Source: Eledone cirrhosa
Lineage: Eukaryota
Direction of reading: 5' to 3'
NCBI GenBank assembly: GCA_964016885.1
Contig: OZ024740.1
Location: 430,714,001 to 430,778,000, forward strand
Length of the DNA: 64,000 nucleotides
Below, piece after piece: positions 1 through 64,000 of this stretch (positions are counted from its first letter, which is position 1; each line of letters begins with the position of its first letter). A program made the position numbers and the translations under genes. The notes under the pieces were generated by a model. That model searched no databases. It saw only the letters and a program-made list of their open reading frames with translations, and was not told where the DNA came from.

Positions 1-298
1 CAAAAGATTGTGAGTTCAATTCTCAGCCCGGGTGATGTGTTGTTTCCTTGAGCAAGACACTTTATTTCACATTGCTCCAGTTTACTCAGCTGTAGAAATG
101 AGATGATAGGGACTGAGGTCCATATCATACCACTGTAAAGTGGTCGTGGAGGTGCCACGGCAAAAAAGCACCCAGCACTCACTGTAAATGAGGTTGGTGT
201 TAGGAAGGGCATCCAGCTATAGAAATCAAGCCAGAATCAGTTCCCGTCCCACCCTTACAAGCAGGGAAAAGCGGACGTAAAATGATGATGATGATGAT
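1..298 (+). mobile_element. tRNA-derived SINE, cut at window start, with RTE-derived 3' tail
   Basis: B-box-like gagttcaattc, central ccttgagcaagacact motif, 3' part shared with the RTE 3'UTR (ggttggtgttaggaagggcatccagct), (tga)n tail; fuller copy at 36552-36850. Confidence 0.8.
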
Positions 299-309
299 TA
301 TATGTATAT

Positions 310-344
<35 letters not shown>

Positions 345-563
345 TATATGTATATATATATATATATGTTTATATGTATATATATATATATATGTTTATA
401 TGTATATATATATATATATATGTTTATATGTATATATATATATGTTTATATATATATATATATGTATATATATATGTTTATATATATATATATATATGTT
501 TATATATATATATATGGTTATTTATATATATATATATATATAATATTATATATATATATATAT

Positions 564-1110
564 ACCATATTAAATAAATGGAAACTATATTTATAAAACC
601 ATATTTATTTCATTATATATATTTCAGGGATATCATATTAACAATATGTTATGCCTTCAGACAAAATACAATATAGACAGTTTTATAGATAAATAGATTT
701 GACATACCGTTCAACATCGACTTGTATTTGAAAAAGTTGATTTGGCAGTGAAAAATTGTAAACAGAAAGAAAGAAAGAAAGAAGGAAATAAAGAGAGAAA
801 ACGAAGAAAAAGAAGAAATGCATGCAACAAAATAGAGAGATGGAAAGATAGATAAAGAGAAGAACTTCATGTAAAGAAACAGAGAGAGATATATAGAGAG
901 AGGAAATAGATAGATATATATAGAGAAAAGTAGGTAGTTGAACGACGTATCAATGATACATTTATTTATTTATTTATTTATTTAGCTCTAGTATTAATGT
1001 AAGGGAGATATATGTGGTTAGGAAAGAAACCAGCCGTTATATAGAGAGAAAAATGAAAAGTAACCAGACATAGGCGAGGCAGAATTTAAAAATATTAGTT
1101 CGTATAAAAA
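564..1110 (-). mobile_element. HHR family J element (PLE pLTR-like, non-coding); HHR at 606-668 has a 3-nt core deletion
   Basis: Near-identical to 63744-64000 and homologous to 6533-6660; core reads CUGA-AGG, lacking NGA. Confidence 0.6.
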
Positions 1111-1373
1111 TATATATATATATATATATATGTTTATATATATATATATATGTCGTTTCTGAATTTGTTTAGCAAGATTCTTTATCTGAAATCGTGTGTT
1201 GAAACCGATATTGTTATACTTTGGGAGGGTCATGTTGCCAATAAGAAACACACGCACCAGTTGCTTTCACTTCAATTTATTATATATTTATAAATTTATA
1301 AATTTACAAATCTACAAACCTATAAATTTCTGGTTGGTTGGTTGGTTCCACAACCAGATAGTTGTTTATATAT

Positions 1374-1418
1374 AGTCATAGTCCTTTCGTCACACACTCT
1401 GTGACCTCTTCAGTGACT
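1374..1418 (-). ncRNA. Type I minimal hammerhead ribozyme, family A
   Basis: Reverse complement of 1528-1572. Confidence 0.8.
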
Positions 1419-1527
1419 GGGGATTCCTTTCTTCGTTTCTGTGCCTTTCCTTTCTTCTATCCTACGCCATTTTGTTTGGCGTAGGATAGAAGAAAGGAAA
1501 GGCACAGAAACGAAGAAAGGAATCCCC

Positions 1528-1572
1528 AGTCACTGAAGAGGTCACAGAGTGTGTGACGAAAGGACTATGACT
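1528..1572 (+). ncRNA. Type I minimal hammerhead ribozyme, family A
   Basis: AGUCA CUGAAGA G GUCACA gagug UGUGAC GAAA GGAC UA^UGACU: 5-bp stem I, 6-bp stem II. Confidence 0.8.
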
Positions 1573-1872
1573 ATATATAAACAACTATCTGGTTGTGGAA
1601 CCAACCAACCAACCAGAAATTTATAGGTTTGTAGATTTGTAAATTTATAAATATATAATAAATATATATATATGTTTATATATGTTAATATATATATGTT
1701 TATATATATATATGTTTATATATGTATATATATATATGTTTATATATATATATATATATATGTTTATATATGTATATATATATAAACATATATATATATC
1801 TAAACATATATATATATATAAACATATATATATATATATATATATAAACATATATATATATATATATATAAA

Positions 1873-1992
1873 CATATATTTAGAAACACACAGATACATG
1901 CGGACACACACATATATACATGAATGCATCCGCACCCAACTGTGAGTTAAGGGTGCCAACTTCACCGATGTTGCTCAATGAATGACTGGGAC
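1873..1992 (-). mobile_element. 3' end of family F 593-nt element, cut by the gap
   Basis: Near-identical to 21520-21637. Confidence 0.8.
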
Positions 1993-2192
1993 NNNNNNNN
2001 NNNNNNNNNNNNNNNNNNNNNNNNNNNNNNNNNNNNNNNNNNNNNNNNNNNNNNNNNNNNNNNNNNNNNNNNNNNNNNNNNNNNNNNNNNNNNNNNNNNN
2101 NNNNNNNNNNNNNNNNNNNNNNNNNNNNNNNNNNNNNNNNNNNNNNNNNNNNNNNNNNNNNNNNNNNNNNNNNNNNNNNNNNNNNNNNNNNN
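1993..2192. other. Assembly gap (200 N)
   Basis: Run of N. Confidence 1.
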
Positions 2193-2811
2193 GATACACG
2201 CATCATACAGTCTGCCTTTCATTCTGAGGGAGAAGCCTTTTGCAGCTAGCAGTGGTAGTAGTTCCCTAAACTTCTTCCATCCCGTTCTTACCCTAGTTAT
2301 TGTACTTTCTGAGCACCCACCTCCGTTGCTAATTCGGTCACCTAGGTAGCAGAAGCTGTCTACTGTTTCTACAGGGCCCTCCCAGAGATTGGTGGTACTT
2401 GTTTCCTGTGGCTGTTTGCTTGCTGTTTCAGCACAGCTGCTGCATGTGAATCCTACATTCTTAATTAAGCTTCCTGAGATCCCGCTACATCTCTTGTGTA
2501 CCCATTGTTTGCATTTGGGGCAGAGAATGGAGTTCCTACCTACACCTTTCCTACATACTGAGCAAGGCCATTTCCCTGAGGGGATCTGGGTTCTGTTTTC
2601 TCGTCTACTTATAAGGACCTTAGTCTTTGTCATGTTGACTTTGAGGCCCTTTCTCTCTAGTCCCTGCTTCCAGGTTTGGAATTTATTCTCTAGTTCTAGC
2701 ATAGATTCAGCTATGAGTGCGAGGTCATCAGCATACAGGAGTTCCCATGGGCATCCGGTCTTAAACTCCTCCGTTATTGCCTGCAGGACTATGATGAACA
2801 GGAGAGGGCTA
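2193..2811 (-). mobile_element. RTE LINE subfamily 1 fragment (RT region)
   Basis: SPLLF...ELLYADD; near-identical to 5193-5812 in reverse. Confidence 0.95.
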
Positions 2812-2812
2812 A

Positions 2813-2865
<53 letters not shown>

Positions 2866-2877
2866 CATATATATATT

Positions 2878-2925
<48 letters not shown>

Positions 2926-3271
2926 CATATATATACATATACATATATATACATACATATATATACATATATATATATACATATATATATATACATATAT
3001 ATATATACATATATATATATATACATATATATATATACATATATATATATATACATATATATATATACATATATATATATACATATACATATATATATAT
3101 ATACACACTTCGAGATTACATATAAATGTAATCTCGAAGTGTGTACTGCCACTCTAAATTCTGTAATGAATGTTGACCCACAATGTTTGAATATGTATCA
3201 ATGTTTGAATATGTATCGGTATGTCTCTCGGCTGAAAAGGAGGTCATATAACTGTCCATGCATTAATAAAT

Positions 3272-3318
3272 TGCTCCGAAGAATCCAAACCTCGGTTTGG
3301 AGGGAACAGCTGTAAGCA
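3272..3318 (+). ncRNA. Variant hammerhead-like motif, family I (C4, GGAA)
   Basis: UGCU CCGAAGA A UCCAAACC uc GGUUUGGA G GGAA CAGCUG UA^AGCA; palindromic stem III. Confidence 0.55.
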
Positions 3319-3461
3319 CAATAATGTTTTGAACAGTTCTTTGATTCTTATATTTCATATATTTCATATATTTCATATGTATATATATATATATATGTAT
3401 GTATATATATATATATGTATGTATATATATATATATATGTATGTATATATATATATATATG

Positions 3462-3540
<79 letters not shown>

Positions 3541-3541
3541 G

Positions 3542-3736
<195 letters not shown>

Positions 3737-3766
3737 ATATATATGTATATATGTATATATATATAA

Positions 3767-6523
3767 CCCGACAACCACCTGATCACATATAGATCAGGGG
3801 AGCACTCTAGTCAGTTAGATTTTATCCTCATCAGAGGACGTGACAGATGGACGGTCGTAAACACAAAAGCCTTCCCTAGTGAGGAATGTACATCCCAACA
3901 TAGCTTAGTTGTCAGCGACCTCACGGTCAGAACTAGACGAGCCCTGAAACAGAGGCCAACCTGGAGAAGAAAGATCTGGAAGCTGAAAGTCCCCTCAACC
4001 AGTAACAGATTTAAAGATATTTTACTCAACGCCTACGACAGTAAAGAAGAACAGATAGAGACATTTAACGTAGAAGAGAACTGGGAGTTCCTAAAAAATA
4101 ACTTACTAGAGGCGACGGATGAGGTTTGTGGCTGGAGTAAGACCTCAAGCAGGAGGAGAGTGACTTGGTGGTGGAACAATAAGGTAGATGAAGCAGTCAA
4201 GGCCAAGAGACAGGCATGGAAAGAATGGAAGAACGGGGGGAGCAGGGTACATTACATAGAGACCAAGAGGGAAGCTAGGCGACAAGTATACTTAGCTAGG
4301 AGGGAAGCAGAGGATAGAAAATTCAAGCATGTTTTACAACGTGAGGACCAGAAACAGGAGGTATTCAAGATTGCGAGGCAGTGTGTCAGAGATAGTTATG
4401 ATGTCATTGGAGAGAAGTGTATCCGGAATGATAAAGGTGAGCTTGCCCTCACAAGTGCTGAGAAGAAAGATGCATGGAAGAGTCATTATGATAGATTACT
4501 AAATGAGGAGAATGCATGGGAAGAAGAGACCCTACCCCACGTAGACCCTATAGAGGGACCAGCAGTACAAGTCAGCGGCAGCGTAGTAAGTAAGGCAATC
4601 AGAGATATGAAGATAGGGAAGGCAACCGGTCCATCGGGTATAGCTGCCGAGATGCTGAAGGCATCTGGGTCTGTAGGTCACACTATAACCACACGTATCG
4701 TTAACCAGGTAATACTAGAGGGGGCCATACCAAAAGATTGGTGCAGTAGCATCATTGTCAACTGCTACAAAGGTAAAGGCGATGCACTAGATAGGGGAAA
4801 CTATAGAGGTATAAAGTTGATGGACCAGGTCATGAAAGTAACAGAAAGAGTTATAGCACAGCTGATTAGGGACCGGGTGAATATAGACGAGATGCAATTT
4901 GGGTTTGTACCAGGGAAAGGCACCACTGATGCCCTCTTCCTTGTGAGGCAATTACAGGAAAAGTACCTAGCTAAAAGTAAGCCACTCTACTTGGCATTTG
5001 TCGACCTTGAGAAAGCCTTTGACAGAGTTCCACGTGCAGTAATCTGGTGGGCTCTTAGAAAACTAGGAGTAGATGAATGGCTTGTGAAAGCGGTACAAGC
5101 CATGTATAGGGGAGCAGTCAGCAAAGTTAGGATTAGCAATGAGTATAGCGAGGAATTTAGCGTACAGGTTGGGGTCCACCAGGGCTCTGTTCTTAGCCCT
5201 CTCCTGTTCATCATAGTCCTGCAGGCAATAACGGAGGAGTTTAAGACCGGATGCCCATGGGAACTCCTGTATGCTGATGACCTCGCACTCATAGCTGAAT
5301 CTATGCTAGAACTAGAGAATAAATTCCAAACCTGGAAGCAGGGACTAGAGAGAAAGGGTCTCAAAGTCAACATGACAAAGACTAAGGTCCTTATAAGTAG
5401 ACGAGAAAACAGAACCCAGATCCCCTCAGAGAAATGGCCTTGCTCAGTATGTAGGAAAGGTGTAGGTAGGAACTCCATTCTCTGCCCCAAATGCAAACAA
5501 TGGGTACACAAGAGATGTAGCGGGATCTCAGGAAGCTTAATTAAGAATGTAGGATTCACATGCAGCAGCTGTGCTGAAACAGCAAGCAAACAGCCACAGG
5601 AAACAAGTACCACCAATCTCTGGGAGGGCCCTGTAGAAACAGTAGACAGCTTCTGCTACCTAGGTGACCGAATTAGCAACGGAGGTGGGTGCTCAGAAAG
5701 TACAATAACTAGGGTAAGAACGGGATGGAAGAAGTTTAGGGAACTACTACCACTGCTAGCTGCAAAAGGCTTCTCCCTCAGAATGAAAGGCAGACTGTAT
5801 GATGCGTGTATCCGAACAGCGATGTTGCATGGTAGTGAGACCTGGGCGCTGAAGGTGGAAGACTTACGTAGATTAGAGAGAAACGAAGCCTGCATGCTCC
5901 GATGGATGTGTAACAGTAATATACGTGAACGACAAAGCATAAAGGAATTGAGAGAGAGACTGAGCATAAGAGGAATCAAATGCTGCGTGCAGGAGAGGCG
6001 GTTACGCTGGTATGGACATGTGATGCGTATGAAGGATGACAGCTGCATAAAAAGGTGCAGAGCACTAGAAGTTGATGGAAACCGCGGAGTGGGGAGACCC
6101 AAGATGACTTGGGATGAGGTGATAAAAGCCGACCTTACCCAACTACACCTCTCAAAGTCAATGACACACGACCGTGACTTCTGGCGTCACGCAGTAATAC
6201 AGGGTACCCGACCTCCCATGGGTACATGCTGAAGCATATAAACAATATGCCCCCACTCCCCCCACCGCAAGGTGGTCGTGGAGGTGCCACGGCAAAAAAG
6301 CACCCAGCCCACACTGTAAAGTGGACGTGTAGGCGCCACGAAAAAGCACCCAGCACTCACTGTAAATGAGGTTGGTGTTAGGAAGGGCATCCAGCTGTAG
6401 AAATCAAGCCAGATCAGTTCCTGTATGAGCAAGGCATGGTCAGCCGACCAGACACTGCCCACAACAGGACAACCCGTCTAACCCATGCTAGCGTGGAAGA
6501 ACGGACGTAAAACGGTGATGATG
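3767..6523 (+). mobile_element. RTE LINE subfamily 1, 5'-truncated; frame open 3767-6232 (end of APE, RT, PHD-like finger), 3'UTR and (tga)n tail
   Basis: SQLDFIL/TSQH APE end, [35 protein letters not shown]. Confidence 0.95.
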
Positions 6524-6569
6524 TATATACGATATTAATAAATGGAAACTATATTTATAAAACCATATT

Positions 6570-6634
6570 TATTTCATTATACATATTTCAGGGATACCAT
6601 ATTAAATTATGGTATGCCTTCATCAGACAAAATA
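6570..6634 (-). ncRNA. Type I hammerhead ribozyme, family J
   Basis: UAUUUUGU CUGAUGA AGG c AUACCAUA auuuaa UAUGGUAU c CCU GAAA UAUGUA UA^AUGAAAUA: 8-bp stem I (2 GU). Confidence 0.8.
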
Positions 6635-7174
6635 CAATATATAACAGTTTTACAAATAGCTTTGACGTACCCTTTTAAAATACAACCATTACTTTCGGAG
6701 GCTGTCTGGATAGTGAATTGTTTATATTGTTTTAATAAGTCATAGTGTTAAGCACAATTAGAAAAAGACGGAGATAAAGAAAAAGAAAAAAGACGGAGAG
6801 AGAGAGAAGAACAGAGAAATTTTTGATGGTGAGATATGCTAATTTTACTGGGTTCCTGTTGATAAGCACAGAAGATTTGGATATTTCACTTTTTATTTCA
6901 ATTCCATTTCGATTCTCTTTATTTTTCAATTCACGTACCATCGTTGCGAAACATATTTAGGTTTCGAAATTCAAATTCATCTACGGAGCGGGTTTGGATT
7001 TTGAAATTTAGATTTGTCCAGGAATCACGGCCTTTGCCAATATAAGCTTGTCTTTATTGACTTATATCGAGACAGACAAATTGTATTCACTTTAATTAGT
7101 TTATTTCATTAATAGCTAACTTTGTCTGTTGCAATGCAAACACGTTTTCTGTTTATCATATATATATATATATA

Positions 7175-8007
7175 TTTCGTTTCTGAATTTGTTTAGCAAG
7201 ATTCTATATCTGAAATCGTGTGTTGAAACCGATATTGTTATACTGTGGGAGGGTCATGTTGCCAATAAGATACACATGCACCAGTTGCTTTCACACGCAC
7301 CAGTTGCTTTCTACATTGTCCTTCAGTACATCTTATGCTATACACTACATTTCTAGTTTTACAGTTAATATGGGGGCTTATTTTACAGGTTATACATTTC
7401 TTATCTATACATGAGGGTCTTTGGAACGGGTATGTCTTGCTAATAAGGGTAAATTAGAGAACATAGAAATGAAAATAGAATCCACACACAGAAAAGATGC
7501 AATGTTTAGGCAAATTACAGAGGCAGTAAGCATAAAAGAATTACAACCAAAATTAAATAGAAAATATGAGTGGAACAGCAACATCACAACTTACAATTAA
7601 GGACAAAATAAAAACACACACACACATAGAACAAACAACCAACCAACAACATGTAAATAAATAAACAAATAGATGAATGAACACAAACACTCACAGACAC
7701 CCGGATGTGGTGCATGCGCAAACTGAGCACACAACACACACACAGAAACAAAATGGCGTAGGACAGAAGAAAGGAAAGGCACAGAAACAAAGAAAGGAAT
7801 CCCCAGTCACTGAAGAGGTCACAGAGTGTGTGACGAAAGGACTATGACTATATATAAACAACTATCTGGTTGTGGAACCAACCAACCAACCAGAAATTTA
7901 TAAGTTTGTAGATTTGTAAATTTATAAATTTATAAATATATAATAAATTGAAGTGAAAGCAACTGGTGCGTGTGTTTCTTATTGGCAACATGACCCTCCC
8001 AAAGTAT

Positions 8008-8012
<5 letters not shown>
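7175..8012 (+). mobile_element. PLE family A (Nematis-like) 3' fragment with inverted 5' piece at 7175-7290
   Basis: 7441-7590 translates NKGKLENIEMKIESTHRKDAMFRQITEAVSIKELQPKLNRKYEW, homologous to the GIY-YIG C-terminus at 47420-47550. Confidence 0.8.
7805..7849 (+). ncRNA. Type I minimal hammerhead ribozyme, family A
   Basis: Identical to 1528-1572. Confidence 0.8.
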
Positions 8013-8061
<49 letters not shown>

Positions 8062-8067
<6 letters not shown>

Positions 8068-8318
8068 CACCACTGACGATGTTGCAGATGTGCAACGAAA
8101 GATTTATGTAAACTATATATATATGTGTTTGTCTATATTGTATCTGTATTATTTTTGACCGCCGGTCAGTCAATGGCAACATTGAGGACCGAGTAAGTTA
8201 GATCGCAGATATATATATATAAAAGACAGCGAGAAGCGAAAACCAACCAAACAGTGAGTGTGTTCTGTTATTAATTCTGGCAATATTACGCAAATATGAC
8301 CCTCCCCAAATATAACAA

Positions 8319-8320
<2 letters not shown>
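8062..8320 (+). mobile_element. PLE family B pLTR fragment with HHR motif at 8068-8112
   Basis: CA CUGACGA U GUUGCA gaug UGCAAC GAAA GAUU UA^UG; copy of 47861-48130. Confidence 0.75.
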
Positions 8321-8353
<33 letters not shown>

Positions 8354-8807
8354 GTGTATATATATATGTATATATATGTATATATATATATATATATGTA
8401 TATATATGTGTATATATATATGTATATATATGTATATATATATATATATATGTATATATATGTGTATATATATATGTATATATATATATATGTGTATATA
8501 TATATGTATATATATATATGTGGATATATATATATATGTATATGTTTATATATATATATGTATATATATATATGTATATATATATATATGTATATATATA
8601 TATGTATGTATATATATATGTATATATACATGTGTATATATATATGTATATATATATATATATATGTGTATATATATATGTATATATATATATGTGTATA
8701 TATATATGTATATATATATATATGTGTATATATATATGTATATATATATATGTGTATATATATATGTATATATATATATATGTGGATATATATATATATG
8801 TATATGG

Positions 8808-8840
<33 letters not shown>

Positions 8841-8846
8841 TATGTG

Positions 8847-8881
<35 letters not shown>

Positions 8882-8886
8882 GTATA

Positions 8887-8953
<67 letters not shown>

Positions 8954-9002
8954 GTATATATATATGTATATATATATATGTGTATATATATATGTGTATA
9001 TA

Positions 9003-9071
<69 letters not shown>

Positions 9072-9175
9072 ATATATATGTATATATATATATGTGTATA
9101 TATATATGTATATATATTTATATATGTGTGTATATATATATATATGTGTGTATATATATATGTATATATATATAT
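8321..9175. repeat. Degenerate (TA)n/(TG) microsatellite block
   Basis: Direct reading. Confidence 0.98.
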
Positions 9176-9783
9176 GTCAGGTCACCAGTTGGTGCTACTG
9201 GTAACATGTATCCCAGTACAACCTGTCTCATGGTCGGGTCGTTGGCGACTAAACTGGCAACCCCACCAAGGTTTCTTGGTGAGGAGGGTGACTTTGGACA
9301 TCCTGCAGGAATAAAAACAAAACCTGTCAAAGGGCAAAGGAGCTCTTAAGAGTCAATGGCCATCCAAAATCACCGGGAGAGATGACCCCTTAGCCTTTGT
9401 CAAGGCAGAATTCTAGGAGAAGGAAAACTCTGATATAACACCTGCAACCCTGATGGTATCCAATGATGTTGACTTGTTCTTCTTTTTGGTAAATATCATC
9501 TTGGTTAAGAGAGTGGGACTGGCTTTGTGCAGTGCCTTTGCTCACTATAAAAGCTTCACAGCACAGGCATTGCTTTATATCTGGAGATCTCTCTGCACCT
9601 GTCGTCACATGGTACCATGGGCCCAGCACTATGTTTCAATAATTGTCACAAGTGTAGTGTTTGTACCAGAGTTTTCAAGTCGCTGGCTGGACTAAACAGT
9701 CACACTCGTTCAGCGCATCGGTAGGGGTTCTCCTACATGGATATAAAGTAGTGGCCGTACTCGAAAACGAGTTGGCAGCCACC
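9176..9783. mobile_element. Degraded non-LTR element fragment (probable LINE 5'UTR plus an inverted APE-like remnant)
   Basis: Unique island in (TA)n; minus strand MVAANSF...NECDCLV weakly resembles an APE end; HDV-like pairing at 9176-9257. Confidence 0.3.
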
Positions 9784-9842
9784 ATATATATATATATGTG
9801 TATATATATATGTATATATATATATGTGTGTATATATATATA

Positions 9843-9937
<95 letters not shown>

Positions 9938-9960
9938 GTATATATATATATATGTATGTA

Positions 9961-10005
<45 letters not shown>

Positions 10006-10051
10006 GTATGTATATATATAGATGTATATATATATATGTATATATATATAA

Positions 10052-10082
<31 letters not shown>

Positions 10083-10155
10083 TGTATATATATGTATATA
10101 TATATATATACATATATATGTATATATATATATATATACATATATACATATATAT

Positions 10156-10240
<85 letters not shown>

Positions 10241-10280
10241 TATATACGTATATATATATATATATGTATATATGTATATA

Positions 10281-10332
<52 letters not shown>

Positions 10333-10365
10333 CATATATATATATACATACATAGATATTCATAC

Positions 10366-10412
<47 letters not shown>

Positions 10413-10466
10413 CATATTATATATATATATATATATCTATACATATTTATACATATATCTATATAC

Positions 10467-10497
<31 letters not shown>

Positions 10498-10522
10498 CAT
10501 ATATATATACATATATATATAC

Positions 10523-10555
<33 letters not shown>

Positions 10556-10566
10556 CATATATATAC

Positions 10567-10597
<31 letters not shown>

Positions 10598-10628
10598 CAT
10601 ATATATATACATATATATACACATATAA

Positions 10629-10722
<94 letters not shown>

Positions 10723-10979
10723 GTGTATATATATATGTATATATATGTGTATATATATGTATATATATATACGTGTATATATATGTGTATGTATATATGT
10801 ATATGTATATATGTATATGTATATATGTATATGTATATATATATATATGTATATATATATGTATATGTATATATGTATATATATATATGTATATATATGT
10901 ATATATATATATGTATATATATATATGTATGTGTATATATATATATGTATATATATATATGTATGTGTATATATATATG

Positions 10980-11026
<47 letters not shown>

Positions 11027-11037
11027 ATATAAATATG

Positions 11038-11068
<31 letters not shown>

Positions 11069-11075
11069 GTATATG

Positions 11076-11121
<46 letters not shown>
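9784..11121. repeat. Degenerate (TA)n block
   Basis: Direct reading. Confidence 0.98.
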
Positions 11122-11122
<1 letters not shown>

Positions 11123-11712
11123 CATCATCATCATCATCACCGTTTTACGTCCGTTCTTCCACGCTAGCATGGGTTAGACGGGTTGTCCTGTTGTGGGCAG
11201 TGTCTGGTCGGCTGACCATGCCTTGCTCATACAGGAACTGATCTGGCTTGATTTCTACAGCTGGATGCCCTTCCTAACACCAACCTCATTTACAGTGAGT
11301 GCTGGGTGCTTTTTCGTGGCGCCTACACGTCCACTTTACAGTGTGGGCTGGGTGCTTTTTTGCCGTGGCACCTCCACGACCACCTTGCGGTGGGGGGGGG
11401 GGACATATTGTTTATATGCTTTAGCATGTACCCATGGGAGGTCGGGTACCCTGTATTACTGCGTGACGCCAGAAGTCACGGTCGTGTGTCATTGACTTTG
11501 AGAGGTGTAGTTGGGTAAGGTCGGCTTTTATCACCTCATCCCAAGTCATCTTGGGTCTCCCCACTCCGCGGTTTCCATCAACTTCTAGTGCTCTGCACCT
11601 TTTTATGCAGCTGTCATCCTTCATACGCATCACATGTCCATACCAGCGTAACCGCCTCTCCTGCACGCAGCATTTGATTCCTCTTATGCTCAGTCTCTCT
11701 CTCAATTCATTT
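11122..11712 (-). mobile_element. RTE subfamily 1 3' fragment
   Basis: RRLRWYGHV, 3'UTR and (cat)n tail. Confidence 0.95.
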
Positions 11713-11831
11713 ATATATGTGTATATATATATATGTATATATATATATGTGTATATATATATGTATATATATATATATGTGTATATATATATGTATATAT
11801 ATATATGTGTATATATATATATATGTATATG

Positions 11832-11880
<49 letters not shown>

Positions 11881-12077
11881 GTGTATATATATATGTATAT
11901 ATATATATATATATATGTGTGTATATATATATATATGTGTATATATATATGTATATATGTATATATATATGTGTATATATATATGTATATATATATATAT
12001 ATGTGTGTGTGTATATATATATATATATATGTGTATATATATATATATATGTGAGTGTATATATATATATATATGTG

Positions 12078-12112
<35 letters not shown>

Positions 12113-12135
12113 GTATATATATATGTATGTATATA

Positions 12136-12176
<41 letters not shown>

Positions 12177-12275
12177 GTATGTATATATATAGATGTATAT
12201 ATATATATATTTATGTATATATATGTATGTATATATATATATTTATATATATATATGTATATATATATATGTATT

Positions 12276-12312
<37 letters not shown>

Positions 12313-12589
12313 GTATATATATATATACATATATATGTATATATATATATACATATATAAATATATATATATATACATATATATATATACATACATATAT
12401 ATATACATACATATATATTATATACATATATAAATATATATATATATACATATATATATATACATACATATATATATACATACATATATATAATATACAT
12501 ATAGATATATATATATACATTTATATATATACATATATATATATATATACATATTTATACATAATATATAACATATAGATATACATATA

Positions 12590-12623
<34 letters not shown>

Positions 12624-12624
12624 C

Positions 12625-12659
<35 letters not shown>

Positions 12660-12711
12660 ACATATATATATACACATATATATACATATATATATATAAT
12701 ATAATATATAT

Positions 12712-12766
<55 letters not shown>

Positions 12767-12927
12767 GTGTATATATATATGTATATATATGTATATATAT
12801 ATATGTGTATATATATACGTGTATATATATGTGTATGTATATATGTATATGTATATATGTATATGTATATATGTATATGTATATATATATATTTATATAT
12901 ATATGTATATATATATATGTATATATG

Positions 12928-12958
<31 letters not shown>

Positions 12959-13560
12959 GTATATATATATATGTATATATATATATGTACGTGTATATAT
13001 ATATATGTATATATTTATATGTATGTGTATATATATATATGTATATATATATATGTATATATATATATGTATGTGTATATATATAATATGTATATATATA
13101 TATATGTGTGTATATATATGTGTATATATATATGTATATATATATGTGTATATATATATGTATATATATATATATATATGTGTATATATATATGTATATA
13201 TATATGTGTATATATATATGTATATATATATATATATATGTGTGTATATATATGTATATATATATATGTGTATATATATATATGTATATGTATATATATA
13301 TATATGTATCATCATCATCATCATCATCATCAACGTTTAACGTCCGTGTTCCACGCTTGCATGGGTTTGGACGGGCGTAGTCCCACTTGAGGCAAGAGTG
13401 ATTGTCTTGCTCGCATAGGACTGTCTGGCAGGTTTTCTACAGTTGGATGCCCTTCCTAACACCAACCACATTTACAGTGTGGGTCTGGGAGGTTTTTACC
13501 GTGTTGCCTACACGTATATATATATATATGTGTGTATATATATATATGTCTATATATGTG

Positions 13561-13610
<50 letters not shown>

Positions 13611-13720
13611 AATATGTATATATATATATACATATGTATATATATATGTATATATATATATGTGTATACATATATTTTATGTGTATATATATATGTATAT
13701 ATATATATATATGTGTATAA

Positions 13721-13763
<43 letters not shown>

Positions 13764-13776
13764 GTATATATATGTG

Positions 13777-13821
<45 letters not shown>

Positions 13822-13891
13822 GTATATATATATATACATATGTATATATATATGTATATATATATATATGTGTATATATATATTTTATGTG

Positions 13892-13922
<31 letters not shown>

Positions 13923-13936
13923 GTGTATAATATATG

Positions 13937-13999
<63 letters not shown>

Positions 14000-14103
14000 A
14001 TATATATCTATATATATATGTTTGTATATATATTATATATTATATATGTGTATAATATATATATATGTATATATATATGTGTATATATATATGTATGTAT
14101 ATA

Positions 14104-14147
<44 letters not shown>

Positions 14148-14181
14148 TATATGTATATATATGTATGTATATATATAGATG

Positions 14182-14212
<31 letters not shown>

Positions 14213-14213
14213 G

Positions 14214-14278
<65 letters not shown>

Positions 14279-14279
14279 C

Positions 14280-14322
<43 letters not shown>

Positions 14323-14433
14323 GTATATATATGTATATATATATATGTATATATATATATGTATGTGTATATATATATATGTATATATATATATGTATGT
14401 GTATATATATATGTATATATATATATGTATGTG

Positions 14434-14482
<49 letters not shown>

Positions 14483-14529
14483 ATATATATGTATATATAT
14501 ATATGTGTATATATATATATATGTATATG

Positions 14530-14576
<47 letters not shown>

Positions 14577-14580
14577 GTAT
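11713..14580. repeat. Degenerate (TA)n block containing an RTE subfamily 2 3'UTR fragment (13308-13514, minus)
   Basis: Direct reading; 13308-13514 matches 26480-26675 in reverse. Confidence 0.9.
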
Positions 14581-14899
14581 AATGAAAACTTGTTCACGTG
14601 ACAGCCAAATTTCATTTATAACCAACCAAAAAAAAGCCTTCGTGAGCCTCATTTTTTCAAGTAAAAAGAAATTCAAACACTCATATATGAAAAAACAACC
14701 TGTGACAACCCCCCCCCCCCTCTCTTATTTGAAGAACTATTGTAACGCGAACTGGCGCGAAATTTATTATAATTATTGACAAACCAATCAAATTACTTCT
14801 CGAAAAACTGGTTTTCGAGCCACTTTTTCCATATAAAACAAGTAACATTTAGAGACCAACCAGATGTGAGAAAAACCACAGACCCTCCATCTCAACTCA

Positions 14900-14937
14900 C
14901 CTTTTGAAAAGCAGAAGAACTGCGAAACCGGTAAAGG
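14900..14937 (+). ncRNA. Type I hammerhead, U3-A8 core variant, family C (within island 14581-15080)
   Basis: CCUU UUGAAAA GCAG aagaa CUGC GAAA CCGG UA^AAGG. Confidence 0.75.
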
Positions 14938-15194
14938 AACCAAATAAATATATATATTTAAAAAAAAAATAAGACTCCAGTTGCATTTTCGATTTCATCT
15001 CTTTTTCTTTATACTTCCACTCGTGTAGGACACCTCGGTTATTTTTCATTTTGTAAAAAAAACCTCACTTTCTAATATATTATTATATATATATATATGT
15101 GTATATATATATGTATATATATATATGTGTATATATATATATGTATATATATATATATGTGTATATATATATGTATATATATATATGTGTATAT

Positions 15195-15228
<34 letters not shown>

Positions 15229-15269
15229 GTGTATATATATATGTATATATATATGTATATATATATATG

Positions 15270-15300
<31 letters not shown>

Positions 15301-15463
15301 GTATATATATATATGTGTATATATATATGTATATATATATATATGTGTGTATATATATATATATATGTGTATATATATATGTATATATGTATATATATAT
15401 GTGTATATATATATGTATATATATATATATATGTGTGTGTGTATATATATATATATATGTATG

Positions 15464-15503
<40 letters not shown>

Positions 15504-15507
15504 TATA

Positions 15508-15548
<41 letters not shown>

Positions 15549-15566
15549 ATATATATATATATATGT

Positions 15567-16420
15567 ATAGAGAATAAATTCCAAACCTGGAAGCAGGGAC
15601 TAGAGAGAAAGGGCCTCAAAGTCAACATGACAAAGACTAAGGTCCTTGTAAGTAGACGAGAAAACAGAACCCAGATCCCCTCAGGGAAATGGCCTTGCTC
15701 AGTATGTAGGAAAGGTGTAGGTAGGAACTCCATTCTCTGCCCCAAATGCAAACAAGAGATGTAGCGGGATCTCCGGAAGCTTAATTAAGAATGTAGGATT
15801 CACATGCAGCAGCTGTGCTGAAACAGCAAGTAAACAGCCACAGGAAACAAGTACCACCAATCTCTGGGAGGGCCCTGTAGAAACAGTAGACAGCTTCTGC
15901 TACCTAGGTAGCAGAAGTTTAGAGAGAAACGAAGCCTGCATGCTCCGATGGATGAGAGACTGAGCATAAGAGGAATCAAATGCTGCGTGCAGGAGAGGCG
16001 GTTACGCTGGTATGGACATGTGATGCGTATGAAGGATGACAGCTGCATAAAAAGGTGCAGAGCACTAGAAGTTGATGGAAACCGCGGAGTGGGGAGACCC
16101 AAGATGACTTGGGATGAGGTGATAAAAGCCGACCTTACCCAACTACACCTCTCAAAGTCAATGACACATGACCGTGACTTCTGGCGTCACGCAGTAATAC
16201 AGGGTACCCGACCTCCCATGGGTACATGCTGAAGCATATAAACAATATGCCCCCACTCCCCCCACCGCAAGGTGGTCGTGGAGGTGTCACGGCAAAAAAG
16301 CACCCAGCCCACACTGTAAAGTGGACGTGTAGGCGCCACGAAAAAGCACCCAGCACTCACTGTAAATGAGGTTGGTGTTAGGAAGGGCATCCAGCTGTAG
16401 AAATCAAGCCAGATCAGTTC
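15567..16420 (+). mobile_element. RTE subfamily 1 fragment with internal deletions
   Basis: Matches 5313-6420 with gaps. Confidence 0.9.
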
Positions 16421-16806
16421 AGGCATACCGAAAACGATAAGTTGATAAAAATGAAAATTTCGTTTTTATTTTCTTCAACTTATCGTTTTCGGTATGCCTG
16501 ACCGATTTAACTCACTCAATATGCAAATTAGGCTGCTCAGCCGTTAATTTTCATAAGGAAAGTATATACTTTCGAACGTTCAACTATCTGGCAGATGGGT
16601 AAACGGTGCTGATGATAGCTAACAAGCTTGAAACTAGTACATCGTTCCTGTGTCAGTGTTGAACAAAAAGGTGACGTGGTTGCCTTAACACCGTATGGCA
16701 TAATTTCAGGCTGTTCGATTTGTTGACAAACAAACGAACAAAGCAGGCGTTATAATAAACGTCGGCTAAACTGATGCGTGCATATATGTATGTGTACCTG
16801 TATGCG
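16419..16806 (+). mobile_element. Family D retrozyme-like element, partial, with fold-back 5' end; HHR at 16602-16646
   Basis: Matches 51760-52097; 16419-16461 is inverted relative to 16462-16501. Confidence 0.85.
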
Positions 16807-17569
16807 TAAAAATAAAGGCTTCGTTGGTTTAAGCTATTTTTATAAAGGATGCCACAGAATGTACGATATATAATGATTACAATATTTTTTAGCAACAACT
16901 CTAGTCCCACACTTTTGAAGGTTTATTATAACATTCTGTGGCACTTTTGAGCTTGCGCATTTTTCATGTCTAGTTTAATATTTTTTTAAGGCAACGCTTG
17001 TAATAACTCTAGTTAAACAGGATATATATTAATAATAAATTATCGTTGTAATGTAATTAGATTATGTAATTGTTATTATAAATTATCTTATAAATATTAG
17101 TGTAAGATGTATAAAAATATTTTCAGACTTTTAATATAAACAACTACAAAAAACAATCAATATTAAATCAATATATTATACATAATAGAAAACATAAAAT
17201 ATACAATACAAAAACAAAATATTTACATACAATTGCAATTATCAGTGTATATACATTTTCTTTATATTCCCTGAGCAAATTAATAAGATTTGTTTTTATT
17301 GTACATAATTTGATGACTTGTTGGAGTGTATTAAAAGATAGCAACAATTTGTGATTAAATTGTTATCTTAAGCAACTCACTTTTTAATAGTTGTTGGCTG
17401 AGCGAAATTGTAAAAGCCTATGAGCAAATATAAAAAAAAATACACAAACAACATTTCCTTGTGTTATTACAACATTAGATAAAATAATTGAGCAATGTCG
17501 TTATATTTTGCTCTTATTGCACATTAATAGTGTTTCTATTTTTCGGCACAAATCCATTACGGCAGTCCA

Positions 17570-17697
17570 TTACTGGTACTTTATTTTATCGAATTAGTAA
17601 GTATGAAAGTCGAAGTTAACCTCGGCAGGATTTGAACTTAGAATGCAAAGGACCATAACAATACTGCAAAGCATGGTGTCTGACGCTCTACCAATAC
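17570..17697 (-). mobile_element. Old tRNA-derived SINE fragment (resembles octopus OK-type); second remnant 18506-18550
   Basis: ctggtactttattttatcga...cctcggcaggatttgaactta (B box in reverse); family recognised from memory. Confidence 0.6.
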
Positions 17698-18091
17698 TTG
17701 TGTTGAGATGGTCATTAATTTATGGTGGTCGTGCGTGGAGTAGAGCAATCGCTAGTTGAAATATTATGAACAAAACATTTTTATTTGCCGAAGAACATAT
17801 TTTCAATACTGTTTGTGAATGTGACGAAGGAAATACATTCTGATATGGAACAGTGTACAAAGTGTGTCTGTGAATAACATAATGTTACCTCATGTTGTTG
17901 TCAAGACATAATGGATTTCGTATATCCAGTTAGAAGATGAAACCTAGCCATCTCGGATTAGTTATATTTCATGCCATGTGTAAACGTGTTTGAGGATAGC
18001 AAAATATGCGCGTTAATTATAATAATTAGTTAATAATATTACAAAATATACCTAATTAAACTCTTTGCTTGAAATTTTATCATTCTTCGTT

Positions 18092-18128
<37 letters not shown>

Positions 18129-19578
18129 GGAGAGAGATTTATCTAGTCCTTCGCTCAAGATTAATCTATAAGTTTAGATGTTTGCCTTCGTTTAAGTAAA
18201 TATTACAGTAAGATTTTTAATATAAACAACTACAAAAAACAATTAATATTAAAACGAAAAAATTATCAATGATAAAAGAAGCGGATGCAACTTTTTTTTT
18301 TATAAAGTTATATTCCTGTTTCTTTAAAGAACATTTCATTTTTGTTCTATTGTAGGCGAAATAATGCAATGGTTTAATAGGGAAGATATAACTTACGAAT
18401 TATGTCTCTAACCGTGTAACGCTTTTTAAGTAGATAACTACAATTGAAAATACTAAAGAAATGGAACCAACAATTCAATTTGAAAGTCGTCTAGTGACAG
18501 TGTATTACTGGTACTTTATTTTATCGACCCCGTAACGATGAAAGGCAAAAATGCAAATGCTTAAAATTTAAATTGCCTTAATTCTATCGTCTGCTGTTTC
18601 ATTAAAGGGAGATTATCGTCTGTATTTAATTCTATCGTCTACTGTTCCACTAAACAGATATACCTCCACTATCGTCTCTATTTATACATTTTAACTTATA
18701 ACTTATACACATTTGATTTGAAATATTTTATCTAGTCCCCCCTCTCAATATTATGATGATTTCTTTCGAATGAAACAGTTCTAGTCCTGTAGAAACCATT
18801 TATATATATAATTGAACTGAGTTAAAAATTCACAATATTTATAATTAAATAAGCTCATATATATATGTGTGTATTTATCTGTTTATTGTATTATATATAA
18901 TGTGTGTATATACAGGATGTCCCCCAAAAATATATACACACTTCAACAGCATTCTAATAACTATTGCCTGTACAGGTAATCAAAGTGTCAATCGAATGTT
19001 AGTTTCGTGTTTTAACAGTACAAATTTACAATACACACATAAAACCAGTGTATATACATACATGAGTGTGTATACACATACATGAATGTGTATATACAAT
19101 ATATATGTATATATATATAGACACATATATTCACGGTGCAACGGTACATTAAAATATAGATGCGGGAGAGGGGGGGGGTGTATATATAGGGGCGCTGGGG
19201 ATAAAGGAGTGTAAAGCGTGTGTAATTGATATATTGAAGGAGAGGAGCGTGCAGCGATAGAGTAACAAATATATAGAGAGGGGGAGAGATGGTATTGAAG
19301 GGGAGGAGTGCAAAGCGAAAGAGTAAGAGATATATATAGAGACGGAACAGATAGAGAGAAACAGGCGTAAGTAACAGTGGAAGAGATATAGAGAGAGGTA
19401 CTCTGATTGGTTGAAAATTAGCCAATGACATACGATCACCACCACCACGGCTATCCCCGAAAAATTTTTTAAGAAGCTACGCATATATGTTGGAACACGA
19501 AAAGTGAACATTCTGTTGTTTCACACTTTTCGTGTTCTAACAGATAAGAACAAAAGATGGTTAAAAGAGTTCCATGTA

Positions 19579-19645
19579 TTTTATTATGCGCATTTCAAAA
19601 ACAAATATCATCATGCAATAATATTTGTGTTTTCATCAGATAAAA
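19579..19645 (-). ncRNA. Type I hammerhead ribozyme, family E
   Basis: Reverse complement of 19849-19915. Confidence 0.8.
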
Positions 19646-19848
19646 CAGGAAGACATGATATGAAGGTTAAAAAACACTTGTGGATAGTGCAGTTTTAAAT
19701 CAACATATGAAAAGTAGTTTTAGATTGATGTGTGATATTTTTTTTTTTTTTTCCAATATCACACATCAATCTAAAACTACTTTTCATATGTTGATTTAAA
19801 ACTGCACTATCCACAAGTGTTTTTTAACCTTCATATCATGTCTTCCTG

Positions 19849-19915
19849 TTTTATCTGATGAAAACACAAATATTATTGCATGATGATATTTGTTTTTGAA
19901 ATGCGCATAATAAAA
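19849..19915 (+). ncRNA. Type I hammerhead ribozyme, family E
   Basis: UUUUAU CUGAUGA [AAAcACAAAUAUUAUU gcau GAUGAUAUUUGUuUUU] GAAA UGCGCA UA^AUAAAA. Confidence 0.8.
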
Positions 19916-19950
19916 TACATGGAACTCTTTTAACCATCTTTTGTTCTTAT

Positions 19951-20075
19951 ATATATATATATATATATGCATATATATATATATATGTATATATATGTAT
20001 GTATATATATAGATGTATATATATATATGTATGTATATTTATGTATGTATATATATATATGTATATATATATATG

Positions 20076-20144
<69 letters not shown>

Positions 20145-20173
20145 GTATATATATATATACATATATATGTATA

Positions 20174-20207
<34 letters not shown>

Positions 20208-20227
20208 CATATATATATATACATATA

Positions 20228-20325
<98 letters not shown>

Positions 20326-20350
20326 CATATTTATACATATATATATATAC

Positions 20351-20393
<43 letters not shown>

Positions 20394-20448
20394 TCTATAC
20401 ACATATATATACACACACATATATATATATATATACATATATATATAC

Positions 20449-20501
<53 letters not shown>

Positions 20502-20626
20502 CATATATATACATATATATATACATATATATATACATATATATATATACATATATATACATATATATATACATATATATATATACATATATATACATAT
20601 ATATATATACATATATATATATACAC

Positions 20627-20700
<74 letters not shown>

Positions 20701-20701
20701 G

Positions 20702-20748
<47 letters not shown>

Positions 20749-20879
20749 GTGTATATATATATGTATATATATATATGTATATATATGTATATATATATGT
20801 ATATATATATGTATATATATGTATATATATATATGTATATATATATGTATATATATATGTATATATATATGTATATATA

Positions 20880-20915
<36 letters not shown>

Positions 20916-20942
20916 CATATATATATACACATATATATATAC

Positions 20943-20975
<33 letters not shown>

Positions 20976-21001
20976 CATATATATATGTATATATATATAT
21001 G

Positions 21002-21032
<31 letters not shown>

Positions 21033-21079
21033 GTATATATATGTGTATATATATATGTATATATATATATATGTATATA

Positions 21080-21126
<47 letters not shown>

Positions 21127-21139
21127 GTATATATATATG

Positions 21140-21172
<33 letters not shown>

Positions 21173-21243
21173 GTGTATATATATATGTATATATATGTAT
21201 ATATTTCTATATATATATGTATATATATGTGTATATATATATG

Positions 21244-21276
<33 letters not shown>

Positions 21277-21319
21277 GTATATATATATACGTATATATAT
21301 ATATATGTATATATATGTT

Positions 21320-21402
<83 letters not shown>

Positions 21403-21409
21403 GTATATA

Positions 21410-21478
<69 letters not shown>

Positions 21479-21516
21479 GTGTATATATATATGTATATAT
21501 ATGTATATATATATGT
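19951..21516. repeat. Degenerate (TA)n block
   Basis: Direct reading. Confidence 0.98.
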
Positions 21517-21756
21517 ACAATATATTTAGAAACACACAGATACATGCGGACACACACATATACATGAATGCATCCACACCCAACCGTGAGTTAAGGGTGC
21601 CAACCTCACCGATGTTGCTCAATGAATGACTGGGACAGACCAATCCGGTTGAACTAGACTGAACCAGTATCAGAGTTAAAAATACATTATGAAGAGAGAA
21701 GAAACATTTAGATATAATTAGTAATAAAATGTATCATACCTAAACTGCTCCTAGAT

Positions 21757-21846
21757 TCCTCGACTACGTAGTTTCGTGGCATAAACAAAAACAATACATC
21801 ATAAAGATATAGAGTCCCTGCGAGGTCTGCCGACTTATCAAGAGGA
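21757..21846 (-). ncRNA. Type I hammerhead, U3-A8 variant, long stem II, family F
   Basis: Reverse complement of 22308-22392 with 5 extra nt in stem II. Confidence 0.75.
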
Positions 21847-22307
21847 TACCTCATTTTACTAGTCTCAAGAACGCGTCTACACGACGTGAGAAAGAATCCC
21901 AAAAGGCGGAGGGGGAGATAGTCACGCGATATAACGGTCGAGAAACAGAGCTAAGCCTCTTATAACCCCGAAGAAAATACCACAGAGGCGGAGGGGGTAT
22001 TTATATCGAAGCCGTAGAAGAGGTGGTGAAGGGGGAGAGAAGTATGAGTAATGGCAGCTTTCCAGCAGTCACCACACTTCAAAGATTACTCAACCAGAGG
22101 GAGTTATTAACAATATATTTAGAAACACACAGATACATGCGGACACACACATATACATGAATGCATCCACACCCAACCGTGAGTTAAGGGTGCCAACCTC
22201 ACCGATGTTGCTTAATGAATGACTGGGACAGACCAATCCGGTTGAACTAGACTGAACCAGTATCAGAGTTAAAAATACATTATGAAGAGAGAAGAAACAT
22301 TTAGGTA

Positions 22308-22392
22308 TCCTCTTGATAAGTCGGCAGACCTCGCAGGGACTCTATATCTTTATGATGTTTTTGTTTATGCCACGAAACTACGTAGTCGAGGA
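22308..22392 (+). ncRNA. Type I hammerhead, U3-A8 variant, long stem II, family F
   Basis: UCCUC UUGAUAA GUcGGCA...UGCCAC GAAA CUACGUAG UC^GAGGA. Confidence 0.75.
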
Positions 22393-22494
22393 ATCTAGGA
22401 GCAGTTTAGGTATGATACATTTTATTACTAATTATATCTAAATGTTTCTTCTCTCTTCATAATGTATATATATATGTATATATATGTGTATATA

Positions 22495-22607
<113 letters not shown>

Positions 22608-22621
22608 GTATATATATATGT

Positions 22622-22746
<125 letters not shown>

Positions 22747-22949
22747 CATATATATGTATATATATATATATATATACATATATACCTATATATATACATA
22801 TTTTCCTCCTGTATTTTCCAAAACAAATCTCTTGTATTTTGTCCTGATTGTAAAATAAGGAAGTTTTTTTGGCGTATTTTACTAAACAAATCTAATATTT
22901 TTGTTTACGTTCGTTAAATACTAGGATCTAACTTAAACCTATTCTTCTC

Positions 22950-25900
22950 GCTAACAACTCAACCCTCCCTCCCGCTCCCACGCACCACCATTATTATCAC
23001 GTGGACCAATCATAAGCCAGAGGCCTATACTATCGCTTACCTGGTCGCCTTCGATATGTAGGATGGAAGGACTACGGAGTTCCGGAGAGTTGAAGAGAGA
23101 AAAATCTGGACGCTCAGCGACAATACCAAAGTTAAAGACAAACACACCTCGTGGACGAGAATGCGAACATGCCTCTTTGTTTCGGCCGCGGATGACTAAC
23201 ACAACCCCATCTCCCCCCGCTCCCCACCTTTCCCACCCCCTAAACGCAATCCAAAACTTCAGATTTGGTACCTTGAATGTAGGCACCTTAAAGGGTCGCT
23301 CTAACGAGGTTGTAGAAATGCTTGAACGTAAGGAGGTCGATGTTTGTTGTATTCAAGAGACCAGGTGGAGGGGTGGATCTGCTAGATTCATTGTGGGTAG
23401 AAAACGATGCTATAAGCTTTTCTGGGTGGGAAATGACAATGGGCTGGGTGGGGTAGGAATCATGGTAGCAGAAAAGTGGGCAGATAAGATAATAGACGTA
23501 AATAGAGTGAACGACAGAATAATTAAAATAAGACTTGTCCTCAATAGAACCACGGTGACAGTAATATCCGCGTACGCACCCCAATCCGGACTGCCCAGCA
23601 CTATAAAAGACAGATTCTATGAGACACTGATGCTCACTACCTCCCAAATAACCGACAGTGACTATATAATTATTGCTGGTGACCTAAATGGCCACGTTGG
23701 ACAACATTGTGACGGCTACGACGAAATCCATGGAGGCTATGGGTTTGGTACTAGAAATGAGGAAGGCTCCAGAATCCTGGAATTCTGTGACGCAAATAAC
23801 CTAACTATCTGCAACACTAACTTCAAAAAACGAGACAATCACTTGATCACCTACAGATCAGGGGAACATACCAGCCAGGTAGATTATATCCTTACCAGAA
23901 GACGTGACAAAGTGACTGTTGTAAACACTAAATCCCTCCCCATGAAGAATGCACCTCCCAACATAGACTGATAATTAGCGACCTAATAGTCAGGACGAGA
24001 CGTACTAGGCAACAGAAGAGGACTACCCTCAGGAGAAAAATATGGAAGCTAAAGGACCCCACAGCCAAAAATAAATTCCAATGCATATTACTTGATGCTT
24101 TCGACAGTAAGGAAGAGCAATTAGAGTCGTACAAGGTAGAGGAACAGTGGGAATTCCTGAAAGCAAACCTGCTGACGGCGACAGACGAAGTCTGTGGCTG
24201 GAGCAGGCCTGTAGGCAGGAGGAGAATAACATGGTGGTGGAACAGTAAGGTGGAGGGGTCAATTAAGGCCAAAAAGCAGGTTTGGAAAGTATGGCGGGAT
24301 GGGGGAAGCAGAGAAGACTATCAAGTGGCCAGGAGGGAAGCTAGGAGACAAGTGTACTTCGCAAGAAGGGAAGCAGAGGAAAGAAAGTTCAAGCATGTTC
24401 TACAACGTGAGGACCAAAAACGTGAGGTGTTCAGGATTGCTAGGCAATGTGTCAAGGAAAACAGTGATATTGTCGGGGAGAAGTGTGTATTTAACGATGA
24501 CGGCGTACTTGCCATCACCGACGCCGATAAGAAGGTAGCTTGGAAGTGTCACTATGAAAGGCTACTAAATGAGGAGAATAAATGGGAGAAAGACAGTCTC
24601 CCCCACATCGACCCAATAGAGGGACCAGCAGTGTTAGTCGAGGGTAGTATAATAAGTAAGGCAATCAAAGATATGAAGACAGGCAAGGCGGCTGGGCCTT
24701 CGGAAATAGTTGCCGAGATGCTGAAGGCATCTGGTACGGTGGGACACACCATGGTCACCCGGATAGTCAACCAAGTCATACAGAATGGGGTTGTTCCGAA
24801 GGACTGGCGTAGCAGCATCATCGTTAACTGTTATAAGGGTAAAAGAGATGCCCTAGATAGGAGTAACTATAGAGGCATTAAATTAATCGACCAGGTCATG
24901 AAGGTCACGGAAAAAGTAATAGCGCAACTAATCAGAGAGCGAATTGATCTAGATGAAATGCAGTTCAGGTTTGTGTCAGGAAAAAGTACCACAGACGCTC
25001 TTTTCATTGTACGACAACTACAGGAGAAGTACCTAGCTAAAAGTAAACCCCTATACCTAGCTTTCGTCGACTTGGAGAAGGCCTTCGACAGAGTCCCCCG
25101 TTCCATTATCTGGTGGGCTCTTAGAAAACTAGGTGTTGATGAATGGCTTGTGAGAGCTATACAAGCCATGTATAAAGAAACAGTCAGCAAGGTTAGAATT
25201 AACAACGAATATAGTGAAGAGTTTAGTGTAAAAGTTGGTGTTCATCAGGGATCTGTTCTTAGCCCCCTACTATTTATTATTGCCCTCCAGGCTATAACAG
25301 TGGAGTTCAAGACCGGCTGCCCATGGGAACTCCTATACGCAGATGATCTAACGCTCATAGCTGAATCAATGGCCGAGCTAGAGAAGAAATTCCAAACATG
25401 GAAGCACGGCCTAGAATCAAAAGGCCTTAAAATTAACCTGGCTAAGACTAAAGTTCGAGTTTGTAGGAAAGAAAATAAGGCGGCGGTCCCCTCCGGGAAG
25501 TGGCCATGCGCAGAGTGTAGGAAAGGCGTAGGCAGAAACTCCATTTTGTGTCCCAAATGCAAAGTTTAGGTGCATAAAAGATGTAGTGGTATCACAGGTA
25601 AGCTAACTAAGAACATAGATTTTACATGTGGCCGGTGTTCCGGCGCAATAAGTAGCAGCAAGTGCCCACAAAATACTAGCTCTTTCAGCTGCGCAGAGGG
25701 TTCTATAGAAATAGTGGACAGCTTCCGTTACCTGGGTGACAAAATCAGCAGTGGAGGAGGGTGCTCTGAAAGTACAGTAGCTAGAGTCAGAACTGGGTGG
25801 AAAAAGTTCAGAGAGCTTATACCACTATTAGCCGCTAAAGGGTTCTCCCTAAAAATGAAAGGCAGGCTGTATGATGCCTGCATACGAACAGCAATGTTGC

Positions 25901-26675
25901 ATGGCAGTGAGACTGGGCATTGTGTGCAGAAGATATACGCAGACTAGAGAGAAACGAAGCTTGCATGCTCCGCTGGATGTGTAATAGTAATATACGTGAA
26001 CGACAAAGCATAAACGAACTAAGGAAAAATTTAGAAATAAGAGGGATCAGATGTTGTCTACTCGAGAGAAGGCTACGTTGGTATGGTCACGTAATGCGCA
26101 TGAAGGACGATAGCTGTATAACAAAGTGCAGGGCAATAAAGATAGACGGTAGCCATAGAATAGGCAGACTCAGAAAAACCTGGGATGAGCTGATAAACTC
26201 CGACCTCACACACTTACACCTCACCAACACAATGTCATTGGACCGAGACCTTTGGCGGTACTCAGTAATAGAGAAGACCCGCCTTACCTAAATACAAAGT
26301 AAAACCTACTACAGCCAGTAGGCATCTCTAACAAAATACACCCACGTCCCACCACCCACACCCTATCCACCCCCCCTCCTATGTAAAGTTATGTTGGTGC
26401 CACACCATCCAGGCCGAAACAAATGAGATCGTGTAGGTGTCACGACAAAAAAACACACAGTCCACGCTGTAATGTGGCCGTGTAGGCAACACGGTAAAAA
26501 CCTCCCAGACCAACACTGTAAATGTGGTTGGTGTTAGGAAGGGCATCCAGCTGTAGAAAACCCGCCAGACAGTCCTATGCGAGCAAGACAATCACTCTTG
26601 CCTCAAGTGGGAAAACCCCCGTCCAAACCCATGCAAGCGTGGAACACGGACGTTAAACGTTGATGATGATGATGA
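22950..26675 (+). mobile_element. RTE LINE subfamily 2, near full-length, disrupted (APE 23063-23971; RT 24250-26291)
   Basis: GTLNV..IQETRW..SAYAPQ..GDLNGHVG APE motifs; YADD; frameshifts and a stop at 25569; (tga)n tail. Confidence 0.95.
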
Positions 26676-26743
26676 TATATATATATGTATATATATATAT
26701 GTACATATATATATGTATATATATATATGTACATATATATATG

Positions 26744-26816
<73 letters not shown>

Positions 26817-26820
<4 letters not shown>

Positions 26821-29800
26821 ACCTCTACACGGCCGAAGCCCTCAGGCAGCTCCGTAACCCACTCTTCTACCGCCCTCTACCCTCCGATCCCACACCCCTC
26901 TACCAACAACAAGTTTCCTCCACCATCCAACACCTTGTCTCCTCCTCCCTCCTCCCCCCACCGCTTGCCACCTCATCGTCCGCACCCCCCGCACCCCCAC
27001 CATCTACTTCCTGCCCAAACTCCACAAACCCGACAACCCCGGCCGCCCCATCGTCTCTGCTTGCAACTGCCCCACCGAACTCATCTCCGCCTTTCTCAAC
27101 TCCATCCTCGCCCCCCTTGTCACCACCCTCCCCTCCCACATCTCCGACACCAACCATGCCCTGCGCCTTTTCGACTCCTTCACCTACCCACCCGGCCCAC
27201 AGCCCTTCCTCTTCACCCTAGACATCAAGTCCCACTATACCGTCATCCCCCACGCCGACGGCCTACGCGCCCTCAAACACTACCTCGACCTCGCCCCTCC
27301 ACCATCCCCTCCACCCGCACCCTCCTTCGCTTCGCCGAGCTGGTCCTCACCCTCAACTGTTTCTCCTTCTCGGGTGAGTTTTACCAACAGGTCACTGGGT
27401 AGCCATGGGTACAAGAATGGGCCCAAACTATGCCAACCTTTTTGTTGGCCATGTTGAGGCCCAAATCTTTGCCCAGTACGCCGGCCCCACGCCCGAACTG
27501 TACGGTCGTTACATCGACGACTGTATCGGAGCCACGACCCTCACCCGAGAACAGCTCGACTCCTTTCTCTCCTTCTTCTGCTCCTTCCACCCCTCCCTCC
27601 ACTTCACCACCTCTATCTCTACCACCCACGTCCACTTCTTAGACATCTCCGTCGCCTTCGACCCCTGCCACCTCTCCCTCATCACCTCCGCCTTCTTCAA
27701 ACCCACCGACTCCCACTACTACCTCGACTTCACCTCTTCCCACTCCACACACACTAAACAGTCTATTCCCTACTCCCAACTCCTCAGGATCCGCCGCCTC
27801 TGTAGCCGAGATGCCGACTTTGAGTCCCAGGCCCTTTCCCTAGTCAGCCATTTCATCCGCAGAGGTTACCCCCCTCTCTCGTCCACACCGCTCTCACCCG
27901 CGCCCGTGCTGTCCACCGCTCCACCACCCTCACCCCACGCGACCGCACACCCACCCACCGTCTCCTCTTCCTCATCACCTACCACCCCTCCAACATACCC
28001 CTCCACCGCACCATCCTCCAGTCCGACCCCTCCACCTCCCACATCTTCCCAGCCCCACCACTCCCCTCCTTCAAACGCGCACGCAATCTCCGCACCCTCC
28101 TCGTCCACAGCTCCCTACCCCCAACCCACGGTCTCTTCCCCCCCGGTTCCTTTCCCTGTTATAGGCCCCGCTGCAACACCTGTCCCCACATTACCAACAC
28201 CACCACCTTCCAGGGCCCCAACGGCCACTCTCTCTGTCCGGCACGCCTTCCGCTGCACCTCCTCCAACCTAGTCTACGGACTTCGCTGCACGGATTGCAG
28301 CACGACTTACGTCGGACAGACTGGACGTCGCCTGGCGGACAGATTTACTGAGCACCTCCGGGATAGTCGTCTCGGTGGTAGTTCCTCCATCGCCCGCCAC
28401 TTTGGTGCCCCTGGACATTCCGCACACCATCTCACAGTCTGTGGCCTACTCCAATGCCACGGAACACCCGCCAATCTCCTCAGAGTTGAACAAAGAACCA
28501 TCTTCACCCTACAGACCCACACTCCCCCAGCCTGAACTCCCCACCCTTATTCCTTTAGCCTTCGACCGCCCCCTCCCCCCACACATATCCCCCACTAACA
28601 CCACTAACACACCCCTCCTTTTCACCGCCCACCCCACAACTAACAATACTAACACCTCCACCCCACCACCCCGAAACTAACATCACTAACACCCCCTGAC
28701 CCCAAGCACACGTACACACACACCCACTTACACCACCCACTCCACACGCAACTAACATCACTCACACCCCCAACCCTACGCACACGAACACACACACCCT
28801 CTTACACCACCCACTCTACACACCCTACCACCACTGACCCCCACTCACACCCGCATTCAACCCTTTCTCCACCTCCAGTATACTAACACCCACTAACACC
28901 CCCTTCACCACACACACACACCAGTACACTACACTCCCTCCATCGGCCCCCACACCCTTCTCTCCCCGCTCCACCCACACCCTTTCTCAAACACTCACAC
29001 ATCCTACTAACACCTCTACTAATACACACACACCCCTCCTCACTCCAACTTTCACACCTACCCATCCTCTCCCCTGTCCACCACACCTCTGCACACACTG
29101 ACACACCTTCACTTACCATTCTACCCTACTGCTGCTATGCCTCTGACCACCTCCCCGCACACACAGACACACAACCCTCCTCCTGCCTTGACCCTCTGAC
29201 CACTTCCTGTTGCGCGCGCACCTCACATCTCCCCTCTTCCGACCAATCTCTTCACGGATTACACCTATTTGAACCTTGATCCCGAGAATCTACCGCATCC
29301 CAGGATTTTACTCAGCATTCCACCACATCTTTTTACGGAATTACCTTTAAGGCTCACGCCAGACACACACACAAAAAAAAATGTTTCCCACACGCCACCT
29401 ACATCCACAACACGCATAAACACCACACACACACGTGCGTACCACCACATATTTACACATTCAGCCTCCGGAATCCTCTCCCCCACCCCTCTATCCACAC
29501 ACGCACACACACTCCGACCTACACCCCACCCCACACACACCTCTTCCTGAACATGCAACCCCGTTCTTCCCCCAACCCTTGCTTTCACATACACACACAC
29601 ACACACGTACACCTACACACACACACCACCTTCAGTCCTCCCCGCTCGGACACCCCGTCTCCCTCTCCCCACTCCACCCGCCACCACCCCTACATGCCCC
29701 ACACCCTTCCACCACCTGTTTTATCCCATTTTAATTTTATTTTGATCATGCCTTTATTTTTAATTTCGTTTGCACCGTTTCCTCTCACCCCCTTTTTGCT

Positions 29801-29980
29801 ATATGTCTCTCCACCACTCCCCTATACACCCTTTGAACTCTCTTCCCATACACTTTTCACCTGAAGAAGGGCTTATGCCCGAAACGTCGTTCACCACCAC
29901 CACCCCACTCACAAGAGCGGGAAATTAATAAACCTTTGTTTGTACTGCCTCTCTGTTTTGTTCCTGTTCAATTTTTCACT
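26817..29980 (+). mobile_element. Penelope-like element (Neptune-like), 5'-truncated, frameshifted RT + GIY-YIG, C-rich 3' region
   Basis: AMGTRMGPNYANLF, RYIDD, FLDI, FRCTSSNLVYGLRCTDC..YVGQTGRRLADRFTEH. Confidence 0.9.
29859..29890 (+). ncRNA. Minimal PLE-type hammerhead, family G
   Basis: AC CUGAAGA A GGGC uuau GCCC GAAA CG UC^GU; stem I is only 2 bp; AATAAA about 40 nt downstream. Confidence 0.7.
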
Positions 29981-29997
29981 ATATATATATATATATG

Positions 29998-30380
29998 TCA
30001 TCATCATCATCATCATCACCGTTTTACGTCCGTTCTTCCACGCTAGCATGGGTTAGACGGGTTGTCCTGTTGTGGGTAGTGTCTGGTCGGCTGACCATGC
30101 CTTGCTCATACAGGAACTGATTTGGCTTGATTTCTACAGCTGGATGCCCTTCCTAACACCAACCTCATTTACAGTGAGTGCTGGGTGCTTTTTCGTGGCG
30201 CCTACACGTCCACTTTACAGTGTGGGCTGGGTGCTTTTTTGCTGTGGCACCTCCACGACCACCTTGCGGTGGGAGGGGGGGGGGGCATATTGTCTATATG
30301 CTTCAGCTTGTACCCATGGGAGGTCGGGTACTCTGTATTACTGCGTGACGCCAGAAGTCACGGTCGTTTGTCATTGCCTT
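29998..30380 (-). mobile_element. RTE subfamily 1 3' fragment
   Basis: 3'UTR and (cat)n tail. Confidence 0.92.
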
Positions 30381-30400
30381 TGTATATATATATATATGTA

Positions 30401-30449
<49 letters not shown>

Positions 30450-30605
30450 GTATATATGTATATATATATATATATGTATATATATATGTATGTATATATA
30501 TTTGTATATATATATATGTATATAGTAATAATAATAAAATTGAAGACTAAAATCCAAACTTTAATCTGTTATTTAATAAATATATATGCATATATATATA
30601 TATGT

Positions 30606-30636
<31 letters not shown>

Positions 30637-30644
30637 TATATATG

Positions 30645-30692
<48 letters not shown>

Positions 30693-30731
30693 AATGTATG
30701 TATATATATATATATATGTCCTTGTATATAT

Positions 30732-31762
30732 GTCCTTGTAAGTAGACGAGAAAACAGAACCCAGATCCCCTCAGGGAAATGGCCTTGCTCAGTATGTAGG
30801 AAAGGTGTAGGTAGGAACTCCATTCTCTGCCCCAAATGCAAACAGTGGGTACACAAGAGATGTAGCAGGATCTCAGGAAGCTTAATTAAGAATGTAGCAG
30901 CGGAGGTGGGTGTTCAGAAAGTACAATAACTAGGGTAAGAACGGGATGGAAGAAGTTTAGGGAACTACTACCACTGCTAGCTGCAAAAGGCTTCTCCCTC
31001 AGAATGAAAGGCAGACTGTATGATGCGTGTATCCGAACAGCAATGTTGCATGGTAGTGAGACCTGGGCGCTGTAGGTGGAAGACTTATGTAGATTATAGA
31101 GAAACGAAGCCTGCATGCTCCGATGGATGTGTTACAGTAATATACGTGAACGACAAAGCAGAAATGAATTGAGAGAGAGAGACTGAGCATAAGAGGAATC
31201 AAATGCTGTGTGCAGGAGAGGCGGTTGCGCTGGTATGGACATGTGATGCGTATGAAGGATGGAAGCTGCATAAAAAGGTGCAGAGCACTAGAAGTTGATG
31301 GAAACCGCGGAGTGGGGAGACCCAAGATGACCTGGGATGAGGTGATAAAAGCCGACCTTACCCAATTACACCTCTCAAAGGCAATGACACACGACCGTGA
31401 CTTCTGGCGTCACGCAGTAATACAGAGTACCCGACCTCCCATGGGTACAAGCTGAAGCATATAGACAATATGCCCCCACACCCCCACCGCAAGGTGGTCG
31501 TGGATGTGCCACAGCAAAAAAGCACCCAGCCCACATTGTAAAGTGGACGTGTAGGCGCCACGAAAAAGCACCCAGCACTCACTGTAAATGAGGTTGGTGT
31601 TAGGAAGGGCATCCAGCTGTAGAAATCAAGCCAAATCAGTTCCTGTATGAGCAAGGCATGGTCAGCCGACCAGACACTGCCCACAACAGGACAACCCGTC
31701 TAACCCATGCTAGCGTGGAAGAACGGACGTAAAACGGTGATGATGATGATGATGATGATGAT
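30732..31762 (+). mobile_element. RTE subfamily 1 3' fragment, degraded, internal deletion
   Basis: WPCSVC...RRLRWYGHV, 3'UTR, (tga)n. Confidence 0.92.
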
Positions 31763-31790
31763 GTATATATATATATATATATGTATGTAA

Positions 31791-31906
<116 letters not shown>

Positions 31907-32119
31907 GCATATATATAGTATTAAGGATACTATTTATGGTTATGTATATACTAAAACCTTTTATAGTTATATATATTTTAAACCCTAAATAGTGAAAGAC
32001 AGTAATATATTACTACCTTATTACCAGTAAGATAAATAGCTCAATGTAACAACATCAGTTGTTCTACAGAGCAGTTATATAGAAATTACATGAATCAAAG
32101 TTCTGTTTAAACCATTTAT

Positions 32120-32168
32120 TCGCTTACAATTGTTTCTTCCAAACCGAGGTGTGGAGTCTTCGGAGCAA
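32120..32168 (-). ncRNA. Variant hammerhead, family I (C4)
   Basis: UUGCU CCGAAGA C UCCAcACC uc GGUuUGGA A GAAA CAAUUG UA^AGCGA. Confidence 0.65.
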
Positions 32169-32528
32169 TTTTTCAATGATTTTTTACATAGTTGACCTCC
32201 TTTCCAACACAAGAGACATATAGAAACATATGTATATATTGTGCACAGTGGGTTGACATCCATTATAATAATATAGCATGGCAATTTACATACAAAGATT
32301 AAAGTCATATTAAAGGACAAAATTAAAGTTAAAATATAACATTGGCAGTTTACGAAGATAAAGCAAGAGGATAGTTTGAAGTAGTTAGTGTATGCAATAG
32401 TTACACGTGGGGCATGCACGTGTGTCTTATTTATATAAGATTATAGTGCGGCAGGGTGTTATATGTAATACAAGCAGTTTAAGCGGGCAATCAAGAGTAT
32501 TATGGGGGTTGTATTGGTAAAGTATTTT

Positions 32529-32606
<78 letters not shown>

Positions 32607-32610
<4 letters not shown>

Positions 32611-32861
32611 GAAGAGTAATTCGTGGTAGCGATAGACCCAACTGTGGCATTTGCATCAACCTAATAGAGGGTTCGGAATTCTATTTCAAAGAAGGACAAC
32701 GTTTTATAGTAAAACACAATTTCACATGTGCATCGGAAAATCTAATATATGTATTAACTTGCTCAGGTTGTCGAGAACAATACATAGGCCAGACCCAAAA
32801 CAGCCTCCGCCAACGCATGACTGTCCATAGATCCCAAATTAAAATACGGGAATACAGGAAA

Positions 32862-32951
<90 letters not shown>

Positions 32952-33042
32952 ATCTTAATAGCCATTTGAACTGTCAACAGGCTGCGGTTCGCACACACAT
33001 CCCTGCTAACCATTATCACAACATCGAACACTTTACGACTAC

Positions 33043-33089
<47 letters not shown>

Positions 33090-33498
33090 TTGTTGTGAAA
33101 GAGTCATTTCTCAGTCTTGGCGCAAAATCAATTTTTTACATTCACATGACCTCTACCGACCAATCAAAATTGTTTTGACCACAAGAATTTTTTGCAACAC
33201 CAAGTAGCACTGGAGCCACTTTTTTAACATAAAAACAGGTAGAATTCCCAAAACTAATCAGATCAGAGCAAACAACACGGACGCTCTATCTCAAAATTAT
33301 TTTTGAAAAGCATTTAGAAATGCGCAACCGGTAAAAACTTAAAAACTTAAAACCACAACTGAATACTAACCCATACAATTACTAATACTCTTTTATTCCT
33401 AATTAAACTATTTTTCAACTGTGAACAATTTGTCAGCATTTTCTATTCCGTTTACCAATATATAATAACTTGTGTGTTACACCTCTATTCTTTTAACT
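32607..33498 (+). mobile_element. PLE 3' fragment (GIY-YIG) interrupted by (CA)n; degenerate family C HHR at 33300-33336
   Basis: CGIC...FTCASENLIYVLTCSGCREQYIGQTQNSLRQRMTVH; UUU UUGAAAA GCAUUU ag AAAUGC GCAA CCGG UA^AAA. Confidence 0.85.
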
Positions 33499-33503
33499 AT
33501 ATA

Positions 33504-36535
<3,032 letters not shown>

Positions 36536-36551
36536 TGTATATATATATATA

Positions 36552-36849
36552 TGGCTTAGTGGTTAGAGCATTGGCCTTGCAATCAAAAGGTTGTGAGTTC
36601 AATTCTTAGACCGGGTGATGTGTTGTTTCCTTGAGCAAGACACTTTATTTCACATTGCTCCAGTTTACTCAGCTGTAGAAATGAGATTCCACTGCAAAGT
36701 GGTCGTGGAGGTGCCACGGAAAAAAAGCACCCAGCACTCACTGTAAATGAGGTTGGTGTTAGGAAGAGCATCCAGCTGTAGAAATCAAGCCAGCATCAGT
36801 TCCCGTCCCACCCTTGCAAGCAGGGAAAAAGCGGACGTTAAATGAAATG

Positions 36850-36850
<1 letters not shown>
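36552..36850 (+). mobile_element. tRNA-derived SINE with RTE-like tail
   Basis: A box tggcttagtgg, B box gagttcaattc, shared RTE 3'UTR. Confidence 0.85.
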
Positions 36851-36881
<31 letters not shown>

Positions 36882-36908
36882 GTATATATATATATATATA
36901 TATGTGAA

Positions 36909-37124
36909 GGCGCGTGGCTGAGTGGTAAGAGAATTGAGCTCTCAATCGTGAGGTTGTGAGTTCGATTCCTGGACCGGGCGATGTGTTATGTCCTTGGGCA
37001 AGACATTTTATTTCACGTTGCTCCTTCTACCTGGAGTTGCGACCGATAGATAGTATTAGCAATTGGAAAGACCAATGGAAACATTGTTTCCTCGGTCCGA
37101 TTTGACGAAAGTCAATCGACTGTC
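36909..37124 (+). mobile_element. Related tRNA-derived SINE with a different 3' part
   Basis: A box tggctgagtgg, B box gagttcgattcc, ccttgggcaagaca. Confidence 0.8.
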
Positions 37125-37137
37125 ATATATATATATG

Positions 37138-37189
<52 letters not shown>

Positions 37190-37195
37190 TATATG

Positions 37196-38969
37196 TTTCT
37201 TTTATTTGCCACCAGGGCATCAAAAGTGGGACAAGTACAATGGGGGGAGTTTGCAAAACAAGGCGTCCTCAATAAAGAGGAGGCAATAACAATATATAAA
37301 AATAAAATAAAATATAACAAAAAATAAAATTTATAACAAAGTCCACAATAGAGAGGAGGCGCCTTGGGGGGTCGCACACCCCCCCGAAAAAAGTGTGCAA
37401 CCCTTCTCCTCAGGAGCACAGAGAAGGGGTGCTCCCTTGGTCTTTCATCTTCCTCACCTATAGTCTGATGTAGAGTGAAGGCCCATTCACACGGGCCATT
37501 CTCGCCACTTTCACCCATCTTTCATAGAAACGGCTGGGGTGCAGCACCTCTCTCTCCATCCTGATCCTTCTTCCGAAATGATATCGGAAGAAACGGACCA
37601 GTTGTTGGCCAGAGAGAAAGGTGTCTGACCTCAGTCCTTTCAGACGCGTCCACCATACAACCTCTTTCGCCATGGCTATTACGCACAGAAACACCGCCTC
37701 TCCTTCGTTTTTGAAGAGGGGAGGCGGCTTGATCGTTACAATAGACTCGGTGGTCAACCGGATCGGTCCCACCCTTGACAGCAGTTGTTCGACATAGCCC
37801 CACAGATCGGCAATGCCCGAGCAGTGTACCAATGCGTGTGCAACGGTTTCCTCGTCGCACACGCATCTGGGACAGACCTTTTTCGATGGGTCCCTACCCG
37901 GGCGCCCGTGTCTGTAGAGCCTTTCTCGAACGGGCAGAGCCCTTCTGTAGCATTGCCAGGCCAGGGACCTCTGGCTGAATGTCCCGGGCTGAATGTCCTA
38001 CCGAACAGGTTGGCCAGTTCGTCTTCCTCCATGCCTAGGGCTTCTCCGAGGGCGTCGTCGCACCTGCTAACCACCAGCCCTCTATAGAATGACGAGGTGG
38101 ATTCTCCACTGACAGCCGGGTCCGCCTGCCAGAGAGCCGTGAGCGCCTGGGCACACTCGGTGTGCCAGGCGCCCAGTTTTCTCAGTCTTTGCTTGACCCA
38201 GGATTGCAGCTCGGTGAGTGAGACGAGTCTGGGAAAGGCTCGCCTCACAAACGGGGCCCACACCGGTTGACCGGAGAGGAATACCTGAAGGTGCCGTAGC
38301 CTTAATGCGTGTTTACGTATCATCAGCCACGGCATCCCCAGCCCTCCTTTCGAAGGGTGTTGACAGCAGATGGATCTCCTCACCATAGGAGCCCGCTTCT
38401 TCCAAAGGAATTGGAAGAGTGCGCGCTCCATTTTGGCGAGCGTTTCCCTTGGGCAAGGCACCACGGTCAGGCGGTAGTAGATGACGGACGCTATATAAGT
38501 GTTCGCCACCTCCGCCCGACCTTTCAGGGACAGTTTGCACTCGGCCCACTTCTGGGTCAGTGCAAACACCCTGCTCGTCACCTCACCCCAGTTCTTCTCC
38601 ACCTGGAGGTCTGGTCCGAACCAGACCCCGAGCAATTTCACCGGGCCCTCCGTCCAGCGCCCGACGACGCCATCGGAGGGCATCGATCTGCCCCTCCACG
38701 TGCCGAGTTGCAGACAGATCGACTTGTCCCGGTTCAGCTTAGCCCCTGTAAACCTTTCGTACTCCTCCAGTAAGGTGCCGATCGCCCCGATTTCCGAGGC
38801 CGTCGACACCATTACTGTTACGTCATCGGCGTAGGCTGACACCGCTTTCCGCAATCCCGGTTCCAACGGGATGCCCTGCAACAACTCCAACTTCCGCAAC
38901 AGTGGCTCTAGAGTCACTACATACAGAAGGGAGGAGAGAGGGCACCCCTGTCGGATGGACCGCGCGATT
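37196..38969 (-). mobile_element. Tx1/L1-clade LINE 3' half (RT + CCHC), frameshifted
   Basis: [46 protein letters not shown]; flanked by (TA)n. Confidence 0.9.
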
Positions 38970-38975
38970 TGTATG

Positions 38976-39082
<107 letters not shown>

Positions 39083-39114
39083 GTTTATATATATATATGT
39101 ATATATATATATAT

Positions 39115-39206
<92 letters not shown>

Positions 39207-39208
<2 letters not shown>

Positions 39209-39583
39209 CTATCTATCTAAGGTGGGTAAAATTCCCGAGATCCATGGACGAGTTCTCTCCAGCGGTCTCTGTCCCTCATTATCGCTGCCATATCCTGCAT
39301 CTCCAACAGACCAGTGTCTGTCCTTAGGGCATCAACATATGTTAACCTTGGTCTTCCTCTTCTAGTGTGTCCATGTAGGGGTCTGAGACTTGGACACTGA
39401 CCAAGAGACTCACTCAGATGGTGGATGGGTGCTACACGAGAATGCTGAGGATGGCTCTGAACATTAATCAGTATACACTGGGGATGAAAAACTCAGAGCT
39501 GTATGGGAGCATCCCAAAAGTCAGCTCAAAAATGACACAGAGGAGACTGAGGTTGGCTGGACATGCTCACCGACATCCAGAGT
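39207..39583. mobile_element. Third RTE-type LINE 3' fragment with 5' inversion
   Basis: Plus 39379-39583 GSETWTLT...RRLRLAGHAHRHPE; minus about 39380-39218 [15 protein letters not shown]...DRDRWRELV plus (gata) tail. Confidence 0.8.
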
Positions 39584-39783
39584 ATATATATATATGTATA
39601 TATATATATGTATATATATATATGTATATATATAGATTTTGAGTATATGTTGGTTGTATACCAACACCTCAGTATGCAGGCTGGAGCACTTGACGAAGTG
39701 CGCAGGTTGGTTTGGTTACTACGGAGTAATGTAAAATAAAGTTAAATAAAAAGTCAAATGTTTAAAATTTAGTTTCGTTTATT

Positions 39784-39838
39784 ACTGCTATATATATTTC
39801 AGTGACAGCCATCTTTGGCTGTGACCTCTTCAGGCAGT
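39784..39838 (-). ncRNA. Type I hammerhead ribozyme, family H (element about 39640-40390)
   Basis: ACUGC CUGAAGA GGUcACAGCCA aaga UGGCUGUcACU GAAA UAUAUA UA^GCAGU; inverted 20-nt remnant at 40368-40387. Confidence 0.8.
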
Positions 39839-42481
39839 TTGAATTAGTGTGGTATAGACAAGCACATATGTTGTTGAGGTTTATAATTTTGTCAATACTC
39901 TGATATGCCCAGTTCCTGGTTGGGTTGTTATTTCACTGAGGAACTGGAATCATATGAATTCAAACAAACGAATTTCAGTGTCAAAGGGCTTCTTCTCCTC
40001 TCATTGGTCAGTTATTAGAACATTCCTCATTCTAAGTGTTGTTATTGTTGGAGTTAGCTTATAAAATTGATAAAATGGTAGAAGGGACAAGGTATTAAAG
40101 GAACAAAATAACAAAAAAAAGTGTCAAACTTCCCATTGGTCAGTTCTGAGAGCATTCCTCAGTCAGAAGTCTATAGAATTCTTTCTGGGGTGAGGCTCCC
40201 TGTAGTGTTTGTGTGCTATTGTTAAGTACATTTGACCACTACCATTATTTTGGTAGTGTTGTTGGTGTTGTGGTGAGCTTATGTCTTGCTACTGCTGACA
40301 ATTTAGAAGTATCCAGTGTGTGTTTTTTCTTCTTTTCTTCATCCCTCCTGCCACCATCTCTCATAGTCTGTCACTGAAATATATATACGCACACCCACAC
40401 ATATGTCTGCGTGTGTGTGCACACACACGCAGACATATGTGTGGGTGTGCGTGCGTGTGTGCATGCATGCACGCATGTGTGCGTGCATTGTATGCATGTA
40501 TATTGTATGTATATATATATATGTATATTGTATGCATGCGTATTATATTGTGTGTATGTGTATATGTGACATGTATGTGAATATATGTATGTATGCGTAT
40601 GAGTGTGTATGTGTAAGTGTATGATGTGTGTATGTATGTGTATATGTATGTATACTTTTCTGTAGAAATTCTCTCTATATGTGGTGTGTGGCACGAATTC
40701 CTCCTATAATACTCTTCTCTGAGAGGAGCACGATATGCAGAGTAACACATATGTATTGTCGAAGTTGAAACTGAGAACCACCACCCCTCCTGCTGACCCA
40801 AATGTTTACTGAGGACCAGAACACCATTCTCCGCAATATAAGAGCGAAATGCGCTTGCTGGACTATTGATGACCATAACATCACATTCCAAGGTAATGGC
40901 AAAACACAGTGAATGCTATGCACGACCAGAACATCACAACATGAATATCCGAGCAACAAAGATATAATATCAATAGGGGAATCAACTGAATTTTTTGAGT
41001 TGAAATACATATGGATATGTGTCTGTGTGTATCGGACACACGTACACATAAAGAAGCTGTTGACCTAAATATACCTGTCATGTCTGTCTGAATTCCTAAG
41101 GGAATTGTCGGCCAGTTGCTGTCTTGACCGATTGTAGTACCAGTGGGTGAATCATTTGAGTTTTTTGAGTTGAAATACATATAAATATGTGTCTGTGTGT
41201 GTCGGACACACGTACACATAAAGAAGCTGCCGACCTAAATGAGCCTGTCATGCCTGCCTGAATTTTCGGTCAGTTGCTGACTTGACCGATTAACCCCACA
41301 ATTACTACGTAGCGGTTCTTGCACGTGACTGCTGGACCCGGATGAAACGAAGACGAAGAATTTCCTTGCGTACCGTTTTGTACCACAGATGCGACCTCAC
41401 CCTGCCTCGTTAATGTCCTATCGACACCAAAGTTCAACGTTCGGGCGAATAGATTTGAATCCAACCACCAACAACATAGCTGAATGACCGATAATCACAC
41501 CAAACCGGAGTATTGTGATCCTTGTGATTTCCAGATATACAACCACTGACACTGTTACGAAGACCAGAAAACCATACTCCATATATTGAACCAAGTGATT
41601 GATTTGTGCGACCAAAATAACACCAAACACATATTGAACTAGGAATATTGGATCCTCCGTCAATGTCCGGGTGAGCAAAAATAGATTTCTATCTGCATTG
41701 GAATTTACGAACTTGTGCATCTGCTGTGGTGTCAAAAACAAACGCACATGACCGCACAAATAAACAATGGACCATGCCACGTGGCTTGAACCCGTAAGTG
41801 AATTGAAGGTTCTGCAACTCTGATACACAGATTATTTATTATTAAGATGTATAAACTTGACATAACTATTATCATCTTATATTCTCTCAACTAATCACAC
41901 TTGATCATATTTCTCTATCCCGTTTTCTCCTCCCATAATTATTATATTTTTATTATTATTTGAAAAAATCGGTTTTTTTACATTGTGTTTTCCCCTCCAA
42001 ATATTCGCTTATATTTCTTTATATATTCTATATATATATTTTTTTATCTTTATTATTTCCACTTTTATCCTCCTTTATATTTTACCTTATTCTTACTTTT
42101 ATACCTTATTATAGTGTAATCTTCCCCATGCCTTATTATACACTATTAATTATAGATTATTATTATTACTCTTTTTCCATTTCTAATTACCTCATGTACT
42201 TTCTCCTCCGCTATATATATATATATTGTATGCCCTTTGTGTTTGTGTAGCCTATGCGCACCCTCTGCACCATACTATCGACGCCACCCCATCTATGGTT
42301 CAGCTAACCACTCGACTCCCGGGAATGAATATGACCGCAGCTAGTAAACAAGGACCCACACCCACCCTCCCGCACAAAAATTAGACTTATCGTCCCCTAC
42401 TTTTGCTCTTTACTCTCTTTACTCTTTGTTCTTGAATGTTTGGTTGGTAGAGTCCATAACACCAATCAAACCCCTTTTATA

Positions 42482-42526
42482 GCTCTGACGAATCCTACGG
42501 TTACGTAAGGAAGAATCATTGTAAGC
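42482..42526 (+). ncRNA. Degenerate hammerhead, family I-related
   Basis: GCU CUGACGA A UCCUACG guua CGUAaGGA A GAAU CAUUG UA^AGC, then AATAAA. Confidence 0.55.
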
Positions 42527-42668
42527 CAATAAAAATATTTTGATGTTGTAGACGCTCCTGTGTTCTTTTTCATATATACGGCTCTGCTCCAAAGCATAGA
42601 GCTAATTATTATGCTGCCAATACCTTAATGGGACACGGGTATACAATACCTAACTCCTATTAACCTAA

Positions 42669-42703
<35 letters not shown>

Positions 42704-42706
<3 letters not shown>

Positions 42707-45700
42707 TCATCATCATCATCATCATCATCATCGTTTAACGTCCATGTTCCACGCTTGCATGGGTTTGGACGGGAGTTTTCCCACTTGAGGCAAGAGTGGT
42801 TGTCTTGCTCGCATAGGACTGTCTAGCGGGTTTTCTACAGCTGGATGCCCTTCCTAACACCAACCACATTTACAGTGTGGCACTGGGAGGTTTTTACCGT
42901 GTTGCCTACACGGCCACATTACAGCGTGGATTGTGTGTTTTTTTTGTCGTGACACCTACACAATCTTATTTGTTTCGGCCTGGATGTTGTGGCACCATCA
43001 TAACTTTACATTGAAAGGGGCGGTGTGGATGGGGTGGGGGTGGTGGGACGGGGGTGTATTTTGTTAGAGATGCCTACTGGCTGTAGTAGGTTTTACTTTG
43101 TATTTAGGTAAGGCGGGTCTTCTCTATTACTGAGTACCGCCAAAGATCTCGGTCCAGTGATATTGTCTTGGAGAGGTGTAGGTGTGTGAGGTCGGAATTT
43201 ATCAGGTCGTCCCAGGTTTTTCTGGGTCTGCCTACTCCGTGGCTACCGTCTATCTTTATTGCCCTGCACCTTTTTATACAGCTGTCGTCTTTCATGCGCA
43301 TCACGTGACCATACCAACGTAGCCTTCTCTCGAGTAAACAACATCTGATCCCTCTTATTTCTAATTTTTCCCTTAGTTCGTTTATGCTTTGCCGTTCACG
43401 TGTATTACTATTATACATCCAGCAGAGCATGCAAGCTTCGTTCCTCTCTAGTCTGCGTATATCCTCTGCACAGGTCTCACTGCCAGGTCTCACTGCCATG
43501 CAACATTGCTGTTCGTATGCAGGCATCATACAGCCTGCCTTTCATTTTTAGGGAGAACCCTTTAGCGGCTAATAGTGGTATAAGCTCTCTGAACTTTTTC
43601 CATCCAGTTCTGACGCTAGCTACTGTACTTTCAGAACACCCTTCCCCACTGCTGATTTTGTCACCCAGGTAATGGAAGCTGTCCACTATTTCCATAGAAC
43701 TCTCTGCGCAATTGAAAGAGCTAGTATTCTGTGGGCACTTGCTGCTACTTATTGCACCAGAGCACCGGCCACATGTAAATTTATGTTCTTAGTTAGCTTA
43801 CCTGTGATCCCACTACATCTTTTATGCACCCATACTTAGCATTTGGGACATAAAATGGAGTTTCTACCTACGCCTTTCCTACACACTGAGCATGGCCATT
43901 TCCCGGAAGGGACCGGCACCTTATTTTCTTTCCTACAAACTCGAACTTTAGTCTTAGCCAGGTTAATTTTAAGGCCTTTTGATTTTAGGCCGTGCTTCCA
44001 TGTTTGGAATTTCTTCTCTAGCTCGGCCATTGATTCAGCTATGAGCGTTAGATCATTTGCGTATAGGAGTTCCCATGGGCAGCCGGTCTTGAACTCCTCT
44101 GTTATAGCCTGAAGGGCAATAATAAATAGTAGGGGGCTAAGAACAGAGCCCTGATGAACACCAACTTTTACGCTAAACTCTTCACTATATTCGTTGTTAA
44201 TTCTAACCTTGCTGACTGTTTCTTTATACATGGCTTGTATAGCTCTCACAAGCCATTCATCAACACCTAGTTTTCTAAGAACCCACCAGATAATGGAGCG
44301 GGGGACTCTGTCAAAGGCTTTCTCCAAGTCAACAAAAGCTAAGTATAGGGGTTTACTTTTAGCTAGGTACTTCTCCTGTAGTTGTCGTACAATGAAAAGA
44401 GCGTCTGTGGTACTTTTGCCTGACACAAACCCGAACTGCATTTCATCTAGATCAATTCTCTCTCTGATTAGTTGCGCTATTACTTTTTCCGTGACCTTCA
44501 TGACCTGGTCGATTAATTTAATGCCTCTATAGTTACTCCTATCTAGGGCGTCTCCTTTACCCTTGTAGCAGTTAATGATGATGCTGCTACGCCAGTCCTT
44601 CGGAACAACCCCATTCTGTATGACTTGGTTTACTATCCGGGTGACCATGGTGTGTCCCACCATTCCAGATGCCTTCAGCATCTCAGCAACTATTTCCGAA
44701 GGCCCAGCCGCCTTACCCGTCTTCATATCTTTGATTGCCTTACTTATTATACTACCTTCGACTAACACTGCTGGTCCCTCTATTGGGTCGATGTGGAGGA
44801 GACTGTCTTTCTCCCATTTATTCTCCTCATTTAGTAGCCTTTCGTAGTGACACTTCCAAGCTACCTTCTTATCAGCGTCAGTGATGGCAAGTACGCCATC
44901 ATCATTAAGTACACACTTTTCCCCGACAATATCACGGTTTTCCTTGACGCATTGTCTAGCAATCCTGAACACCTCACGTTTTTGGTCCTCGCGTTGTAGA
45001 ACATGCTTGAACTTTCTACCTCTGCTTCCCTTCTTGCGAAGTACACTTGTCTCCTAGCTTCCCTCCTGGCCACTTGATAGTCCTCTCTACTTCCCCCATC
45101 CCGCCATACTTTCCAAGCCTGCTTTATGGCCTTAATTGACTCCTCCACCTTACTGTTCCACCACCATGTTACTCTCCTCCTGCCTATAGGCCTGCTCCGG
45201 CCACAGACTTCGTCTGCCGCCATCAACAGGTTTGCTTTCAGGAATTCCCACTGTTCCTCTATATTGTACGACTCTAATTGCTCTTCCTTACTGTCGAAAG
45301 CATCAAGTAATATGCTTTTTAAATTTATTTCTGGCTGTGGGGTCCTTGAGCTTCCATATTTTTCTCCTGAGGATAGTCCTCTTCTGCTGTCTAGTACGTC
45401 GCGTCCTGACTATGAGGTCGCTAATTATCAGTCTATGTTGGGAGGTGCATTCTTCATGGGGGAGGGATTTAGTGTTTACAACAGACACTCTGTCACGTCT
45501 TCTGGTAAGGATATAATCTACCTGGCTTGTATGTTCCCCGGATCTATAGGTGATCAAGTGATTGTCTCGTTTTTTGAAGTTAGTGTTACAGATAGTTAGG
45601 TTGTTTGCATCACAGAATTCCAGGATTCTGGAGCCTTCCTCGTTTCTAGTACCAAACCCATAGCCTCCGTGGATTCCGTCATAGCCGTCACAATGTTGTC

Positions 45701-46440
45701 CAACGTGGCCATTTAGGTCACCAGCAATAATTATATAGTCACTGTCGGTTATTTGGGAGGTAGTGAGCATCAGTGTCTCATAGAATCTGTCTTTTATAGC
45801 GCTAGGCAGTCCGGATTGGGGCGCGTATGCAGATATTACTGTCACAGTAGTTCTGTTTAGAACAAGTCTTATTTTAATTATTCTGTCATTCACTCTATTT
45901 ACATCTATTATCTTATCCACCCATTTTTCTGCTAACATGATTCCTACCCCATCTATCCCATTGTCATTTCCCACCCAGAAAAGCGTATAGCAATGTCTTT
46001 TAGCCACAATGAATTTAGCAGACCCGCCCCTCCACCTGGTCTCTTGGATACAGCAAACATCAACCTCCTTACGTTCAAGCAATTCTACAACCTCGTTAGA
46101 GTGGCCTTTTAAGGTGCCTACATTCATGGTACCAACTCTGAAGTTTTGGATTGTGTTTGGAGGATGGGGCACAGGGAGGGGTGAGGGGGATGGGGTTGGG
46201 GTTATGTTATCCATCCGCGGCCGAAACAAAGAGGAGGGGGCCTTGCCCTTTCGTCCGGCATTCGTTATCTTTGGCATTGTCATCGAGTGTCCAGATTCTT
46301 CAGACTCTCCAGAAATTCCTTAGTCCATCCATCATATCGAAAAGCAGCCAGAAGTGATAGCATAGGCCGTTGACTTGTGATTGGTCCAAATAATAAGGTG
46401 GAGAGTGGGGGCGGGAGGGGTATGGGGGTAGTTAGCAAAG
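42704..46440 (-). mobile_element. RTE subfamily 2, near full-length, disrupted (YADD to YAND)
   Basis: ORFs 45303-46283 APE, 43836-44972 RT, (cat)n tail. Confidence 0.95.
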
Positions 46441-46538
46441 AGAATATTATTTAGAACAATATGAATGAATGGACCGATAGGCTGGAGAGAGATAAGAAAA
46501 ATGGCATTTACATTATACTTCGCAGATATATATATATG

Positions 46539-46601
<63 letters not shown>

Positions 46602-46602
46602 G

Positions 46603-48291
<1,689 letters not shown>

Positions 48292-48292
48292 G

Positions 48293-48323
<31 letters not shown>

Positions 48324-48330
48324 GTATATG

Positions 48331-48377
<47 letters not shown>

Positions 48378-48399
48378 GTAAATATATATATATGTATAT

Positions 48400-61185: not shown

Positions 61186-63279
61186 TAATTCCTGTCGCTT
61201 ATTTAATAGGATATCCTTAGATTTCATTATTTCAAATAGTTCTTGGGAACACAATCTACATTCATTTCTATTATTTTGATAAGGGGTGGCTCTTTTGAGC
61301 ACACTCCAGGTCATATCATATTCTATATTCTTATTTCTATAACTATTAATTTTTTCTGCTAGAGATGTTGTATTAGCCAGTGCGGCATTTTTAAAACTAT
61401 TTTTGTGGGTATTAAACCTTACCTTAAAATTGTTAGAAGTAGCTCCTATATATGAGCAAATAGAATCTTTAGTTTTAACTTTACATTTATAAACTATGTT
61501 GTTAACAAGACAATTTCCTTTTAATGGGCAGTTTGCTTTGTTTCTACAGTTACAACCTTTCGTTAATTCTGTATTTGAGGAGATATTATGGTTAGTTTGA
61601 TGTATTGGTGGTATACTTATGGTTTTTTTACATTTATATGCATTATAGGCACTTATATTTTGTTTTATGTTTTTGGTTGTTGAGTATGAGAATTTAACTG
61701 TTGATCTATTTAAGATTTGATGGTATTTGTGGTTTGGCGGGAATTTTTTCTCTAGGATATTAAAAATTTTTTTAGCAATATTATCCTTAATTTGTAAATT
61801 AAATGGAGCATTATACCAAGTAACTCGTCTATTACGGTTTCTATGTTGTTTATTGTTTTTATAGGATGCATCGTGATGTTTACTAGGAGGATTAATGTTA
61901 ATGACCTCACCACGCACATTTTTAGTTAGATTTATTGATTTAGGTGTTTTAGCTTGTTTATTAGGAGTTTTATTATTAACATTTATTAGAGTTGTATGAT
62001 GAGTAGTTTTTTGAGAGTTACTATACTTTATATTAGAGGAGTTAGAGAAATTTGGTTTTATGTTGGTATTTTGGGGTATAGTGTGAGTGGCATTTAGGTG
62101 TGTACTTTTCATTTGGTGTTTGTTGGTAATATTAGGTTGTATGTTTATAGTGTTATTAGTAGAAGGTATATATTCCAATCTATTTTTGTGGCCACTTCTA
62201 TCTAGAGCTTCGTTATAGAAGGTCGCATTTTTATCAAATACATCTTGGTTAGACGAAAGGTTAGAAATTCTAAGTGATATATTATATGCAAGGTTTTTAA
62301 GGATAGATTTAGGGTGATTAGATTGTGAGTGTATGTAGTGTAAGTTTTGGTTGGGTTTATGGTAAGGTTGGTAGATACCCGTAGCTAAGTCTAAAGTTAT
62401 ATCTAGGAAATTAACTACTTTACTTGTGTTTTCAAAAGTAATATGAAGACTATAATAGTCTTTAAGGAAAGTTCTAATAAGCTTTTTGTTTTTTTCTATT
62501 TCTGAGAGGCTAAGGTTGTTGGAAAGAAGAAGACAGTCATCACGATATAAACCACCTTTAAGGTGGGGAAAGGAAGCATTTATGTTAAAAAGAAGAAAGA
62601 GGCCCACAAGATCAGTAATTTGGGCAGAATCGCTTGAACCCATAGTAATATCAAATAGATTACTATATGTGTTTCTGGTCCAGTATTCATTCTGAAATTC
62701 AATAAGTGTTAGTCTAGCATGTGTAATAATATTAATGTCATCCAAAGTTAAGTTAGATCTATTTTTAGCAAATATCAAAGCTTTGTTCAGGAGTATAGGT
62801 GATATAGAAGAATAGTAATTATCTATATCAAATTGTAGAAATGAAGCAGAAGATTTACATCTAATATTTTTAAACCAGTTAATTACCTGGGAAGTGTTTT
62901 CCCAGAGTGGTAAATTAACATGTTTTCTTATTTGTGGGATGACTCTATCCAAAATTTTTTTGCTAATTATTCCAATATCAGATTTGGAGGGACATATAAG
63001 TCTTATAGAAGGATTTGAGTTAAAGTTTGATTTATGATCTTTCAGGTTGAAGTGTGGTCTTTTCAATGCCAAAGGTTCAGTTCTATCTTCAATATTTAGT
63101 TTATTCACTATGTTGTGTGTTTTGTTGTTGATGTTGGTGAGTGACGCATTATTAGTTTTTCTATAATTTTTCCTGAGTTCTTTATATATGAACTCATTAT
63201 AATTTTCAATATCCATGTGATATAAGTTTCCAGTTTTGTCCGAGTGGACATGGATTTTTTTAGACTTTTTTAGGTCCAT
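61129..63279 (-). CDS. Penelope-like element RT + C-terminal GIY-YIG (Hydra-clade-like), 5'-truncated, open frame 716 aa
   Basis: [89 protein letters not shown]. Confidence 0.9.
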
Positions 63280-63338
63280 AGATTTATCTACATATATGTA
63301 TATATATATATGTATATATATATATGTATATATATATA

Positions 63339-63463
<125 letters not shown>

Positions 63464-63512
63464 GTATATATATATATACATATATATCTTGCTAAACAAA
63501 TTCAGAAACGAA

Positions 63513-63594
<82 letters not shown>

Positions 63595-63595
63595 G

Positions 63596-63642
<47 letters not shown>

Positions 63643-63781
63643 GTATATACATGGAAAGTTATATTTAAATTGTTGGGTTACAACTAGTAAATATTTATAA
63701 CTGATATAAAAGCACTCGACAAGTATTTGGAGTATATTTACGATATTAAATAAATGGAAACTATATTTATAAAACCATATT

Positions 63782-63847
63782 TATTTCATTATATATATTT
63801 CAGGGATATCATATTAACAATATGCTATGCCTTCCTCAGACAAAATA
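63782..63847 (-). ncRNA. Type I hammerhead ribozyme, family J
   Basis: UAUUUUGU CUGAGGA AGGcAUAgCAUAUU guu AAUAUGaUAUcCCU GAAA UAUAUA UA^AUGAAAUA. Confidence 0.75.
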
Positions 63848-64000
63848 CAATATAGACAGTTTTATAGATAAATAGATTTGACATACCGTTCAACATCGAC
63901 TTGTATTTGAAAAGTTGATTTGGCAGTGAAAAAAATTGTAAACAGAAAGAAAGAGAGAAAAAAGGAAAGAAAGAAAAGAAAGAAAGAAAACGAAGAAAAA

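What the first reader, a model, noticed from the sequence alone, without database searches (positions are those of the whole stretch)
21517..22467. Family F: 593-nt unit with a U3-A8 variant hammerhead and branched stem II
Seen: core UUGAUAA instead of CUGANGA, perfect UCCUC/GAGGA stem I, 10-nt palindrome ACUACGUAGU as stem III, GUC site. Stem II holds possible sub-hairpins (CCU/AGG; UAUAUC/GAUGUA in the minus copy). The insert is 1.3 units plus an inverted copy of the ribozyme, and another copy abuts the gap at 1873-1992. Established: positions 3 and 8 pair, and U3-A8 is a tolerated covariation. Inference: a second retrozyme-like family that canonical searches would miss.
Basis: partly seen in the sequence, partly recalled or inferred. 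Interest (0 to 1): 0.85.

Follow-up and report, generated by a model that had tools for sequence, protein, structure and literature searches.

The report
Two-site Penelope-type retrozyme, U3-A8 hammerhead
This is one copy of an abundant non-coding 590-base mobile repeat that carries a predicted self-cutting RNA with an already described core variant; its insertions nearly always start from two fixed sites 162 bases apart, which suggests that a Penelope-type enzyme likely copied one RNA, probably a circle, from both ends of a DNA break.

Summary
Observation confirmed, apart from the branched stem II. The insert is 1.33 units of a 593-nt repeat plus an inverted arm, in (TA)n. Its type I hammerhead has U3-A8, a 5-bp stem I and a 10-nt palindromic stem III. 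A core 17-mer occurs 6,189 times in the genome; U3-A8 is fixed, with no C3-G8 copy. The ribozyme is unchanged (0 of 44 positions) between subfamilies differing at 85 of 575. Stem II is better read as one long interrupted hairpin. U3-A8 is published for Schistosoma Penelope-like elements. Insertion anatomy: 3' ends fall at two sites 162 nt apart, two-armed inserts pair one of each (89 of 91), inserts run up to about 7.7 units, and changes shared by all copies within an insert are enriched for sense A>G (31 of 94 against 50 of 627). Best reading: a non-autonomous Penelope-mobilised retrozyme, likely copied from an RNA circle, possibly A-to-I edited. Cleavage, circles, editing and the partner enzyme are untested. 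Earlier notes of this scan describe what appears to be the same family, and the two-arm pattern in other families, elsewhere in this genome.

The parts
21517..22304 (-). Arm B: 1.33 tandem units (full unit 21517-22109, partial unit 22110-22304); RNA-sense 3' end at site B, joined to (TA)n
22303..22467 (+). Arm A: inverted 5'-truncated copy (unit positions 259-428), 3' end at site A joined to (TA)n; 2-nt overlap with arm B at 22303-22304
21757..21846 (-). Intact type I hammerhead motif: stem I 21846-21842 with 21761-21757; core U3-A9 21841-21835; stem II 21834-21776; GAAA 21775-21772; palindrome 21772-21763; C17 21762
   Evidence: cleavage not tested
22308..22392 (+). Second hammerhead motif in arm A, with a 5-nt deletion in the distal stem II hairpin; predicted cut after 22387
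21682..21693 (-). Site A end motif (unit 417-428) inside the full unit; 104 of 231 mapped 3' ends fall here; identical in old and young subfamilies (0 of 25 positions differ)
21520..21531 (-). Site B end motif (unit 579-590); 115 of 231 mapped 3' ends; resembles site A (TTC-WW-AAT-R-TAT); 1 of 30 positions differs between subfamilies
21936..21953 (-). Unit 157-174, predicted to pair with the cleavage-site region and hold the ribozyme off (ribozyme fold 6-9 kcal/mol above the free ensemble); covariation support is weak
   Evidence: prediction only
1867..1992 (-). Separate insertion of the same family, site-B end only, cut by an assembly gap
19948..21516 (.). (TA)n-rich target, left flank
22468..22801 (.). 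(TA)n-rich target, right flank

Best explanation
This is a high-copy, non-coding, tandemly repeated element with a conserved type I U3-A8 hammerhead motif and two fixed 3' ends, likely mobilised in trans by a Penelope-like (PLE) reverse transcriptase-endonuclease that probably copies a circular RNA monomer from both ends of a cut in (TA)n. Steps: (1) tandem copies are transcribed on the ribozyme strand (inferred: fixed ends are 3' and ragged ends 5' on that strand). (2) The hammerhead cuts, probably as a dimer through the 10-nt palindrome, and the monomer is ligated to a circle in which an alternative fold keeps the ribozyme off (inferred, about 0.65). (3) A PLE protein cuts both strands of (TA)n; one DNA end primes at site A, the other at site B, 162 nt downstream (the end pattern is shown, the enzyme inferred, about 0.9). 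(4) Each polymerase can run for more than one unit; the two cDNA ends join head to head through 1-7 nt of microhomology (pattern shown). (5) Some templates carry A-to-I edits that become fixed as A>G in every unit of the insert (inferred, about 0.55).
For: Copy number and fixation of U3-A8. Ribozyme unchanged at 0 of 44 positions between majority states of 27 old and 108 young loci that differ at 85 of 575 (P about 5e-4). 219 of 231 3' ends at A or B, 198 of 231 followed by (TA)n. Two-armed inserts with both ends at A or B: 71 A+B, 2 B+B, 1 A+A; one B+B is two abutting A+B inserts, giving 73 of 75; 16 of 16 in 27 further loci. In 23 of 71 neither arm is contained in the other, so both are primed separately. 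Junction microhomology of 2 nt or more in 12 of 25 against 15% by chance. Opposite arms differ by 0.7%, loci by 3.9%; 46 shared changes lie on both arms. 5' ends avoid no site and are not enriched at the cleavage site (2 of 205, 3.8 expected). Shared changes: A>G 31 of 94 against 50 of 627 single-copy changes (p 5e-10; A>G over T>C p 4e-5); replicated 4 of 5 against 3 of 40; L192 carries one A>G in all 7 ribozymes on both arms. Literature: inverted 5'-truncated copy and one-ended tail are PLE hallmarks (PMC8557442); a PLE protein cuts and extends both strands and starts at two internal RNA sites (PMC11167929).
Against: No cleavage, transcript or circle was observed. No autonomous partner was found: no similarity above chance between the unit and the PLE loci tested, and no second family sharing the palindromic stem III (2 matches, 1 in the control). 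In its natural context the ribozyme fold is predicted 6-9 kcal/mol above the free ensemble. In the one PLE tested in vitro, ribozyme cleavage was not needed for insertion and no start-site difference between strands was seen (PMC11167929); 8 of 9 Xenopus retrozyme dimers did not cleave in vitro (10.64898/2026.07.22.740005). Editing signal: among strictly private alleles A>G is 6 of 30 against 16 of 288 (p 0.011) but equals T>C (6), so no strand bias there; old versus young majority differences are A>G 19 and T>C 17; A>G sites are no more paired than other A (0.63 against 0.64). For 31 of 155 segments another locus was nearer than the own locus and 31 tied. One B+B and one A+A insert remain.
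Confidence: 0.8

Rival explanations
1. Same element and PLE enzyme, but the template is an uncut linear multimer transcribed from an existing tandem array (or two RNAs from one source locus); the ribozyme is a passenger or acts at another step.
For: PLE insertion in vitro used uncut RNA and tolerated dead ribozymes. Source arrays of 4-8 units exist. L202 carries A9>G in both arms, so an RNA with a damaged core was inserted. Homogeneous arrays would also give homogeneous daughters.
Against: The ribozyme is conserved across subfamilies. A>G excess is in changes shared by all units and not in single-unit changes (strand test p 0.14), which fits one monomer copied repeatedly better than a multimer edited unit by unit.
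Confidence: 0.3
2. The inverted arm arises by self-priming or fold-back of a single cDNA (or on an antisense template), as proposed for rotifer PLEs, not by two target-primed starts.
For: Proposed in PMC3846280 (passages). 7 of 71 junctions are near-palindromic (3.7 expected, p 0.08).
Against: In 23 of 71 inserts neither arm is contained in the other; offsets are otherwise spread over the whole unit; both outer ends are fixed and joined to (TA)n.
Confidence: 0.08
3. The A>G excess comes from DNA-level strand bias at transcribed source loci, selection for G-U tolerant stems, or recombination between subfamilies, not from A-to-I editing.
For: Weak strand bias among strictly private alleles; many A>G alleles recur as subfamily alleles; T>C is as frequent as A>G between subfamilies.
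Against: C>T, the commonest single-copy change and equally G-U tolerant, is not enriched among shared changes (16 of 94 against 109 of 627); 5' neighbour is U in 18 of 31 and G in 3 of 31, in line with the ADAR preference as recalled, though single-copy A>G also has U in 22 of 50.
Confidence: 0.4
4. A satellite amplified at DNA level with a chance hammerhead look-alike.
For: The ribozyme region alone has unremarkable folding energy; Rfam finds no hammerhead.
Against: Thousands of dispersed inserts with fixed 3' and ragged 5' ends; all core and stem positions conserved.
Confidence: 0.02

Closest known systems
Metazoan non-LTR retrozymes (Cervera and de la Pena 2020, PMC7229834, passages read; Li, Clavereau and Pollet 2026, 10.64898/2026.07.22.740005, parts 1-3 of 5 read)
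   Same: Non-coding tandem units with one type I hammerhead each, dispersed monomers to multimers, proposed PLE mobilisation; unit length within the reported 51-972 bp range.
   Different: U3-A8 core, 59-nt stem II and a 10-nt palindromic stem III; circular RNA not shown here; the passages read do not describe two fixed ends or two-armed inserts.
U3-A8 minimal hammerheads of Schistosoma mansoni Cercyon PLEs (Cervera and de la Pena 2014, PMC4209133, parts 1-2 of 4 read)
   Same: Same core covariation, 5-bp helix I, palindromic helix III region, G10.1-C11.1.
   Different: Those are minimal, heterogeneous, mostly single motifs; here the motif is uniform, sits in a tandem unit, has a longer helix III and no unpaired base between A9 and G10.1.
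Endonuclease-bearing Penelope-like elements and their tail (Craig et al. 2021, PMC8557442, passages; Frangieh et al. 2024, PMC11167929, parts 1-2 of 4; Arkhipova et al. 2013, PMC3846280, passages)
   Same: 5' truncation, partial tandems, inverted 5' copy, tail at one end only, (TA)n targets, two internal start sites of reverse transcription.
   Different: No ORF; the two sites are 162 nt apart instead of 30-40; they are used one per DNA end in 89 of 91 inserts, whereas the in vitro study saw no strand difference.
L1 twin priming (recalled, not read here)
   Same: Second target strand primes internally; head-to-head junction with microhomology.
   Different: Here the second site is fixed, arms overlap in sequence in 62 of 71 cases and can each exceed one unit.

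Membership tests
Type I hammerhead ribozyme | Core boxes (N3 U G A N N8 A; GAAA; UH) with a 3-8 Watson-Crick pair | tested here: met
   UUGAUAA, GAAA, UC; U3-A8 in the family, 12 and 13 single-site variants genome-wide
Type I hammerhead ribozyme | Three helices, open helix I, G10.1-C11.1 | tested here: met
   stem I 706 of 723, stem II base 844 of 871, stem III 725 of 737 cells paired; no two-sided compensatory change of note
Type I hammerhead ribozyme | Loop 1 - loop 2 tertiary contact | not tested
   no comparative signal sought; stem II is unusually long
Type I hammerhead ribozyme | Site-specific self-cleavage | not testable with these tools
   needs a bench assay
Type I hammerhead ribozyme | Match to an Rfam hammerhead model | tested here: not met
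   0 of 7 hits at E up to 10
Non-LTR retrozyme | Non-coding tandem units, each with a type I hammerhead | tested here: met
   arrays up to about 7.7 units; the unit was not screened for ORFs under 120 aa
Non-LTR retrozyme | Dispersed high-copy insertions | tested here: met
   6,189 and 7,754 motif matches
Non-LTR retrozyme | Expressed as linear and circular monomer RNA | not testable with these tools
   indirect genomic signs only
Penelope-like element (autonomous) | RT plus GIY-YIG ORF between pLTRs | tested here: not met
   inserts end in (TA)n on both sides in the loci mapped; 31 of 146 loci hold a PLE-like fragment somewhere, 4 within 80 nt, with no common arrangement seen (these 4 not inspected base by base)
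Penelope-mobilised non-autonomous element | Fixed 3' ends, ragged 5' ends, inverted 5' copy, tail at one end, microsatellite target | tested here: met
Penelope-mobilised non-autonomous element | Sequence shared with the pLTR of an autonomous partner | tested here: inconclusive
   no hit above chance against 32 PLE loci and two window regions; most PLE families of the genome were not sampled

The most novel reading that the evidence does not exclude
A single ribozyme-made RNA circle carries two designated priming sites 162 nt apart, one for each end of a PLE-cut DNA break; two polymerases roll round the same circle, and A-to-I edits on that circle are written into the genome and drive the family's sequence evolution. 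The genome would then record both the unsolved two-strand step of PLE retrotransposition and heritable RNA editing.
Probability: 0.4. Interest if true: 0.75.

Novelty: new variant of a known kind. Interest (0 to 1): 0.5.

Why it matters
The element class and the U3-A8 core are known, so the ribozyme alone is a good new example, not a new kind. The value lies in the insertion record. Craig et al. name the formation of tandem and inverted PLE structures as an open problem, and the only in vitro system found two start sites without a strand rule. This family offers a short template with two widely spaced, conserved start motifs and a one-site-per-end rule, so circle versus linear template, two-end priming and fixation of RNA edits can each be tested directly. 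I did not find these points described for retrozymes in the papers read or in searches; subscription papers and supplements were not seen, and Lunse et al. 2017 was not held.

Tried and rejected
Branched stem II: rejected on energy and across loci. A C3-G8 subfamily: none. Other families sharing this ribozyme: two pattern searches at chance level; the diverged contigs in public runs match the old subfamily already found here. Autonomous partner: not found among window PLEs and their close copies; Pfam did not name the PLE-like ORFs, so their clade labels rest on recalled motifs. Expression: no RNA holder listed; this says nothing about expression. Laid contigs show the family in four runs but cannot show ends or circles. 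Enrichment of 5' ends at the cleavage site: absent. Arm lengths are not positively correlated (rho -0.23, p 0.053). Pairing probability does not mark A>G sites. Whole-unit covariation between subfamilies is mixed: 28 pairs kept, 19 broken under one predicted fold. A tree-based count of A>G changes was not obtained, and the strand-mirror count at the palindrome was done for one site only (A341: 26 G, 6 T, 4 C), so polarity of subfamily changes stays open. One search used a mis-registered structure and is disregarded; one search replaces it. Loci dropped before counts: 7 overlapping duplicates, 1 repeat of L069, 3 chance matches and 12 PLE loci; inserts touching a locus edge were left out; L043 holds a duplicated insert counted twice. 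Selected sites (unit 269, 273, 274, 341) were excluded from the spectra. Loci L031-L084 were chosen by the core 17-mer, so their 5' core conservation is not used as evidence.

Full report
Numbering. Unit positions (q) run on the ribozyme strand, which is the minus strand of the window: q1 = 22109, q593 = 21517; the predicted cut follows q348.

Observation. The insert lies between two (TA)n tracts. It has a 593-nt period, an inverted arm at 22303-22467, and a relative at about 1867-1992 next to the gap. A descriptor scan of both strands found 8 type I candidates in the window, two of them this motif. The plus-strand motif has lost 5 nt from the distal stem II hairpin; the minus-strand motif is intact. 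Rfam gives no hammerhead here (none among the 150 of 398 rows listed for the whole window).

Family. The genome (3.0 Gb, an animal by its repeat content; earlier scan notes call it a cephalopod, which I did not test) holds 6,189 exact matches to a core 17-mer with 0 for the control and 7,754 to the site A motif. Changing one core position gives 12 (U3), 13 (A8) and 9 (U7) matches and no C3-G8 copy, so U3-A8 is the fixed state and there is no covariation inside the family. An old subfamily at 81-84% identity was fetched by overall similarity. Majority states of 27 old and 108 young loci differ at 85 of 575 positions but at 0 of 44 ribozyme positions, 0 of 25 at site A and 1 of 30 at site B. This is the best evidence that the ribozyme and both end motifs are under selection.

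Ribozyme fold. Stem I, the stem II base and stem III pair in 97-98% of cells. Stem III gives a weak 3-bp hairpin as a monomer (+1.5 kcal/mol) but a 10-bp duplex between two ribozymes (-12.9), which suggests dimer cleavage (dimer model in PMC4209133). In the full unit the active fold lies 6-9 kcal/mol above the free ensemble because q157-174 can pair with the cleavage site; this is a prediction with weak comparative support. U3-A8 is published for S. mansoni Cercyon PLEs; it was the only paper holding that term.

Insertion anatomy. In 147 inserts from 146 loci, 231 ends are 3' on the ribozyme strand: 115 at q580-593 (site B), 104 at q420-434 (site A), 12 elsewhere; 198 are followed by (TA)n. 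The two sites share the motif TTC-WW-AAT-R-TAT and each follows a predicted hairpin. Two-armed inserts with both ends at A or B were 71 A+B, 2 B+B and 1 A+A; one B+B is two abutting A+B inserts; 27 further loci gave 16 A+B of 16. The rule holds in the old subfamily. 5' ends are spread over the unit and not enriched at the cleavage site (2 of 205). Junctions show microhomology (12 of 25 with 2 nt or more, 15% expected; 4 further junctions have small gaps). In 23 of 71 inserts neither arm is contained in the other, which a fold-back of one cDNA cannot give. This is the PLE signature of inverted 5' copy and one-ended tail, and matches the two internal start sites and two-strand extension of the anole PLE protein, but with a 162-nt instead of 30-40-nt spacing. 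The window's own insert is a B arm of 788 nt and an A arm of 165 nt with a 2-nt overlap.

Template. Units within an insert differ by 0.65%, opposite arms by 0.74%, different loci by 3.9%. Inserts reach about 7.7 units, and in 28 of 71 an arm crosses the cleavage site at least twice. Changes shared by every copy in an insert, relative to the six nearest loci, are A>G on the ribozyme strand in 31 of 94 cases against 50 of 627 for single-copy changes, replicated as 4 of 5 against 3 of 40. L068 has four such A>G in 7-8 copies and L192 one in all 7 ribozymes on both arms. One monomer copied repeatedly by both polymerases, with A-to-I edits, explains this most simply. Against it: the strand bias vanishes among strictly private alleles (6 A>G, 6 T>C), subfamily differences are not strand-biased, and no RNA data were available. 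Cervera and de la Pena mention RNA editing only as a possibility for mussel retrozyme heterogeneity.

Partner. No ORF is part of the element. The genome is rich in PLE-like coding sequence (14,889 first-look candidates for one RT fragment), including a young family with open frames of at least 698 codons, (TA)n targets and two ends about 57 nt apart. None of those tested shares sequence with this unit, so the mobilising element is unidentified.

Verdict. A real non-LTR retrozyme-type family mobilised in the PLE manner (0.8), with a known core variant. What goes beyond the papers read is the long two-site tail with a one-site-per-end rule and the A>G scars. I reached this reading before consulting earlier scan notes; those notes report what appears to be the same 591-595-nt family and the two-arm pattern in 310-, 422- and 467-nt families of this genome. 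They are not independent evidence. Papers seen: PMC4209133 and PMC11167929 parts 1-2 of 4; 10.64898/2026.07.22.740005 parts 1-3 of 5; passages of PMC8557442, PMC7229834, PMC3846280 and PMC6765202; no supplements, which may hold further hammerhead variants or end maps. ADAR neighbour preference, L1 twin priming and PLE clade motifs are recalled.

Noticed in passing
window 63847-63782 (-), 6634-6570 (-), 19647-19577 (-) with 19847-19917 (+), 39838-39784 (-): Other type I hammerhead motifs with canonical C3-G8 cores and 8-nt palindromic stem III; the first lies upstream of a PLE-like ORF at 61129-63501, and the 19.6-19.9 kb pair is an inverted two-arm insert.
   Followed up: partly
window 46700-48190: Truncated young PLE (GIY-YIG C-terminus) in (TA)n with two ends about 57 nt apart; copies at 98-99% with open frames of at least 698 codons. 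Its 3' region has a CUGACGA-hairpin-GAAA core without an obvious stem I.
   Followed up: partly
window about 1200-1660 and 7170-8010: Long perfect or near-perfect palindromic inserts related to the 3' end of that PLE family.
   Followed up: no
window 26858-28535: Frameshifted PLE-like RT and GIY-YIG coding region; many genomic relatives show a TAG or TGA stop at a recurring place in this stretch.
   Followed up: no
unit q113-124 and q195-206 (window about 21997-21986 and 21915-21904), q105-111: A 12-nt GC-box-like direct repeat conserved between subfamilies, next to a TATA-like word that is polymorphic; possible internal promoter.
   Followed up: no
L202; L104, L106, L107: Core changes (A9>G, A8>U, A8>G, U7>C) shared by both units or both arms of an insert, so templates with altered cores were inserted.
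   Followed up: partly
window 60288-61182: Degenerate AT-rich tandem repeats (109 and 294 nt periods) directly downstream of the PLE-like ORF, apparently copies of its 3' end.
   Followed up: no
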